Below, one piece after another: positions 1 through 64,000 of a stretch of 64,000 bases of DNA. The first letter of the stretch is position 1; each line of letters begins with the position of its first letter. The translations under genes and the position numbers were made by a program. The stretch is from positions 36,089 to 100,088 of the forward strand of contig JAPDJW010000001.1 in assembly GCA_029258885.1 (NCBI GenBank), written 5' to 3'. This DNA comes from Thermoproteota archaeon (GTDB lineage Archaea > Thermoproteota > Thermoprotei > Thermofilales > B9-G17). The notes under the pieces were generated by a model, which saw only the letters and a program-made list of their open reading frames with translations, made no database searches and was not told where the DNA came from.

Positions 1-18
1 CCCATTTACTAGATAGAC

Positions 19-477
19 ATGTATATTCAAAGAATTGAATATATATTCGGCATAGAAAAGGAAGTTTTTTATATAATAATTTTCGAGCTTACAGTTCTTT
101 TCCTCATGATATTATGGATAAAGACGCGAAGCCTAAGATTAAAGAGAAAAGTTATGAAGTTAATTCAGGAGGCTGAGGTACTTAAAATTCGGCGAAGACC
201 TATGTCTTATGGGGATAGATTCATCCTATCCTTCTCTTCATCTAGTATAGCTATTATGTACGGGGTGGCGATGATCATCTCTGTGGTGTCGATTTTCATA
301 ACAATTATGGCCTTTCAACCATACGATCCCATATTGCTGGGGTTCAGTTTTTTAATGTATTCGGTAGGTATAATAATAATGTTTCTTTCATGGAGAAAAT
401 CTAAGTACTATATAAACCGCGAAATAGAGCGACTTGAAAGAGATATTAGAAGATATAAGGCTGATTATAAAAGATAG
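19..477 (+). CDS. hypothetical membrane protein
   Basis: 152-aa ORF with 3-4 hydrophobic helices and a charged C-terminal tail (RLERDIRRYKADYKR). No recognisable motif. Confidence 0.35.
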   Translation: MYIQRIEYIFGIEKEVFYIIIFELTVLFLMILWIKTRSLRLKRKVMKLIQEAEVLKIRRRPMSYGDRFILSFSSSSIAIMYGVAMIISVVSIFITIMAFQPYDPILLGFSFLMYSVGIIIMFLSWRKSKYYINREIERLERDIRRYKADYKR

Positions 478-564
478 ATATTTTAATCTATTTCCTACTA
501 ACTAGATTAGCCCTAAACAACGGGGACATATCGATAAACCAGGACTTTTAGATTAGGGATTAAA

Positions 565-3500
565 ATGAACATTAACTTATGTCTACGTGAAAAACGTAGA
601 CCATACCTATATTTCTTAGCTATATCGCTTCTTGCGGGCTTTATAATTCTACTATATACTTCCTATACTATTAAGCCGAAAGACACGTACTTCTATATCG
701 GCTGCAAAGTCTATTACGACAATTACTTAAGTGTATATGACACTGCTTCTCCCAAGCGTATCGAATCTAATCACTTTATAATTGAATACTATACTGAGGG
801 TAGAAGTGCTTGTTCCGACGACTATGCGGAGAAAGTTCTTCGATATTTCGAAATAGCGTGGCACAAGTACTTTATAGACTACGGATTCAACTTACCGGAA
901 TCACGTGAAGGCGACAAGATACTAATTAAAGTAGAGAAAATGTATCCAAGCTATGGAGCTACTCATGTTACAACCGATGGAAGCGGAAAATGGTATGTAA
1001 ACTACATAGCAATCGATAATAGTTTAAACGATGAAAAAATTATGGAAACCGCAGCTCATGAGTTATTTCACTGTATTCAAGCAGCGTATGATAGCTATGA
1101 AGGAGACACCGAAAATTACTGGATCATAGAGGGAATGGCCGTAGGAGCGGAGGACGCCATATTTCCTGACAATAACCTCTACATAAGATACATAAATCGT
1201 TGGATGAATACTCCCGATAAATCATTAGTAACTAGGTCGTATGATGCGGCTATCCTTTGGAGATACTTTTGGGAATTTCATGGTGTTGAAAAAATAAAAA
1301 TTATTCTTAAAATGCTTTCTATAGAGGATGGAATAAACGCTTTAATTAAGGCCTTTGGAGGCTACGAGAAATTTAGAAGTGTATACGCAGAGTTTATAAA
1401 AACTACATACTTCAAAGATGTATATAGCGACGGTAAGCTTTTCGCGAAACCATATATAAGTAAAACCATAGATCTTTCGCTCACGGATAGTGCTAACATT
1501 TCTGACTTAGTCAAATATTATGGAATTGATTACTATAGAATTCTACTTAACAATAATAGTGTATACATATGCTTTAATGGCTCATCTTCGTCTGACTTTC
1601 TACTAGTTCTTTTATATCCTGTTAATAAACATATAGTAATAGAGCTAAAAAATTATTCTTTCGGGACATATTTGTTTAAAAACCCTGGGAATATTTCAGA
1701 AATAGCGTTGGCAGTAACTAGAACCAGCGAAGATGGAAGTGGGTACTACGAGCTAAGTATTACGACCCTGGAGAGGGTCTATCGTATAAAGATGATACCT
1801 GAGCTTAAAAAAATCGTGGCGAATCCCGGGGATAAAATTACTATAGATCTGATACTCGTTAACGACGGAGAAGTGGCTCAAGAGTTTTCATTGAATTTCT
1901 CATCGAAACTATGTGATATAAAGCTAATAAATAATAATGGTCAATTAATAGGATCCGACGAAAGTATTATTCTAAATCCAGGAGAGAGTAAATCCTTGAA
2001 GATACAGATTTTCACACCTACAACTCCCGGTATTCGGGAGACTATAGGGATAGATGCTTATAGCAAAGGTTTTCTTGTAGGGTCTACGGAAATAGCTATA
2101 GTAACTACGGGGCTAAAGGTGAGGGCGTATCCTCATCCTGGATTGGCCTCAATTATGAATGTCACACATGTTTATGTGCAGTTATTATATTATCATAATC
2201 ATACACCAATAGCTCATGGTATGGTAATAGAGGAAATAACAGGTCTCATAGCTTATACCAATGAAAGTGGATGGGCTATTTTTAATCTAACAGAGAATAA
2301 GGTCGGTAAAGTAGTATACAAGTTCTACGGTATTTCAGACAAAAATCACGTTATAAACTACAGCATAAATGTGGAGTATATAACCATAGATTGGACGTAC
2401 CTTAAGGTGGATAAAGTACTATGTGATAGATATGTTGTAAATGTATCTCAACCAGTAATGATTCAGGTTAGGGTTGTATATGCTCATAACGGTAAGCCTG
2501 TATCAGGAGGCATCGTTAAAGTTCCAGAGTTAGGTATAATTTCAAGTATTAATTCCAGTGGATGGGCTACAATTATAGCTACGTCAAACGTGCCGAGAAC
2601 ATATATTATAGTAAAGCCCTTAAGGGATTTACTAGGATACGTAACCTACGGTGAAAAAATACGGGTTAATGTTTCCTGGACAGGAATAGTTCTTCATGTG
2701 AATGTATTGCCTTCACATATCGTTAATGTCGGTGATTATGTTAAAGTTGAAGTTTCGGCCGTATGGGCACATAATATGTCTCTCGCTGGTAAATGTAAGC
2801 TATACCTAATAAATGGGAGCAATATTGAAGAAGTGGAAACAGATGAAAGAGGAGTGTACAGTATAAGGCTTAAAAAGGACGTAACAAGTGTTCTTAACAT
2901 TACGTTTAAGATTGCTGACCAGAAATATAGACTCCTAGGTAATACATCAGCTAGTGTAACAATCATATGGACAGGCATAATTGTAGAGTACATAAACGTC
3001 TCCCGAAAAATCGTAAACGTGGGTACACCGGTAGATATATATGTTAAAATAAAATATGCACATAACAGCGAGCCCTGCGGAAAGGCAGAGATAGTATTAA
3101 ACACGGGGGCAAAAGGCTATACTGATGAAAATGGAATAGCATGCATAAGGGTGTCGAAGGCTGTAGCGAAAACCTATACTATTAATGTATCTCATGTGCT
3201 TTCACCAGATGGTATAACCCACATTATGGCTAACCAGCAAGCTGAGATAACATGGACTTACTTATTGGTGGATAAAGCAATTATATTTCCAAATGTAACT
3301 GTACTTCATAGTCCGGTCAATGTAAGGTTGAGAATAGTTTATGCGCATAATTCGAGCCCGGCGAGAGGGGTGACGCTAAGCATATATGGTTTTAATATTT
3401 CAACAGACGGTGATGGATGGATAAATACTACATTACATTTTGATAAAGTTGACGTATATACCATAAAGCTAGAAGTAATCGAAGCACCAAGCAATATTCA

Positions 3501-3993
3501 GAGAATAGTCTATCCTCTTCTTAGGGTTGTAGTCTGCAGTGAAGTTACCTATAATCTATGGTCACAAATGAATAATATAAAAGCTAATGGATGTAATGTC
3601 AGTCAATTTATGCGGGCCTGGAATAAGATTATAGAGCTGATGGATAAAGGAAAAGTCGATGAGGCTGAAAATATCTCGAGACAACTGTATAATGAAATAG
3701 AGAGAGCCGAAAGATCCATGGCCCTACTCAATAAGGCAAAGAATGTCATTAGTAAAGCTAAGGGGAGTGGAATACTATTGTTTATCTGGGAAGCGGAAAT
3801 GAAGCTTCATGAGGCAATAAACGCTTTTAAGAGAGGGGACTATAATGAGGCAGCAGAATTAGCTAGTGAAAGCATTAAAAGAGCATATAAGGCGGCTGCT
3901 TGGTCTACTGCATTTACGGCAGTATTTTTAGCAGCTGCGATCCTATTAGTAACCAGCGAATTAATTAAACACTATTCCGAGCCGGAATGGTAA
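565..3993 (+). CDS. surface-anchored HExxH zinc-metalloprotease-like protein with tandem Ig-like repeats and a C-terminal TM anchor
   Basis: N-terminal signal/anchor helix. HELFH motif at nt 1057-1071, followed by EGMA. A CARDB/NEW3-like segment (PGDKITIDLILVNDGEVAQEF ... LNPGESKSLKIQIF). Five ~95-aa repeats at 2110-3543. Coiled-coil region, then the hydrophobic helix WSTAFTAVFLAAAILLVTSELI. Many N-x-S/T sequons. Confidence 0.55.
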   Translation: MNINLCLREKRRPYLYFLAISLLAGFIILLYTSYTIKPKDTYFYIGCKVYYDNYLSVYDTASPKRIESNHFIIEYYTEGRSACSDDYAEKVLRYFEIAWHKYFIDYGFNLPESREGDKILIKVEKMYPSYGATHVTTDGSGKWYVNYIAIDNSLNDEKIMETAAHELFHCIQAAYDSYEGDTENYWIIEGMAVGAEDAIFPDNNLYIRYINRWMNTPDKSLVTRSYDAAILWRYFWEFHGVEKIKIILKMLSIEDGINALIKAFGGYEKFRSVYAEFIKTTYFKDVYSDGKLFAKPYISKTIDLSLTDSANISDLVKYYGIDYYRILLNNNSVYICFNGSSSSDFLLVLLYPVNKHIVIELKNYSFGTYLFKNPGNISEIALAVTRTSEDGSGYYELSITTLERVYRIKMIPELKKIVANPGDKITIDLILVNDGEVAQEFSLNFSSKLCDIKLINNNGQLIGSDESIILNPGESKSLKIQIFTPTTPGIRETIGIDAYSKGFLVGSTEIAIVTTGLKVRAYPHPGLASIMNVTHVYVQLLYYHNHTPIAHGMVIEEITGLIAYTNESGWAIFNLTENKVGKVVYKFYGISDKNHVINYSINVEYITIDWTYLKVDKVLCDRYVVNVSQPVMIQVRVVYAHNGKPVSGGIVKVPELGIISSINSSGWATIIATSNVPRTYIIVKPLRDLLGYVTYGEKIRVNVSWTGIVLHVNVLPSHIVNVGDYVKVEVSAVWAHNMSLAGKCKLYLINGSNIEEVETDERGVYSIRLKKDVTSVLNITFKIADQKYRLLGNTSASVTIIWTGIIVEYINVSRKIVNVGTPVDIYVKIKYAHNSEPCGKAEIVLNTGAKGYTDENGIACIRVSKAVAKTYTINVSHVLSPDGITHIMANQQAEITWTYLLVDKAIIFPNVTVLHSPVNVRLRIVYAHNSSPARGVTLSIYGFNISTDGDGWINTTLHFDKVDVYTIKLEVIEAPSNIQRIVYPLLRVVVCSEVTYNLWSQMNNIKANGCNVSQFMRAWNKIIELMDKGKVDEAENISRQLYNEIERAERSMALLNKAKNVISKAKGSGILLFIWEAEMKLHEAINAFKRGDYNEAAELASESIKRAYKAAAWSTAFTAVFLAAAILLVTSELIKHYSEPEW
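2110..3543 (+). repeat. five tandem ~95-97 aa (285-291 nt) protein-domain repeats inside the 1142-aa surface protein
   Basis: Repeat units start at nt 2110, 2398, 2683, 2974 and 3259. Each contains V(Y/W)AHN-x-(S/K)P, a (S/E/D)-G-W/I-A motif, and ends in (I/V)-x-W-T. The repeats are divergent at DNA level. Confidence 0.7.
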
Positions 3994-4034
3994 GGGGGAC
4001 ATATCATGTTTATATTTCGTAATTTTATGAAAAT

Positions 4035-4883
4035 TTATCTAAAAGCCCTGAAGTCTATACAGATTTTATATACGCGAGGAGCATAGGGTAAAACCTTTCT
4101 TTTATTCAATATTTCAATTTTATAATTATGTTTCCTGGCGTGCTCCTCTATTATTGTAATGGCTTCATCGTAGAGATTCTCTTCATGTGCCCAATGATAA
4201 AAGTGTATTATTCCGCCATCTTCTCTAAGACAATTAAATGCTTCGTCCAGGTAGTACTGAGCTCCTTTCGGTAAAGGCATTATAACTCTATCAGCCATGC
4301 CATACCACTTGGAGGTTTCAACCTTCACATCGCCTAGTACAGGCATTATCTTATCCTCTAATTTATTAAGTTTAATATTCTCCACCATATAGTTGTATGC
4401 TATAGGATTAATCTCTATAGCAACTATTTTTTTAACCAAAGGCTGTACTTTAGCTATCACTATACCATATGGGCATACACCAGCAAACATTAAAACTACG
4501 AAGTCCCCAGGGGCAACCTGTCTCGCTATTCTAAGTCTTTCCGTGCTTTCCCGTGGCGAAAAATACACCTTAGTAGGATCTAACTTGAAATAGCAGCCGT
4601 GTTCCTTATGGATAACTTCAGTATTAGGATCACCCGCTATGAGTTCGTAATTCCTAGTTCTGTATACTCCCACTCTTGGGGATCTTTTAGCTAAAACCGT
4701 TTTTACATTCTTATGAATTTTCATAATAGCTTCAGCTATTAAAACGCGCCTATGATATATCTCTTCAGGAATCTCAACAATAGCAACGGCTTTCTCTCTC
4801 GATCCTATGATATCAAAACTTCTAGGAATGAACCGTAACTCCTCTTCAGGAATTTTGCTCTTTAAATAGCTTCTCACATCCAT
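4035..4883 (-). CDS. trm5: tRNA (guanine37-N1)-methyltransferase, Trm5/Taw22 (Met-10+) family
   Basis: 282 aa. It reads as a Met-10+ type class I SAM methyltransferase: VVLMFAGVCPYGIVIAK SAM-binding loop, DRVIMPLP motif, and a length and architecture typical of archaeal Trm5. Confidence 0.7.
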   Translation of the reverse strand: MDVRSYLKSKIPEEELRFIPRSFDIIGSREKAVAIVEIPEEIYHRRVLIAEAIMKIHKNVKTVLAKRSPRVGVYRTRNYELIAGDPNTEVIHKEHGCYFKLDPTKVYFSPRESTERLRIARQVAPGDFVVLMFAGVCPYGIVIAKVQPLVKKIVAIEINPIAYNYMVENIKLNKLEDKIMPVLGDVKVETSKWYGMADRVIMPLPKGAQYYLDEAFNCLREDGGIIHFYHWAHEENLYDEAITIIEEHARKHNYKIEILNKRKVLPYAPRVYKICIDFRAFR

Positions 4884-5162
4884 CTTTCTCCTCTCTTTAT
4901 GTGTATTTCTACGAAATTTGGATTTTCCTGTCGGCAGTCTTTGTATCCCTCTATCGTGGAGAGGAGCATATTACCCCTAGCCTCACAGCCTTATTCCTCC
5001 GAGTGAACAATTACCTGGGGCATTATTCGTATTCTAAGTTAATGCGTATAATAATGTGAATATTTAAACCTTATTATCTCTGAAATTTCCGGTTTTCCTC
5101 ATTAATATATATTATAACTATTAATGCTACTTTGTTATTGATTAATTACATATATTTGTGCC

Positions 5163-5456
5163 TTAACCTCCTTCTATTGAAAAGTTCCGAGGACAGAGAC
5201 GTCTCGCAAGCAGGCAGTATTTTTCAGCATTTTCAATATCGCCCTGTAACCTTAATATGGAACTTTTTTTACATAACTCTGCTTCCTGCCTGCAAACTGG
5301 ATTAGCATTCTTTATACATAAGCTAGAAACGAAACCACATATTTTACCAGCTTCTTCGTGTCTCCCAGCCTTTGCCAAACTACGAGATACCTGACATAAC
5401 TTAAGAGCATACTGACAGTAGAAATTAACCACTTCCTCCTCAAGTTTTAAAGCCAT
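5163..5456 (-). CDS. small cysteine-rich helical protein with four Cx6C motifs
   Basis: 97 aa with 8 Cys arranged as C14-x6-C21, C40-x6-C47, C55-x6-C62 and C81-x6-C88, each in a predicted helix. No known family recognised. Confidence 0.4.
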   Translation of the reverse strand: MALKLEEEVVNFYCQYALKLCQVSRSLAKAGRHEEAGKICGFVSSLCIKNANPVCRQEAELCKKSSILRLQGDIENAEKYCLLARRLCPRNFSIEGG

Positions 5457-5569
5457 GGATACTTATTCTCTCCCTTACAGTTTTATACTTTACTATCGGT
5501 TATATATGAGAATGCCGCGGTGAAAATAAATAGGAGAATCTTAAATAATAGGAGGCGGGGGTAAAGCGA

Positions 5570-6280
5570 ATGAGTATTCTCTTCTTTAAGAAGCTTGCTA
5601 TAAGAATTAAGAGATTATGCATGAATCCAAGTGAGGCCTTTAAAAGCATAGAAAAAGACCCCGATTTTCTAGGCCCGTTCAGTATAATCTTGATTACCAT
5701 AGCCTTTGCCATTTTAAACCAATTTATTTTAGCCCAGAATATATTTTTCATGATTGAGGAGTTCAATATAAAGCAGGTGATGCACGGCTTTCTGCTTTCA
5801 AATATTCAATTACTACTGGCAGTACAATTGATAATTGTAATACTAATGTGGCTAATAATATTCGCAATAAACTATTCTGTATCAAGGATGCTTGGCGGCG
5901 AGGCAGAGAGCTATGCTCTTTTCTCGGCCTCAGGATACCTTTACATCACGCAGCTTTTACATTTTCTCTCAGATACGGTGGCACTATTGATAGCGATACG
6001 TAGTATGCCAGTACTAGCTATATTCATGATAAATTCAAAAGTGGACGATATAGCTAAAAGCGTAGGCTTCGGCATATGGTTATCAAATTATGGAATGAAT
6101 TTATCCTTTATAAGGGAATTTACGGGATGGCTATTCACGCTATGGGGCGGGCTTCTAAACGTCTATCTCATGAGAGAGGTATGTTACCTAGATTCTAAGA
6201 GAGCTATTGTAGGTGGAATAATAGCATATATTTTAATAACTATCGCAGCAATATTCGTAAATCAAATGTTCTACGGCTAG
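5570..6280 (+). CDS. Yip1-domain-like polytopic membrane protein
   Basis: 236 aa. The N-terminal NPSEAFKSIEKDPDFLGPF segment followed by ~5 TM helices resembles Yip1/DUF1282-type proteins. A GGAGG sequence sits ~12 nt upstream of the ATG. Confidence 0.45.
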   Translation: MSILFFKKLAIRIKRLCMNPSEAFKSIEKDPDFLGPFSIILITIAFAILNQFILAQNIFFMIEEFNIKQVMHGFLLSNIQLLLAVQLIIVILMWLIIFAINYSVSRMLGGEAESYALFSASGYLYITQLLHFLSDTVALLIAIRSMPVLAIFMINSKVDDIAKSVGFGIWLSNYGMNLSFIREFTGWLFTLWGGLLNVYLMREVCYLDSKRAIVGGIIAYILITIAAIFVNQMFYG

Positions 6281-6281
6281 A

Positions 6282-7535
6282 TTATTGGATAATTCCATAT
6301 CCTATTAATCTCCATCTTCCGCTTATTCTCCTGCTTATTGCCACACGTGCGCCTTTCTCAGCGCAAACGGGAACCTTTAATTTCATGGTTACAATGTTGT
6401 CTCTCGAACCTTCGACAGTGCCTATAGTGGCTGCGGTACCAACGTTTAGAGCCAATACTTCTCTTTTCCTAATAGGTTCAACCTTGCGCATATCAGGTGT
6501 TCCAACGGCTCTTTCCATAAGAAATGTCTCCATTGTTAATTCCTCCCATATCGGAGGAAGGGTTCCAGGCTTTCCGACAACGTTCCCCATAAGACCATCA
6601 GATTTAGTTATGCTAGGATCCAGCAAGGTACCGACTCCTATAAGACCTCCTGGATAAGCCTCCTCCAGCTCAAATTCTCCAGATTTTAGGCTAGTTATCT
6701 CAGTATATAATGTTTTATACTTTATCTTTCCCGCTTCCATTATCCTAAGGCCAGGCCTAATTTCTATCTCATCGCCTACCCTAAATTTGCCCTGAACTAT
6801 CGTACCACCTATTACTCCTCCCTTCAAATCCTTGGGTCGTGTTCCAGGTTTATTAACGTCAAACGACCTTGCAACGTACATTCGCGGTGGTTTTGTAGGA
6901 TCTCTCTGAGGTGTTGGCAGGAATTTTTCCATTGCCTCAATTAAGACGTCAATGTTAGTTTTATGTAATGCAGACACAGGTATTATTGGAGCATCTTCAG
7001 CCCATGTACCTTCAATAAACTTCTTAATTTCCCGATAGTTCCTAAGCACTTGCTCTTTTGATGCAACATCAATCTTATTCTGAACAATGACCATGTTCTT
7101 TACCCCTATAATTGATAGAGCCATGAAATGTTCTCTTGTTTGAGGCTGAGGACAGGGCTGAGTAGCATCTATAACCATTAAGACTCCATCCATTATCGTA
7201 GCGCCAGCCAACATGATTGCCATAAGCATTTCGTGACCGGGTACATCTACAAAGGAAACTCTTCTCGAAAGAATTAAGTCACTTCCGCAGTGCTTACATT
7301 TCCAATCCGGAGCTAGCGCTTCCGTATAATACTTTATAGGTGGGGGGCAGGATGGACATACGAGAATTGCTGTATCGGCATAACCTAGTTTAAGCGTGAT
7401 ACCTCTCTTAAGTTCTTCAGAATGTCTAGCTGCCCAGATCCCTGTTAGTGCCTCTACAAGTGTTGTTTTGCCGTGATCTACGTGGCCAGCTGTACCTATG
7501 TTTATTAACGGTTGTTTAGCAGTTTCAGTCGTCAA
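6282..7535 (-). CDS. eif2g: translation initiation factor aIF2 gamma subunit
   Basis: GTPase G1 motif GHVDHGKTTL, DVPGHE, NKID, a zinc-knuckle insert (CPSC...CKHC), and full-length 417 aa. Confidence 0.95.
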   Translation of the reverse strand: MTTETAKQPLINIGTAGHVDHGKTTLVEALTGIWAARHSEELKRGITLKLGYADTAILVCPSCPPPIKYYTEALAPDWKCKHCGSDLILSRRVSFVDVPGHEMLMAIMLAGATIMDGVLMVIDATQPCPQPQTREHFMALSIIGVKNMVIVQNKIDVASKEQVLRNYREIKKFIEGTWAEDAPIIPVSALHKTNIDVLIEAMEKFLPTPQRDPTKPPRMYVARSFDVNKPGTRPKDLKGGVIGGTIVQGKFRVGDEIEIRPGLRIMEAGKIKYKTLYTEITSLKSGEFELEEAYPGGLIGVGTLLDPSITKSDGLMGNVVGKPGTLPPIWEELTMETFLMERAVGTPDMRKVEPIRKREVLALNVGTAATIGTVEGSRDNIVTMKLKVPVCAEKGARVAISRRISGRWRLIGYGIIQ

Positions 7536-7543
7536 AAAATCAC

Positions 7544-7888
7544 CTAGTCTATAAGAACGGTATTTACCTGAACTATATCCTCAGTAATAATATTTCCTCT
7601 CACTAATTTCCTTTTCCTCATCCCCTTCTTAGGAGGATGATAGCCAGGAGGGCCGGAAAGAAGTATCCTTTTCTTACCGCTTATAGGTAGATCCGGCCTC
7701 ATAGGTTCACCTGCTCTCCCTGAACCGCCTGTAATTTTAAGCTTCTTCCCCCTAAATCCTAGAATGCTTCCGTCAATAACATCTCCTATTCGTAGTCCTA
7801 CGAAGACACGAGCTTTCTCTCCCTTTACCTCAATTTGCTGAGCCTTACCCGTCTTAGGATCAGATACAACAACCTTAAACTCAGGCAT
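7544..7888 (-). CDS. rps6e: 30S ribosomal protein S6e
   Basis: MPEFKVVVSDPKTGKAQQIEV... is typical of S6e. I chose the internal ATG at 7888 rather than the ORF-track start at 7915. Confidence 0.9.
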   Translation of the reverse strand: MPEFKVVVSDPKTGKAQQIEVKGEKARVFVGLRIGDVIDGSILGFRGKKLKITGGSGRAGEPMRPDLPISGKKRILLSGPPGYHPPKKGMRKRKLVRGNIITEDIVQVNTVLID

Positions 7889-7988
7889 AGAACCCCCATC
7901 ACTTAGAACTTGCACACCTATATTTACTTTGCTATAAAGCTATAGTTATATAGGAGATTTAAGATAGCATAACTAGCAGGTGTTTAGC

Positions 7989-8594
7989 ATGAGCAGAGAG
8001 TTCATTACAGGAGCTACAACGGTTGGAATAGTTGTAAAGAACGGGGTAGTACTTGCTTCAGAGAAGAGAGTAACTTATGGCTATAGTTTAATGAGCAAGG
8101 CAGGGAAAAAGGTTTTTAAAATAACCGATAGACTAGGCTTAGCGTGTGCGGGGCTTATAGCTGACATGCAGACTATTTCAAGGATTTTAGCGGCAGAAGT
8201 CCGACTATACGAGATTGAAAACGCTAGGAGAATGAGCGTGAGGAGTGCCGCCAAGCTATTGTCAACAATACTCTTCAATAAAAGGCTTCTTCCATACTTT
8301 ACTGAGACACTTATAGGAGGAATTGATGATAGTGGGCCTCATTTATTCATCTTAGATCCAATAGGATCATTAATTGAGGATGATTATGCTGCATTAGGCA
8401 CAGGAGCAAAGATAGCCATTGGTATACTAGAGTCGGAATATGATAAGAATCATCCATTATCTAAAGCACGTGAAATAGCGATTAAATCCATTAAAACAGC
8501 CATAGGTAGAGATGCCGTAAGCGGAGATGGAATAGACATATTAGTAATATCGCCAGAAGGGATGAAGGAGGAGTCAATTCTCATTAAAGGTTAA
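7989..8594 (+). CDS. psmB: proteasome beta subunit
   Basis: Short propeptide followed by the catalytic Thr motif G-A|TTVGIVVKNGVVLASEKR. The Ntn-hydrolase fold signature runs throughout. Confidence 0.9.
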   Translation: MSREFITGATTVGIVVKNGVVLASEKRVTYGYSLMSKAGKKVFKITDRLGLACAGLIADMQTISRILAAEVRLYEIENARRMSVRSAAKLLSTILFNKRLLPYFTETLIGGIDDSGPHLFILDPIGSLIEDDYAALGTGAKIAIGILESEYDKNHPLSKAREIAIKSIKTAIGRDAVSGDGIDILVISPEGMKEESILIKG

Positions 8595-8637
8595 GGCATA
8601 AAATATATATCTAATTTATCTATTTCTGCATTAGGTG

Positions 8638-9039
8638 ATGTTCTTGGCTACTCGACCTGAGGAAGCTGGTAGCTTAAAGGTTGGATCTTTCATAGTTATT
8701 GATGGAGAGCCGTGTAAGATAGTTGAATTGGAAAAATCCAAAACCGGAAAACATGGTTCAGCAAAAGTAAGAATAGTAGCAATAGGTTTCTTCGATAATG
8801 TAAAGAGAAGCATAGTAGCACCTTCGGGGGCTCGTGTTGAGGTTCCTATAATTAATAAGAAGACAGCCCAAGTAATTGCAGTAATGCCTAATGCTATACA
8901 GTTAATGGATCTAACCGATTATAGCACCTTTGAGGTCCTACCGCCTGAAGACGAATCTCTCAGGAGTAAGCTTGAGCCAGGCGTAGAAGTTGAAGTATGG
9001 GAGGTCATGGGAAGACATAAGATTATGAGAACCCGCTGA
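8638..9039 (+). CDS. eif5a: translation initiation factor 5A (aIF5A)
   Basis: The hypusine loop KTGKHGSAK is preceded by GSFIVIDGEPCKIVE. ~133 aa. Confidence 0.9.
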   Translation: MFLATRPEEAGSLKVGSFIVIDGEPCKIVELEKSKTGKHGSAKVRIVAIGFFDNVKRSIVAPSGARVEVPIINKKTAQVIAVMPNAIQLMDLTDYSTFEVLPPEDESLRSKLEPGVEVEVWEVMGRHKIMRTR

Positions 9040-9041
9040 TT

Positions 9042-9620
9042 TTAAAATCTTTTTCTTACAGGTGGAGGTACTACAAAGAGATAATACTTTTGTCCGCCCT
9101 TTATTTCCTCAAGTATTCTTTCAACTATTAGCCTTTTTGGATCGCTTATTCTAGTCCTTTCTTGAATATCCTTAAATGATTCGAAGGGACGCTTCTTCCT
9201 TTCTTCTAGAATTTTCCACAGAGTCTTTTTCCCTACACCTCTTAGCAATTCTAAGCTATGCATGCGTGTAGTTAGGGGGCTAGCCTTATTGAAGAATTCT
9301 ACAAACTTCTCTGCTTTTCTCGTAACTATTTCTTCGATAACTTCAGGAAGCTCTCCCTTCGCTGTCTGTGTAAGCTCATCATACGTTAATCTTCTGGTAA
9401 TTCGCCTAACTTTACTTATGTCATGTTTACCAACATATACTCTTTCTCGTATTGAAAGAGGAATACCTTCATACGGTTGAAGCTCCAGTAACATAAAGTA
9501 GTCTTCGCCTACAGCTTGAGCCAAAGGTCCACGTATAAATCCCCGAGGAGTATAATACCCATATGGAAGGTAGTCAAGAACTATAACATATTCTTCGTAC
9601 GCCTTAGGCTGCCTATACAT
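9042..9620 (-). CDS. DUF655-family nucleic-acid-binding protein (COG1491)
   Basis: EEYVIVLDYLPYGY N-terminus and a C-terminal helix-hairpin-helix-like LELLRGVGKKTLWKILEER. It sits immediately downstream of rpo4, the usual archaeal arrangement. Confidence 0.6.
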   Translation of the reverse strand: MYRQPKAYEEYVIVLDYLPYGYYTPRGFIRGPLAQAVGEDYFMLLELQPYEGIPLSIRERVYVGKHDISKVRRITRRLTYDELTQTAKGELPEVIEEIVTRKAEKFVEFFNKASPLTTRMHSLELLRGVGKKTLWKILEERKKRPFESFKDIQERTRISDPKRLIVERILEEIKGGQKYYLFVVPPPVRKRF

Positions 9621-9646
9621 GACTACCGCCCAAAATCATCAATACA

Positions 9647-9979
9647 TTAACTTCTAATATTATTAAGTAAATTTAGAATTTCCTCTAATTCCTCAGTCTT
9701 GAATATCTTTCTTTCTCTAACAAGAATAGTCCTAAGCTCTTCGATGGTTTCAGGAGCTATATTAAGGAGCTGAATTATTATTTCCTCGCTTAAACCAATA
9801 TCCTTAAGTTTTTTAAAAATTTCATCCAAATTATCACACTTTATTTTAGTAAACTTCCTAGCATAATCAAGAGTAGCCTGCTGAATATAGCTCATCTCGT
9901 CCTTTTTATCTTCAAGTAGCTTCTTAACAACTATTAAAGGCACCATTTTTTCTTCAAGTACTTTAACCAAGCCTATCAT
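9647..9979 (-). CDS. rpo4: DNA-directed RNA polymerase subunit Rpo4 (RpoF)
   Basis: 110 aa, helical, with the HRDC-like pattern YIQQATLDYARKF...LSEEIIIQLLNIAPETIEELRTIL. Conserved neighbour of the DUF655 gene. Confidence 0.7.
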   Translation of the reverse strand: MIGLVKVLEEKMVPLIVVKKLLEDKKDEMSYIQQATLDYARKFTKIKCDNLDEIFKKLKDIGLSEEIIIQLLNIAPETIEELRTILVRERKIFKTEELEEILNLLNNIRS

Positions 9980-10143
9980 CTCCTCTGCTTAAAGTCTCAT
10001 ATTAATAAATTTCTTATCGAAGCACTGCTATAAAAATATATTCAAATCATCAAAATCTCAGTCTTATACTAGGACTTAAAATTGTAACTGTAGACTAAGG
10101 GAGAGCGAAAGTTACATAAGGATAAGACGCACTATAAGTACTA

Positions 10144-10228
10144 GCGGGGGTGGCCGAGCAAGGTCAAAGGCGCCGGACTCAGGCTCCGGTGGCGTAGGCC
10201 TGCGTGGGTTCGAATCCCACCCCCCGCA
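10144..10228 (+). tRNA. tRNA-Leu (CAG), class II with long variable arm
   Basis: Hand-folded. Acceptor GCGGGGG/CCCCCGC, anticodon arm CCGGA-CTCAGGC-TCCGG (anticodon CAG), variable arm TGGCGTAGGCCTGCG, T arm TGGGTTCGAATCCCA, discriminator A. Confidence 0.9.
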
Positions 10229-10364
10229 TGTAGGGATGATCGATCAGAGTTAAGATGAACTCTTGTGATGATTAAAAGGCATTTGGGTGACCAATTCTCC
10301 ATCTAAGATAGGCTACTTTACTTGTGTAGCCAGAAACATATAGCTTTAACAATTAGGAACGGGG

Positions 10365-10670
10365 GTAAGCCGGCTATAGCCCGCTTTCTGTACTTGGGGG
10401 ATTTATCTTGGACCTCGGCCTCTACACGGGGATATCATCCGACCGAGGCCTGCTACAGGTTGGCCGTTTCACCCACTCCTTTAACATCGTCTGCGGGTTA
10501 GCTCGTCCCCCGTTACCGGAGAGACTTCGCCGCGGTCATTCTCATCTGTTAAAGGGGGTCTCGTTTCTGATCCAGAGCCAGGGCTCTCGCCCTACCGCCT
10601 TACGGCGGTTGTAGCCCCCGTGTAAGCGGAGCTTCCTCCGGGCGAACCCGGGCACCCCCAGCCGGCTTAC
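10365..10670 (-). ncRNA. rnpB: RNase P RNA
   Basis: ~306-nt GC-rich island. On the minus strand the ends pair (GTAAGCCGGCT ... AGCCGGCTTAC = P1). Conserved-region-like motifs are GGAGGAAGCTCCG (CR-I), GTGGGTGAAACGG (CR-IV) and TACAGAAAGCGGGCTATAGCCGGCTTAC (CR-V). Confidence 0.8.
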
Positions 10671-10743
10671 ATTTAATTATAGATTATAGAAGTATTTTAG
10701 GCTGTCGCTTATTCTTTTTATACACGATATTGATTTCTAATAT

Positions 10744-11253
10744 ATGCGAAGCAAGATCTATATAACAGTCATAGGCAGTAGTAAAGATATTTCTCCTAAG
10801 GTTTACGAACTGGCTGAGAAGGTTGGTTTTGAAATAGCGAAAAGAGGTGCAATTTTAGTTTGCGGCGGCAGAGGCGGAGTGATGGAGGCCGTAGCTAAGG
10901 GGGCAAGAATAGCTGGTGGCATAACTGTTGGTATATTACCAGGCGTAAGCAGAGGGGAAGCGAATCAATACATAGATATAGTAATACCTACTGGCATGGG
11001 ACACGGGAGAAATTTTCTGAATATAGTGGCTGGAGATGGCGTTATAGCTATATCTGGCGGTGCTGGCACGTTATCAGAAATTGGTCTGGCTATTGCCTAT
11101 GGAAAGCCAGTTGTAGTCATCAAAGGGAGCGGAGGAGTAGCCGACCTATTGGCGGGAAAGAATATAGGTGGTACGTATATAGATTTTGCTCACACTCCTG
11201 AAGAGGCTGTGGAAAAGCTAATTAGCTTGATTAAACTCAACCAAAATAGATGA
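10744..11253 (+). CDS. TIGR00725/LOG-like (SLOG) Rossmann-fold protein
   Basis: ITVIGSS...LVCGGRGGVMEAVAKGA...PTGMGHGRN...ISGGAGTLSEI pattern typical of the lysine-decarboxylase-like/LOG family. Confidence 0.6.
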   Translation: MRSKIYITVIGSSKDISPKVYELAEKVGFEIAKRGAILVCGGRGGVMEAVAKGARIAGGITVGILPGVSRGEANQYIDIVIPTGMGHGRNFLNIVAGDGVIAISGGAGTLSEIGLAIAYGKPVVVIKGSGGVADLLAGKNIGGTYIDFAHTPEEAVEKLISLIKLNQNR

Positions 11254-11480
11254 TGAAAAGCGGGCTTAAATGATTAATGACTGAGCCTGCATCGGCTGAT
11301 GACGCATAATGAACTACCTTTTTTCTTCAATTTAATTTCAGCTTTCAATGGTTAGTATACAATTGTAAACAGATAGCCTTCTACCGAACGTTAATGATAA
11401 TCGTCTTTATCGGCATGTTGGATCGAAAAAGTTTTTAGTTGCTTCTATGTGTAACATTTAAACCACTACGGTGATAATCC

Positions 11481-11768
11481 TTGCGTATGGGTGCTATTAT
11501 AAGCATTGTAATACTGATACTAGTTACAGTAATTTTCTGGCTACCTGTGCCCATTGTCGTAGGAGACATACCGATTCTCGGTTATGTGGCTTTTTGTATA
11601 AGTAAAGGAGCGCCAGAAATGTTTAAGTTTATAATAGCACTAATAAATGCCGTTTTTGCAGTATTAGCTGTTCTTACATTGTATTTTTCACAAAAAATAA
11701 GTAGTTTCGAGGAACATGCAGAGTACGGTGAATACTATCCAAGATACTCACATACCTTCTATGAGTAG
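11481..11768 (+). CDS. small hypothetical membrane protein
   Basis: 95-aa ORF with three hydrophobic helices. No motif found. Confidence 0.3.
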   Translation: MRMGAIISIVILILVTVIFWLPVPIVVGDIPILGYVAFCISKGAPEMFKFIIALINAVFAVLAVLTLYFSQKISSFEEHAEYGEYYPRYSHTFYE

Positions 11769-11769
11769 G

Positions 11770-12789
11770 TCATATCTTAATAGGCAATTTATATATTCCT
11801 TTTTCTGTTATTAATCCAGTTACCAGGTCTGGGGGAGTTATGTCGAAGGCAAAGTATATACCGCCTACTCCTTCGGGCACTATTCTTTTACCAAATATGT
11901 ATAACATTTCCTTGGGATCCCTTTCCTCTATTTTGACGTCATCTATCGTACTGTTGAAATCTATTGTACTGAAAGGTGCAGCTACATAGAAGGGTACTGA
12001 AAATTCCCTAGCGACAAGCGAAAGAGGAAACGTGCCGATCTTATTTATAACATATCCATCCTTAGTTACCCTGTCGGCACCAGTAACAACTAAGTCTATT
12101 TTAATTTTTCTCATAACGATTCCAATCATATTATCGGTTATAACCTTCACAGGAATACCTGCTTGCTTCAACTCGAATGCCGTTAATCTTGCACCCTGAA
12201 GGTAGGGTCTTGTTTCCATGACTATAACCTCGAATCTCTTTCCTTTCTCCCAGGCACGATACATAGGTGCTGTAGCTGTCCCATAGTAGCTAGTAGCTAA
12301 TGATCCTGCATTACATATCGTTAGAACTCTACCACCATCTTTAATCAACTTCTCTCCATATTCACCTATTTTTCTGTTGCATTCTTCATCAAGTCTGGCT
12401 ATTTCCAGAGCCTTTTTAACTACAATATCCTTTAGATCGTCGACATTCTTCGCTGTTTTTGCGGCATCTAAAATTTTGTTAACTGCCCAGAATAGGTTAT
12501 AGGCGGTGGGTCTGCTCTCCATAAATTCCTTAGCTATAGAATTTAACTTCTTAAGCGCTTTCTCGAGATTCTTAATTCTAATCTTAGTAACGGCCAATGC
12601 GAGACCATAAGCAGTAGCTACACCTATCGCGGGAGCGCCTCTAATCTCCATTTTCTTAATAGCCCTTATAACGCGTTTATAGCTGCTAGTTTCTATATAT
12701 TCAAGCTTATAGGGTAGCTTCAGCTGGTTGAGGATCCTAACTTTACCGTCAACCCACTCGATTGTCCTAGGGATTTTCAACGAGCTCAC
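11770..12789 (-). CDS. mtnA: eIF-2B alpha/beta/delta-like isomerase (methylthioribose-1-phosphate isomerase MtnA / ribose-1,5-bisphosphate isomerase family)
   Basis: N-terminal IEWVDGKVRILNQLKLPYKLEYIE, IRGAPAIGVA, TICNAGSLAT and GADRV motifs. Confidence 0.75.
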   Translation of the reverse strand: MSSLKIPRTIEWVDGKVRILNQLKLPYKLEYIETSSYKRVIRAIKKMEIRGAPAIGVATAYGLALAVTKIRIKNLEKALKKLNSIAKEFMESRPTAYNLFWAVNKILDAAKTAKNVDDLKDIVVKKALEIARLDEECNRKIGEYGEKLIKDGGRVLTICNAGSLATSYYGTATAPMYRAWEKGKRFEVIVMETRPYLQGARLTAFELKQAGIPVKVITDNMIGIVMRKIKIDLVVTGADRVTKDGYVINKIGTFPLSLVAREFSVPFYVAAPFSTIDFNSTIDDVKIEERDPKEMLYIFGKRIVPEGVGGIYFAFDITPPDLVTGLITEKGIYKLPIKI

Positions 12790-12849
12790 CGAAACTTATA
12801 ATTCCTGATTTATCTTAAAAGGATTCAGTCAGAGATTTGGGGAGAATAA

Positions 12850-13782
12850 ATGATAGGCGTCGTGGGAGGAGCTGGCTTTATAGGTATACATACTGTTAAA
12901 ATGCTTGATAGGTTGGGGTATGAAGTAGTTGTAATCGATAATTTGTCTAAAGCAAGAAGGGAAAACATAGACGAATTGAATAAGATGGGTATAGAGATAA
13001 GGATTGCTGATATAAGAAGAAGTGATGAAATTAAGAAAGCCCTTAAGGGAGTAGAGAGGATTATTCATTTAGCTGCATTAATTAGTGTTGAGGAATCGTT
13101 AAAGAACCCTAGATTATATTGTCAAGTTAACACTTATGGTACAGTAAACTTGCTAGATGCATGCGTTGAAGCTGGTGTAGAGAGGTTTGTCTATGCGTCT
13201 AGCGCTGCTGTGTATGGCAATCCCAAATATCTTCCCATAGACGAGAAGCATCCTTTAAAACCATTATCTCCCTATGGAGCCTCAAAGGCTTCTGGAGAAT
13301 TGTTCTGTTTAGTATATAATTCACTGAACCGGCTTGAGACTGTAATATTAAGGTATTTCAACGTTTACGGACCTGGGCAAAGTGACGAGTATGCGGGCGT
13401 TATTACACGTTTTATAAAATCTGTAATCAAAGGTAAGCCGCCAGTAATTTATGGAGATGGTCTTCAGACGCGTGATTTCATATACGTTGAGGATGTAGCC
13501 CTAGCTAACGTGAAAGCACTTTTTAAGGAAAATATAGGTGGCTATGTCTTCAATATTGCCAATGGTACTCCTGTTAAAATAAAAGACCTAGCATATACAA
13601 TCATAAGGCTTCTAAACATGGAAGGGACAATGGAACCTGTGTATTCGAAGCCTAGACCGGGGGATATTCGGGAGAGTTATGCCGATATAAGTCTAGCCCG
13701 AAGACATCTAGATTTTTGTCCTCAGGTTAGTTTAGAGGAGGGTTTGGTGAAAACGATAAAGTATTATACTGCCCGCATATAG
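12850..13782 (+). CDS. NAD-dependent sugar-nucleotide epimerase/dehydratase (GalE-like)
   Basis: GGAGFIG Rossmann motif, SSAAVYG, the YGASK catalytic Y-x3-K, 310 aa. Confidence 0.8.
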   Translation: MIGVVGGAGFIGIHTVKMLDRLGYEVVVIDNLSKARRENIDELNKMGIEIRIADIRRSDEIKKALKGVERIIHLAALISVEESLKNPRLYCQVNTYGTVNLLDACVEAGVERFVYASSAAVYGNPKYLPIDEKHPLKPLSPYGASKASGELFCLVYNSLNRLETVILRYFNVYGPGQSDEYAGVITRFIKSVIKGKPPVIYGDGLQTRDFIYVEDVALANVKALFKENIGGYVFNIANGTPVKIKDLAYTIIRLLNMEGTMEPVYSKPRPGDIRESYADISLARRHLDFCPQVSLEEGLVKTIKYYTARI

Positions 13783-13800
13783 AAATTCCATGGTGATCTT

Positions 13801-14343
13801 ATGTTTTCTCAAGACGTAATTATTCTGCCGGGTATGCTAGGAGCTGGATGCACGCACGTAGCTGAGTTGTTATCTCAAAAGTTGGAATGGAGGTACGTTA
13901 ATTCGGAAAGAATTATCAGGCGTATTGTAAGCGAGTCAGGATTATCGTTTAGGGAGTTTCAAGTTGAGGTTCATTCCGGAGAAATAGATCTAGACAAAAT
14001 TATAAGGAATGTTCTCTTAGATGAAATTAAGGAAGGTAAAGTCATTGTGGAGGGGAGGATAGCTTTCCTAATTCTAGATTTAGATGTTGGCGTGAAGTTC
14101 TTTCTATGGAGTTCTAAGAGCGATAGAGCTAGAATCGTTTCAAAAAGGCGAAATATACCACTAGAGAAGGCTCTTGAACAGATAGAGGAAAGCGATGAAG
14201 ATAGGAAGAGTTTAGTTTGGCGACTATACAAGAAAGACTGGCTGGATTTAGATCTATACGATATGATTATCAATACTTCAAAGTGGAGCTATGAGGGTGC
14301 AGCAGAAATAATTATCAAAGCACATTCTTACAGGAAACGATAG
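13801..14343 (+). CDS. archaeal cytidylate-kinase-like protein with degenerate P-loop
   Basis: The C-terminal two thirds match the archaeal Cmk pattern (VIVEGRIA..., DRARIVSKRRNIPLEKALEQIEESDEDR, YDMIINTSKWSYEGAAEII). The P-loop reads GMLGAGCT (nt 13831-13854) instead of GxxGxGKT. Confidence 0.6.
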   Translation: MFSQDVIILPGMLGAGCTHVAELLSQKLEWRYVNSERIIRRIVSESGLSFREFQVEVHSGEIDLDKIIRNVLLDEIKEGKVIVEGRIAFLILDLDVGVKFFLWSSKSDRARIVSKRRNIPLEKALEQIEESDEDRKSLVWRLYKKDWLDLDLYDMIINTSKWSYEGAAEIIIKAHSYRKR

Positions 14344-15626
14344 GGCGATTTTTCAATCTCCCTGCCGTCTCTATTTATTTTTATTAAACCCAGTACTATA
14401 GCCTTAATCCTATGTTTTCTGCAGGAAGTTAAGATCCTTATTTTTCTTTTCGTATAATCTATCTTATCTATTATGCCTATGCCTTCACAAAATCCCTTTT
14501 CATTAAGTATACCTACTAGGATGTTTTTCTCATCTCCAGCTTTGACTATTTTAACGTTACCAATATGTTGTAATGCCATCTTTATGAGAGTAATACTTGT
14601 CTTGTTTACTTTAATATTGTCGGCAACTATAATTAGAAGTTCATCTTTGTATTTCTCATGATGAATTACTCTTGTATTGAGTACTTCCTCTATTATTTCT
14701 TTATCCACAGCTGGAAGAGGATCTCCATGAAATAGATAAGTATTTAAAATTTTTATCTCATCTGCATTAAGAGTTATCATCGAGGAATCCTGTAGAAATC
14801 GCATGTAATTGCTTTCTCTAAAAGCTTTCCTCTTTGGAGGAGATTTTTTAGCATATACCTTTGGAGAAGGCACTTCAATTACATCGTAATCATAGAGGTA
14901 GTTTGCCATAGCTGTATTCGCGCTTATCTTCCCCATAAAGGCTATAATATTTGGCTCTATAGCTTCAATTAGAGCACGCTTATAGATGTATGCTCTTATA
15001 CCTTCAATCCATCCATCAGTATTTATTATAGTAATATATGGAGAGAGATTTTCTCCTTCTCTTAATATCTTCAATACTCCACTTACGACCTTTTCAGGAG
15101 CATAGCTTGGAGTATCAAAGCCCACAAAATACATAATATCGGGACTACATTCTCTTAACGATACAACGTGTTCTCGTAGCATTGATAACGATATACATGA
15201 AGGGGGACCTATGTCGGCTTGACCTATATCTGCATCCAGCACTGCCACCCGAAAGCCTTGGGCTAGCGCATTATTAGCTAAAAACGTGGTGAATGAAGTC
15301 TTTCCACTATCGGTTCCACCCAGAATTACTACCCTTAGTGTTTCACCTTTTTTCTTTGATAAAATTTCCTTCGATGCTGCTAGCCACTCATCTATTACTT
15401 CCTCATTAGCGGGTACACTTTTTATATACCCATCGGTACCAACGTTAATCTCAACTAGCCCTTCTGAGAGCGATTTAAAGGCTATAGTTTTACCGCTTTT
15501 TAGGATGGTTTTAAAGTTTAAGCCCGCTGTGAACCCAGCTATTAATATTTTTCCTTCTAGTACCTTAAGCGATAGAGGCCCTCTTAGCCTATACGTCTCA
15601 TTTTCCCTTATGGCTATCTTTGCCAT
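14328..15626 (-). CDS. Clp1/Grc3-like polynucleotide 5'-hydroxyl kinase
   Basis: Walker A GGTDSGKTSFTTFLAN followed by VLDADIGQADIGPP, as in Clp1-family kinases. 432 aa. Confidence 0.7.
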   Translation of the reverse strand: MAKIAIRENETYRLRGPLSLKVLEGKILIAGFTAGLNFKTILKSGKTIAFKSLSEGLVEINVGTDGYIKSVPANEEVIDEWLAASKEILSKKKGETLRVVILGGTDSGKTSFTTFLANNALAQGFRVAVLDADIGQADIGPPSCISLSMLREHVVSLRECSPDIMYFVGFDTPSYAPEKVVSGVLKILREGENLSPYITIINTDGWIEGIRAYIYKRALIEAIEPNIIAFMGKISANTAMANYLYDYDVIEVPSPKVYAKKSPPKRKAFRESNYMRFLQDSSMITLNADEIKILNTYLFHGDPLPAVDKEIIEEVLNTRVIHHEKYKDELLIIVADNIKVNKTSITLIKMALQHIGNVKIVKAGDEKNILVGILNEKGFCEGIGIIDKIDYTKRKIRILTSCRKHRIKAIVLGLIKINRDGREIEKSPYRFL

Positions 15627-15775
15627 TAAGATAGATTATACGATAGGTATCAATTAATATGTTTATTCAAAGGTATTAGCAATACATTAATTATGTCAAA
15701 GAATAGGCTATTTTTTCTAACGATTATTAGGAAATTCTTATATATTTATAAAAACAATATAAACCAGGGGTAAGG

Positions 15776-16984
15776 ATGCCTGAACTCGCGTATAGGCTTT
15801 CTCTCATCAAAACATCTCCTATTAGACGTATAGCCGCTCTTCTGGATCAAGCAAGACGAAAAAGAGATATCATATCCTTTGGCGGTGGTGCGCCCAGCCT
15901 CCCTCCGCCTAAGGAGTTTCTAGATGAAATTATGAGATTACTTAAAGAGATGCCTCAGAGGGCTTGCGGTTACTGTGGAACAAGGGGCTTACCCGAGCTA
16001 CGCAGCTTGATAGCTGAGGATCTGAAGAAGTACTTTGGAGTTAGCTATGATCCGGGTAAGGAGATAATAATAACGGATGGTGGAACTGAAGGCATATTTC
16101 TAACACTTTTCTCTATCCTTGATAAGGGAGATGAGGTAATAATACTTGATCCAACATACTTAGGGTATAGTGAGGCAATAAAGCTGGCGCAGGGCAGAGT
16201 TATTACGCTACCAGTTAGTGTAGAGAACGGGTATCAACCTGACCCGGAGATGCTTAAAGAGAGAATTACAGGAAGAACTAAAGCATTCATTCTACTTTCA
16301 CCCGATAATCCTACTGGTAGAATTATTAGGGAGGATTTCGTTAAGACTCTGGTTGATTTAGCGATTGATAAGGATTTCTGGATAATTTATGATGCTGCAT
16401 ACAAACATATAGTTTATGAGGGGAAAAATGTATGGGTGGATTCATTCCCCGGTGCCAGGGAGAAGACTATCACTATAAATACCTTCTCTAAGGAGGCCAG
16501 TATACCGGGACTTAGGCTTGGGTATACGACAGGGCCAAGTGAAGTAATCGAAGCCATGGAGAAAATTAAGCAATACGTTACTCTAGCGCCAGATACTTTA
16601 GGTCAATATGCTCTTCTAAAGTTTTATGAGAACGGAGTTAAGGATAGGTATCTTCGTGAAGTGGTGTTACCAACGTACCGTAGAAGAAGAGACCTCATGG
16701 CATCATTAATCCAGAAATATCTGCCGGAGGCAAAGACCGTAGTCCCGGGAGGTGCATTTTACTTCTTCGTGGATATTAGGTATTATTTGGAGAAAATGAA
16801 TCGTGATGATGAAGAATTTTGCAATAGATTACTCTATAGAAAGAACGTTGTTGCAATTCCTGGTTCGCACTTCGGTTCAATGGGCAAGGGACATATAAGG
16901 CTTACATTTGTCAGCGAACCCGAAGAAAGAATAGAGGAGGGCATACGCAGAATAGGGGCTTTCATGTTCAGCTATGTCTTTTAA
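15776..16984 (+). CDS. class I/II pyridoxal-phosphate aminotransferase (aspartate aminotransferase-like)
   Basis: SPDNPTG, YDAAY, the FSKEASIPGLRLGY PLP-lysine motif, and the C-terminal RLTF. Confidence 0.85.
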   Translation: MPELAYRLSLIKTSPIRRIAALLDQARRKRDIISFGGGAPSLPPPKEFLDEIMRLLKEMPQRACGYCGTRGLPELRSLIAEDLKKYFGVSYDPGKEIIITDGGTEGIFLTLFSILDKGDEVIILDPTYLGYSEAIKLAQGRVITLPVSVENGYQPDPEMLKERITGRTKAFILLSPDNPTGRIIREDFVKTLVDLAIDKDFWIIYDAAYKHIVYEGKNVWVDSFPGAREKTITINTFSKEASIPGLRLGYTTGPSEVIEAMEKIKQYVTLAPDTLGQYALLKFYENGVKDRYLREVVLPTYRRRRDLMASLIQKYLPEAKTVVPGGAFYFFVDIRYYLEKMNRDDEEFCNRLLYRKNVVAIPGSHFGSMGKGHIRLTFVSEPEERIEEGIRRIGAFMFSYVF

Positions 16985-17814
16985 TGTTCCTCCCTTTTTT
17001 CGGCGATTTTTTCCAGGATTTTCTCCGCAAACTCAACTTTTTTCTTCTCTCCTATCTCTGAGTAAACTTTTATTGCCTCATTAATCATATTCACTATCTG
17101 CTCTTTGTACTCTTGCGGAGCTTGATCATATATATCGAGTATTTCTTCTTCTTTCTCCGTATTTATGAGAAGAGATATATACTCCTTAATGGACTTAGTG
17201 GTTATCTTCTTCCCCCGCATAATAATAACGTATCCAAGTTCCCAATCTATCTCTTTACGTTCCTCCTCTAATGAAAGAGAAAGAAGTTTGCTTAAAGCAC
17301 CTGGGCTCAGCAATCTACTATATCCGTAAACATTTATTGCCTTCTCAATTTTTTCTATGCCTCTTCTCCCTATGAGAAGTATTCTCTCTATATCATCAGG
17401 TTCCAAAGGAATCTTGAATTCTAGTCCATGAATTATTATTCTGCCTGTCAGCCCCCTAACCTTTTCAGTAGGTAAATCTAGATCCAGAAATCCATCGTGA
17501 ATAAGTACTTCAATTATCTCTGAGCTTCCATCAGGATATACTACCTTCACCGCTTCATTCCATATTTTAGCGCTTACCTCGCCCAATATTGTATGCTCAC
17601 CCCACTCAAACGCAGGACATTGAAACCTATTAGCTAGAACAGATGCTAATCCTTCAACGAAACCCAATACTTCAAATCCTATAAATTCTATCCACCCCAT
17701 CCTCGTTCGAAGTTCCAGCTTTATCCTACTACCGCACCTTAGTCCGTTTTCCCTCAAGTAACTAATAACTTCATTATCATTTGCACAGTCTTTCTTTACA
17801 CCAATATAGCCCAC
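16981..17814 (-). CDS. hypothetical protein
   Basis: 277-aa ORF with a Glu/Lys-rich helical C-terminus. No motif recognised. Its stop overlaps the aminotransferase stop by 4 nt (convergent). Confidence 0.4.
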   Translation of the reverse strand: MGYIGVKKDCANDNEVISYLRENGLRCGSRIKLELRTRMGWIEFIGFEVLGFVEGLASVLANRFQCPAFEWGEHTILGEVSAKIWNEAVKVVYPDGSSEIIEVLIHDGFLDLDLPTEKVRGLTGRIIIHGLEFKIPLEPDDIERILLIGRRGIEKIEKAINVYGYSRLLSPGALSKLLSLSLEEERKEIDWELGYVIIMRGKKITTKSIKEYISLLINTEKEEEILDIYDQAPQEYKEQIVNMINEAIKVYSEIGEKKKVEFAEKILEKIAEKREEH

Positions 17815-18035
17815 TACACCACCTTCACTAATATTTTATCAAACAAGCTTATTAACACCACTATTTATAAGCTCTTGAATACACTTCGGATTAAGCTATT
17901 TTCTCTCTATCGATCTCCAGGAATTATTGCTTCGCCTGTATTTGGGTTTATTTCTTCTTCTGCCTGCTAACTCAGAAATAGTCAAAGGGGCAAAAGATAA
18001 AAATCTCTCGGTGTTTTTTCAAATGGTGCGTCTAT

Positions 18036-19361
18036 ATGAGCATAGAGCTTTTCCAATTAGAGGAAATAACCGACTTTGATATATCTTCAGTATATGCAAG
18101 GGAAATTCTTGATTCTAGAGGCAATCCCACGGTAGAGGTTGAGGTAACGACTTTAGGAGGTGGATTTGGGCGTGCAGCTGCTCCTGCGGGAGCATCTAAA
18201 GGTGTCCATGAGGCGCTGGAATTAAGAGATGGAGGAAAAAGGTATCACGGTAAGGGGGTAAGTAAAGCCATTAAAAATATTCTTGAAATAATAGCGCCTG
18301 AGATACTGGGCATGGATTCTAGGAGGCAAAAGGAGGTAGATTATAAGATGATAGAATTAGATGGCACGAAAAATAAATCTAAATTGGGGGCTAATGCGAT
18401 ACTTGCTGTTTCTCTTGCCGTAGCTAAGGCGGCAGCGAACACATACGGTATGCCGCTGTTCCAATATCTCGGAGGATCTAGAGCATGTATTCTCCCCACG
18501 CCACTTATGAATATATTGAATGGAGGTAAGCATGCTGGCAATGAATTGAGTATACAAGAATTTATGGTAGTGCCAGTCGGCGCTGATACCTTCCGGGACG
18601 CGCTTCGAATAGGGGCTGAGGTTTACCATGAACTTAAGAAATTCCTGAAAGATAAGTATGGAAGGAACGCTATAAATGTCGGTGATGAAGGAGGCTTTGC
18701 TCCGCCTATGAAAAACACTAAAGAAGCTCTAGATGCATTAGTTGCATCAATAAAGAATGCTGGCTATGACGCTGGAACAGATGTTCTCATAGCATTAGAT
18801 GCTGCGGCTTCAAGCTTTTATGATGCTAAAAAAGAAGCATACTACATAGATGGAAAATATCTGAACAGGGAGCAATTGTTAGAACTCTATAAGGAGATAG
18901 TTAATGAATACCCAATAATATCAATCGAAGATCCGTTTCATGAGGAGGACTATGAGGGCTTTACATTAATAACTAAAGAGCTAGGCGATAGAATTCAGAT
19001 AGTTGGAGACGATCTTTTTGTGACAAACATGGAGAGATTAAAGAAAGGTATTGACCTAGGAGCTGCTAATGCGTTATTGCTAAAGGTCAATCAAATAGGA
19101 ACATTAACTGAGGCTCTCGAAGCAGCGGACTTAGCTTTTAAAAACAATTATAAGGTAGTAGTTAGCCATAGATCGGGAGAGACGGAAGACGTAACGATAG
19201 CTCATATAGCAGTAGCCCTTAACTGTGGGCAAATAAAAACAGGTGCTCCAGCTAGAGGTGAACGGACAGCAAAGTATAACGAATTACTGAGAATAGAGGA
19301 TTACCTAGGCTATAGCGCTAAGTACATGGGTTCAGAGGTTTTTGCTCTGAAAAGACTATAA
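18036..19361 (+). CDS. eno: enolase
   Basis: AREILDSRGNPTVEVEV, the SHRSGETED signature, IKTGAPARGERTAKYN, 441 aa. Confidence 0.97.
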   Translation: MSIELFQLEEITDFDISSVYAREILDSRGNPTVEVEVTTLGGGFGRAAAPAGASKGVHEALELRDGGKRYHGKGVSKAIKNILEIIAPEILGMDSRRQKEVDYKMIELDGTKNKSKLGANAILAVSLAVAKAAANTYGMPLFQYLGGSRACILPTPLMNILNGGKHAGNELSIQEFMVVPVGADTFRDALRIGAEVYHELKKFLKDKYGRNAINVGDEGGFAPPMKNTKEALDALVASIKNAGYDAGTDVLIALDAAASSFYDAKKEAYYIDGKYLNREQLLELYKEIVNEYPIISIEDPFHEEDYEGFTLITKELGDRIQIVGDDLFVTNMERLKKGIDLGAANALLLKVNQIGTLTEALEAADLAFKNNYKVVVSHRSGETEDVTIAHIAVALNCGQIKTGAPARGERTAKYNELLRIEDYLGYSAKYMGSEVFALKRL

Positions 19362-19934
19362 CTTATTATTTTTAGCATAAATAAGGTGGTATAGATCGGC
19401 TAGGCATCTCCAGCAGTATCTAGCATTGCTGTATATTTTTACTCCACACCTTGGGCACTCTATGGGTAGGCTTACCTTTTTTACATAGGCTGGATCTATT
19501 CTTACTCCACCTTCCTCTAGCTTTTGGAAGAAAGTTTTCTTTGGACGTTTTTCCTCTATGAAGGCGCCTATTAGCGAAAATATCAGGGAAGTTGTGATGA
19601 AGGGGAAGGGATTCGAAGAAAACAGTACATATACTTTTTCCTTGTACACCAAATATGCGCATATCATGAGAAACGAGAGCAGCGGATATAGAATTGCGGC
19701 TTTTAGATCTCTAATCCACGTGCCCATTACTAAATATGATAGGGCTATTGCCACGATTAGAAAGGCTATATTCACCTCTTCCGTCAGTAGTATCCATTCA
19801 ATAAACTTCCAGACAGTTACTGGTTCTCCTCTATAGAAGCCACATGACGGAAAAATTATAGAAAGTAGTATTAAAGATACGAATGTCAATATTAACGATA
19901 GAAATGCTGCTGAAAAAATTTTTCCTTTATTCAT
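19356..19934 (-). CDS. membrane protein with C-terminal zinc ribbon
   Basis: Four to five TM helices, then CPRCGVKIYSNARYCWRC. Its start overlaps the stop of the upstream phosphodiesterase gene by 4 nt (operon). Confidence 0.4.
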   Translation of the reverse strand: MNKGKIFSAAFLSLILTFVSLILLSIIFPSCGFYRGEPVTVWKFIEWILLTEEVNIAFLIVAIALSYLVMGTWIRDLKAAILYPLLSFLMICAYLVYKEKVYVLFSSNPFPFITTSLIFSLIGAFIEEKRPKKTFFQKLEEGGVRIDPAYVKKVSLPIECPRCGVKIYSNARYCWRCLADLYHLIYAKNNKL

Positions 19935-21640
19935 AGCTTTTTCCTCTTCATATTAATGATCAGTAGGACTAGCGGTATAAGGGAAATAAGCACTCCGATA
20001 ACGATCGATGCATATATTAGATTCCATGGCAGAGGGAGATATCTTATCTTTACGGCGAATATCTTAGACGTTGCACCACCAATAACTTTGCCGTCAGATA
20101 GTATTTTGACTAATACCGTATGTTCGCCTTCCTCCACCTTAATTGATACAGTCTCCGAAAATTCTCCGCTTATATCGGATGATTTAATCTCTTCTTCATC
20201 TACGTATATGTATAGTTTAGATGGAACTTCAACGTTCCCATTTACTAAAATAGTTGATTCTGCATAGCTATCCGTAAGCTCTATCACGCTGGGGGATATG
20301 CTTACTTTAAGCGAAACCTTTGGTGCAAAGAAGTAATTCAAAGTTTTGCCCTTAAAGCTTTCTGGAATAGGTAGGCCTAGGAATTCGCATATCGTTGGAG
20401 CAACGTCAACTATGGACACTATCTCGTTACTATATGTCAATTTACTAGATATTACCCCACCGAGCATAAACATGAAAATCTTTTGCGTTGATACGCCACC
20501 GTGAGCTCCCTCATTAGGATATGAGAACTGGTATCCATTTTTGAGGGATACGAAGATATCTCCTGCAAACGGGGAATTTAACCCTACATCTTCTAATGTT
20601 CCATTCACGCTGTTGATGGGACTTATAGAGTAGATAGCATCCGCCAAATTACTTTTAAGAATTAACTTTACGGCTTTTTCCAAATCTCTTTTGTCCTTCA
20701 GATATATGAAGGCGGCAGTACCTCCAGTGTCAATTAAGTAGTGCCTTATTCCGGTTAGTACTCCCCAGTGATGTTTATCCTTGGATGGAAGGAGCATTTT
20801 GCTTGGTTTTGTATCACTCATTCCATGGTCAGCTAATACGAACATGAGCGTATTGTTCCATAATCCTTCAGCTTTAATAATATCAACTAATGATAGAACT
20901 TGTTGGAACGCATGTCTCGCTACAAGATAATATTCCTCACTTTCCGGACCACAGGCATGTCCAGTCCAGTCTAAAGCAGGAAGATTGACTATCACTAATG
21001 CATACTCTCCTGAATGTATAAGCTCCGACCAGGATCGTATGACTGAGATAGTTTCATTTATTATCCATTCATCCTGCCTATATCTAGCTTCTATAGGTAG
21101 GTTTGGGTCATAGACGCCATAAGCCAGTTCTGACGGAAGAATTTTAAGGACGTCAGCTACCTGATTTAATCCCATCATGACTTTCAGCTTCTCTTTACCT
21201 ACTATAAGTGCTGTCAATACTCCGTTTTCTCTGGCTACCTCCACTATACTCTCAGACATTATCTGATCATACCAGCTAACGGTCTTAGGGATATCTTCTT
21301 TCGTTACATGATACTCTTCTCTATCAACAGCATAGGTATACACTACTCCGCTTACATTAGGATACGTTCCGTAGGCTAACGCTGTATGTGCAGGAGTAGT
21401 AGCCGAGGGGAGGACAGTATATGCATTACTAAAGTATATTCCATAATTCTTTAGTAGGTTAAATTCCTCAAGTCCATTTACAATGGATATTTCAGCTCCA
21501 TCTACAACAATTATTAAAGCTAACCTACCTAGACATATTGAGTGCTGGGGCTCCGTGAAGGTTAGTGGTACATAATATAGCACGTATGACAGCACTAAAA
21601 GTATAAGGAGGCTTGTTTTCCTGACAATTTTCAGTCTCAT
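19931..21640 (-). CDS. membrane-anchored alkaline-phosphatase-superfamily enzyme (nucleotide pyrophosphatase/phosphodiesterase-like)
   Basis: N-terminal signal helix. VVDGA...PSATTPAHTA (metal/nucleophile Thr region), DWTGHACGP and LADHGM motifs of type I phosphodiesterase/AP superfamily. C-terminal TM anchor plus KRKKL. Confidence 0.65.
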   Translation of the reverse strand: MRLKIVRKTSLLILLVLSYVLYYVPLTFTEPQHSICLGRLALIIVVDGAEISIVNGLEEFNLLKNYGIYFSNAYTVLPSATTPAHTALAYGTYPNVSGVVYTYAVDREEYHVTKEDIPKTVSWYDQIMSESIVEVARENGVLTALIVGKEKLKVMMGLNQVADVLKILPSELAYGVYDPNLPIEARYRQDEWIINETISVIRSWSELIHSGEYALVIVNLPALDWTGHACGPESEEYYLVARHAFQQVLSLVDIIKAEGLWNNTLMFVLADHGMSDTKPSKMLLPSKDKHHWGVLTGIRHYLIDTGGTAAFIYLKDKRDLEKAVKLILKSNLADAIYSISPINSVNGTLEDVGLNSPFAGDIFVSLKNGYQFSYPNEGAHGGVSTQKIFMFMLGGVISSKLTYSNEIVSIVDVAPTICEFLGLPIPESFKGKTLNYFFAPKVSLKVSISPSVIELTDSYAESTILVNGNVEVPSKLYIYVDEEEIKSSDISGEFSETVSIKVEEGEHTVLVKILSDGKVIGGATSKIFAVKIRYLPLPWNLIYASIVIGVLISLIPLVLLIINMKRKKL

Positions 21641-21759
21641 GCGAAAATACTAACCTTATGCGCTTATATAACTTACCACGGACGTGTTTTCCATGGGAAT
21701 GTTTAATATAGACTAAGTGTAAGAATACGTAAGAGGTTCGTTTCATATGTTAAGAGCGC

Positions 21760-23514
21760 TTGGAGGCGATATTGTTGCCTTTAGTTGAGATCAAGAACCT
21801 AAGCTTTCGATATCATGGACACGAAAATTATGTGCTTAAGAATATTAATTTAGATGTTCATGCGGGTGAATTTATACTCATAATAGGACCTAGTGGTGGA
21901 GGTAAGTCCACGTTAGTAAATTGTATAAACGGTATAATACCTCACGTTATAGAGGGAGTTAAGAAGGGTAAGGTTATTGTAGACGGCTATGATGTAGATG
22001 AAACTCCAATTAAAGAGATGGCTAAAATAGTTGGCACTGTTTTTCAGAATCCAGAAACTCAGTTCTTTTCGCTTAGCGTTTTAGATGAAATAGCGTTTGC
22101 TATGGAAAACCTGAAGTTTTCTCGAGAAGAGATGGAGGAGCGAATAAATTGGGTCATTCAAGAGCTTGGTTTAGAGGGACTATTGAGAAAGGAAGTAAGC
22201 AGATTATCTGGTGGGCAGAAGCAGCTTGTCGCCATAGCATCTGTGCTAGCATTACAGCCTAAACTGTTAATATTCGATGAGCCGACAACGAACTTAGATC
22301 CTCAAGGTGCGTACGAGGTATTGAACATTATAGAAAAAATTAAGGAGTTTTATGGTAGAGCTATAATTTTAATTGAGCATAAACTTGATAAAGTTGCACC
22401 CCTTGCTGATAGGATTTGGGTTATAAGCAACGGTGAAGTAATAATCGATGATACGCCGCAGGAGGTCTTTAAGAATCCAGGTAAAATATACGAGCTAGGG
22501 CTTAAGCCACCCAGTATCGTAGAGATATCCATTCGGCTTAGAAACGAAGGTTTAATTGAACCCAGTGAATTGCCATTAACAGTTGATGAGTTCATGGACA
22601 TTATTCAAAAATACAATCTAAGAAATGTGAGTAGTAGAGATTTCACTTTTACCACAGATAGGATTACTATCAATAGTTCAGATAAACCCTTGATAGAGGT
22701 TAGAAATCTATGGCATCAATATCCTGATGGAACTGTAGCTCTGAGAGGTATTTCCCTGGACATATATAAAGGCGAATTTATTGGGATAATAGGGCCAAAT
22801 GGTTCAGGTAAATCAACGCTGGTCAGCCATTTTCTGGGTCTCTTATCTCCAAGCCATGGTTACGTGAAGATATTTGGAAGAAATGTTAGAGAGTACTCAG
22901 TGTCACAATTAAGTAAAATAGTGGGCTTTATATTTCAAAATCCTGACCTTATGCTTTTTCAAACTACTGTATGGAATGAACTAGCTTTTGGACCGAGTAA
23001 TCTAGGCTTACCGAAGAAGGAAATCGAGAGAAGAGTCAAGGAGGCATTAGCTATGATGAGGTTAGAGGGCTTTGAGGAGAGACATCCCCATGCATTGAGC
23101 AGGGGGCAAAGACATAGAGTTGCCGTAGCCTCTGTACTCACAATGTATCCTGAGATTCTGATCGCTGATGAACCGACGACTGGACAGGACTATGGCGCAT
23201 GTAGGAAATACCTGGATTTGCTGAAGAAAATGAACGAGGCTGGAAGGACCATCATTATCATAAGTCATGATATGAGCCTAATAGCTGAGTATGTTGAAAG
23301 GGTTATTATAATGGTCGATGGAAGGATATTGATCGATGGTCCGACAAGGTTAATCTTTGAGAAGGAGGACCTGTTACGTAAGGTTAGAATAGAACCTCCT
23401 CCTCCAACCCAGCTATCGCTTAGGCTTAAAGACAACGGATACGATGTTCCTGTATGTCTAACGGTCGACGAAGTACATACTGTAATTAGATCTCTATTAG
23501 CCGCCGATAAGTGA
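21760..23514 (+). CDS. duplicated ABC-transporter ATPase (ECF/CbiO-type, two fused nucleotide-binding domains)
   Basis: Two Walker A motifs (GPSGGGKST, GPNGSGKST), an LSGGQ motif in the first domain with LSRGQ at the matching position in the second, and two Walker B motifs (LLIFDEPT, ILIADEPT). Apparent TTG start. Confidence 0.85.
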   Translation: MEAILLPLVEIKNLSFRYHGHENYVLKNINLDVHAGEFILIIGPSGGGKSTLVNCINGIIPHVIEGVKKGKVIVDGYDVDETPIKEMAKIVGTVFQNPETQFFSLSVLDEIAFAMENLKFSREEMEERINWVIQELGLEGLLRKEVSRLSGGQKQLVAIASVLALQPKLLIFDEPTTNLDPQGAYEVLNIIEKIKEFYGRAIILIEHKLDKVAPLADRIWVISNGEVIIDDTPQEVFKNPGKIYELGLKPPSIVEISIRLRNEGLIEPSELPLTVDEFMDIIQKYNLRNVSSRDFTFTTDRITINSSDKPLIEVRNLWHQYPDGTVALRGISLDIYKGEFIGIIGPNGSGKSTLVSHFLGLLSPSHGYVKIFGRNVREYSVSQLSKIVGFIFQNPDLMLFQTTVWNELAFGPSNLGLPKKEIERRVKEALAMMRLEGFEERHPHALSRGQRHRVAVASVLTMYPEILIADEPTTGQDYGACRKYLDLLKKMNEAGRTIIIISHDMSLIAEYVERVIIMVDGRILIDGPTRLIFEKEDLLRKVRIEPPPPTQLSLRLKDNGYDVPVCLTVDEVHTVIRSLLAADK

Positions 23515-24525
23515 GTAGTATAATTTTAGATACTTACGGAATACTTTCTCCCAATTATAATATCTAACTACTTTCTCCTTGGCTTTGTCTGCTAGCGACT
23601 GTGCAATTTTCCTATTATTTACGAGAAATATTATATCTTTAATGAGTTCTTTTTCATCGCCGGGTGATACTAGCAATCCTGTTACTCCGTCCTCTATAAG
23701 CTCAGTGTTTCCGCCTACCCTGCTGGCAATTACTGGAGTTCCACAAGCCATTGCTTCGAGCAATGCGGTACTTAGGCCTTCGTACCTTGACGGTAAAATG
23801 AATACGTCTGCTCCCTTTATAAGCCTCAGGGCTTTCTCTCTTTCCACTTTCCCTAAAAAATGTATATTTTTATAGTGGCCGAATTGTTTTCTTAAATATG
23901 GAAGTAGGGGGCCATCACCTACTATTAGCAAATCGATATCCTTTAGCTTGGTGAACGCCTTAACTAAGATATCTACGCCTTTTTCTCTGGATATTCTGCC
24001 GACGTAAATTGCCTGTTTCTCATAAATCTTATCGCCTTTTAGGGGTATTATATCTAGATTTATTGCATTTGGAATATATGTAACCTTATCCGTATATAGT
24101 CTATAGTGTTTATATGCAGTCTTACTAACAACGGTAACATAATTCACTATCCTTACGCTAGCTTTTTCATAGATGTTTGATAGACGGCTTACGAGCGGAC
24201 CATGTAATTTTTCTACACTTTTGCTATAAACTCCATGTATCGTGAGAATGCGTTTTCCTCTAAAAAATCGTGTAGAAACAGCTGTAACCGTTCCGTGCGC
24301 ATGTATAATATCGTATTTTGGCTTAGTGTATATTAATCCCTTTAATGAACTGGAGATAACGAATGACACGTTTTTTAAGTTCCTAACATTTACGTATGGT
24401 GTATTTTCGCTGGAAATATAATCTACCATGAACCCCCTATTTTTCAGCCTACAATATAGTTCCTGTACGTGTTGAGCTACACCTCCTATCCCCGAAATTT
24501 TCGGAGTTATTAATAATATTTTCAT
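23497..24525 (-). CDS. GT4-family glycosyltransferase
   Basis: GGV..HV N-terminal motif and the C-terminal E-x7-E region (PSRYEGLSTALLEAMACGTPVIASRVGGNTELIEDGVTG). Confidence 0.85.
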   Translation of the reverse strand: MKILLITPKISGIGGVAQHVQELYCRLKNRGFMVDYISSENTPYVNVRNLKNVSFVISSSLKGLIYTKPKYDIIHAHGTVTAVSTRFFRGKRILTIHGVYSKSVEKLHGPLVSRLSNIYEKASVRIVNYVTVVSKTAYKHYRLYTDKVTYIPNAINLDIIPLKGDKIYEKQAIYVGRISREKGVDILVKAFTKLKDIDLLIVGDGPLLPYLRKQFGHYKNIHFLGKVEREKALRLIKGADVFILPSRYEGLSTALLEAMACGTPVIASRVGGNTELIEDGVTGLLVSPGDEKELIKDIIFLVNNRKIAQSLADKAKEKVVRYYNWEKVFRKYLKLYYSLIGG

Positions 24526-24545
24526 TGGAGTCCGAAGTTATCTTA

Positions 24546-25916
24546 TTATCTAACTAATATAGGTTTTTCCTTCTCAATCTTTATTATCCTATTATGTATG
24601 GATTCAAAGAGCGCTAGCTCGGATTCCTCGTGAACCTTATGATTGATGAGTGTTATTACAAGAGTTTTTTCGGGGAGATTTTCATATATATGTTGGATAA
24701 ATTTAAATACCGTTAGGACACCTGAGGCTAAAACCAATTGTGTAATGTCTTCTATAACCAGTATCTGTGGTTGTTCACGGTATCTTTTAACGTTTTCTAG
24801 AATGCTATATGAAAGAAGCGATAAGTTTGTCATGGATATTACATGTGGAATTTCCGAGGAAGGTAGTCTAGCCATCAGTATAACACTGAGATGTAAACGT
24901 CCTAGTTTATGAATCCAGCTTCTAAGTCGGCTTGTGACTGGTAGTACCACTACACGGTTCGCGAAGATTTCTTGCTTTAAAATTGAGGAAATTAACTGTT
25001 CGTAGGGTTCTTTTGGATCGTATTCAATTAATACTTTTTCGAAGTTATTTATCTCTATTTTGCCTATGCTAATTTTTACGGTAGCTCTTGTAGCGGGGCT
25101 TATTTGTGTAGGTACTTCATAAACATAAGATAGTTTCTCGCTAATTAACGTCTTAGCATAGAGGAACGCTATGTATACAATTGTAGCGAGAAAGAACGTG
25201 TTCATGGCAGGATATATATTGTACTCAGTTAATGATGCCATATACATGCCGACTAAGCCCACTATCGATTGAATAAGAATTGCTACTATGAGTCTCTTTA
25301 CAAAAATGAAGAGTCTAGGATTTAATAAAATTGACGTGAAGTCCTTAATTTTCTTAGATAGCATAAAGAGTGGAATCAGCCCCAGCGAGACAACTATAAG
25401 GTATAGGTAGTTGTATCTGGGCTGTAGATACTCTTGCCCCACTAGAGGATCAACAACCTTTTCATACCAGCTTACTGGAAGAAGCCACGTTACCAGTATG
25501 AGGGATAACATATAGTATAGGCACAAGGAAGGAAGGAAGTATCTCCAAGATAAAATATATTTTAGTGCCTCTGAAAGGTTCCACCTAACTTCTAAACAGA
25601 CAGCTAGGATAGCTATTATGATCCATGCCGAGTAAAAGATTGTCAATGCAATCATTCCGGGAGTACTCTTACCCCCTATTGAGACAGATAATGTTGTATG
25701 ATGGGGGTCGAAATATATGATGTATATATAAATTAAGTTTAATAGTCCGAGTCCTATTGTAATGATTGAGCTTAGGGCTATGGTTAAAGTAGTTAATGCT
25801 TTAGGTTCTGCATGTCTATACCCGTAGTATAGGTGTATTACTAGCATTAGGTAAAACATAAACACTATCTCAATGACTATCTGTATTATCTTTACGGCTA
25901 TAATTTCATATTCCAC
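24546..25916 (-). CDS. polytopic membrane protein with C-terminal P-loop-less RecA/KaiC-like (DUF835-type) domain, paralog A
   Basis: 456 aa: ~270 aa with ~8-9 TM helices, then a soluble domain carrying VLIEYDP, ILVIEDITQL (Walker-B-like) and LVITLINH. Paralogous to the adjacent gene. Confidence 0.5.
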   Translation of the reverse strand: MEYEIIAVKIIQIVIEIVFMFYLMLVIHLYYGYRHAEPKALTTLTIALSSIITIGLGLLNLIYIYIIYFDPHHTTLSVSIGGKSTPGMIALTIFYSAWIIIAILAVCLEVRWNLSEALKYILSWRYFLPSLCLYYMLSLILVTWLLPVSWYEKVVDPLVGQEYLQPRYNYLYLIVVSLGLIPLFMLSKKIKDFTSILLNPRLFIFVKRLIVAILIQSIVGLVGMYMASLTEYNIYPAMNTFFLATIVYIAFLYAKTLISEKLSYVYEVPTQISPATRATVKISIGKIEINNFEKVLIEYDPKEPYEQLISSILKQEIFANRVVVLPVTSRLRSWIHKLGRLHLSVILMARLPSSEIPHVISMTNLSLLSYSILENVKRYREQPQILVIEDITQLVLASGVLTVFKFIQHIYENLPEKTLVITLINHKVHEESELALFESIHNRIIKIEKEKPILVR

Positions 25917-25962
25917 GCTTGGTACACCTATATTATTAATTTTTAGATATGTTTCCTTAATA

Positions 25963-27354
25963 TTAACTTTCTCTATACGGTGTAATAACTATCTTTAATT
26001 TTCTCGGTTTTAGGAGGTAGTAATCTTTCTCTATTCTCAATACTTTGCCGAACATTTCCTCTATCAATTCGAGTTCCTCCTCTCTATGATACATATAGTT
26101 AACTAATGCTATCATTAGTGATTCTCTAATATTTTGGCTTAAGTATAATATGAAGTCCTTTACTCTTTCATAGCCATTATATATGATCAGGTTTGTAAGA
26201 TCATCTATGATGATCACCGTGTGAAGGTTATGTAAAACTACGTACTTTACTAGCAGACTTGCCAGAAGGGATAAATCTGTTACGGAAATATCTGTACTGC
26301 TACCTTTCTTAGTTTTTACAAAGATATCTACGTAACAGTAACCCTTTTCCTTAAGCTTCTTTAATTCTCCTGCAAGGTTACTATAGTTTCTCGATACGAG
26401 AATTATTAAGGATGTATCGATGAAGTTTTCTACGATAAGTTTTATGAAACGGAGGTAGTTTACTCTGGGGTTATACTCTATCAGTATTCTGTCGTTGGCA
26501 TTTAGTTCGATATTTCCAATTTTATACCTTGTTTTTATTGGCTCTGTGGGTAAGGGTATAGGTTCAACGCGGCTTAATACTTCGAGTCTTCTTTGTATTG
26601 ATATAAGATATATAGCAACAGTTACTGCCGATACCAGCGTGGCTAGAGTCATGTTTACGGGAATGAAGTAACATGGCGATAACAACGCTATGAGTATTGT
26701 CGTTTGAATGAACACTATCAATATTAGCGACCTGAAGAGTTGCTGTAGGTAGTATTCGCCAATCATACGCCCGATCTTGAAAAATAGGCTTAAAATATTG
26801 AAGAGGGGCGGTATTAACATTATAGCTGCTAAAGTAATTATGGGAGAGCGTGCCCTTACAAGCGTAATCCTTAGGCCGGCAGTATCATAAAAAAAGAAGG
26901 TATATTCATCTTTAAATAAAGCCAATAAGAAGAGCTCTATTGAGATTATTGGAAATAGCAAGTAAAGATACTTTTCTAGTTTTTTCCCTAATTTTTCAGT
27001 TCCAGAAAGCCATGATCTTAACGACATAATATCCGTACAGAGTAAGGAGAGTATTACCTGCATAACTAGTATTGTAAGTAAAACAGTACTTCTAGAGTAT
27101 ATTTCTCTAATTAAAGCATCATGTATTCTTCCTAAATTTGCCGTGGCTAATATTATTGTATTGATCATTAAGTGCGTAAATCCACTCGTCAGGTTTATCG
27201 CAATAATTATCGTTATGAGATGTTCCATTGTTTTTTCCTTTATCTTATCCTTGGACATTTTTTCTATTTTAAGTAAGGTAAGTAACATAGCGGCAGAATA
27301 GAGTAGGCCTGCGATCAGGTATATCGTATGTGTATATATTATTGATAGTATCAT
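25963..27354 (-). CDS. polytopic membrane protein with C-terminal P-loop-less RecA/KaiC-like (DUF835-type) domain, paralog B
   Basis: 463 aa with the same architecture: ILIEYNP, VIIIDDLTNL, LMIALVNY, and a C-terminal ...RIEKD matching paralog A's ...KIEKE. Confidence 0.5.
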   Translation of the reverse strand: MILSIIYTHTIYLIAGLLYSAAMLLTLLKIEKMSKDKIKEKTMEHLITIIIAINLTSGFTHLMINTIILATANLGRIHDALIREIYSRSTVLLTILVMQVILSLLCTDIMSLRSWLSGTEKLGKKLEKYLYLLFPIISIELFLLALFKDEYTFFFYDTAGLRITLVRARSPIITLAAIMLIPPLFNILSLFFKIGRMIGEYYLQQLFRSLILIVFIQTTILIALLSPCYFIPVNMTLATLVSAVTVAIYLISIQRRLEVLSRVEPIPLPTEPIKTRYKIGNIELNANDRILIEYNPRVNYLRFIKLIVENFIDTSLIILVSRNYSNLAGELKKLKEKGYCYVDIFVKTKKGSSTDISVTDLSLLASLLVKYVVLHNLHTVIIIDDLTNLIIYNGYERVKDFILYLSQNIRESLMIALVNYMYHREEELELIEEMFGKVLRIEKDYYLLKPRKLKIVITPYRES

Positions 27355-27381
27355 GGTACATATGTAGTTATAGTTATTAAC

Positions 27382-27969
27382 CTATATACGTTTGCCTATG
27401 GTTTCGTGAATATAAAGAACTTTAGCATTTTCCTCCATTATCTCGGCTTTTGCATAAGCTGAGTATATATCTTCGGCTATGCATATTACTCCATGTCTTT
27501 TAAGAATTAGTGCTCCTACCATCTTATTGCGTGCTTTTTCTTCAGCTAGGCGTGCCAGTTTTAGGCTGCCTGGAGGGGCATACTCCACTACTTCTATTTT
27601 TCCCACTATTTTCTGGAACTCTGCTACTTCCTCAAGGTATTCTATTAGCCTTTCAAAGAGAGATAATGTATATGGGCTATGTGTATGAACTATTGCATGG
27701 ACATCGTTTCTTACGCTATATATAGCTAGATGCATTCGCCGCTCGCTCGAGGGAGCATGTATTCCCCATAAAACATTTCCTGAAAAATCTATTTTCACAA
27801 TGTCTGCTGGCCTTAACGACCACTTAGGTATGCCCGATGGAGTAATTAGAATTCCGTCATCCATTCTAATGCTGGCATTTCCTGTAAAACTAGAAATAAG
27901 TCCGCGAAGGTACATTCTTTTCATAACATTTACCAAGTCGAGGACGGCATCTCTATCTTTTCTTTGCAT
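27382..27969 (-). CDS. class II aldolase/adducin-family protein (fuculose-phosphate aldolase / MtnB-like)
   Basis: GNASIR, PSGIPK, the E...H.H metal ligands (SERRMHLAIY...VHTHSPY) and KRHGVICIAED. Confidence 0.75.
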   Translation of the reverse strand: MQRKDRDAVLDLVNVMKRMYLRGLISSFTGNASIRMDDGILITPSGIPKWSLRPADIVKIDFSGNVLWGIHAPSSERRMHLAIYSVRNDVHAIVHTHSPYTLSLFERLIEYLEEVAEFQKIVGKIEVVEYAPPGSLKLARLAEEKARNKMVGALILKRHGVICIAEDIYSAYAKAEIMEENAKVLYIHETIGKRI

Positions 27970-28057
27970 GTTCCACCCGCTACTATATTATCGATTAACA
28001 AGGTTAATTAGTGTTCTTACCTATTTAATAAGCTGATAGCGCTGTGATGTGAGGATT

Positions 28058-28912
28058 ATGATAGCTGTAATTCCGGTGGCTGGACTAGGTACCCGGCTGT
28101 TACCTTCGACGAAGGAGCAACCCAAGGAGATGTTGCCTGTCTTTGCAAGGAATTCAAGCGGTACCATAAGCCTTAAGCCCACAATACAAATAATATTCGA
28201 ACAACTGTTTGAATCGGGAATAAGGAATTTTCTCTTCGTAATAGGTAGGGGTAAGAGAATAATAGAAGATCACTTTACCCCGGATAGAGGCTATTTAGAG
28301 TTACTTGTCAAGAGAGGTAAAATTACGAAAGCTGAGGAGCTGAAGCAATTTTACAACATGATAGGTAGTAGCTTTATCGCTTGGGTGAACCAGGACGAGC
28401 CCCTCGGCTTCGGTGATGCGGTCCTAAGGAGTAAGCATCTAGTAGTTAATAGCGAGTTTATGGTTCATGCAGGAGATACTCTGATACTAAGCTGCCGTAA
28501 TCATATTGTGGCTTTAATCGAATGCTTCAAGGACATGCATGCTGATGCCGTATTCTACGTTAAGGAGGTGGATGATCCGAGGAAATATGGTGTAGTAATT
28601 CCTGCTGAAAAATCTGGAATAGGCGATGTTTTCAAGGTTAAGGGAGTTATTGAAAAGCCTGAGGTCCCGCCCACTAATCTAGCGATACTACCTATCTATG
28701 TCTTCAAACCACTAATATTCAAAGCTTTAGAGAGCATAGAGCCTAGCTCTAGAGGCGAGCTGGAGCTGACCGATGCCATACAAAAGTTGATAGATTGGGG
28801 CTGCAATGTGTTTGCACGAAAAATTCCTAATGGTGCTTTGTGGATTGATATAGGGACTCCTGAAACGTATTGGATAGCATTAAAGAAAACGTATGAATTA
28901 GCGAAGCAGTAG
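28058..28912 (+). CDS. sugar-1-phosphate nucleotidyltransferase (GalU/UTP-glucose-1-phosphate uridylyltransferase-like)
   Basis: AVIPVAGLGTRLLPSTKEQPKEMLPV signature. ATG at 28058 preferred over the GTG at 28049. Confidence 0.8.
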   Translation: MIAVIPVAGLGTRLLPSTKEQPKEMLPVFARNSSGTISLKPTIQIIFEQLFESGIRNFLFVIGRGKRIIEDHFTPDRGYLELLVKRGKITKAEELKQFYNMIGSSFIAWVNQDEPLGFGDAVLRSKHLVVNSEFMVHAGDTLILSCRNHIVALIECFKDMHADAVFYVKEVDDPRKYGVVIPAEKSGIGDVFKVKGVIEKPEVPPTNLAILPIYVFKPLIFKALESIEPSSRGELELTDAIQKLIDWGCNVFARKIPNGALWIDIGTPETYWIALKKTYELAKQ

Positions 28913-28919
28913 TCAGCTT

Positions 28920-30701
28920 TTATTCCTTTACTGAGCTAATAAGTTCTCTATAGTTTACTAGCTCCTTATAGTAGCATATCATTTTCATGAATTTCTCTTT
29001 ATCGATGTAGCCATGGGGCGATGGTACTTCGAAAATCCTGTCGGGAATTATCAGCTTGTCGATATCGAAGCCATTAATTATCTTGAACTTCAATTTTTCT
29101 CTATGTATTTTCTGTCCTATCGAGAATAGCTCTTCGACTTCGTGCTCTTGTCCTAAGACTTTTAAAGCTTTGGAGACCGTTTCGGGCGTGTATATTCCTC
29201 TGGAGAATAAACATACAACTAAGCTAGTTAATACTTGACGCCACTCCTCCTCCTCCAATAGCTTCTCTACGTACTCCTTCCCGTAAACGTTCTTTCCTAA
29301 ATTCTTCTGGTCAAAGGAGTATCCAGCCATATCCAGGTGACTATGCCTAGAGCCTAGTAGTAATCCGAGATGGCCTAATGGACCTGTATGGTATCCCGCC
29401 ATCTCTAAACCACCGAATTGTAACGCATATTCTTTCCCTCCATATTTCTCCGATGCATACTTTACACCTTTAGCTAATGCCGCATATAGTTCACCCCTTT
29501 GATACGCTATGTTTTCGATAATTTTCATGTAAGTCTCTGCGTCTCCCCATCTAGGCTCTAACCCCAGAGTATCGTCCTTACTTACCAATCCTCTCTCGTA
29601 AGCCTCAGTGAGCCACGCGAGAACTACGCCAGTGCTCATGGCGTCGAGGCCGTACACGTCGACCTTATCTATCAGTAGTAACATGTCAGTTGGATCGTTT
29701 ATGCCGAGCATTGTACCTAGAGAGTATATGGGCTCATAATCGTAGGAAACAAATATAGTCTGTTTAAAGTATGGCTCATCTTCGTAAGGTATCGTCACTG
29801 CAGCTAGGTGAATACAAGCTACTGGACAGTGAGCGCATGAAACACGCCTACCCAAATACTCCTCAGCTAAGTTCTCACCGGATACCTTATCAGCGTTTTC
29901 GAAAAAGCTCTGTTGTAGATTCCTAGTGGGCAGGGCCTTTATTTTATTAAGAACCCTTATATTCATTGCAGTGCCTAAATCATGGTACTTCTTCATGGCG
30001 GCGGTTTCAACAGCCTTCCTATATATCTCGTCGTAGAGTTTCCTGTAAAGCGTTTTCTCCTTAACAGGTATACTTCTCTTTCCCGAGATAACGAACGCCT
30101 TAAGCTTTTTACTTCCAAAAACCGCTCCCAGCCCAAGTCTTCCGAAGTGTCTATATGTTTCCGTCACCACACATGCGTATCTAACGAGATTCTCTCCAGC
30201 AATGCCAATACGCATTATACTCCTAATTCCCGATCCCGGCTCAACCTCCCTAATAATCCTACCTACGGTATGACTTGAACGCATGCCCCATAATGTTTTA
30301 GCGTTCCTGAAGTAAACCCTGTCACCGTGGACAGCTACATATATGGGTATATCGCTAGCACCCCTAAGGACTATTGCTCCATAGCCAGCCAACCTAATAG
30401 CTACACCGCTCCTGCCGCCAGCGTGGCTCTCACCCAGGTTTCCGGTAAGCGGGCTTTTGAACATAGCAACAGTTTTAGACGCCATCGGAAAGACGCCGTT
30501 TAGAGGCCCCACAGCGAAAACTATCACATTTTCAGGTCCTAGGGGATCCGTCTTACTGCTAACTTCCTCACTCAATAGCTTTATTGCAACTCCCGTTCCT
30601 CCGATATTCTCTTCAAAGAGTTCAGGCCTATTTTCAACCCAATACCTTTTCCTCGCAAGATCTATATATAATACCCTAGCTAAGGTATCCATCCTCCTCA
30701 C
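28920..30701 (-). CDS. aor: aldehyde:ferredoxin oxidoreductase family (tungstopterin) enzyme
   Basis: N-terminal LYIDLARKRYWVE...GGTGVAIKLL, GPLNG, the cluster-binding Cys region (CAHCPVAC), 593 aa. Confidence 0.9.
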   Translation of the reverse strand: MRRMDTLARVLYIDLARKRYWVENRPELFEENIGGTGVAIKLLSEEVSSKTDPLGPENVIVFAVGPLNGVFPMASKTVAMFKSPLTGNLGESHAGGRSGVAIRLAGYGAIVLRGASDIPIYVAVHGDRVYFRNAKTLWGMRSSHTVGRIIREVEPGSGIRSIMRIGIAGENLVRYACVVTETYRHFGRLGLGAVFGSKKLKAFVISGKRSIPVKEKTLYRKLYDEIYRKAVETAAMKKYHDLGTAMNIRVLNKIKALPTRNLQQSFFENADKVSGENLAEEYLGRRVSCAHCPVACIHLAAVTIPYEDEPYFKQTIFVSYDYEPIYSLGTMLGINDPTDMLLLIDKVDVYGLDAMSTGVVLAWLTEAYERGLVSKDDTLGLEPRWGDAETYMKIIENIAYQRGELYAALAKGVKYASEKYGGKEYALQFGGLEMAGYHTGPLGHLGLLLGSRHSHLDMAGYSFDQKNLGKNVYGKEYVEKLLEEEEWRQVLTSLVVCLFSRGIYTPETVSKALKVLGQEHEVEELFSIGQKIHREKLKFKIINGFDIDKLIIPDRIFEVPSPHGYIDKEKFMKMICYYKELVNYRELISSVKE

Positions 30702-31096
30702 CTCTCCTCAATTTCCAGTACACCGTGGGGACAGTAATTAACACAGTATCCGCAGTGAGTACAAATTATGGGCTTATTTGCAACATTATCCCAGAATATG
30801 GCACCAATAATACATGCATTAACACAGGAGCCACAGCCTATACATTTATCAGGTATAAGCGTAACTCCACCACCTTTTCTTGGAACGAGAGCATCCACAG
30901 GACAAGCCTTAGCACAGGGAGGATCAGTGCATGCACGACAAACAACGACCGTAAACCCCCTCTCAACGCCTCCAACGCTCCTCACGATAATAGCGCTTCT
31001 CTCTAAGCCGCCATCCCCAAACCTCCTACTACAAGCAAACATACATAACTGGCATCCAACACATCGATTCACATCCACAACAGATATTCTAGACAA
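30698..31096 (-). CDS. poly-[4Fe-4S] ferredoxin-like subunit, co-transcribed with AOR
   Basis: Four Cys motifs (CVGCQLCMFAC, CRACTDPPCAKACP, CIGCGSCVNAC, CTHCGYCVNYCP). 4-nt overlap with the aor start. Confidence 0.85.
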   Translation of the reverse strand: MSRISVVDVNRCVGCQLCMFACSRRFGDGGLERSAIIVRSVGGVERGFTVVVCRACTDPPCAKACPVDALVPRKGGGVTLIPDKCIGCGSCVNACIIGAIFWDNVANKPIICTHCGYCVNYCPHGVLEIEER

Positions 31097-31213
31097 AATT
31101 TCTCACCCCATCCCTCAACAACAAACTCAAATAAATTATTTACCCTGAATAAGCCAAGTAGGCAGACACTTAAAACGAAAAATTTAAGAAGAATATAAAG
31201 AATATCTATTCGA

Positions 31214-31288
31214 GGGCCCGTAGCTTAGCCTGGCCGGAGCATCCGGCTGATAACCGGAAGGTCGTGGGTTCGAATCCCACCGGGCCCA
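31214..31288 (+). tRNA. tRNA-Ile (GAU)
   Basis: Hand-folded. GGGCCCG/CGGGCCC acceptor, anticodon arm TCCGG-CTGATAA-CCGGA, T arm GTGGG-TTCGAAT-CCCAC, discriminator A. Confidence 0.9.
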
Positions 31289-31378
31289 CCTCCTTACAAA
31301 TAACAGTTAAATAGAAGGACTCCCACCCCACCTATTTTCACATAAAAGTAGAGTAAACAATATAAGGAGGAAAAAGGA

Positions 31379-31387
31379 TTTATATAA
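31379..31387 (+). promoter_or_regulatory. candidate TATA box (with purine-rich BRE-like AAAAAGGA upstream) of the rRNA operon
   Basis: TTTATATAA lies immediately before the switch from AT-rich to GC-rich leader sequence at ~31390, about 200 nt upstream of the 16S 5' end. Confidence 0.5.
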
Positions 31388-31538
31388 TGCCCCGCAACCC
31401 TCCGGCGGCCCAGTCAGATAGGGGCGTATCGCTCCGAAATGAAAGACTGGCCTCCGGTTGCGGGGAAAGCCTCACACTCACGATGTGGATCTAAGCAACC
31501 CAGCCCTAGAGAAGGGGGCTGGACGCTTAGATCCGAAA

Positions 31539-31570
31539 AAGCCAGCAAGCCCACCGCGAAATGTCCGCCC
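31539..31570 (+). other. 5' strand of the 16S rRNA processing stem (pairs with 33094-33125)
   Basis: AAGCCAGCAAGCCCACC (31539-31555) is perfectly complementary to GGTGGGCTTGCTGGCTT (33109-33125). GTCCGCCC (31563-31570) pairs with GGGCGGAC (33094-33101). This is the typical archaeal bulge-helix-bulge pre-rRNA stem. Confidence 0.8.
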
Positions 31571-31589
31571 GAAAAGCCTTGCGGCTTAA

Positions 31590-33087
<1,498 letters not shown>

Positions 33088-33185
33088 CTTATCGGGCGGA
33101 CTCGCTAAGGTGGGCTTGCTGGCTTCATGTAATGCAACCCGGGAGGTAACCTCTCGGGTGAAGGGCACGAATTCTAAAGATGTGT

Positions 33186-33229
33186 GCCATGCATAGGATA
33201 CGCCCACGTATTCCACGCCAGCTAGATCT
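33186..33229 (+). other. 5' strand of the 23S rRNA processing stem (pairs with ~36364-36408)
   Basis: GCCATGCATAGGATACGCCCACGTATTCCACGCCAGCTAGATC versus the reverse complement of GGTCTGGCTGGCGTGGACGTAGAGGGTGTGTCCTATGCATGGC. This is a long interrupted helix flanking the 23S. Confidence 0.7.
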
Positions 33230-36362
<3,133 letters not shown>

Positions 36363-36457
36363 AGGTCTGGCTGGCGTGGACGTAGAGGGTGTGTCCTATG
36401 CATGGCACGGGGAAATGTTTTTAAATAGCTTTCATTCCCTTTTCTGTAGGTTAAATC

Positions 36458-38038
36458 ATGTTTAGAGAGGTTTATCAGGAGATATATCTCCCGGATTCGA
36501 CGGCTATTACGTCGGGTATACTTAGGCGTTGGGTAGATGAGGGTAGGATTGAGGGTAGGATTGCTATTCATTCTCTACTAGTTTCATATTTTGAGGATTT
36601 AGCGAGGAAGGGTATGAGTCAAGGCTTTATTGGGTTGGAGGAGCTTGGGCTTTTAAGAAAGTCCTGCGAAGATAGGGATGGTGTTGAGATTGAGGTTGTT
36701 AGGGATATTCCTCAAGGCTATAGGGTTTCTAGAGACTTAAATGTCGATGAGGTTGTTAGAGAGCTTGCAAGGGACTGGAATGCTACTGTAATTACGTGTG
36801 ATAGGATACAGTATAGGACATGTATTGCTTCTGGCGTTAAGGCATTGTTCTTAGGTGATGAATCTAGGGACGGCTTTCTTATTGAAAAGTTCTTTGATGA
36901 TAAAACTATGTCTGTTCATCTGAAAGAAGGCGTTATACCTTATGCTAAAATAGGCACTCCCGGGAAGTGGAAGTTTAAGCTTCTGGATTCAAAGCCTATT
37001 TCTAGAGCTGAACTTGAGGGTATAGTTAGAAACATATATGAGGTTGCCAGGGAATCTAGGGACGCCTTCATTGAGGTTGAGAGGCCTGGCTCTACAATAA
37101 TTCAGATTAAAAACTATAGGATAGTTATAACTAGACCTCCTTTCTCCGATGGATTGGAGGTAACGGCTGTTAGGCCGGTCATTAAGCTTAAGCTTGAAGA
37201 CTATAATTTACCTAAAAAATTGATTGTGAGGCTGGAGGAGAAGGCGGAGGGTATTCTAATAGCTGGCGCTCCTGGAATGGGTAAAACAACTTTCGCCCAG
37301 GCACTAGCGGAATATTACATGAGAAAAGGAAAGGTAGTTAAGACCGTGGAGTCCCCAAGAGACATGCAGTTGCCGGATGAAATAACACAGTATTCTAAGA
37401 ATTACGCTACATCAGAGGAGATACATGATGTACTTCTGCTTTCGAGGCCCGATTATACGGTTTTCGATGAGATGAGGGATACTAAGGATTTTGAGCTCTA
37501 CACGGATTTGAGGCTAGCTGGGATTGGATTAATTGGCGTTGTACATGCAACTTCAGCTATAGATGCTATTCAGAGGTTTGTAGGGAGAGTGGAGCTTGGA
37601 ATGATTCCGTCCATAATAGATACGGTGATATTCATCAAGGATGGCGCCATAAACAAGGTATATGAGCTGGAGACTACGGTGAAAATTCCGTATGGATTAA
37701 GGGAGGCGGATCTAGCAAGGCCGGTGGTTGTAGTAAAAGATTTTCTTACAGGAAAACCTGAGTATGAAATGTATGTTTTCGGCGAGAGGACATTTGTTGT
37801 CCCCATAAAGAGGTACGAAAGTAAAGAGGAAAAACGTATAAGGAGAAGTATAGAGAAGATTATCCGTAGATATATTCCGGATGAAAGCATTGATATAGAC
37901 GTGCTTAGCGAGGGGAAGGTAATTATTTCAATAGACCCGGAATATTTGCCGATTATTATGGGAAAATTCAAGAAGAGGATAGATAGAGTCGGCAAAAGGC
38001 TGGGGGTCGATATAGAAGTAAGGCCTAAATTATCTTAG
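36458..38038 (+). CDS. PIN-domain / PilT-type ATPase / KH-domain protein (COG1855-like)
   Basis: N-terminal PIN-like YLPDSTAITSG, Walker A GAPGMGKTTFAQALAEYY, Walker B TVFDEMRD, and a C-terminal KH-like segment. A TATA-like TTTTTAAATA sits ~30 nt upstream of the ATG. Confidence 0.75.
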   Translation: MFREVYQEIYLPDSTAITSGILRRWVDEGRIEGRIAIHSLLVSYFEDLARKGMSQGFIGLEELGLLRKSCEDRDGVEIEVVRDIPQGYRVSRDLNVDEVVRELARDWNATVITCDRIQYRTCIASGVKALFLGDESRDGFLIEKFFDDKTMSVHLKEGVIPYAKIGTPGKWKFKLLDSKPISRAELEGIVRNIYEVARESRDAFIEVERPGSTIIQIKNYRIVITRPPFSDGLEVTAVRPVIKLKLEDYNLPKKLIVRLEEKAEGILIAGAPGMGKTTFAQALAEYYMRKGKVVKTVESPRDMQLPDEITQYSKNYATSEEIHDVLLLSRPDYTVFDEMRDTKDFELYTDLRLAGIGLIGVVHATSAIDAIQRFVGRVELGMIPSIIDTVIFIKDGAINKVYELETTVKIPYGLREADLARPVVVVKDFLTGKPEYEMYVFGERTFVVPIKRYESKEEKRIRRSIEKIIRRYIPDESIDIDVLSEGKVIISIDPEYLPIIMGKFKKRIDRVGKRLGVDIEVRPKLS

Positions 38039-38166
38039 TTTCATTAACTATACTAAATTTATAAGGTGAAATAGTATAGCATGTGGTATCTAAACGTAAA
38101 GCATAATTATGAGAGCTACCCTATGCCTTATAGGGATTGCTCTTCTCAGTAAAGTTAGGTGTTGGC

Positions 38167-39117
38167 ATGGCTGTAAGAACATGCAGGAACTGTATCCATT
38201 ATTCACCATCCACCGGATTTTGCCTAAAACTTATGAGGTTCATCAGTGATCCAAATAATCCTCCATGTATAGGTGTTCAAGCTATATCACCAAGCATCAA
38301 TCAACAAGTAAGCAATCCTGTTGTACAAACAGTAAGCGAAGATCAAGATCTAGGTGCTGTCGTAATTAGAGGGAAGCCTAGATATGATAGGGTATATGCT
38401 AAAACGGGTATAGAGCTCCTGGATAAGTTGCTCGGTGGAGGATTTCTAAGAGGAAAAACGTATCTTGTGGCGGGAGAGACGGGGTGTGGAAAAACTATTT
38501 TCTCTCTTCAATTTCTCGTTTATGGAGCGTTAAACGGGGAGCCTGGAGTATACTTAGCGATAGATGAACCCACAGAACATCTACTACGAGGTATTAAGAG
38601 GCTTGGATGGGACGTAACCGAATTGATAGAGGACGGTAAACTGTTATTCCTTGACATGCGAACGCATTTCAGCAAAATATATATGAAGGAGGAGAGAAAG
38701 AAGATAGAGCCTCGTTTCATTATTGAATCAATAATCAATAATATTAGGAAGATTAAAGCTAAGAGGCTAGTGATAGACCCCGTTGCACCTCTAATGTATG
38801 GTGGTTCAACCGATGTATTATATGCAAGGGAGTTCTTAAGAGAAATGGTGTTTTCTCTGGAAAAGCTCAGGACTGTTACCACAATAATGACCAGCGAAAT
38901 ACCGAGTGGAAGCAATAAACTTAGTCGTTTCGGAGTAGAGGAATTTCTTGCCTCAGGTATAATAGTTCTATCTCTAAATGAGATTAGGGGGAGGATCCTA
39001 AGGGTAATGTATATCAGGAAGGCCAGATGGGCGCCTGTACATCCATGCAAATATGTCTTTGAAATTGTGCCAGGTAAAGGTATAGTATTGAAGGGACCGC
39101 TTGAGAATTATGTTTAA
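38167..39117 (+). CDS. single-domain KaiC/RadB-like RecA-superfamily ATPase with N-terminal zinc-ribbon-like segment
   Basis: CRNC...C...C N-terminus. LDKLLGGGFLRGKTYLVAGETGCGKTIFSLQF (Walker A), RLVIDPV (Walker B). ATG at 38167 preferred to the upstream TTG. Confidence 0.75.
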   Translation: MAVRTCRNCIHYSPSTGFCLKLMRFISDPNNPPCIGVQAISPSINQQVSNPVVQTVSEDQDLGAVVIRGKPRYDRVYAKTGIELLDKLLGGGFLRGKTYLVAGETGCGKTIFSLQFLVYGALNGEPGVYLAIDEPTEHLLRGIKRLGWDVTELIEDGKLLFLDMRTHFSKIYMKEERKKIEPRFIIESIINNIRKIKAKRLVIDPVAPLMYGGSTDVLYAREFLREMVFSLEKLRTVTTIMTSEIPSGSNKLSRFGVEEFLASGIIVLSLNEIRGRILRVMYIRKARWAPVHPCKYVFEIVPGKGIVLKGPLENYV

Positions 39118-39348
39118 GAGCTAGTCTATGAATGCTGAAAGCATAGCTGTTGTAATAAAGTATAGAGTCAATGGCGTTCTTGATAACTAATATATTTCAA
39201 CTACTACTATTGGGGGCCGTAATAGGTCATATTAAAATAGTAATGAGTGTAGCATGATAATAATAGGAAAATATTAGGAGAATATTAGGCAGTATTGCGA
39301 TATCGACAGTATTTAGGGTATTTTAATAGTTAGGCAGAGATAAAAACC

Positions 39349-39720
39349 ATGTTATACAAGAAGAAGCATGATAAGGTGCCCTATAGGAGTTATAATGATC
39401 TCAAACGATTGGTACTTTATGCGTTAATGAAATTGGTGAAAAAGGCTAAAGGAAGTTGTGTAACCTTTACTAGCAAGAAAATAGCCATTACGGCAGGTTT
39501 ACCCGTCCAACCTATTCTTCTAACGGTTATTAGAGATATACTGGATGGACTATGTGATAATAAGCTAATTTTAAGGTATAGTAAAAGCAGTCACGGAATA
39601 AAATATATGATCGTTAGTACAAGTCCTCTCTGGAAATACCTTAAGAGTCTAAGCGATTTCCAGGAGGTAGAAGTATATAAAATCGAGAAAATAGGTGAAG
39701 TAGCTATTTCAACAAAATAA
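39349..39720 (+). CDS. hypothetical protein, possible winged-helix DNA-binding protein
   Basis: 123 aa. The central segment TFTSKKIAITAGLPVQPILLTVIRDILDGLCDNKLILRY looks like an HTH plus wing. It is preceded by an iterated-motif region. Confidence 0.35.
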   Translation: MLYKKKHDKVPYRSYNDLKRLVLYALMKLVKKAKGSCVTFTSKKIAITAGLPVQPILLTVIRDILDGLCDNKLILRYSKSSHGIKYMIVSTSPLWKYLKSLSDFQEVEVYKIEKIGEVAISTK

Positions 39721-39793
39721 CATTTTCTATCCTAGGTAATAAAACTAATATTGCCTTTTTCCTATAGATAGAAGGCTCACATTAGGTGGTATA

Positions 39794-40162
39794 ATGGAAT
39801 TTAAAGGTATCTTGGAGAGGATAGAGCCTAGATCTCCGGAAAGAGTTACTGCGTTAATTATTAGATCTATAGATAAGCGAATTGAAATGGAGCTGGAGGT
39901 ACCTAATGCTGTCTTAAACCTTTTAGATAAAGCTAAGCTTAAAGAGGGCGCAAAGGTTAGCGTAAACATTTCTAAGAAGGGATTAAAGGCTGATGAATGG
40001 GAGTTATTAATGAATGGTAACTTATACCTGGCAAAGGAAAGCGAGGGTGTACGTGTATACTTCGTATCTTTAGGTGGATTAAGATGCCGAATAAGATCTG
40101 CTAGAAAGCTTAGATGGAAGCTCATGGATAAGCTCTATGTAGGTCTAAACTTTATAAAATAA
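39794..40162 (+). CDS. rpo8: probable RNA polymerase subunit Rpo8 (RpoG, Rpb8 homolog)
   Basis: The C-terminal VYFVSLGGLRCRIRSARKLRWKLMDKLYVGL parallels the eukaryotic Rpb8 motif VYYSFGGLLMRLEG...AYLLI. The N-terminal half has the alternating beta pattern (IEMELEVPNAVLNLL..GAKVSVNIS) of the Rpb8 barrel. 122 aa. Confidence 0.5.
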   Translation: MEFKGILERIEPRSPERVTALIIRSIDKRIEMELEVPNAVLNLLDKAKLKEGAKVSVNISKKGLKADEWELLMNGNLYLAKESEGVRVYFVSLGGLRCRIRSARKLRWKLMDKLYVGLNFIK

Positions 40163-40326
40163 CTAGCAACATCTATCGCCTAGGAGTAAAATTATTTTTC
40201 GCTATTTCATGGTCTAAATAAATTTTCTAGTGAGTTTATATGCTTGGTGGCAATACCCATATTAAAGTGATGAACATAATGTAAAATAAAATTATGCTTA
40301 TGAAATAATATCGAGCGTGAAGTTTC

Positions 40327-40620
40327 ATGGTGTCGATGAGTGATGTGCAAAGGATTAGAGATTGGGCCTTGGCAAATAACTTTAGAGTAGTTTTCTCCTT
40401 CGAAAAATACCCATACGTGTTAGTCATAGATCGTGTAATACATGCCAGAGATAATAACGATGTTGTAGTAGATTGGTCCAAAGCATTTGGATCAAAACTT
40501 CCACATCAAGTCCTCTCCAGTCTAAAACTCAGAAGAATAGTCATCTTAAGAAAAAACATAGAAATTATGTTCTTCAATAGCCTAACTAAATTCATGTCAC
40601 ATGTCAGGGAGCAGAAGTAA
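40327..40620 (+). CDS. hypothetical protein
   Basis: 97-aa ORF with no motif. It competes with an antisense 81-aa ORF; coding status is uncertain. Confidence 0.25.
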   Translation: MVSMSDVQRIRDWALANNFRVVFSFEKYPYVLVIDRVIHARDNNDVVVDWSKAFGSKLPHQVLSSLKLRRIVILRKNIEIMFFNSLTKFMSHVREQK

Positions 40621-40624
40621 AACG

Positions 40625-40698
40625 TGGGCCCGGTGGGATTCGAACCCACGACCCCCGGGTTATGAGCCCGGTGCTCTACCTGGCTAAGCTACGGGCCA
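40625..40698 (-). tRNA. tRNA with CAU anticodon (Met, or Ile2 if C34 is agmatinylated)
   Basis: The minus strand reads TGGCCCG-TA-GCTT-AGCCAGGTA-GAGC-A-CCGGG-CTCATAA-CCCGG-GGGTC-GTGGG-TTCGAAT-CCCAC-CGGGCCC-A. Positions 1:72 read as a U-C mismatch. Confidence 0.85.
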
Positions 40699-40805
40699 AT
40701 AATATAAAGTTGATAATATAATTTAAGTTTTTCTCCATAGCTAATGTATGTCGAGACATTAATTAATATATAAGCTCCACAGAAGTATTGACGAGGAACT
40801 TAGCT

Positions 40806-42395
40806 ATGAGCTTCGAAATAATAGATAAGGATCTATTAGGTAGAATAGGCAGACTATACACTAGCCATGGCGTTATAGAGACTCCTGCAATAGCGCCAGT
40901 TATAAATCCGGCTAAGATGACGATTAGCCCAGATACCATCGTGAGGATGGGCTTTAAGCTGATTATGACAAACGCATACATAATTTGGAAGAGATTTGGG
41001 CTGCTTGGAGTAGAGATGGGCGTGCATGGACTTCTAGGAGTGAAAACGCCGATAATGACGGATTCCGGTGCTTATCAATTGATGGAATACGGTGAAGTGG
41101 ATATTGACCCGGATAGTATATTAGAATATCAGGAGGATATAGGCAGCGATATAGCCGTAATTTTGGATATTCCTACGCGATATAATACCCCCAGGGATGT
41201 TGTTGTAGAGGAGGTTAGGGAGACTATTGATCGGGCTATAAATGCCATAAAAAAGAGGAGAAGAAACGATATCTTACTAGTTGCTCCTATCCAAGGGGGT
41301 ATATACTATGATGTAGTTGAAGAGTGTGCAAGAGAGCTTGCAAAATATGACTTCGATGTGTATGCTATAGGGGGGCCGACTCAAATAATGGCCATGTACA
41401 AGTATAATGAGCTTGTCGATTTAATTATGCATGCGAAGATGAACATTCCTCCAAATAAGCCTGTACATCTCTTTGGAGCTGGAAATCCTATAATGTTACC
41501 TCTTGCTGTTGCTCTAGGAGTAGATCTCTTCGATTCAGCAGCCTATGCCTTATACGCAAGGGATCTAAGATACATGACTAGTACAGCCATTATCAGGTTT
41601 GAGAGGCTAAGCTATTTGCCATGTAATTGCCCCGTGTGTAGCAAGTACAGCCTAGATGACTTAAAAAGCATGCCTAGGCGGGAGCTTGAGCAAAAAATAG
41701 CATTACATAATCTATACGTAATTAAAAGGGAAATAGATGTCATAAGGAACAGAATAAGGGAGGGTAGTTTATGGGAATATATTGAGCTTAAGGCTAGGTG
41801 TCATCCAAGACTTATGGACGCTCTAGCTGAAATAGGAAAATACAAAGATTACATAGAAAAGTTTGATCCTGTAACCAAGCCGAATGCTAGAGGAATTTTC
41901 ATATATGATATACTATCGTATAACAGACCCGAGATCGTAAGGTTCCGAAAAAGGCTTATGTCTAACTTAAAGTTAGATGAAAATATAACCTTGCTGCTAC
42001 TACCGGAAACTTTTGAAAAGCCATTTCATAGATCGAAATATATAGTAGAGATCATTAACATGGTAAGGAACTGTTTGAATAATGAGAAAATTAAGGTTAT
42101 GATTTACTGTAAAGGTTTTGGTTTAATACCGCTAGAAATAGATGAACTCTATCCCTTATCACAGTATGAGGCTACCCTGAATATTTCGCTTGACGAAGTA
42201 AGCAATATCACTAATTTTATTATAGAGTATGTTGTAAAACATAAGAAGTCTATTAAAACCCTAGCTATAGTAGTTGATGAGAATAGGTGGCCGAAGATTT
42301 TTTACGAGCGCCTCAGTGAGAAGCTTAAAAACTCGGTTAAAATACTCTTCTACAGGCTGTCGAATTCGGAAGGCTTTATCGAAAATATTGAATGA
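40806..42395 (+). CDS. tgtA: archaeosine tRNA-guanine transglycosylase (ArcTGT)
   Basis: MSFEIIDKDLLGRIGRLYTSHGVIETPAI, DSGAYQ, GGP and the zinc site CNCPVC...H. ATG at 40806, with a TATA-like TTAATTAATATATAAG ~30 nt upstream. 529 aa; no clear C-terminal PUA domain recognised. Confidence 0.85.
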   Translation: MSFEIIDKDLLGRIGRLYTSHGVIETPAIAPVINPAKMTISPDTIVRMGFKLIMTNAYIIWKRFGLLGVEMGVHGLLGVKTPIMTDSGAYQLMEYGEVDIDPDSILEYQEDIGSDIAVILDIPTRYNTPRDVVVEEVRETIDRAINAIKKRRRNDILLVAPIQGGIYYDVVEECARELAKYDFDVYAIGGPTQIMAMYKYNELVDLIMHAKMNIPPNKPVHLFGAGNPIMLPLAVALGVDLFDSAAYALYARDLRYMTSTAIIRFERLSYLPCNCPVCSKYSLDDLKSMPRRELEQKIALHNLYVIKREIDVIRNRIREGSLWEYIELKARCHPRLMDALAEIGKYKDYIEKFDPVTKPNARGIFIYDILSYNRPEIVRFRKRLMSNLKLDENITLLLLPETFEKPFHRSKYIVEIINMVRNCLNNEKIKVMIYCKGFGLIPLEIDELYPLSQYEATLNISLDEVSNITNFIIEYVVKHKKSIKTLAIVVDENRWPKIFYERLSEKLKNSVKILFYRLSNSEGFIENIE

Positions 42396-42501
42396 AAAGC
42401 TATCACTCTATAACTTCAAGATAACTTTTAAATAATTGAGTTTACGATGCATATTCTAATTAGAGAAAGCTTATATTAAGGAACTATTATACATTTTGAT
42501 G

Positions 42502-42575
42502 GGGCCCGTAGCTTAGCCAGGTAGAGCACTGGGCTCTTAACCCAGGGGTCGCGGGTTCGAATCCCGCCGGGCCCG
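42502..42575 (+). tRNA. tRNA-Lys (CUU)
   Basis: GGGCCCG acceptor, anticodon arm CTGGG-CTCTTAA-CCCAG, T arm GCGGG-TTCGAAT-CCCGC, discriminator G. Confidence 0.9.
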
Positions 42576-42706
42576 CATATTTTTCATATATGTGAAAAGC
42601 AATATCTAAAGTATTAAAAAAGTTTAGCTATCTGGAAATAATAACTTAGTAAAGTTTATAAAGCATGGTTTTAAGGAGTAGCTCCTCAAGTTTTGAAGAG
42701 TGTTAA

Positions 42707-43156
42707 TTATTGATTCGCTTGTGTTAAACTTTGCTCTTTACGAAATTCTTCAAACAACTTTTTTATTCTCTCTGCCATAGGTCCTGTTCCCTCGACCCCC
42801 TCATCCGTAATCCTAATCCTATCCATAACCATTATGGCCCTTGCTTCGGGGTAGTATTTAACCATCCGTGGAAATACTTTTTCTAATCTTTTAGCAAAGC
42901 CTTCAAGGTCTAATGGAGGAACTTTAGTATAGATTTCAGAAATCACGTGTTTCATTATAAAGACTCTGGCGTATTTTTCCCCCTTATCATCCTCGGCCTC
43001 TTTCAGAACTACATCCTGATTAGTATCGTAACCTAGTAGTGTGCCAGTAAATGTTCGTCCGTTAATAGTCCTAACTGATATTACCTTATTCAGAAGAGAG
43101 GCCATCTCACTATTATACCTCTTCGAGGGTGTTAAAATCATGCTCACGTTACTCAC
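42707..43156 (-). CDS. Sm-like archaeal protein with C-terminal extension (SmAP3-like)
   Basis: Sm1 (VISVRTINGRTFTGTLLGYDTNQDVVLKEAED) and Sm2 (YARVFIMKHVISEIY) motifs, followed by a ~70-aa extra domain. Confidence 0.55.
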   Translation of the reverse strand: MSNVSMILTPSKRYNSEMASLLNKVISVRTINGRTFTGTLLGYDTNQDVVLKEAEDDKGEKYARVFIMKHVISEIYTKVPPLDLEGFAKRLEKVFPRMVKYYPEARAIMVMDRIRITDEGVEGTGPMAERIKKLFEEFRKEQSLTQANQ

Positions 43157-43273
43157 CTTTGCTTATATACTCCCAATACTATATTAAACGTTTCTGAATT
43201 ATCTGCAAAAGCTACAAGTAAACGTTAACGTTAAAACTCAGAATTAAAAATAAGACTTAAAGAGGAGAGATGC

Positions 43274-43489
43274 ATGAGTCCAAGCGAGAAAGTGTGCTCA
43301 ATTAAAGGATGCAGTAATCCATCGGTCAAAACAATCTCTCTCGAAATGTATAGGAAATCAGGGTTAAATCTAGAATTAAAGGATGATATTAGAAGGAAAG
43401 TCCATTTATGTAGGGAACACTATAAGGAATATAAGAGATTTATTAAAAAGTATCTAAGGCTGGAGAGATGGAGACTATGGAGAACATAG
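43274..43489 (+). CDS. small basic Cys/His protein overlapping the polB start
   Basis: 71 aa with C-x4-C (CSIKGC) and C-x2-H (CREH), and a Lys/Arg-rich C-terminus. Its stop lies 22 nt inside the polB ORF. Confidence 0.35.
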   Translation: MSPSEKVCSIKGCSNPSVKTISLEMYRKSGLNLELKDDIRRKVHLCREHYKEYKRFIKKYLRLERWRLWRT

Positions 43490-45984
43490 GAGAGAAGTTT
43501 AAGGAGGTTTTTCTTCTTCTGTCAGTAGCATATGATGGTAATGCAGGTAAGGCTTATTTAAAATTATACGATGTAGCTAATAATACCATTAGGGTATGGT
43601 ATGACAGTTCTGGACATAAGCCCTATCTTCTCACAAACCTCTATCCGGAAGAGATAGCTGATAGATATCCTCAAGTCATCTCTCATCCGGGCTTTGACCA
43701 CATGGAGGTTGTTAAAAAGATGGATGTACTTCGAGATAGGGAGATATTCTTGACAAAAATAGTTGCCCGTGATCCTCTCTCAATAGGAGGATCTAGGAAA
43801 TCTATAAGAGAGATCCTGCCTAGGACCTGGGAGGCTAGGATTAAGTATCATTTATGCTATATATATGATACTCAGTTGCTACCGGGAATGTTTTATGTGA
43901 TTAGGAATGGTATGCTCGAAAGGGTAAGGATTAGTATACCATTGGATGTTAAGAGGAAGGTAGAGGGCATATACTCAGAAAAAGAAACAGTAAAGAAGGC
44001 TTATGATTGGCTGGAGCTCTTTCAAGCTCCAATTCCCTTCATAAGAAGGATAGCTCTTGATATAGAGGTATATTCTCCTGTACCGGACAGGATACCTAAC
44101 CCTAAGGAGGCTAATTATTCCATAATAGCTGTAGCCTTTGCTGCAAACGATGGCTTTAACGAGGTGGTCATTTTAAAAAGAAAACATGAAAAAGAGGATT
44201 ATATTGCATCGTCATCCTATAATGTGAGATTCTTTGAGGACGAAAGAGAAATGTTGCGTTATGTTTTTAAGGTAATTGAAAGCTATCCTGTAGTTCTAAC
44301 ATTTAATGGCGACAATTTTGACATGCGTTATCTGTTGCATAGGGCTAAGTTACTGGGCATAAAGGACGAGGAGATACCTCTTCATGGGGGAAGGGACGAG
44401 GTAAACTTAAAGAGAGGTGTTCACATCGATCTTTATCGTTTCTTTAATAACCATGCAATGCAGGTATATGCCTTTAGCAACAAATATCAGGAGACGAAAA
44501 CACTGGACACAATATCCCAAGCATTAATAAATGAAGGAAAAGTGCATATAGATAAACCGATATCAGAGCTTTCATACCAGGAGCTAGCGAACTACTGTTA
44601 CCAGGATGCCTATTTGACACTTAAATTAACCACCTATAATAACGACTTGGTGATGAAGCTGATTATTCTGCTAATGCGTATCTCGAAGCTTCCCATGGAA
44701 GATATTATACGTCATAGCATTTCGCACTGGATCAAAAGTCTTATGTATTTTGAACATAGGAAAAGGGGATACTTGATACCTAATCCTGAAGACATAATGA
44801 GCATGAAGGGAAAAACATATACTAAGGCTATAATCAAAGGTAAAAAGTATCTCGGTGCAATAGTTATTGATCCGCTTCCCGGTGTATTCTTCAATGTTAT
44901 AGTCGTGGATTTCGCGTCACTTTATCCATCCGTCATAAAAAGGTGGAATTTGTCATATGAAACTATCCTTTGTCCACATGAAGAATGTAAGTCAAACAAG
45001 CTTTTCGGACTTCCCTACTGGGTGTGTAAAAAGAAGAGGGGTCTAATAGCCGAAATTGTAGGCTTTCTAAGGGACTTCAGGGTCTTCATATATAAACCAT
45101 TAGCTAAAGATCCGAACATAAATGAAACCTTGAGGAAGCAATATGACGTAGTTCAGCGTGCGCTCAAGGTTTTCATAAATGCAAGCTACGGCGTCTTTGG
45201 AGCTGAAACCTTTCCCTTATATTGTCCCCCCGTTGCTGAAAGCACAACTGCGTTGGGCAGGTATGCAATCTATTCCGCGATAAAGAAGAGCGAGGAGGAG
45301 GGACTTGTTGCACTTTATGGCGATACCGATAGCCTCTTCATATGGAATCCCAAAAAAGAAGACCTAAGTAAGGTTATAGAGTGGGCAAGGACAAATTTAG
45401 GAATCGATCTAGACATTGATAAAAGATATAGATACGTGATACTGAGTGGGTTAAAGAAAAACTACCTTGGAGTAACAGTGGAGGGTAAGCTAGATATCAA
45501 GGGGCTTGTAGGTAAAAAGCGAAACACACCGCTATTTATCAAAGAGTTATTTAGCGATGTTTCCCATAAGCTATCGAAGGTCGAGGATATAGGGGATATA
45601 GATAAAGTGCTGAAAGAAATAATTGAATTAGTAAGGGAGAGCTACTATAAACTTAAAAACAAACATTATTCTCTGGATGAGCTTGCCTTTAGAGTAGCAT
45701 TAACGAAAAATTTGTCTGAATATAATAAGACAACACCACAGCATGTTAAAGCGGCTAAGCAGTTAAAGAGATTTGGTAAAGAGATAGTAGTTGGGGATAT
45801 AATCAGTTTTGTGAAGACAAGGGGTAAGGAGGGAGTTAAAGCTGTTCAACTAGCAAGAATAGATGAGGTTGATGAAACCAAATATATTGAGTATATTGAG
45901 ACGACATTCAGACAAATACTTGAAGCCTTAGGCGTAAACTTCGATGAACTACTGGGTACTTTTCACATAGATAAGTTTATGTGA
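43468..45984 (+). CDS. polB: family B DNA polymerase
   Basis: Exo I RRIALDIEV, exo II FNGDNFDMRYL, pol motif A DFASLYPS, motif B KVFINASYG, motif C YGDTDS. 838 aa, no intein. Confidence 0.95.
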   Translation: METMENIGEKFKEVFLLLSVAYDGNAGKAYLKLYDVANNTIRVWYDSSGHKPYLLTNLYPEEIADRYPQVISHPGFDHMEVVKKMDVLRDREIFLTKIVARDPLSIGGSRKSIREILPRTWEARIKYHLCYIYDTQLLPGMFYVIRNGMLERVRISIPLDVKRKVEGIYSEKETVKKAYDWLELFQAPIPFIRRIALDIEVYSPVPDRIPNPKEANYSIIAVAFAANDGFNEVVILKRKHEKEDYIASSSYNVRFFEDEREMLRYVFKVIESYPVVLTFNGDNFDMRYLLHRAKLLGIKDEEIPLHGGRDEVNLKRGVHIDLYRFFNNHAMQVYAFSNKYQETKTLDTISQALINEGKVHIDKPISELSYQELANYCYQDAYLTLKLTTYNNDLVMKLIILLMRISKLPMEDIIRHSISHWIKSLMYFEHRKRGYLIPNPEDIMSMKGKTYTKAIIKGKKYLGAIVIDPLPGVFFNVIVVDFASLYPSVIKRWNLSYETILCPHEECKSNKLFGLPYWVCKKKRGLIAEIVGFLRDFRVFIYKPLAKDPNINETLRKQYDVVQRALKVFINASYGVFGAETFPLYCPPVAESTTALGRYAIYSAIKKSEEEGLVALYGDTDSLFIWNPKKEDLSKVIEWARTNLGIDLDIDKRYRYVILSGLKKNYLGVTVEGKLDIKGLVGKKRNTPLFIKELFSDVSHKLSKVEDIGDIDKVLKEIIELVRESYYKLKNKHYSLDELAFRVALTKNLSEYNKTTPQHVKAAKQLKRFGKEIVVGDIISFVKTRGKEGVKAVQLARIDEVDETKYIEYIETTFRQILEALGVNFDELLGTFHIDKFM

Positions 45985-45993
45985 AAAATATTT

Positions 45994-46404
45994 CTATTCC
46001 TCTATGGGCGATGATGCTAGCTTGGCGTATTCGATTGTTTCATCCTTTATCTTTTCATTAATATATGGCGTGACTATAACTACACTTCTTATTTCTATTT
46101 TATCTTCTCGCCATACATTATCATATGATATTTCATACATTGGAAGACTAATGTAAGCTTTATCTCTGCTTCTTCGAAGGTTGTATTTGCGTAGAATATT
46201 AAACATGTCCTTGGGTAGAGGTAAATCAAGTTCAAATGTTTGTTCTTCTTTTGTAACAATGAAATCGGAAGCTGATGGATCCCATAGATTTAGTAGTTCT
46301 GATACTAGCGATTTAACGGTTAGAGGTAAATTATCGTATTCTATCAACTCTATTTTCTCGATGCTACCTCTCTTACTATGTACTATAAGTAACTTTTCTT
46401 TCAT
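45994..46404 (-). CDS. hypothetical protein
   Basis: 136-aa ORF. 4-nt overlap with the upstream 104-aa ORF (operon). No motif. Confidence 0.35.
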   Translation of the reverse strand: MKEKLLIVHSKRGSIEKIELIEYDNLPLTVKSLVSELLNLWDPSASDFIVTKEEQTFELDLPLPKDMFNILRKYNLRRSRDKAYISLPMYEISYDNVWREDKIEIRSVVIVTPYINEKIKDETIEYAKLASSPIEE

Positions 46405-46715
46405 GTTTTTCCCTCTCTAATCTTCTCCTCTAAGATATCTTTCGCTTTAATATAATCTATTTTGCCTTTCTTATTCAGAGGAAATCTCGTCATTACATGC
46501 TCTATTTTACCATCCTCATATTCTATAAATATCTGAGGCAAATCTATTCCACCAATCTCATCACGTTCACCATATTTAATTAGGAAATCCCAGTCTTCGT
46601 CAAGTACCTGTAATTCTAAGTTATATGCATCACATATTTCTCTACATAATCGGACAGCCTTAGACTTTAAAGGATCATATTCGGCTGTTGCCAAAATAAC
46701 CCTTCTAACCGCCAT
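46401..46715 (-). CDS. hypothetical protein, possibly thioredoxin-fold-like without CxxC
   Basis: 104-aa ORF. The beta-alpha-beta pattern RRVILATAEYDP...LPQIFIEYEDGKI resembles a thioredoxin-like fold. Low certainty. Confidence 0.3.
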   Translation of the reverse strand: MAVRRVILATAEYDPLKSKAVRLCREICDAYNLELQVLDEDWDFLIKYGERDEIGGIDLPQIFIEYEDGKIEHVMTRFPLNKKGKIDYIKAKDILEEKIREGKT

Positions 46716-46825
46716 GATACTTTTATGCTCACTAGAGTAATATATAGCTTTTCATACACGCTAAAAACTATGAAACAGTCTCTATAGGTGGAAACATTTA
46801 ACTATTTCCTATGGACTTATATTAT

Positions 46826-46922
46826 GGGCCCGTGGCCTAGTGGAAAAGGCGGCGAGTTTTCCCGTAAGCCTGCGGATAGTGTAGAAAGCCGCAGAGCGTG
46901 GGTTCGAGTCCCACCGGGCCCA
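46826..46922 (+). tRNA. tRNA-Arg (GCG) with two short introns (13 nt at 29/30, nt 46855-46867; 11 nt at 37/38, nt 46876-46886)
   Basis: The acceptor, D arm and T arm are intact, but 46 nt lie between position 26 and the T stem. Removing the two segments gives GCGGC-CTGCGGA-GCCGC-AGAGC. Both splice-site pairs fall after the 2nd nt of 3-nt bulges separated by 4-bp helices. Confidence 0.75.
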
Positions 46923-47031
46923 TTTCATCATTAATGATATGCTTTTGATGAATATGTTCTACAAAGATTTAGCGAACGACATTGGCGAGGAAAAGTTTAT
47001 TGGCAACGCCGAATTTTACATTTTGGTTGCT

Positions 47032-47460
47032 ATGTCGTCGAAGGAGTTCCCCTATAATTATGAGGAATTACTTGAAAGAGCGTATAAGCTTTTGCCGAAG
47101 AAGGTTACTGTAAGAGTTGAGAGGTTTAAAGTACCGAGGCCAGAGGTAGTTATTAGTGGAAAAAGAACTTTCATCCAGAACTTCAAACAAATATGCGATA
47201 TATTAAATAGGGATCCGAAAATAGTATTAAGATATCTGCTTAGAGAGCTCGCGGCGCCAGGCGTACTTGAAGGAAATACAGCCGTAATTATGGGGGAAAA
47301 ATCCGAGCGTGTAATCAGATCTATAATCGATAGGTTTGTAAAGGATTACGTAATATGTCCTGTATGTAAACAGCCTGATACTTCACTGGTTAAGGAGAAG
47401 AAGATGATGTTCATAGTATGCATGGCCTGTGGAGCGAAATCTGCTGTCAGACCTATATAG
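47032..47460 (+). CDS. eif2b: translation initiation factor aIF2 beta subunit
   Basis: FPYNYEELLERAYKLLP, RFKVPRPEV..GKRTFIQNF, and the zinc ribbon CPVCKQPDT...CMACGA. The internal ATG at 47032 gives the typical ~142 aa; the ORF-track start at 46939 abuts the tRNA. Confidence 0.85.
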   Translation: MSSKEFPYNYEELLERAYKLLPKKVTVRVERFKVPRPEVVISGKRTFIQNFKQICDILNRDPKIVLRYLLRELAAPGVLEGNTAVIMGEKSERVIRSIIDRFVKDYVICPVCKQPDTSLVKEKKMMFIVCMACGAKSAVRPI

Positions 47461-47531
47461 CCTGGATATATTAAGGGTTTTAATAATTGTCTTTATATAT
47501 TATGGCCTGGATATAGTATCTTGGTGGTTTA

Positions 47532-48284
47532 ATGGTAGCTAGATTTGTCTTTGGGGATGCTAGAGAGTGGAGGTATATTGTCGATAGCCTAGCAACACTC
47601 ATAGAGGAAGCTAATTTCATAATGGACCCTACGGGGTTAAGGCTTAGAGCATTAGATCCTTCGAGAATAGCTATGGTTGATTTTATGCTCCCCTCAACGG
47701 CATTTGAGGAGTACGAGTGTGATGAAGAGACGCGAATTGGTGTGTCGTTCGACGACCTAAATAAGATCTTAAAGAGAGGGAGGGCAGACGAACGCCTCGT
47801 GTTTGAGGTAGCAGAGGATCGTCTTAGAATCAAGATCATAGGTAAGATTGAGAGAATATTTTCGCTGCCATTACTAGACATAGGTGGTGAGGAGTTAAAG
47901 CGGACGCCTAAAGTATCCTTTACTGCAAGAGCGCGTATGCTCAGCGATACATTATATGATGCCATTAAGGATGCAACATTAGTGAGTGATAGCGTGAAAT
48001 TTTCAGCCAAGCCTGAGGAATTTATAATCTATGCTGCTAGTGATAAGGGAGAAATAAACGTACGTTTCACGGAGGAGGGAGGTGCACTAATAGAATATGA
48101 AGTTTCTGAACCCGCTGAGGCCGTCTACAGTCTCGGATACCTCAATGATATCCTGAAAAAAGCGAATAAAGTATCAGATATGGTATTAGTTGAATTTGCA
48201 ACAAACAATCCATTATCGCTAACGTTCGATGTTGTAGGCGAAGGAAAGCTAACATACTTCCTTGCTCCTAGAATGGAAATGTAA
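47532..48284 (+). CDS. pcn: DNA polymerase sliding clamp (PCNA)
   Basis: 250 aa. ...WRYIVDSLATLIEEANFIMDPTGLRLRALDPSRIAMVDF... and the C-terminal LAPRME are typical of archaeal PCNA. Confidence 0.9.
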   Translation: MVARFVFGDAREWRYIVDSLATLIEEANFIMDPTGLRLRALDPSRIAMVDFMLPSTAFEEYECDEETRIGVSFDDLNKILKRGRADERLVFEVAEDRLRIKIIGKIERIFSLPLLDIGGEELKRTPKVSFTARARMLSDTLYDAIKDATLVSDSVKFSAKPEEFIIYAASDKGEINVRFTEEGGALIEYEVSEPAEAVYSLGYLNDILKKANKVSDMVLVEFATNNPLSLTFDVVGEGKLTYFLAPRMEM

Positions 48285-48303
48285 CAAGGAAGATAAATGA
48301 AAT

Positions 48304-49353
48304 ATGGAAGAGACGGTAATTTTTACTCTAGAGGATAAATTTAAGTATCCCTTTACTGCACAGGCCAGAGACCATATAAGAAAATTAAATTTTTCAATAG
48401 ATGACCTAGCATTACCCATTGGAAGAACAGTGCTTTCACTAGCTAAAAAACGTATTTTAGACGCAATTAGAAGGGAGCCATTTGCTAAGGCAGAGCCTAA
48501 GGATATAGACTTGGAAATAGGTCTTCTATCTTTTCCAACGTCCATTATAATTCTTGCTCAAGTAAGCGATGAAAGATTAGTAAGAGTATTTGCTATTTAT
48601 GAGTCAAAAAAAGTTAGAAATTTTCTAGAGGAAGAAAATACCAGAAAGATAGTATATATTGCCAGAAATGGGTTGGGATGGGATATAAGAAGTGGCTCCA
48701 GAAAATTTAATTTAGCGATAAGGTTCCATTATTACCTGACGTATCAACCAGAGTATTTAGGAAGCTGGAAGCTTGTTAATAAGGTACTTCACGATGGCTA
48801 TGTTCTAATAACGAGACATGAGCTAATAAGACTAATTGAGGAGTTTTCTAAAAGATACATAATTAAGGCTTGCAACGAAGCCAGAATAAGCAGACTTCCG
48901 GAATCATTATCCATTGCAATTGAAGAGATTAGCAGGGAATGGGCTAGTGTTCGAGCAAAATATGAGTTACCAAAAATATTATCTCGAGTAGATGAGAACG
49001 AAGTGTATCCCCCATGTATAATCAATCTGCTAAATCTTGTAAGGAGAGGAGAAAACATACCTCATTCTGGGCGTTTTGCGTTGGCAACTTTCATGTTAAA
49101 CATAGGCAAAAGCGTAGATGAAGTTATAGATCTCTTTAGAACAATGCCTGATTTCGACGAAAATAAGACTAGATATCAGGTTGAACATTTAGCTGGACTT
49201 CGCGGGTCTAGGATAAAGTATAGTACATTTAAATGTTTAAATATGAAGTCTCTCGGTCTCTGTGTAAAGGATTGCAAGGATATAAAACATCCACTTCAGT
49301 ATTTTTATAGAAAAATAGGGAGGAAATATGGATCCAAAAAAACTAATGTTTAA
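48304..49353 (+). CDS. priL: DNA primase large subunit PriL
   Basis: YPPCIINLL..., HSGRFALATFMLNIG, and the C-terminal Fe-S Cys residues (C...C..C). Confidence 0.85.
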   Translation: MEETVIFTLEDKFKYPFTAQARDHIRKLNFSIDDLALPIGRTVLSLAKKRILDAIRREPFAKAEPKDIDLEIGLLSFPTSIIILAQVSDERLVRVFAIYESKKVRNFLEEENTRKIVYIARNGLGWDIRSGSRKFNLAIRFHYYLTYQPEYLGSWKLVNKVLHDGYVLITRHELIRLIEEFSKRYIIKACNEARISRLPESLSIAIEEISREWASVRAKYELPKILSRVDENEVYPPCIINLLNLVRRGENIPHSGRFALATFMLNIGKSVDEVIDLFRTMPDFDENKTRYQVEHLAGLRGSRIKYSTFKCLNMKSLGLCVKDCKDIKHPLQYFYRKIGRKYGSKKTNV

Positions 49354-50581
49354 CTGCTTTAAGAGATATTACCGAAAAAACCCTGACATAGTAGTCCCTA
49401 ACAATATTAAGCAGAGAGAATTCGGTTTTATCTTATTCATAAACGATGAAATGATAAGGCATACGGCTTTTCCAAGTAGAGAAGAGCTAGTAAAGTATTT
49501 GAAAGAAAAAGTTCCGAGGCATGCATACTACTCTACTGCATACTACGTGGATCCGTCAGCTCCGGATATGGCCTCTAAGGGCTGGTTAGGGGCAGATCTA
49601 GTATTTGACATAGATGTGGATCACATACCGACCGATTGCAAGGCTGATCATGATTTTTATCTGTGTCAGGACTGTGGAGGTATATCTATATCGGGCGAAC
49701 AGTGCAGTGTATGCGGGTCCAGTCGCATTAAAAAGGTGACGTGGGTATGTGAAAGATGCTTAGACGTTGCAAGGGAGCATGCACTAAGACTTATAGATAT
49801 CCTAATTTCAGATTTTGGTTTTAGCTCCAATGAAATTGAGATAGTTTTCTCGGGACATAGAGGTTATCATATACATGTGCAAAATAAGGATATTCTAGAG
49901 CTGGGGCAAGACGGCAGGAGGGAGATACTTGATTATGTTAGAGGCGAAGGAATAGATTTTCGTTTTCTGCCTGGTTTTAACATACCGAGAAAGGGCAGTA
50001 AGTCTATTAGCGCCAGTATAGATTCGAGAGGTTGGCCCGGAAGAATAATGAGATCCCTATATAATATCATTCTTAATTTAAACGAAAATAACTTTCATGA
50101 AATATTATCTAGGGAGATAGAAAGAGATGACTTAGAGTATATACTAGAAAATAGATCATTCTTCTTGGAAGAATTGGAGAACCCAGATAAAGGATACGTA
50201 AACCTGCTTAAACTGAGGAGGAAAACACTTTTAGCACTGCTAGAGTCGGCCGTAGATTTTTCTAAAGTTATAGTCGACGAAAAGGTCACAATAGACACTA
50301 AAAGACTGATAAGACTGCCTGGTTCTCTCCATGGAAAAACTGGTATGGCTGTTAGAAAAATTTTGTTCTCTGACTTAGAAAATAAGAGTCCTGTTGACTA
50401 TGCCATAGTATTTGCGGAAAATGAATACTTCAAGATAAAGGCTAAGTTCTTTCCAAGGCATATCCTCGACTTTAAGATAGAAGATAAAAAAGGCAATGGC
50501 TATATTGTCGTACCGAAATACATAGCTATATATCTTATAGGAAATGCTAGTGAAATAGTGGAGGCAATTGAAGTTATATAG
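49328..50581 (+). CDS. priS: DNA primase catalytic subunit PriS
   Basis: DLVFDIDVDH catalytic motif, a zinc-knuckle insert (CQDC...CSVC), SGHRGYHIHV, RLPGSLHGKTG. It overlaps the priL 3' end by 26 nt. Confidence 0.9.
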   Translation: MDPKKLMFNCFKRYYRKNPDIVVPNNIKQREFGFILFINDEMIRHTAFPSREELVKYLKEKVPRHAYYSTAYYVDPSAPDMASKGWLGADLVFDIDVDHIPTDCKADHDFYLCQDCGGISISGEQCSVCGSSRIKKVTWVCERCLDVAREHALRLIDILISDFGFSSNEIEIVFSGHRGYHIHVQNKDILELGQDGRREILDYVRGEGIDFRFLPGFNIPRKGSKSISASIDSRGWPGRIMRSLYNIILNLNENNFHEILSREIERDDLEYILENRSFFLEELENPDKGYVNLLKLRRKTLLALLESAVDFSKVIVDEKVTIDTKRLIRLPGSLHGKTGMAVRKILFSDLENKSPVDYAIVFAENEYFKIKAKFFPRHILDFKIEDKKGNGYIVVPKYIAIYLIGNASEIVEAIEVI

Positions 50582-50596
50582 AGGTGTTAAGACGAT

Positions 50597-51118
50597 ATGA
50601 TTAACGATAAGGTTACTGAGATATTAAAGGAATTAACGAGGACCTTATTAAGGGAGTATGAGGAAAAAAAGTTGATTCAATTAGATAGGTATTTCTATCA
50701 ACGCCTAATGAAGTGTATTTCAAAGCTAAGGTCTTCTCCTACCGATGAAATTAAATTACGTGAGCATTTAATTGATTTTCTTACAAAAAGATTTCGTGAA
50801 CTTATTACAGTTAGAATGTGTAAGGCTATGTATTCTTATGCGTTAGATGGGAGCATAGAGCGCAATTTTTTACTTCCAGAGGAAAAACAAATATTAGATA
50901 TAATATTAGGTAAAATAGAGAAGCTGGTACAGGGACAACGCATAGAAATCCATGGTTTAAAACGCGAGTATAGGATCGTCAGATTCCTAAAACCGTATCC
51001 AAGGTTCGTAGCAAGCGATAGCCTTAGTTATGGCCCCTTCGCAGCGGAAGACATAGCCTTCATTCCCTCATCTGACGCTAAAGACCTAAAGGAAAGAGAA
51101 ATAGTAGAAATAATCTAA
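50597..51118 (+). CDS. probable GINS subunit (Gins51/Gins15-type, A-domain then B-domain)
   Basis: Helical N-terminal domain with L..E....L..L...FY...........R..K......LLPEEKQILD, then a small beta C-terminal domain (YRIVRFLKPYPRFVASD..YGPFAAEDIAFIP...A..L). Sits directly after priS. Confidence 0.55.
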   Translation: MINDKVTEILKELTRTLLREYEEKKLIQLDRYFYQRLMKCISKLRSSPTDEIKLREHLIDFLTKRFRELITVRMCKAMYSYALDGSIERNFLLPEEKQILDIILGKIEKLVQGQRIEIHGLKREYRIVRFLKPYPRFVASDSLSYGPFAAEDIAFIPSSDAKDLKEREIVEII

Positions 51119-51223
51119 CTACTTTATCAGTAAGAGATGTGTTATAGTGAATTTTACCCGAGCCTAGAGAAAACTTTATCCAATAGTAATTCGATATAGG
51201 GATAAACCGAAACGGTGACAGTC

Positions 51224-51547
51224 ATGGTTAAGTTTTGCCCTAAATGCGGCGGAATAATGTTAAATAAGGGCGGTTCAACAGTTAAATGTATAAGCTGTGG
51301 TTACGAGGAAGTCGTAGGAGAATCCGGTAGCAATGTAAGGATAGTTAGACGTAATAAGAAGAAGGAAATCGTAGTCATTGAGGAAGAACCGCAGGTCAGG
51401 TTACTACCTAAAACTAACATAACATGTCCTCGCTGCGGCTTTAATGAGGCATACTATTGGGAAATTCAGACGAGAAGCGCTGATGAGCCTGCAACGAGGT
51501 TCTTTAAATGTGTAAAATGCGGTTATTCATGGAGAGAGTATGATTAG
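51224..51547 (+). CDS. tfs: transcription factor S (TFS, TFIIS/RpoM-like)
   Basis: N-terminal zinc ribbon CPKCG...CISCG. C-terminal CPRCG...YYWEIQTRSADEPATRFFKCVKCG with the acidic DE hairpin. Confidence 0.9.
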   Translation: MVKFCPKCGGIMLNKGGSTVKCISCGYEEVVGESGSNVRIVRRNKKKEIVVIEEEPQVRLLPKTNITCPRCGFNEAYYWEIQTRSADEPATRFFKCVKCGYSWREYD

Positions 51548-51626
51548 GAGAAGGAATCGCATGTTAGCATTGCCGAAGTCCTAGCGAAAGCTTAATAAGA
51601 CGTAGTTCTATAAGTGATGTACTGTT

Positions 51627-53831
51627 GTGTCATACTTACGAGAAATAGAAGTGATTACTATGAAGATGCTTAAGAAAGGCATTAATTTCATGGGAAAAAG
51701 CGTCAAAAAATTCTCCCTAAGGCTTTCGGATCCTAGCATTATCCTGTTTTCAACATTAATTCTCATATTCTCATTGGCAGTAATTATTAGATCCATACCA
51801 CTTAAATGGGGGCTATTTTTAACGGAATTTGACCCCTACTACGAATACTACCTAGCCAAAAAAACGCTGGAAAAGGGGGTTCTATGGTGGTTCCAGTATT
51901 CTCCCTCTCAGAGGGAGTTTGATACTCTCTTCTGGTATCCTTATGGCAGAGATTTAAGGCGTACTAGTCAGCCTGGAGTGCCAATACTTGTAACACTAAT
52001 TTACATTTTCCTTAAAACTATAGGTCTGACCGTTACACTCTTGGCAATCCATGCCTTTCTCCCAGTCGTAATGTCTGGACTAAGCGTGCTATGCATTTAT
52101 CTGTTATGTAGGAAGGCTTTTAATAGCTATACCGGTCTCCTAGCAGCACTAATTTTATCCATTAATACAGCGTTGCTCGGTTCAACTACTTTAGGTAATG
52201 TTCACGACGGCATGATAATTCCGCTAATGCTATTAACATTCTATTTCATGCTTAAAGGGTTTGAAGGCAAACCAATTATATGGTCCGTATTAGCAGGATT
52301 AAGCTTAGGATTAATAGTACTAATATGGGGGGGCTTTCTTTACGTATGGAATTTGGTAGCATTATACTTTCTGGTATTGTATCTCACTAATAACCTTGAC
52401 AGAAATATGGCGGAAACATACATTATTATCGATTTAATCGCGAAGTTTTTCATTATAATTACTCCGAGACATGGCATCAGGGTTGCGTTAACTTCACTAT
52501 ATGCACTATTGCCACTAGTGACTTTAGTTGCTTGTACCTATTATCTGTTGCTTGAAAAACTGGGAGAGGAGAAGTTTAAAGGAGCAACATTTAGGCTGCT
52601 CATAGTTGTTGCCGCAGGTTTACTAGTAATAGCGGGATACTATACTGGTTTCTTCGCCAAAATAGCTGGAAGAATAATGGCCATTATAATACCTTCCGAG
52701 AGAAACCCGATTATAGAGTCGGTTGGCGAGCACAGAATTCCTACATGGAGCATGATTTTTCTAGATTACAACGTATTACTGATTTTCTCTCTCTTTGGCC
52801 TTTACATAATTCTCAGAAAAAGAAAGGTTAAGGATATCCTGATCTTACTTCTATATCTCTCATCTCTTTATGCAACAAGCTCAATGTCAAGACTATCAAT
52901 TCTTTTCAGTCCAGCCTGCGCAATATTAGCAAGCGTAGGCTTCTTTTCCCTTGCGGATAAACTATATTCAATGTATAAGGGCGAGGTAATACTACCTCGC
53001 AAAAGGCTTCAGGAATTTAGAAGAGAGCACGTAGTTTTAACATTCATCGTAGTAACATTAATATTAGTTACATCATTCGTTACGACCAACGCATTAGATT
53101 ATTGTCATCAGCCAGCGCTAATACTTACATCCAGTCTTCCAATGAGAGATACAAGCTATGAGTCGATTGACTGGATTTCAGCTCTCGAATGGATGAGGGA
53201 AAATCTTCCTGAGGATGCCGTAATTGCGTGCTGGTGGGATTATGGCTACTGGATTTCTGTAAACACTAATAGAAGTACTCTTGCAGATAACGGTACGTTA
53301 AACACCACGCAGATAGCTGAAATAGCCAGAGCTTTTCTATCCAATGAGACAGAAGCATTAAAGATATTCCACAGTTTAGGTGCCACGCATGTTGTTGTTT
53401 TTGAGCCATTCAGATCACTCCAGGGATATGATGTCTATGGCATGCCCGTGTACTTCCCTGATCCATACGGTCATGGAGACTTTGGAAAGAGCTATTGGAT
53501 GGCTAAAATAGGAGGCTTAGATCCCGATAAATATCAATATGTAACGACAGGACAATTAAGAGGTCTCTTAATACCAGCTAACAATAAGGAGGCTCTTTCA
53601 GCTACTCTATACAAGTTACTTTTCGTTAAGACTGATAGAAGGAGATTATACATATTTGAGCCTTTAGTCTGGAATTACTTTCCATCGACGTGGTGGAGCG
53701 GAAACCCGATATATAGCATAGAATCGCCGAAGTACTTTGAACTAATATATGCTTCCTATCCAAATAACTGGGTACTAGTATTCAGAATAAACTATGAAAA
53801 AGCTAATATGACGAGCCCGACTAGAAAGTAA
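51627..53831 (+). CDS. aglB: oligosaccharyltransferase AglB (STT3 family)
   Basis: 13-TM-type N-terminal region. The WWDYGYWIS motif is present. The true start may be one of the internal Met codons (MKMLKKG / MGKSVKK). Confidence 0.9.
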   Translation: MSYLREIEVITMKMLKKGINFMGKSVKKFSLRLSDPSIILFSTLILIFSLAVIIRSIPLKWGLFLTEFDPYYEYYLAKKTLEKGVLWWFQYSPSQREFDTLFWYPYGRDLRRTSQPGVPILVTLIYIFLKTIGLTVTLLAIHAFLPVVMSGLSVLCIYLLCRKAFNSYTGLLAALILSINTALLGSTTLGNVHDGMIIPLMLLTFYFMLKGFEGKPIIWSVLAGLSLGLIVLIWGGFLYVWNLVALYFLVLYLTNNLDRNMAETYIIIDLIAKFFIIITPRHGIRVALTSLYALLPLVTLVACTYYLLLEKLGEEKFKGATFRLLIVVAAGLLVIAGYYTGFFAKIAGRIMAIIIPSERNPIIESVGEHRIPTWSMIFLDYNVLLIFSLFGLYIILRKRKVKDILILLLYLSSLYATSSMSRLSILFSPACAILASVGFFSLADKLYSMYKGEVILPRKRLQEFRREHVVLTFIVVTLILVTSFVTTNALDYCHQPALILTSSLPMRDTSYESIDWISALEWMRENLPEDAVIACWWDYGYWISVNTNRSTLADNGTLNTTQIAEIARAFLSNETEALKIFHSLGATHVVVFEPFRSLQGYDVYGMPVYFPDPYGHGDFGKSYWMAKIGGLDPDKYQYVTTGQLRGLLIPANNKEALSATLYKLLFVKTDRRRLYIFEPLVWNYFPSTWWSGNPIYSIESPKYFELIYASYPNNWVLVFRINYEKANMTSPTRK

Positions 53832-53836
53832 GGTTA

Positions 53837-54007
53837 TTAGCAGTCAATTAGATTTTTAATTAGTTTTCTTCTATACTTTCCCCATCTATCCTCGGGAGAA
53901 AACCTAGCTGGATGGGGGGATCTAACCGGCCCACCACATTTTGGACATTTATCTATACTTAAAGTATAGCGTCCGCATACCGTACATTTTCTTATTTTTC
54001 CTCTCAT
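53837..54007 (-). CDS. nop10: H/ACA RNP protein Nop10
   Basis: Not in the ORF track (56 aa). Hand translation gives MRGKIRKCTVCGRYTLSIDKCPKCGGPVRSPHPARFSPEDRWGKYRRKLIKNLIDC: a zinc ribbon plus the PHPARFSPED.KY motif. Conserved position downstream of aIF2 alpha. Confidence 0.85.
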   Translation of the reverse strand: MRGKIRKCTVCGRYTLSIDKCPKCGGPVRSPHPARFSPEDRWGKYRRKLIKNLIDC

Positions 54008-54016
54008 TCTCTGCCC

Positions 54017-54826
54017 TTAAGTCTTTATTCGCTTAAAACTAAAGGAACAACCATATTGTTTTGCTCTTTCTTCCATAATTTTCAGCATGGCTGATAGGAC
54101 CTTTTCCACAATCTTGTAATCAGGTCCTTCGAGGTCTATTTTATATCTGGGGGCTCCTTCTGTGTATATACGTGTTTTTACTTCCTTGAATTGTTTAGCC
54201 ACTTTCTCACCGTCAAGTAGGACATTTTTTATGGCTATGATGCCATCCGATTTTAAGCTTCGCAAAATTATGATTCCGCTTACCTTAGCTGTTGGCAGTT
54301 CAATATATGCCTGGGCAACTTCAACAGCTACCTTAGCCAGGTCTTCAGGTATGTTTAAGCCCTGAAATGCCTTTTCGCCATATCTAGCGGCGTTTTCAAA
54401 ACCAGCGTAAATCTCCCCATAATAATCCTCAAGCTTCCATGCAAGATTTCTACAAACATAATCCAGACTCTTACCTGTTTTCTTAGCTATCAATTCAATG
54501 AGTTTCACAGCCCTCTGATACCTCTTCCATTCTTTTATCTTAGCTTTTCTCTCGGATTTATCTACACGTTTTAATGATACATCAACATGACCTTTTCTGG
54601 AGTCCACACGTATAACTTTGAAAACTCTCTTCTGCCCTTCCTTTAAAACTTCTCTTATACCCTTAAACCATGATCTCGATACCTCATTTAAAGGACAGTA
54701 TGCCTCCATTCCATCGTATTCATCTAAAGTAACAAACGCTCCATGCTCAAATATTTCGGATACTGTTCCTATAACAAGCTCATTTACTCTAGGATACTTT
54801 CTTCTCCTTATCAATTTATGATCCAC
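54017..54826 (-). CDS. eif2a: translation initiation factor aIF2 alpha subunit
   Basis: N-terminal S1 domain YPRVNELVIGTVSEIFEHGAFVTLDEYDGMEAYCPLNEVS, then helical and alpha-beta domains. 269 aa. Confidence 0.9.
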   Translation of the reverse strand: MDHKLIRRRKYPRVNELVIGTVSEIFEHGAFVTLDEYDGMEAYCPLNEVSRSWFKGIREVLKEGQKRVFKVIRVDSRKGHVDVSLKRVDKSERKAKIKEWKRYQRAVKLIELIAKKTGKSLDYVCRNLAWKLEDYYGEIYAGFENAARYGEKAFQGLNIPEDLAKVAVEVAQAYIELPTAKVSGIIILRSLKSDGIIAIKNVLLDGEKVAKQFKEVKTRIYTEGAPRYKIDLEGPDYKIVEKVLSAMLKIMEERAKQYGCSFSFKRIKT

Positions 54827-54827
54827 C

Positions 54828-55025
54828 CTACTCGAGATATTTTATAATTTTAGCCTTAATTTCAGTTTTTCCGCCCTTCGGTAATGCAAGAATCGAGTTA
54901 CATACTAAACATCTTACGACTGAGGCAGCGTGATCAAAAATTATCTGCTCGTTTTCACACTCAGGGCATCTAACAAGTACAAACTTACTCTTAGGCTCCG
55001 GGATAAGTATCTTTTTTTTCTTCAT
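54828..55025 (-). CDS. rps27e: 30S ribosomal protein S27e
   Basis: Zinc ribbon [36 protein letters not shown]. Confidence 0.9.
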
Positions 55026-55026
55026 A

Positions 55027-55314
55027 TTATTTTACCACCTCGACTATTTCAAGCTTTTTTAACCTTATGCCTTCCTTCATCAATATATATCCACATTCCT
55101 TACACTTAAGCTTAAGAGTCTGCTTCTTAGTAACCTTCGCTGTCCTCTTCTGCTCCGGTTTCCTCTTAGAACCATATCCTTTCTTTTTTGCAGCATATCG
55201 TCTTTCGCCCTGTGCTAGTTTTCTTCTCTTGCCAGGCTTATAGAGCGAAGCTATATGTATTGTATGTCTTCTACAACGAGGACAATATGTTCTAATCTCC
55301 TTGGGGAACTTCAT
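55027..55314 (-). CDS. rpl44e: 50S ribosomal protein L44e
   Basis: [20 protein letters not shown]...KLKCKECGY. The internal ATG at 55314 was chosen. Confidence 0.9.
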
Positions 55315-55504
55315 GCCTATCACTTGTTTATAATATTTTCCACCTTGAATCTACTTATGCTCTTGTATTTATTTTTGATGCTCGAGCAGATGAATTCTAG
55401 CACGTATTCTTTATCGGCATTAATAAATTTTATTTACTTCTTTACTTCTTTATTATGATACCCTCTATGTTGCTTTGATAATCGAGTAAGTTAGTGGTGA
55501 TGTT

Positions 55505-55774
55505 ATGTCAAAGAGAATTGAGAAAAGGTTAAGGATTAGACGGAAGCCAGATGTTAAAGAAGGCTGGGCTAAAATAAATACAAAAACCAGAGACTTACTT
55601 AACTTAAGCGGTGAATTGGAGGTAGTTGTAGGAGGAAAGAAGAGGTTTAGATTTAAAATACTAGCATTAGATGACATTCCTCCAAACGAGGTATGGTGTA
55701 ACGAGGAAGAGCTACGGAGATACGGTATAGCGGATAATACTATAGCTACTTGTAGAGCACCTTTATACGGGTAA
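55505..55774 (+). CDS. hypothetical small protein, possibly a stand-alone CDC48-N-like double-psi barrel
   Basis: 89 aa. AKINTKTRDLLNLSGELEVVVGGKK...EVWCNEEELRRYGIADNTIATCR resembles the two half-repeats of VAT-N/CDC48-N domains. Weak. Confidence 0.3.
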   Translation: MSKRIEKRLRIRRKPDVKEGWAKINTKTRDLLNLSGELEVVVGGKKRFRFKILALDDIPPNEVWCNEEELRRYGIADNTIATCRAPLYG

Positions 55775-55776
55775 TG

Positions 55777-56292
55777 TTACTCGGCTACTATCTTTATGTA
55801 ATGTTTTGTCAGATGCTTTATAGCCTTTTCAATCAAGGATATCGACTTCGATAACCTATTATAATCTCTCCTCGATACACGGACCATGTATTCGGATGTT
55901 CCGTCCGGAAACCATATAATGCTTAATCCTAAAATTCTAGCTGGATATATCAGCTGTGAAATTATATTTTTAATATCGGAACTTTTCCTAACAATTTTTA
56001 CGTTTCTTTCAAGTTTTCTCTCTAAGTACCTAACAATTTTTCTCCACAATTTCTCTGACATTTCTTTGGAATCCGTTATTAACATAAATATTGTGTTGTC
56101 AACCTGATACGACTTGTGAAACACAACGTCTTTTAGCTGTGGATATTTATTTTCAAGCAATACTAGATGATGCGATATTTCTATATCTATATCGTTTATC
56201 TTGCCCTCATCATATAATTTTTGACATTTAGCGCAGAGTATCCTTGTTTTTGCATCGAATATACATATTGGAGTTTTTACCGTCTTAACCAC
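55777..56292 (-). CDS. hypothetical protein, possibly NusA-like/KH-like RNA-binding
   Basis: 171 aa with N-terminal Cys residues (C10, C20, C23). The C-terminal segment IISQLIYPARILGLSIIWFPDGTSEYMVRV is reminiscent of NusA KH modules but lacks GxxG. Overlaps the alba 3' end by 8 nt. Confidence 0.3.
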   Translation of the reverse strand: MVKTVKTPICIFDAKTRILCAKCQKLYDEGKINDIDIEISHHLVLLENKYPQLKDVVFHKSYQVDNTIFMLITDSKEMSEKLWRKIVRYLERKLERNVKIVRKSSDIKNIISQLIYPARILGLSIIWFPDGTSEYMVRVSRRDYNRLSKSISLIEKAIKHLTKHYIKIVAE

Positions 56293-56572
56293 CCTTTGAA
56301 AGTTTTATGGTAATCGTACTTATTCTTCTAGGTGCACCGTGAGCATCCGGTAATATCTCACTACCAAGCTCTATCTTATCAATTTTTACATCTCTCATAT
56401 AGTATCGGCGTAGTCGCTCGACTACATCAACAGCCTTTGATATATTCTTACCCCTAGCCATGATAATTATTTCATTTTTCCCTTCATGAAATATCGTTAA
56501 GCACGCCAGTATATATCTGTCTATAGTCTTACTTCCTATCAGAACAGTTCCTTCGATAACCATCTTCACCAC
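56285..56572 (-). CDS. albA: chromatin/RNA-binding protein Alba (Sac10b family)
   Basis: VLIGSKTIDRYILACLTIFHEGKNEIIIMARGKNISKAVDVVERLR pattern, 95 aa. Confidence 0.85.
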   Translation of the reverse strand: MVKMVIEGTVLIGSKTIDRYILACLTIFHEGKNEIIIMARGKNISKAVDVVERLRRYYMRDVKIDKIELGSEILPDAHGAPRRISTITIKLSKGG

Positions 56573-56666
56573 TTTACAATAACCTTTCCCTATGCTCTTA
56601 TACTGTTTATGGATATTTCCTTAAGAATTTTTCCTCAAAGAGGAAAGTCAGTATGTTTTGTTTCAA

Positions 56667-58109
56667 TTAGGGCAAATTCTTGTACATATAAAAGGAGCAT
56701 GGATATTTTCTATATCCTAACCGCCTATAGTAGTCGCGTACTCCTATTCCTGAGATTACGAAAATACGTTTCTTATCGAATTCTTCGTAGGATATTCTTT
56801 CAGCTTCATGTAGGAGTTGTCTACCATACCCTCTGTGCTGCCATCCTCCAGTATTTCTCTCCCCTACTGGTATGGATGGACCATAAACGTGGAGTTCTCT
56901 TACGATAGATGATTTTTCATCGATCTCTTTTCTAATACTATCTGTGGAGGGTATCCTTAACCTTAGGAATCCTATAAGTATTTCATTTCTAGTATCTTCA
57001 AACGATAGAAATATCTCTATTCCGTCGCTGGCCGTATATTCTATTCTGGTCATTTTAATATTGTCTGGATCTGGAACCTTTCCTTCTCGAAGCATTTTAT
57101 GCCCTACTTCTCTACACCTTATACATTTACATTTCATTCCTTTTCTTAGCATGTATTGCCTTACAACCTGCCTTAAGTTCCCTATTTTACAACCTGCGGC
57201 TACATATTCAATTGGTATATCTCGCTGTATCCGCATTATTCTGACGTATTTAGGAACCAGTGCTTTCATTTTGGCTATAAGATCCACAAGCGTGACATCA
57301 TCATATGCCTTATACTCGCCCTTCCTCCACATTTCATATAGCCTCGTTCCGGGAATAACAAGTGTCGGATAGATTTTGAGCATATCCGGTCTGAAGTTAG
57401 GGTCATCAAATAATTTTTTCATCATATCCAGGTCTCTCTTAAAGTCTGATCCTGGAAGACCAGGCATAATATGGTAACATACCTTAAATCCCGAGTCCTT
57501 CAAGTGCTTTGTCGCTATAATTGTATCTCTAACGGTATGTCCCCTTCTCACAAGCCTTAGTACATCGTCGTAAATTGATTGCACTCCCAACTCCACTCGG
57601 GTAACTCCGTACCTAAGGAATCTTTCTATATGGTGGGGTTTAGCCCAATCCGGACGTGTTTCAATAGTCATGCCAACGCATCTAACATTTGCCTTCTCGT
57701 TTCTCCTGATTGCATCATCCAGATATACCCATTTCCTCTTTTTAGCTCTCGGAAATCGGTTCATAGCCTCAAGAGCCTGCGTTATAAACCACTCCTGGTA
57801 ATCCAGAGGGAACGAGGGAAATGTACCCCCCATAACTATGAGTTCCACTTTAGATGGAGTATGTCCCATTTTTACATACTGAAGCAATCTTTGCCGTACC
57901 TGCTCGTACGGATCGTAATTTAATGCTTTAGCCCTTAGTACTACAGGGGATTTCTCCACATAGCTTTGCGGCGTTCTCCAGTCAGTGCCTCCGGGACAAT
58001 AAATGCATTTACCATGAGGACATGGAAAAGGTTTTGTCATAGCTGCAACTATAACTACTCCGGAAATAGACCTGACGGGCTTCTTAACCTTTTTAATCGT
58101 TTTCAACAT
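56667..58109 (-). CDS. elp3: Elp3-like radical-SAM/GNAT enzyme (tRNA U34 cm5 modification)
   Basis: Radical-SAM cluster CPHGKCIYCPGG, a conserved central region, and a C-terminal GNAT (QHRGYGRQLLHEAERI). 480 aa. Confidence 0.9.
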   Translation of the reverse strand: MLKTIKKVKKPVRSISGVVIVAAMTKPFPCPHGKCIYCPGGTDWRTPQSYVEKSPVVLRAKALNYDPYEQVRQRLLQYVKMGHTPSKVELIVMGGTFPSFPLDYQEWFITQALEAMNRFPRAKKRKWVYLDDAIRRNEKANVRCVGMTIETRPDWAKPHHIERFLRYGVTRVELGVQSIYDDVLRLVRRGHTVRDTIIATKHLKDSGFKVCYHIMPGLPGSDFKRDLDMMKKLFDDPNFRPDMLKIYPTLVIPGTRLYEMWRKGEYKAYDDVTLVDLIAKMKALVPKYVRIMRIQRDIPIEYVAAGCKIGNLRQVVRQYMLRKGMKCKCIRCREVGHKMLREGKVPDPDNIKMTRIEYTASDGIEIFLSFEDTRNEILIGFLRLRIPSTDSIRKEIDEKSSIVRELHVYGPSIPVGERNTGGWQHRGYGRQLLHEAERISYEEFDKKRIFVISGIGVRDYYRRLGYRKYPCSFYMYKNLP

Positions 58110-58825
58110 TTATTTACCACCGCAACACATACATAATTTTGCGGGAAATATTTTGATCTTAATTTCATAGTATATATACGCTCTATAGTTAAACCATTGA
58201 TGCTGGAAACTAAGCGTCTTAATTCGCCTTTAGAAAAGAGATGGTAATATCTTTTTAACGTCCTGCCCATATGGCGCCATTTTACATAAGCATCACCTAT
58301 TTCTAAAGCCCTTCCCGTCAGGTATGTTGAGATAACTCTAACTATGTGCCTCGGCTGATATCTCGACCAAACAGTTATTACTACTATTCCCCCCTTTACA
58401 CCTACTCTTACAACATCTTCCAATACTTTTCTTCGAAACATGTTATATGGTATATGATGTAAGACAGCTATTAAGAGAATACCTTTCGCGATATTATCCC
58501 TTAGAGGTAGCGATAGAATATCTGCAACTATAACATCTAAGTTGGCATCAAGCTTACGTCGTTTCGCCTTTCTTAAAGTCACTTTACACATATTATATGC
58601 TACATCTACAGCTAAGACTCTATGAGATCTAGCCAATACTAAGCTATATCTCCCAGTACCAGCACCAAGATCAATTATATAGCGATCAGGCTCTATCCTA
58701 ACAATATAATCCATCAGTTCACTCCAAATTTTACCTCGAGTTCTATCATAGCTAAAGTAGATTCTCTCAAATACATCCTTGATATTTTTTCTAACTATTT
58801 CGTAGTATTCTTTGGCTGAGTACAT
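58103..58825 (-). CDS. class I SAM-dependent methyltransferase (type 11)
   Basis: IIDLGAGTGRYS motif I, AVDVA post-I, ADILSLPL, LLIAVLHHIP. Its 3' end overlaps the elp3 start by 7 nt. Confidence 0.75.
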   Translation of the reverse strand: MYSAKEYYEIVRKNIKDVFERIYFSYDRTRGKIWSELMDYIVRIEPDRYIIDLGAGTGRYSLVLARSHRVLAVDVAYNMCKVTLRKAKRRKLDANLDVIVADILSLPLRDNIAKGILLIAVLHHIPYNMFRRKVLEDVVRVGVKGGIVVITVWSRYQPRHIVRVISTYLTGRALEIGDAYVKWRHMGRTLKRYYHLFSKGELRRLVSSINGLTIERIYTMKLRSKYFPQNYVCVAVVNKC

Positions 58826-58883
58826 ATCTCTCTATTTTCTATACTCTCTGTACCAATTTCCGAGTCAACTATTAAAAATATTT

Positions 58884-60293
58884 TCAGCGATTATTCCTTA
58901 TCTTCACTACCTCCTTCTCAAGAATAGTTATACTCTCTGTCAGTTTCATAACATGTTTTTCAAGGGCCTCTAATCTTAGATTAAGTTCTTTCATATCACT
59001 CTCTTCTGCTGATGTCCTCTTTTTTCTGTCAACGAATCTCAGCTTGTTTTTCGTACTTTCTAGGTACGGTTCTCTTTCTATAGCTTTCGGTATGTATATT
59101 TTTCTAAGTTTGCCGTCCTTCAATACTAATGCTTCTCCTACCCTCAAGTCTAGGGGATTTATATTATAGTTACTAGGCAATCCCATGCTTTCTATTTCCT
59201 TTCCGTGAAGTCGATGCATTACAACTATTCTAGAGTTTTTTATTATACTTTTAGCGGTTTCGCTGGGGAATTGAGATACGGCGATAATTAACTCGCCGAA
59301 TTTCCTTAGTTCAGCAAATATTCTTTCACCAATGCTGGGTTGTGAATCCAGTCGTCGATAGGGAATAATGTTCCATGCCTCTTCTATTACAGTAGCATGC
59401 AACACCTTATTTGATATGGGACGTAAATGTGAGGCATAATCGTATAGTAGTTTGAGAAGTATTAAAACGAAGAGTTTCCTCGAGTAGATGCTTCTAAATA
59501 CGCTCAGATCAATCAATACATTCTCTTCAAAGAGTACGTTTACATCATATCCACCGCCAAATGCCTTTCCTGCTCTTCCCTCGCTAAGGCTACTTAGCCT
59601 TCTCCTAAGCGCCATTTTAATTTCATTATCATAAAAACTTCTTATGGGTAACCTCTCTATAACATGAAGCAACTCGCGTATAGTCGGCTCTCCATATTTG
59701 TTAAATGCCTCTGTTAATGCAACTTTTAACATATACTTTTGCGGCTCAGATAGCTTATATACGTCGCCGAAAAGATCCACTAAAAACTCTATGTGCTCCG
59801 TTAAGTCACCATATGCCTTATAGAGCGGATTTATAGCAAAGTTCTCACCCGGAATTAAGACCTTAAAGAAATTAGAAACATATGGATAATACTCTCCATG
59901 CCAGTCGAGCACAAGCGTGGGAGTAAGTCTGCTAATTTGGTTTAAAATAAATTTTACGGTGTTGGATTTTCCGCTTCCCGTAGATCCGAAAAGACATATG
60001 TGCCCTGGTTCAAGTTTCATTACTACAGGAAAAATTCCGCTGAAGCCTAGCAAGATTCTACTGCCCTTAGAGAAAATTCTCCTATATAAATTAATCATAG
60101 TATTTTTACTTAATATAATTGGTATTAAAATACATAAAATAAATAGGTATAAAATATATTCTTTGTAAGAGCTTAATAAAGTTCCTCCGTTGCCGATATA
60201 TGATAAGAATTTTATGTTTTTCAGAGAAAATATGACCATTAAAGCTATAATACTCCATAAGATTCTAGTAGGAATATTGGTATTTTTCATCAA
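58884..60293 (-). CDS. membrane-anchored HerA/FtsK-superfamily (DUF87-type) ATPase
   Basis: Two N-terminal TM helices. Walker A GHICLFGSTGSGKSNT, Walker-B-like TVIEEAWN, and a C-terminal coiled coil (LNLRLEALEKHVMKLTESITILEKEV). Confidence 0.65.
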   Translation of the reverse strand: MMKNTNIPTRILWSIIALMVIFSLKNIKFLSYIGNGGTLLSSYKEYILYLFILCILIPIILSKNTMINLYRRIFSKGSRILLGFSGIFPVVMKLEPGHICLFGSTGSGKSNTVKFILNQISRLTPTLVLDWHGEYYPYVSNFFKVLIPGENFAINPLYKAYGDLTEHIEFLVDLFGDVYKLSEPQKYMLKVALTEAFNKYGEPTIRELLHVIERLPIRSFYDNEIKMALRRRLSSLSEGRAGKAFGGGYDVNVLFEENVLIDLSVFRSIYSRKLFVLILLKLLYDYASHLRPISNKVLHATVIEEAWNIIPYRRLDSQPSIGERIFAELRKFGELIIAVSQFPSETAKSIIKNSRIVVMHRLHGKEIESMGLPSNYNINPLDLRVGEALVLKDGKLRKIYIPKAIEREPYLESTKNKLRFVDRKKRTSAEESDMKELNLRLEALEKHVMKLTESITILEKEVVKIRNNR

Positions 60294-60414
60294 TACTTAT
60301 TAATAAAATGGTTTATAGAAGTGTAGCTTACAAGGGTAGCACTAATAATATTAGGGAGGACCCAAAATAGAGTTTTCAATATAAGTATAGGAACATTAAG
60401 CTAAAGAGGGGTGT

Positions 60415-60963
60415 ATGATGAATAAAATAAAGGGTGTGCTGTACGACGACGGCGTAATAGTTTGGGACATTGAGAGTGCAAAGATGCTTTATAAGAATGG
60501 TTTTTATGGTAAATATTTGGGGGTTAGAAAGGCTAAAGAGCTGGAAATGGATAAGCCTCTTCAGCTTTCTCTAATTGAGGCAGTCTATTTATTTGAGAAA
60601 AATATATTAGAGGTATATCTCGGAGGAAGAAAGCTCTCATACTATGAGTTAAGAAAAATAGCCTCCTCTAAAATACTGCTTTTCGAGGACATATACATAG
60701 TTTATAAAGATCTGAGGGATCGCGGCTATGTAGTAAAATCTGGCATGAAGTTCGGAGCTACATTTGCCGTATATGAGCATGGCCCTGGAATAGATCATGC
60801 GCCTTTCCTTGTACATGTGCTTTCTTTTGAAGACGAATTGGATCCTCTAGAGATCGTGAGAGCTGGTAGGCTCTCACATTCGGTTCGTAAAAAATTTGTA
60901 ATAGCAGTAGTAGACCCGATATCGAGAAAACCTTACTACTACATTTTTAAGTGGTTCGGTTAA
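60415..60963 (+). CDS. endA: tRNA-splicing endonuclease, catalytic subunit
   Basis: LSLIEAVYL, VYKDLRDRGYVVKSGMKFGATFAVYE..G....HAPFLVHV, and the catalytic Y/H/K context. 182 aa. Confidence 0.85.
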   Translation: MMNKIKGVLYDDGVIVWDIESAKMLYKNGFYGKYLGVRKAKELEMDKPLQLSLIEAVYLFEKNILEVYLGGRKLSYYELRKIASSKILLFEDIYIVYKDLRDRGYVVKSGMKFGATFAVYEHGPGIDHAPFLVHVLSFEDELDPLEIVRAGRLSHSVRKKFVIAVVDPISRKPYYYIFKWFG

Positions 60964-61674
60964 CTATAATTTATTCAGTAATATTAGTCTGAAATCACTT
61001 ACCGTATCTTCTATTATATCCGAGGTATCCTCTAGCATATCGACTATTTCCTTTATAAGTATCGTTTGATGAAGGAGCTTCATTGTATCCAAGATTGCGA
61101 AGCTAGTTTTCCTATATTTCTCATCAATGTCTCGTTCCAAGTTTTCTATTTTTTCACAAAGTGTGAGGGAGTGTGGTGGATTAACTATTAGGGAGGAGGT
61201 CATAGCTATAAACGTTTTAACCATTATTGAAAGGCTATCTAGAAGATCTAGTATGGAGGAGCTAATTCTTGTATCTATCTGCCATCCCTTTGTAATATAG
61301 TATTCCAGCCTATACATAATGCCGAGCACTTTATCAGAAACGCTATAAACCTTGGCAGTGATTCTTATCCATTCCTCTTTATTCATTAATGCAGGATAAG
61401 TCTTAGAGATATACGCAAGAACATCTTTTCGAAGAATTTCGATTTCAGACTTTAGATCCTTTGCCTTATTGATAATTTCTGTCATACCGTTTTTCTCTAT
61501 ACTATTAGAATTGGTAACGATGTATCTCACTAATTCTAGCATATCGCTTATTTTTCGTGTTTCATTCACTATTATTTCAGCTATCCTATCGCCAGCTATC
61601 GCTATGATTCTGCCTCCTTCTACGTCTTCTCTATTCAGTTTCTCCATATCTTCCCCACCAACATTAACTTCCAA
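60964..61674 (-). CDS. hypothetical helical protein, possibly DUF47/PhoU-like
   Basis: 236 aa, all-helical. Repeated E...D...D patterns (IVDMLEDTSDIIEDTVSDF) resemble PhoU/DUF47 proteins. Weak. Confidence 0.35.
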   Translation of the reverse strand: MEVNVGGEDMEKLNREDVEGGRIIAIAGDRIAEIIVNETRKISDMLELVRYIVTNSNSIEKNGMTEIINKAKDLKSEIEILRKDVLAYISKTYPALMNKEEWIRITAKVYSVSDKVLGIMYRLEYYITKGWQIDTRISSSILDLLDSLSIMVKTFIAMTSSLIVNPPHSLTLCEKIENLERDIDEKYRKTSFAILDTMKLLHQTILIKEIVDMLEDTSDIIEDTVSDFRLILLNKL

Positions 61675-61807
61675 TAAGATTATATATTTAGCGTTCTTCG
61701 ACGGAGGCTAAAGCCTCTATTTCTGTTTCAGCTACATAAGTATTCCTGAAGATAAACTTATATCTAAGTGCTAGAATTTCATCAGATAACTGAGCGGGGA
61801 GGATAAA

Positions 61808-62314
61808 ATGCCATTAAGGCCGGGACGATGCTATAGACACTTTGGAACACCACCTTATACTCGTAAGGAGTACATTAAAAGTATACCTCCAGTCATGATT
61901 CCAAAGTTTGACCTAGGCAACTTGAAAGGAGATTTTCCGGTCATAGTAAAATTGGTATCCAAGGAGGCCGGTCAAATACGTATGAACGCAATCGAGGCGG
62001 CTAGGATAATATCGCATAAATACTTGGCATCAAAGGTAGGTGAAAATAACTATCACTTAAGGATAAGCATCTATCCTCACCACATTTTAAGGGAGAATAA
62101 AATGATGGCAATGGCAGGAGCCGATAGATTGCAGGATGGCATGAGAAAGGCTTTCGGCACTCCAATAGGCAGGGCTGCTAGGGTTAGGGCAAACCAAGTA
62201 TTGATGTATGTTAGAACATACCCCCAAAATATTGATAAGGCTAAAGAGGCGCTACGTAGAGCATCATCAAAACTACCTATTCCATCAAGAATAGAAATAG
62301 AATATCCTTCCTAA
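61808..62314 (+). CDS. rpl10e: 50S ribosomal protein L10e (uL16)
   Basis: MPLRPGRCYRHFGTPPYTRKEYIK...GADRLQDGMRKAFG. Confidence 0.92.
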   Translation: MPLRPGRCYRHFGTPPYTRKEYIKSIPPVMIPKFDLGNLKGDFPVIVKLVSKEAGQIRMNAIEAARIISHKYLASKVGENNYHLRISIYPHHILRENKMMAMAGADRLQDGMRKAFGTPIGRAARVRANQVLMYVRTYPQNIDKAKEALRRASSKLPIPSRIEIEYPS

Positions 62315-62356
62315 AATAATATGGTTGTTATTAGAAGTACCTAGGGATTTGGAAGG

Positions 62357-63070
62357 ATGATATCCGCCATACATAGAGATAGGGTTAATATTTGTACAAA
62401 GATATGGAGTAGCATAGTAAAAGGCGATATATCGAGCAGGAAAAAAGCTAGGAAAGTATTAGCTACAGAATATAAGAAAAACAGCATTGAACCACTAAGA
62501 GGTAGATCCAAGATAGATCTGGCAGACAAAGAGCTAATAACGTTATATCTCGTAGGAAAGTACGGCCTAGGATTATATAAGGAATACCCACTCGTTTTTA
62601 AGAAAATATTCAGTAAAGAGATAGTATTCGAGGAGGTATTAAACAAAATATTAGAGCATCCTGAAAAGGCGGAGGAAATACTCAAGGAGACTTATGGCAA
62701 CAAATTAAACGAAAACATAATTTTTAGAATAATTAGGCTATGTTTCACAGCAATTGTCCTAGGTTTTAGAAGCGAAGACGACTTAGTTAAACTGGTAAGT
62801 ATCTTAAAGAAAGTTTTCCCGGAACTACGTAAAAGATTTCTTAGCTTCATAAAATTCTACGTTGCATTTAGGATAGCCGAAAGAATAGTGGGGGGCGAAC
62901 TTAGGAATAGGATAGAGAAAGAGGCACTAAAACACTCCTTATGTATAAAATTTGGAGAAGAAAAATGTGCTCCATCCGATGATTTCATAAGATACATAGC
63001 AAAGGAGGTACTAAAGGGCGAGGAATACAAAATCAATAGGGTTTTCAAAACTGAGATAAACGTGATTTAA
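62357..63070 (+). CDS. hypothetical protein
   Basis: 237-aa helical ORF with no motif recognised. Confidence 0.35.
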   Translation: MISAIHRDRVNICTKIWSSIVKGDISSRKKARKVLATEYKKNSIEPLRGRSKIDLADKELITLYLVGKYGLGLYKEYPLVFKKIFSKEIVFEEVLNKILEHPEKAEEILKETYGNKLNENIIFRIIRLCFTAIVLGFRSEDDLVKLVSILKKVFPELRKRFLSFIKFYVAFRIAERIVGGELRNRIEKEALKHSLCIKFGEEKCAPSDDFIRYIAKEVLKGEEYKINRVFKTEINVI

Positions 63071-63957
63071 CGAGTAAGAATAACAATTCTAGGGTAAACG
63101 TCACCCTGTCTAATTCTAAATTGATCTAGTACTGTAAACCCTAGATTTTCCGCTATATCCCTTATATTCTTCAACGATAATAGACAGGCTATACCTCCAG
63201 GAAATATTATGTTGCTCAATGCCTTAAGAAATCTTCTAAGGAACCTTTTCGACAATCTTATTCTAATACCGTAAGGTAGGTTTGAAATAATGTACCTAAT
63301 TTTCACTCTAAATAGTTTATCCATCAAAGTCGCATCGGAGACTATGAGATGCATCCTAGAGTATACGCCAGCCGCTAAAGCGTTCGTTTTCGCTCCGAGA
63401 ACGTGCTTGAAGTTTATGTCTATTCCTATAAAATCGGATCCACATAGATCGTTAGCTGCTTCAATAAGTATAGTTCCGCTTCCACATAGAGGATCTAGAA
63501 CTCTTTCTCCATTCGATGGGTTTGCCAGAATAAACATGGAATATGCTATTATAGGATTAAGGGATGAAGGATGAATGTAAACTTTATATCCTCTATCCCT
63601 AAGCGAAACCTTGTATCCTGTAATATCTATGCATAGAAGAAAATGTTTCCGAGAAAATTCAGCATAGAAGGTTACGTCAGGATTATCTAAAATTACTGTG
63701 GGAGCAAAGCCATAGTGTTTCTCCAAAATTTCAATAATTTTCTGACCCAGCAATCTAGCCAGCTCGCTTGAGGTTTGCTCCATTGTAGCTAGCTTATTAA
63801 CTGAAACCCTAAAGCTCATAAATGGACTTATGTATTCGTGAAGCGGAATACTGCTTAAGCTAGAAATGAGTTCGTTAACATTACATGTTTCTTCGTTAAG
63901 GCGTACTTCATGGAGAATTAAATATATTTTTTCAACGGTTTTAACGTTGCGACACAA
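63067..63957 (-). CDS. THUMP-domain RNA (guanine-N2) methyltransferase (Trm11/Trm14-like)
   Basis: N-terminal THUMP-like half. SAM motif VLDPLCGSGTILIEAA, DIN, and the catalytic SNLPYG tetrad. Confidence 0.7.
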   Translation of the reverse strand: MCRNVKTVEKIYLILHEVRLNEETCNVNELISSLSSIPLHEYISPFMSFRVSVNKLATMEQTSSELARLLGQKIIEILEKHYGFAPTVILDNPDVTFYAEFSRKHFLLCIDITGYKVSLRDRGYKVYIHPSSLNPIIAYSMFILANPSNGERVLDPLCGSGTILIEAANDLCGSDFIGIDINFKHVLGAKTNALAAGVYSRMHLIVSDATLMDKLFRVKIRYIISNLPYGIRIRLSKRFLRRFLKALSNIIFPGGIACLLSLKNIRDIAENLGFTVLDQFRIRQGDVYPRIVILTR

Positions 63958-64000
63958 TAAGTTAATAACGTTATCATCCTTTACACAACAAAAAACTCTG

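What the first reader, a model, noticed from the sequence alone, without database searches (positions are those of the whole stretch)
24546..27354. Tandem paralogs: polytopic membrane domain fused to a RecA/KaiC-like domain that has lost its P-loop
Two adjacent same-strand genes (456 and 463 aa) share an architecture: ~270 aa with 8-9 TM helices, then a ~190-aa soluble domain. The shared C-terminal landmarks are I-G-(K/N)-IE-(I/L)-N, (V/I)LIEY(D/N)P, a hydrophobic strand ending in (E/D)D(I/L)T(Q/N)L (Walker-B-like), and L(V/M)I(T/A)L(I/V)N. The layout mirrors single-domain KaiC/RadB ATPases, such as the one at 38167-39117. Where GxxGxGKT should follow the first strand, both paralogs read EYDP/EYNP. 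Inference: these are inactivated RecA-superfamily (DUF835-like) modules acting as cytoplasmic signalling or scaffold domains of membrane sensors. They may work with a genuine KaiC-like ATPase. Function is unknown, and the tandem duplication suggests a heteromeric pair.
Basis: partly seen in the sequence, partly recalled or inferred. Interest (0 to 1): 0.55.

Follow-up and report, generated by a model that had tools for sequence, protein, structure and literature searches.

The report
Tandem membrane-anchored dead KaiC-like (DUF835) proteins
Two neighbouring genes of an uncultured hot-sediment archaeon each encode a seven-helix membrane protein ending in a KaiC/RecA-type domain that has lost its ATP-binding loop; this makes them very divergent members of the already described archaeal "inactivated KaiC" (DUF835) signalling family, not a new kind of system.

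Summary
Two minus-strand genes, A (24546-25916, 456 aa) and B (25963-27354, 463 aa), each join an N-terminal polytopic membrane domain to a roughly 200-aa soluble C-terminal domain. I count 7 TM helices, not 8-9. The C-domains are paralogous (30% identity, E=2e-15). The TM domains show no sequence similarity above chance.

The interpretation also holds. Both proteins hit Pfam DUF835, below its gathering score (E 1e-5 and 1e-6). An AlphaFold model of B's C-domain (pLDDT 76) best matches FlaH/ArlH and KaiC in the PDB. Neither protein has a Walker A motif: the P-loop position reads E-Y-(D/N)-P. The Walker-B-like strand is kept.

DUF835 is already described in the literature as an inactivated KaiC-like (iKaiC) signalling domain. 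Fusions of a 7TM domain to DUF835 also exist elsewhere. In three Thermoplasmata genomes such proteins sit in kaiC-kaiC-7TM-DUF835-DUF835 operons.

What is unusual here:
- Extreme divergence: B had only 4 hits among 1.84 billion representative proteins.
- Two single-domain genes instead of one two-domain gene.
- A 7TM domain that cannot be assigned to any family.
- No adjacent KaiC gene.

The function is inferred, not shown: probably a non-catalytic membrane sensor or scaffold pair. Verdict: new member of a known kind, modest interest.

The parts
25963..27354 (-). Gene B, 463 aa: 7TM domain plus C-terminal DUF835-like (iKaiC) domain
   Evidence: ORF. Pfam DUF835 E=1.9e-6, 28.1 bits. Identical protein found in at least 6 assemblies.
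26572..27354 (-). B residues 1-261: seven-helix membrane domain, predicted N-out/C-in, loops of 19 aa or less, no family assignable
   Evidence: Hydropathy and K/R bias. AF2 shows 7 long helices at low confidence, pLDDT 30-60 for most of it. No Pfam or NCBIfam hit. No relation to a HisKA_7TM profile.
26011..26529 (-). B residues 276-448: RecA/KaiC-fold pseudo-ATPase domain
   Evidence: AF2 pLDDT 76.4. Foldseek top hits are FlaH and KaiC. Canonical DUF835 HMM scores 28.7 bits over residues 373-440.
26455..26487 (-). B residues 290-300, ILIEYNPRVNY: strand beta-1 plus the loop that replaces the Walker A P-loop
   Evidence: Secondary structure of the model. In hhalign against KaiC the P-loop falls on a gap plus EYNP. 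E, Y, P and the following Y are invariant in A, B and P0020.
26188..26217 (-). B residues 380-389, VIIIDDLTNL: Walker-B-like strand
   Evidence: Aligned with canonical DUF835 'vvliDDi.yL', with FlaH 'fivIDsLsiL' and with KaiC 'LViDsle'.
24546..25916 (-). Gene A, 456 aa: 7TM domain plus C-terminal DUF835-like (iKaiC) domain
   Evidence: ORF. Pfam DUF835 E=1.5e-5, 25.3 bits. Paralogous to B, E=2e-15. dN/dS about 0.17 among strains.
25143..25916 (-). A residues 1-258: seven-helix membrane domain
   Evidence: Hydropathy and K/R bias. No sequence similarity to B's TM domain, z=0.
24567..25085 (-). A residues 278-450: pseudo-ATPase (iKaiC) domain. VLIEYDPKEPY at 25002-25034 and ILVIEDITQL at 24735-24764
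   Evidence: Alignment with B and DUF835 domains. Canonical DUF835 HMM scores 21.3 bits over residues 368-446. Motif coordinates.
27382..27969 (-). Upstream same-strand neighbour, 27 bp gap: class II aldolase (FucA-like). Possible co-transcription; functional link untested
   Evidence: Pfam Aldolase_II 7.8e-43. NCBIfam FucA_Meth 2.2e-38, below its cutoff.
23497..24525 (-). Downstream same-strand neighbour, 20 bp gap: GT4 glycosyltransferase. Possible co-transcription; functional link untested
   Evidence: Pfam Glycos_transf_1 5.3e-41. The arrangement is identical in all assemblies of this species.

Best explanation
A and B are a lineage-specific tandem pair of membrane proteins. Each has a seven-helix N-out/C-in membrane domain with only short loops, followed by a cytoplasmic KaiC/RecA-fold domain. 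That domain is a highly divergent member of the DUF835 ('inactivated KaiC', iKaiC) family.

The domain cannot bind or hydrolyse ATP in the canonical way. Walker A is replaced by a shorter E-Y-(D/N)-P-x3-Y segment. The catalytic Glu after strand 2 is absent. Only the Walker-B-like hhhh(D/E)D strand remains. This much is shown.

The mechanism is inferred. The pair most likely acts as a non-catalytic signal-transduction or scaffold unit. The 7TM domains would sense a membrane or envelope cue, or simply anchor the protein. The two iKaiC domains would associate with each other as an A-B heteromer. This would be the two-gene equivalent of the tandem DUF835-DUF835 in canonical relatives. The heteromer would then dock onto a RecA-type oligomeric partner encoded elsewhere and modulate its assembly or activity. 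That partner could be a genuine KaiC-like ATPase or an ArlH-like/secretion-type ATPase.
For: Shown:
- Architecture and paralogy.
- DUF835 is the only family hit.
- An exhaustive phmmer search with B finds paralog A (2e-9) and two DUF835 proteins, P0019 and P0020, at about 7e-4 against the whole library.
- Reciprocal profile hits. A canonical-only HMM scores B 28.7, A 21.3 and P0020 19.2 bits. An HMM of A, B and P0020 hits all 23 canonical domains.
- A combined profile hits FlaH 4yds at 9.9e-5.
- The AF2 model matched with Foldseek gives FlaH, KaiC, Rho and Elp456.
- A collinear hhalign alignment with KaiC places the P-loop on a gap, P=0.008.
- No Walker A in either protein.
- Purifying selection and intact ORFs in 8 assemblies.

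Support for the inferred mechanism:
- The literature classifies DUF835 as iKaiC, an output domain of archaeal response regulators (REC-DUF835), within the proposed KaiC-centred signalling network (PMC5847659).
- In three Thermoplasmata genomes, HisKA_7TM-DUF835-DUF835 genes directly follow two tandem single-domain kaiC genes on the same strand. In L010 and L011 the start codon overlaps the preceding gene by 4 bp.
- Both arrangements carry two iKaiC domains per unit.
- The EY(D/N)P...Y motif at the former P-loop is invariant in A, B and P0020, so the site is still under constraint.
Against: - No KaiC gene is adjacent here. The only one in the 64-kb window (38137-39117) lies 11 kb away beyond the rRNA operon and next to a different ATPase.
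- The Pfam scores are below the DUF835 gathering threshold.
- Sequence similarity to canonical DUF835 covers only the C-terminal half of the domain.
- The N-terminal half, including the former P-loop, is assigned by the AF2 model and a weak hhalign alignment. The model's MSA was 23/25 canonical DUF835 sequences.
- The TM domain is modelled at low confidence and matches no sensor family.
- No orthologues exist outside this species, so gene-neighbourhood conservation cannot be tested.
- The A-B interaction was not modelled.
- The immediate neighbours are sugar-metabolism genes, not signalling genes.
Confidence: 0.6

Rival explanations
1. The pair belongs to a cell-envelope glycan pathway. It would be co-transcribed with the FucA-like aldolase and the GT4 glycosyltransferase, next to a divergent GalU-like sugar-nucleotidyltransferase. 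A and B would act as a membrane platform or regulator for glycan or lipid-linked sugar assembly. This would loosely resemble the membrane co-polymerase/P-loop kinase pairs of bacterial polysaccharide export, but without catalysis.
For: The four genes lie on the same strand with gaps of 27, 46 and 20 bp. The neighbours are identified as Aldolase_II, Glycos_transf_1 and NTP_transferase/GalU-like. The arrangement is identical in every assembly of the species.
Against: All assemblies are at least 99% identical, so conservation of the arrangement carries no information. No orthologous locus exists in another lineage. AT-rich TATA-like stretches precede both A and B, so separate promoters are possible. 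Canonical DUF835 loci show KaiC neighbours, not glycosylation genes. The TM domains match no glycan polymerase, flippase or ligase family.
Confidence: 0.12
2. The 7TM domain is a transporter or channel, and the dead KaiC-like domain is merely its cytoplasmic regulatory or oligomerisation module.
For: Each protein has seven TM helices with very short loops and no extracytoplasmic ligand-binding domain. The tandem paralogs could form a heteromeric pore.
Against: No Pfam or NCBIfam transporter family was detected even at E<=1. The TM sequences of A and B have diverged beyond recognition while the C-domains are conserved. This suggests the constrained function lies in the soluble domain. DUF835 elsewhere is fused to REC, PAS, TPR and a histidine-kinase-type 7TM domain, which are signalling contexts.
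Confidence: 0.1
3. The C-domains still bind a nucleotide or another phosphorylated ligand in a remodelled pocket. In that case they would be ligand-gated switches, not inert scaffolds.
For: The E-Y-(D/N)-P-x3-Y motif at the former P-loop is invariant across A, B and P0020. The acidic Walker-B-like residues are retained. The nearest structural neighbour, FlaH/ArlH, is itself mainly an ATP-binding switch rather than a hydrolase (PDB 4yds title; references).
Against: There is no Gly-rich loop, no Lys and no Ser/Thr to hold phosphates, and the loop is about 4 residues shorter than a P-loop. An acidic residue at the end of strand 1 would repel phosphate.
Confidence: 0.12

Closest known systems
DUF835 / 'iKaiC' (Pfam PF05763). 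The nearest examples are the Thermoplasmata HisKA_7TM-DUF835-DUF835 proteins (P0019, P0021-P0027; loci L010-L012).
   Same: Both have a membrane 7TM N-terminus followed by a cytoplasmic KaiC-fold domain without Walker A. Both keep the hhhhDD strand, the N-G-(F/Y)-E-(K/R)-V helix and the (N/D)P..(F/H).E.E tail. Both carry two iKaiC domains per functional unit.
   Different: Window proteins score below the Pfam gathering cutoff and are only 12-23% identical to canonical domains. They have one iKaiC domain per protein, in two tandem genes that duplicated independently: A and B are 30% identical to each other, closer than either is to d1 or d2. Their 7TM domain is unrelated in sequence to HisKA_7TM. 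They have a distinctive EY(D/N)P motif and an N-terminal beta-hairpin. They have no kaiC genes in the operon, whereas L010-L012 have two.
ArlH/FlaH, the KaiC-like archaellum protein (PDB 4yds, 4wia)
   Same: It is the best structural match (Foldseek E=9.5e-7, TM about 0.5) and the best PDB sequence-profile match (E=9.9e-5). The profile match runs from the helix before the Walker B strand to the end of the domain. It is also a single-domain, RecA-fold, non-motor protein that works by docking onto another ATPase.
   Different: FlaH has an intact Walker A and was crystallised with ATP and Mg. It is soluble and encoded in the arl cluster. A and B lack the P-loop, are membrane-anchored, and are not in an archaellum locus.
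Single-domain archaeal KaiC-like ATPases (Pfam PF06745), for example window 38137-39117
   Same: The fold and the order of secondary-structure elements are the same, and the profile-profile alignment is collinear.
   Different: The genuine KaiC has GETGCGKT and a DE after strand 2 and scores 227 bits on PF06745. A and B give no PF06745 hit at E<=1 and lack both catalytic motifs.
Elp4/5/6 (PDB 4a8j), eukaryotic RecA-fold pseudo-ATPase ring
   Same: These are RecA-like subunits without a canonical ATPase site (from general knowledge of Elongator) that serve as an oligomeric scaffold. They are among the top structural matches.
   Different: The relationship is an analogy of principle only. There is no sequence relationship, and Elp4/5/6 are soluble and eukaryotic.

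Membership tests
DUF835 / iKaiC (PF05763) | Match to the Pfam model at or above its gathering score (33.1 bits) | tested here: not met
   A scores 25.3 bits (E=1.5e-5) and B 28.1 bits (E=1.9e-6). Both are significant but below the cutoff. The public precomputed annotation lists PF05763 as 'weak' for B and gives nothing for A.
DUF835 / iKaiC (PF05763) | Reciprocal, specific sequence homology to bona fide DUF835 domains | tested here: met
   phmmer with B against 1.84e9 representatives returns, besides itself and A, only DUF835 proteins. A canonical-only HMM hits B, A and P0020. An HMM of A, B and P0020 hits all 23 canonical domains, 6-36 bits. Similarity is limited to the C-terminal half of the domain.
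DUF835 / iKaiC (PF05763) | RecA/KaiC-type alpha/beta fold | tested here: met
   The AF2 model has pLDDT 76.4 and pTM 0.72. Foldseek returns FlaH, KaiC, Rho and Elp456 with E 1e-6 to 1e-4 and probability 1.00. Caveat: the MSA was mostly canonical DUF835.
DUF835 / iKaiC (PF05763) | Walker A absent while the Walker-B-like hydrophobic strand ending in D is kept | tested here: met
   Neither protein has GxxxxGK[ST]. EY(D/N)P sits at the P-loop position. IIIDD and LVIED align with the nearly invariant D of DUF835.
DUF835 / iKaiC (PF05763) | Fusion to a sensor, receiver or membrane module (typical, not strictly defining) | tested here: met
   Both have a 7TM N-terminal domain. Compare HisKA_7TM-DUF835 and TPR-DUF835 and REC-DUF835 (PMC5847659).
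DUF835 / iKaiC (PF05763) | Operon with genuine kaiC genes (seen in the nearest canonical loci; not a formal criterion) | tested here: not met
   L010-L012 have kaiC-kaiC directly upstream. The window has an aldolase and a GT4 as neighbours. Its only KaiC is 11 kb away.
KaiC-like ATPase (PF06745) | Pfam match, intact Walker A GxxGxGK[ST] and catalytic acidic residues after strand 2 | tested here: not met
   There is no PF06745 hit at E<=1 and no Walker A. Strand 2 is followed by SRN or PVT, not EE or DE.
HisKA_7TM (PF16927) membrane sensor domain | Sequence match of the N-terminal 7TM region | tested here: not met
   No Pfam hit. hhalign and hmmsearch against a profile of eight HisKA_7TM regions give probability <=0.3% and negative bit scores. 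The hydropathy profile correlates only r=0.1-0.2.
Any characterised transporter family | Profile match covering the membrane domain or the whole protein | tested here: not met
   Pfam and NCBIfam at E<=1 show nothing except a spurious 0.17 hit. PADLOC shows nothing.

The most novel reading that the evidence does not exclude
A and B form a self-contained, KaiC-independent heteromeric 7TM receptor. Under this reading their remodelled former nucleotide pocket, with the invariant E-Y-(D/N)-P-x3-Y motif, has acquired a new ligand or partner. The receptor would control the adjacent sugar and glycosyltransferase genes. This would be a previously unseen use of a dead RecA-fold domain as the output of a membrane receptor for envelope glycan synthesis in Thermoprotei.
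Probability: 0.08. Interest if true: 0.6.

Novelty: new member of a known kind. Interest (0 to 1): 0.3.

Why it matters
Archaea largely lack bacterial-style signalling, and KaiC-like ATPases with their inactivated relatives have been proposed as its replacement. Almost nothing of that proposal has been tested.

This locus adds a very divergent, Thermoprotei-restricted branch of the iKaiC/DUF835 family. It also shows two things that bear on how the family works. The "two dead KaiC domains per unit" arrangement has arisen twice: as tandem domains in Thermoplasmata and as tandem genes here. The module can also occur without a neighbouring kaiC gene.

That makes the pairing of two pseudo-ATPase domains a concrete, testable hypothesis. 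The locus does not open a new category and does not resolve the function of the family.

Tried and rejected
- Word-indexed homology search with full-length B found only B itself.
- The same search with the A+B C-domain alignment returned nothing, not even the query proteins. This looks like a limitation of the tool's alignment mode and carries no biological meaning.
- A profile of A+B alone against PDB sequences gave only a spurious phage ring-protein hit, E=0.31.
- hhalign of A2 or A3 against the single window KaiC sequence gave nothing. With a 7-sequence KaiC alignment a collinear alignment appears at P=0.008.
- A scan of GTDB genomes with the A/B/P0020 alignment found no relative. A scan of JGI metagenomes found only the same species. 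Phyletic and neighbourhood analysis of this subfamily was therefore impossible.
- P0020, the one other EYDP-type protein, sits on a 1.3-kb contig without context and is a singleton.
- The first full-length alignment for AF2 (A4) scattered the DUF835 domains over the TM region and was discarded. A5 was used instead.
- The TM domain in the full-length model has pLDDT mostly 30-60. It was used only to count helices and was not searched with Foldseek.
- A alone has a 'GGKST' at residues 80-84. I rejected it as a cryptic Walker A because it lies in a predicted extracytoplasmic loop and does not fit the pattern.
- A defence-system reading was rejected: PADLOC gave no hits.
- Makarova et al. 2017 (mBio 8:e01959-17), the primary description of iKaiC families, is not held in the library. 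Its content is cited only through PMC5847659.
Full report
**The genes and their setting.**
The window comes from an uncultured archaeon that NCBI records label as a Thermoprotei MAG from hydrothermal sediment metagenomes. Its DNA is about 38% G+C, and a 63% G+C rRNA operon lies at 31589-36367.

On the minus strand lie two ORFs, B (25963-27354, 463 aa, ATG) and A (24546-25916, 456 aa, GTG), 46 bp apart. Gene callers report the same products in at least eight independent assemblies of the same species. The ORFs are intact in all of them. For A, the strain differences are 7 synonymous and 4 non-synonymous over 313 and 1055 sites, giving dN/dS of about 0.17. These are real, constrained genes.

**Architecture.**
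Kyte-Doolittle analysis gives seven hydrophobic segments in the first ~260 residues of each protein. The full-length AlphaFold2 model of B has seven long helices plus a small hairpin in loop 4 (the membrane part has low confidence).

K/R residues concentrate in loops 1, 3 and 5, with 11 against 4 in B and 7 against 3 in A. The topology is therefore N-out/C-in, and the C-terminal domain is cytoplasmic. All loops are 19 aa or shorter, so there is no extracytoplasmic ligand-binding domain.

**Paralogy.**
BLASTP aligns only the C-terminal ~200 residues, at 30% identity and E=2e-15.

The TM domains have no sequence similarity beyond composition (z=0 against shuffles). Their helices are in register, with a hydropathy correlation of 0.67-0.70. 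Because the helices are evenly spaced, this is weak evidence. A whole-gene duplication followed by free divergence of the TM sequences is the simplest reading, but only the C-domain homology is demonstrated.

**What the C-domain is.**
- Pfam reports a single family for both proteins, DUF835 (PF05763). The E-values are 1.5e-5 and 1.9e-6, but the scores (25.3 and 28.1 bits) are below the 33.1-bit gathering score. NCBIfam has nothing.
- An exhaustive phmmer search of B against 1.84 billion representative proteins found four proteins in total. These were B itself, paralog A (2e-9), P0019 (6.6e-4) and P0020 (7.8e-4).
- P0019 is a textbook HisKA_7TM + DUF835 + DUF835 protein, scoring 159 bits on PF05763. 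P0020 is a 320-aa membrane protein that shares the 'ILVEYDP' motif.
- A profile built only from 20 canonical DUF835 domains hits B (28.7 bits), A (21.3) and P0020 (19.2). A profile of A, B and P0020 hits all 23 canonical domains. In every case the aligned part runs from the helix before the Walker-B-like strand to the end of the domain.
- A combined profile hits the FlaH/ArlH sequence of PDB 4yds at E=9.9e-5 over the same region.

**Fold and loss of the active site.**
The AlphaFold2 model of B residues 258-463 was built with an alignment of A, B and 23 DUF835 domains. It has pLDDT 76.4 and pTM 0.72. Foldseek against the PDB returns FlaH 4yds first (E=9.5e-7). Dozens of KaiC chains follow, then Rho, the pseudo-ATPase ring Elp4/5/6 and FlaH 4wia, with TM 0.5-0.58.

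In the model, strand RILIEY (289-294) is followed by a five-residue loop, NPRVN, and then helix 300-310. A profile-profile alignment with seven KaiC sequences is collinear over the entire domain (P=0.008). It places the KaiC GxxGxxK[ST] on a four-residue gap plus E-Y-N-P, and aligns IIIDD with the KaiC Walker B LViD.

Neither protein contains a Walker A pattern. The acidic residues that follow strand 2 in KaiC are replaced as well. The genuine KaiC of the window, by contrast, has GETGCGKT and scores 227 bits on PF06745.

The 'RecA/KaiC-like domain that has lost its P-loop' is therefore confirmed. One caveat applies: the N-terminal half of the domain is assigned by the model and a weak profile alignment, not by strong sequence similarity.

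**What is already known.**
DUF835 is explicitly listed as 'iKaiC, inactivated KaiC-like ATPase domain'. It is an output domain of archaeal response regulators (REC-DUF835 and REC-PAS-PAS-DUF835, 36 proteins in Methanomicrobia and Thermoplasmata) in Galperin et al. 2018 (PMC5847659). That paper cites Makarova, Galperin and Koonin 2017 for the detailed description and for the proposal that KaiC-family proteins form a signalling hub in archaea. I could not read the 2017 paper.

The public protein collection also holds 7TM-DUF835 and TPR-DUF835 fusions.

**Context in relatives and here.**
The canonical relatives found in GTDB genomes are three Thermoplasmata/Methanomassiliicoccales loci. In all three, the HisKA_7TM-DUF835-DUF835 gene directly follows two tandem single-domain kaiC genes on the same strand. 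In L010 and L011 the start codon overlaps the preceding gene by 4 bp. L012 has a second copy of the 7TM-DUF835x2 gene, and a conserved 166-170-aa protein lies upstream in L010 and L012. This is direct genomic support for DUF835 modules working with genuine KaiC ATPases.

In the window the neighbours are different. On the same strand lie a FucA-like class II aldolase 27 bp upstream and a GT4 glycosyltransferase 20 bp downstream. A GalU-like nucleotidyltransferase is transcribed divergently. The only KaiC in 64 kb lies 11 kb away across the rRNA operon, beside a T2SSE-type ATPase.

No orthologue of A or B exists outside this species in any collection I could search. The significance of the sugar-gene neighbourhood therefore cannot be assessed.

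**Mechanism.**
Shown: these are membrane-anchored, cytoplasm-facing, KaiC-fold domains without a nucleotide-binding loop, under purifying selection, present as a pair.

Inferred: the two iKaiC domains associate. A and B are 30% identical to each other and 12-23% identical to canonical domains. Their duplication was therefore independent of the d1/d2 duplication in Thermoplasmata, yet both give two iKaiC domains per unit. The pair would then act as a non-catalytic sensor or scaffold that docks onto a RecA-type oligomer encoded elsewhere.

The invariant E-Y-(D/N)-P-x3-Y motif at the former P-loop shows that the site remains constrained. This leaves room for a remodelled ligand or partner site.

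Rivals that are not excluded are a role in envelope glycan assembly suggested by the neighbours, a transporter with a regulatory tail, and a ligand-binding switch. Each has less support.

**Verdict.**
The finding is a very divergent new member of a known kind, the DUF835/iKaiC membrane-associated signalling proteins. Interest is modest, about 0.3. The most useful by-product is the parallel between tandem domains and tandem genes, together with the kaiC-kaiC-7TM-iKaiC-iKaiC operon seen in Thermoplasmata.

Noticed in passing
L010 3872-6954, L011 3869-6969, L012 3031-7933: In three Thermoplasmata/Methanomassiliicoccales MAGs, the HisKA_7TM-DUF835-DUF835 gene directly follows two tandem single-domain kaiC genes on the same strand. 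These have Walker A G(T/P)(S/T)GSMK(S/T)T. In L010 and L011 the start overlaps the preceding gene by 4 bp. L012 carries a second 7TM-DUF835x2 gene. A conserved 166-170-aa protein of unknown function lies upstream in L010 and L012.
   Followed up: partly
window 36458-39117 (+): A T2SSE/PilT-type ATPase (526 aa, GAPGMGKT) is followed by a genuine KaiC-like ATPase (GETGCGKT). The KaiC has a ~75-aa N-terminal extension carrying a Cys-rich C-x2-C...C...C segment. The pairing recalls ArlI-ArlH, but no other archaellum genes were seen.
   Followed up: partly
window 31589-36367 (+): A 16S-23S rRNA operon has about 63% G+C in a genome of about 38% G+C, typical of a hyperthermophile. A tRNA lies just upstream at 31214-31288.
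   Followed up: no
window 46826-46922 (+) and 10144-10228 (+): Two tRNA matches are longer than usual, at 97 and 85 nt. They may contain introns or be long-arm tRNAs. Archaeal RNase P RNA lies at 10365-10670.
   Followed up: no
L002 7436-8463 (equivalent to window 23497-24525): In one assembly (GCA_053995735.1) the GT4 glycosyltransferase downstream of A is split into 199-aa and 116-aa ORFs by an indel. It is intact in the other assemblies. This is either an assembly error or strain-level loss.
   Followed up: no
window 21760-23514 (+): A fused double ECF-transporter ATPase (ECF_ATPase_1 + ECF_ATPase_2 in one 584-aa chain) converges on the GT4 gene and overlaps its 3' end by 18 bp.
   Followed up: no
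window 26263-26289 and 24813-24839 (-): The S-x-T motif (ISVTDLSLL / ISMTNLSLL) is conserved, and canonical DUF835 has LSPTRLDFE at the same place. In B it follows a low-confidence Ser/Thr-rich loop, KKGSSTD. It sits at the N-cap of the helix before the Walker-B strand. Whether it is a phosphorylation site is pure speculation.
   Followed up: no

Follow-up and report, generated by a model that had tools for sequence, protein, structure and literature searches.

Within the 64,000-nucleotide stretch of archaeal DNA analysed here (the window), positions 46826-46922 of the forward strand very probably hold a functional tRNA-Arg(GCG) gene that is interrupted by two short introns, one of 13 nt at the non-canonical position 29/30 in the 5′ strand of the anticodon stem and one of 11 nt at the canonical position 37/38. 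The first-pass annotation of this DNA had arrived at the same reading, and every coordinate, sequence, helix and bulge that it quoted matches the sequence. Enumeration of the possible intron placements, the behaviour of ARAGORN on the spliced product and, above all, comparative data from related genomes now agree with it.

The tRNA body and the placement of its introns

The Rfam tRNA family RF00005 matches exactly 46826-46922(+) and gives the unspliced gene 50.1 bits, where the gathering score is 29. Its alignment takes in the acceptor stem and D arm, the three outermost pairs of the anticodon stem, and both variable loop and T arm; 35 nt are skipped where the model has 11, so that 24 nt are extra in the anticodon arm. 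The acceptor strands lie at 46826-46832 and 46915-46921, the D arm at 46835-46850, G26 at 46851 and the T arm at 46898-46914; these arms, and the spacing of 46 nt between position 26 and the T stem, had been described correctly in the first pass. All stems (7, 4, 5 and 5 bp) are perfectly paired, and U8, A14, G18G19, U33 and a GTTCRA T loop are in place.

Exon 1 (46826-46854, +) carries positions 1-29, comprising in the Rfam alignment the 5′ strand of the acceptor stem, the D arm with A20, G26 and G27-C28-G29. Exon 2 (46868-46875, +) carries positions 30-37, that is G30 and C31, C32 and U33, the anticodon G34-C35-G36 (46872-46874) and G37, and exon 3 (46887-46922, +) carries positions 38-73, with A38, the 3′ strand of the anticodon stem (GCCGC), the variable loop AGAGC, the T arm, the 3′ strand of the acceptor stem and the discriminator A. 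No CCA is encoded at the 3′ end, which is followed by TTT. The three exons are collinear within 97 nt, which sets the gene apart from the split and permuted classes of tRNA gene. Arginine identity is determined by A20 in the D loop, C35 and G or U at position 36, according to established rules for arginyl-tRNA synthetase (ArgRS). The window tRNA has A20 (D loop AGUGGAAA), which is kept in all orthologs, together with C35 and G36, and we take this combination to fit arginine identity under those rules. ARAGORN, a check suggested in the first pass, finds the locus in the unspliced gene and leaves its isotype unassigned (‘tRNA-??? cccg’), makes no sensible call on the partially spliced products, and returns a 73-nt tRNA-Arg(gcg) after removal of both introns.

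All deletions of one or two segments within the 46 nt between G26 and the T stem were enumerated, giving 11,408 placements, and 55 of these pass a filter for a legal anticodon arm (a 5-bp stem, U33 and a purine at position 37). The 55 were scored for a splicing motif consisting of a 3-nt bulge, a 4-bp helix and a second 3-nt bulge, with each cut falling after the second bulge nucleotide. A single placement, removal of 46855-46867 together with 46876-46886, gives both introns a central helix with four of four pairs in the correct register. Four pairs were reached by 4.0% of shuffled sequences for intron 1 and by 1.3% for intron 2, and the joint chance of both registers is approximately 5e-4; the motif structure is more than chance.

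In intron 1 (46855-46867, +; AGTTTTCCCGTAA, equivalent to AGUUUUCCCGUAA) the central helix pairs G24-C25-G26-G27 (GCGG, 46849-46852) with CCGU (CCGT, 46862-46865), and the bulges are CG^A and AA^G. In intron 2 (46876-46886, +; ATAGTGTAGAA, equivalent to AUAGUGUAGAA) it pairs C32-U33-G34-C35 (CTGC, 46870-46873) with GUAG (GTAG, 46881-46884), between the bulges GGA and AAA. Both introns thus show the core of the motif, with two 3-nt bulges, symmetric cuts and a 4-bp helix in which all four pairs form, one of them G.U in each case. The outer helix of intron 1 is limited in the window to G23-C31, essentially 1 bp, as A22 faces C32, and its inner helix h′ amounts to one G-C pair that closes UUUU. 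Intron 2 lacks an inner helix and takes the bulge-helix-loop (BHL) form, its 3′ cut lying in the bulge AA^A beside the anticodon stem and its 5′ cut GG^A inside a 7-nt loop; its outer helix has 2 bp with intron 1 present and 5 bp once intron 1 is removed. An alternative placement of intron 2 at 46877-46887 leads to the same product.

The earlier statement that both introns satisfy the bulge-helix-bulge (BHB) rule therefore holds for the 4-bp helix, the 3-nt bulges and the register, but not for the strict hBHBh′ motif, since neither intron is flanked on each side by a helix of 2 bp or more. In Crenarchaeota, relaxed hBH/BHL forms such as these two count among the accepted members of the class (PMC4090602, PMC3241643). 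Their lengths had also been placed near the lower limit for archaeal introns, which agrees with the 11-129 nt reported in one review (PMC4090602) but not with the BHL introns of A. pernix, which are described as 5-7 nt long (PMC3241643) and are shorter than either intron of the window gene.

Orthologous genes and the 29/30 site

Orthologs were sought by scanning metagenome contigs with an exon-anchored pattern in which both intron slots were left free (0-30 nt). Fifteen of the 20 matches were discarded as chance matches in GC-rich contigs without tRNA context. Next to the window species (L105, G+C 0.38), with its 13 nt AGUUUUCCCGUAA at 29/30 and 11 nt at 37/38, the scan recovered two genes with no insert at either position (L094, G+C 0.49; L100, G+C 0.56) and two with an insert at 29/30 and none at 37/38, namely L104 (G+C 0.37; 12 nt, AAUAAGCCGUAU) and L087 (G+C 0.57; 27 nt, ACCCCCACGACUUACCGGGGGCCUUAA). 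The L104 tRNA adjoins the class I LysRS of a ‘Thermoprotei archaeon’ lineage, and synteny with this LysRS led to further genes in L107 (12 nt at 29/30, ACCUAGCCGUAG), in L109/L110 (12 nt at 29/30, AAAUAUCCGUAU) and in L111, where the syntenic gene is intron-less and has a different stem, CCGGC/GCCGG. The 29/30 intron occurs in three genomes of this LysRS-linked lineage (L104, L107 and L109, with LysRS 80-100% identical to the L104 copy) and is missing from the tRNA-Arg(GCG) gene of L111 (LysRS identity to that copy 69%), a gene that differs in its anticodon stem as well; the intron has therefore been gained or lost within the clade.

The two intron-less genes L094 and L100 carry exactly the predicted arm, GGCGGCG-GCCTGCGG-AGCCGC, and reach 64.4 and 59.2 bits with the Rfam model. 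The spliced arm GCGGC-CUGCGGA-GCCGC put forward in the first pass is identical to theirs, so that removal of both introns from the window gene yields a canonical tRNA whose sequence occurs in intron-less homologs. The exon 2 sequence GCCTGCGG is invariant across all orthologs and exon 1 is identical or near-identical, while the discriminator is A or G among strains. The window gene itself is found with identical sequence in at least six independent metagenome assemblies, the sole variation being this A/G discriminator polymorphism, and it is therefore not an assembly artefact.

Five distinct inserts, of 13, 12, 12, 12 and 27 nt, all lie at exactly 29/30. Their first nucleotide, A, and the A that follows the helix strand are invariant in all five; the helix strand itself is CCGU, pairing with exon nucleotides G24-C25-G26-G27 (CCUU in L087), and the loop varies freely in sequence and length. 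The outer helix of intron 1 has 4 bp in the orthologs, compared with essentially 1 bp in the window, and L087 combines a 4-bp h with a perfect 5-bp inner helix h′ in a near-canonical hBHBh′ motif. This pattern of conservation is the one that constraint by a splicing motif would predict. No compensatory covariation is observable in the intron 1 helix because its exon strand is invariant. Intron 2 is present only in the window species among the recovered orthologs and, having no counterpart in the other genomes, must be argued from its motif and its product.

Synteny via aIF2β, followed through 80 genome loci, revealed no relative among the Thermofilaceae or Thermoproteales with this tRNA gene upstream of aIF2β and no orthologs. 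Copies of the two introns, as expected from intron transposition, were sought elsewhere in the window and in the loci, with chance-level near-matches only. Separately, a ‘tRNA-Arg(acg)’ called by ARAGORN in the related genome L009 proved to be a tRNA-Val(UAC) with a canonical 17-nt intron.

A different account of the locus would be that it is a decaying tRNA pseudogene, in which the 24 extra nucleotides are never removed and the likeness to BHB motifs is accidental. Such an account would suit a gene whose expression we infer, whose motifs are relaxed and thermodynamically weak, and to which ARAGORN is unable to assign an isotype. Decay is difficult to reconcile with perfect stems and a sequence that is invariant in at least six assemblies, with a promoter box that is the same as that of intact tRNA genes, and with the low joint chance of both registers. 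Also at odds with decay is the insert at 29/30, kept with conservation specific to the motif in four other genomes despite their divergence elsewhere, and we regard this account as very unlikely.

Even less probable is a shift of the second junction by one nucleotide, with removal of 46875-46885. The arm would remain legal, with the loop CUGCGAA, A37 and an unchanged GCG anticodon, but the central-helix register would be broken, the placement is absent from those with at least three of four pairs for both introns, and all orthologs have G37 followed by A38 (CUGCGGA). Least credible of all is a single 24-nt intron at 29/30 (46855-46878). The first pass had held that no single-intron solution gives a plausible arm, which is not strictly true, as this deletion passes the formal filter and is the only single deletion to give a 5-bp stem (with one U.G pair), U33 and A37; its product, however, with the arm GCGGU-GUAGAAA-GCCGC and the anticodon AGA (labelled tRNA-Ser(aga) by ARAGORN), has two of four central-helix pairs and no inner helix, carries G32 and A34, which are atypical for archaeal tRNAs, sets a serine anticodon on a 5-nt variable loop, unlike class II tRNA-Ser, and conflicts with the orthologs, which show GCCTGCGG to be exon sequence.

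Presumed splicing enzyme and proposed maturation

For the two-intron tRNA-Arg(GCG) gene, a presumed splicing enzyme is encoded within the same window. The open reading frame at 60415-60963 (+) specifies a catalytic, alpha-type subunit of the tRNA-splicing endonuclease EndA (182 aa; Pfam PF02778 and PF01974) that contains the Crenarchaea-specific loop (CSL). Its best match in the PDB is the A. pernix alpha subunit (3P1Z_B, E = 4.5e-51), to which it aligns gaplessly across the CSL. K39/K41 correspond to APE K44/R46, and conservation extends to the catalytic motifs AVY, IDHAP and SVRKKF (Tyr/His/Lys). Among solved structures it is closest to the catalytic alpha subunits of the A. pernix, S. tokodaii and P. 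aerophilum heterotetramers. With a length of about 180 aa, N-terminal and catalytic domains, the Tyr/His/Lys triad and the CSL lysine, the protein has the features of a crenarchaeal alpha subunit, and the first-pass identification of a catalytic EndA subunit at this position is borne out by the Pfam assignment and the 3P1Z_B alignment. According to Hirata et al. 2011 (PMC3241643), it is the CSL with its lysine that allows BHB and BHL introns to be cleaved wherever they lie, and this EndA is presumably the enzyme that would remove both introns.

A phmmer search with the alpha subunit against 346 ORF segments of the 64-kb window gave no credible paralog as a structural beta subunit, although beta subunits are distant paralogs and the gene may lie outside the window. 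One weak match at 9042-9620(-) was rejected, its sequence being unlike EndA. An RNA ligase was likewise not found within the window.

Upstream of the tRNA lies a putative archaeal promoter (46791-46804, +), recognised by sequence and comprising a BRE-like GAAA (46791-46794), purine-rich, and a TATA-like TTTAACTA (46797-46804) that starts 29 nt upstream of the mature 5′ end. A box of the form GAAA-N(1-2)-(T/C)TTAA/TA is common to all five tRNA genes of the window, starting 29-33 nt upstream of position 1, and the four other genes that share it are uninterrupted.

Maturation of the tRNA might take place as follows, if the gene is transcribed and its transcript cut at precisely these bonds and ligated, with the steps in the order that the sequence suggests. 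The primary transcript would contain the 13-nt intron at 29/30 and the 11-nt intron at 37/38, with each pair of splice sites presented in two 3-nt bulges, or in a bulge and a loop, 4 bp apart and cut after the second bulge nucleotide. A crenarchaeal-type endonuclease, formed by the alpha subunit at 60415-60963 and a structural subunit encoded elsewhere, would cut the four sites, and an RNA ligase would join exons 1, 2 and 3 into the 73-nt tRNA with its arm GCGGC-CUGCGGA-GCCGC. To form its central helix, intron 1 draws on G24-C25 from the D stem's 3′ strand in addition to G26-G27, and the D arm must therefore be open when intron 1 is cleaved. Furthermore, both motifs call on G30/C31 for their outer helices, in competition with each other, and for this reason the two excisions are probably sequential. 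Sequential excision is a situation for which tRNAscan-SE 2 explicitly allows (PMC8450103).

In nearest-neighbour folding at 37 °C, the splicing-competent conformers have energies of -21 to -32 kcal/mol compared with -43.6 kcal/mol for the minimum free energy (MFE) structure, and they are not the MFE structure at either 37 or 75 °C. The mature tRNA is also misfolded by this method, through a shifted GCCUGCGG/CCGCAG helix, and the thermodynamic test therefore counts for little.

We would go further only with considerable reserve. It is conceivable, though on balance we doubt it, that the 29/30 intron is an old, sequence-constrained element (A...CCGU-A-N|G), inherited across deep lineages of Thermoprotei rather than inserted recently and at random, and that by imposing an obligatory splicing order and a refolding step it serves as a maturation checkpoint.

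Genomic setting and relation to known systems

The window is archaeal in content, with a 16S-23S rRNA operon, an archaeal RNase P RNA and five tRNA genes, and its genome has approximately 38% G+C, compared with approximately 63% in the RNA genes. Neighbouring genes place the host among Thermofilaceae and Thermoproteales MAGs, the aIF2β being at most 76% identical to that of any species-representative genome. The tRNA-Arg gene is flanked by a DNA-replication cluster (43468-50581; PolB, PCNA, PriL, PriS and then a GINS-like gene). Immediately downstream, the aIF2β ORF (46939-47460, +) has 173 aa as listed, where homologs of 135-147 aa cover 77-82% of it; judging by these, the ORF as listed probably starts some 30 codons too early, with the true start near 47030, about 100 nt from the tRNA.

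Several other tRNA genes in the window and its relatives have features of their own. The tRNA-Ile(GAU) gene (31214-31288, +) precedes the 16S rRNA gene (31589) by about 300 nt, and the 16S-23S spacer (33087-33224) contains no tRNA. The tRNA-Met(CAU) gene (40625-40698, -), which adjoins a homolog of the archaeosine tRNA-guanine transglycosylase (PF01702 and DUF5591; 40788-42395, +), starts with UGGCCCG opposite CGGGCCC-A, such that U1 faces C72 in a mismatch at the top of the acceptor, unlike the GGGCCCG/CGGGCCC acceptor of the Lys, Ile and Arg tRNAs of the window. Its sequence is the same in eight independent assemblies, and with a TATA-like box beginning 29 nt upstream there is no space for an exon ahead of the gene. 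The U1-C72 pair may be a tolerated mismatch, or the 5′ end may be repaired or added post-transcriptionally, for instance through a Thg1-like 3′-5′ polymerase.

In L009 (Thermoproteales MAG CAZKAY010000005.1) two tRNA-Val genes, UAC at 7660-7748 (+) and GAC at 3997-3910 (-), both start with CUGCCCG opposite CGGGCCC-A, leaving C1/C72 and U2/C71 mismatched. Each has a promoter-like box about 29-31 nt upstream, and a third tRNA on the contig is normal; the GAC gene also has about 17 extra nucleotides in the region of the variable loop. This mismatch pattern recalls the substrates of tRNA 5′-editing, a process which to our knowledge has not been described in archaea. L009 further contains a tRNA-Ser gene with an 11-nt canonical intron. 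Many interrupted tRNA genes are present in L009, L011, L012, L014, L021 and L032, with canonical introns of 14-18 nt and one 103-nt insert called by ARAGORN, and the wider clade is therefore intron-rich.

An archaeal tRNA gene may contain as many as three introns, a situation commonest in Pyrobaculum and Thermofilum, and the Thermofilaceae and Thermoproteales are the group with the most multi-intron tRNAs (PMC3218864, PMC8450103). Position 29/30 is a listed non-canonical site, and non-canonical and canonical introns can share one gene (PMC4090602). The window gene resembles the multi-intron tRNAs of Thermoproteales and Thermofilum, as these are summarised from Sugahara et al. 2007/2008 and Fujishima et al. 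2010 in PMC4090602, PMC4033280, PMC3218864 and PMC8450103, in combining a canonical 37/38 intron with a non-canonical one, in its short introns with BHB or relaxed BHB motifs, in its Thermoprotei host and in the crenarchaeal EndA. It differs from them in belonging to another, uncultivated lineage and in the density of introns, one of five tRNA genes being interrupted in the window compared with a Thermoproteales average of 0.84 intron for each tRNA gene (PMC8450103).

Intron 2, and largely also intron 1, resemble the BHL substrates of the A. pernix α2β2 EndA (Hirata et al. 2011, PMC3241643), including a 5′ cut that lies in a loop. The window EndA, known here from its sequence, likewise resembles the APE-EndA alpha subunit in its gapless alignment and in retaining the key CSL lysine. 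A discontinuity at 29/30, with the same kind of motif, is also ascribed to the split tRNA-Ala of Caldivirga maquilingensis in the review that cites it (Fujishima et al. 2009, cited in PMC4090602). There, by the same account, halves from separate loci are spliced in trans, whereas the window exons are collinear in one gene of 97 nt.

Multi-intron tRNAs, the 29/30 site and introns of 11 nt are thus all documented, and the gene belongs to a well-described class; it is not new biology and leaves the current understanding of archaeal tRNA splicing unchanged. Its main value lies in annotation. Rfam misses the L104 tRNA at the gathering threshold, and in L001-L003 and L005 metagenome gene callers place a 36-aa ORF over the tRNA-Arg (2293-2403, corresponding to approximately 46824-46934 of the window), a spurious ORF that arises because the tRNA gene is not recognised. 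A genome annotated without intron-aware tools would therefore seem to miss the tRNA that reads the CGC and CGU arginine codons. The five inserts at one non-canonical site, together with three intron-less relatives, also form a small, clean natural experiment on the conservation of a relaxed motif, and the catalogue of multi-intron tRNAs is extended to an uncultivated, Thermofilales-like lineage.
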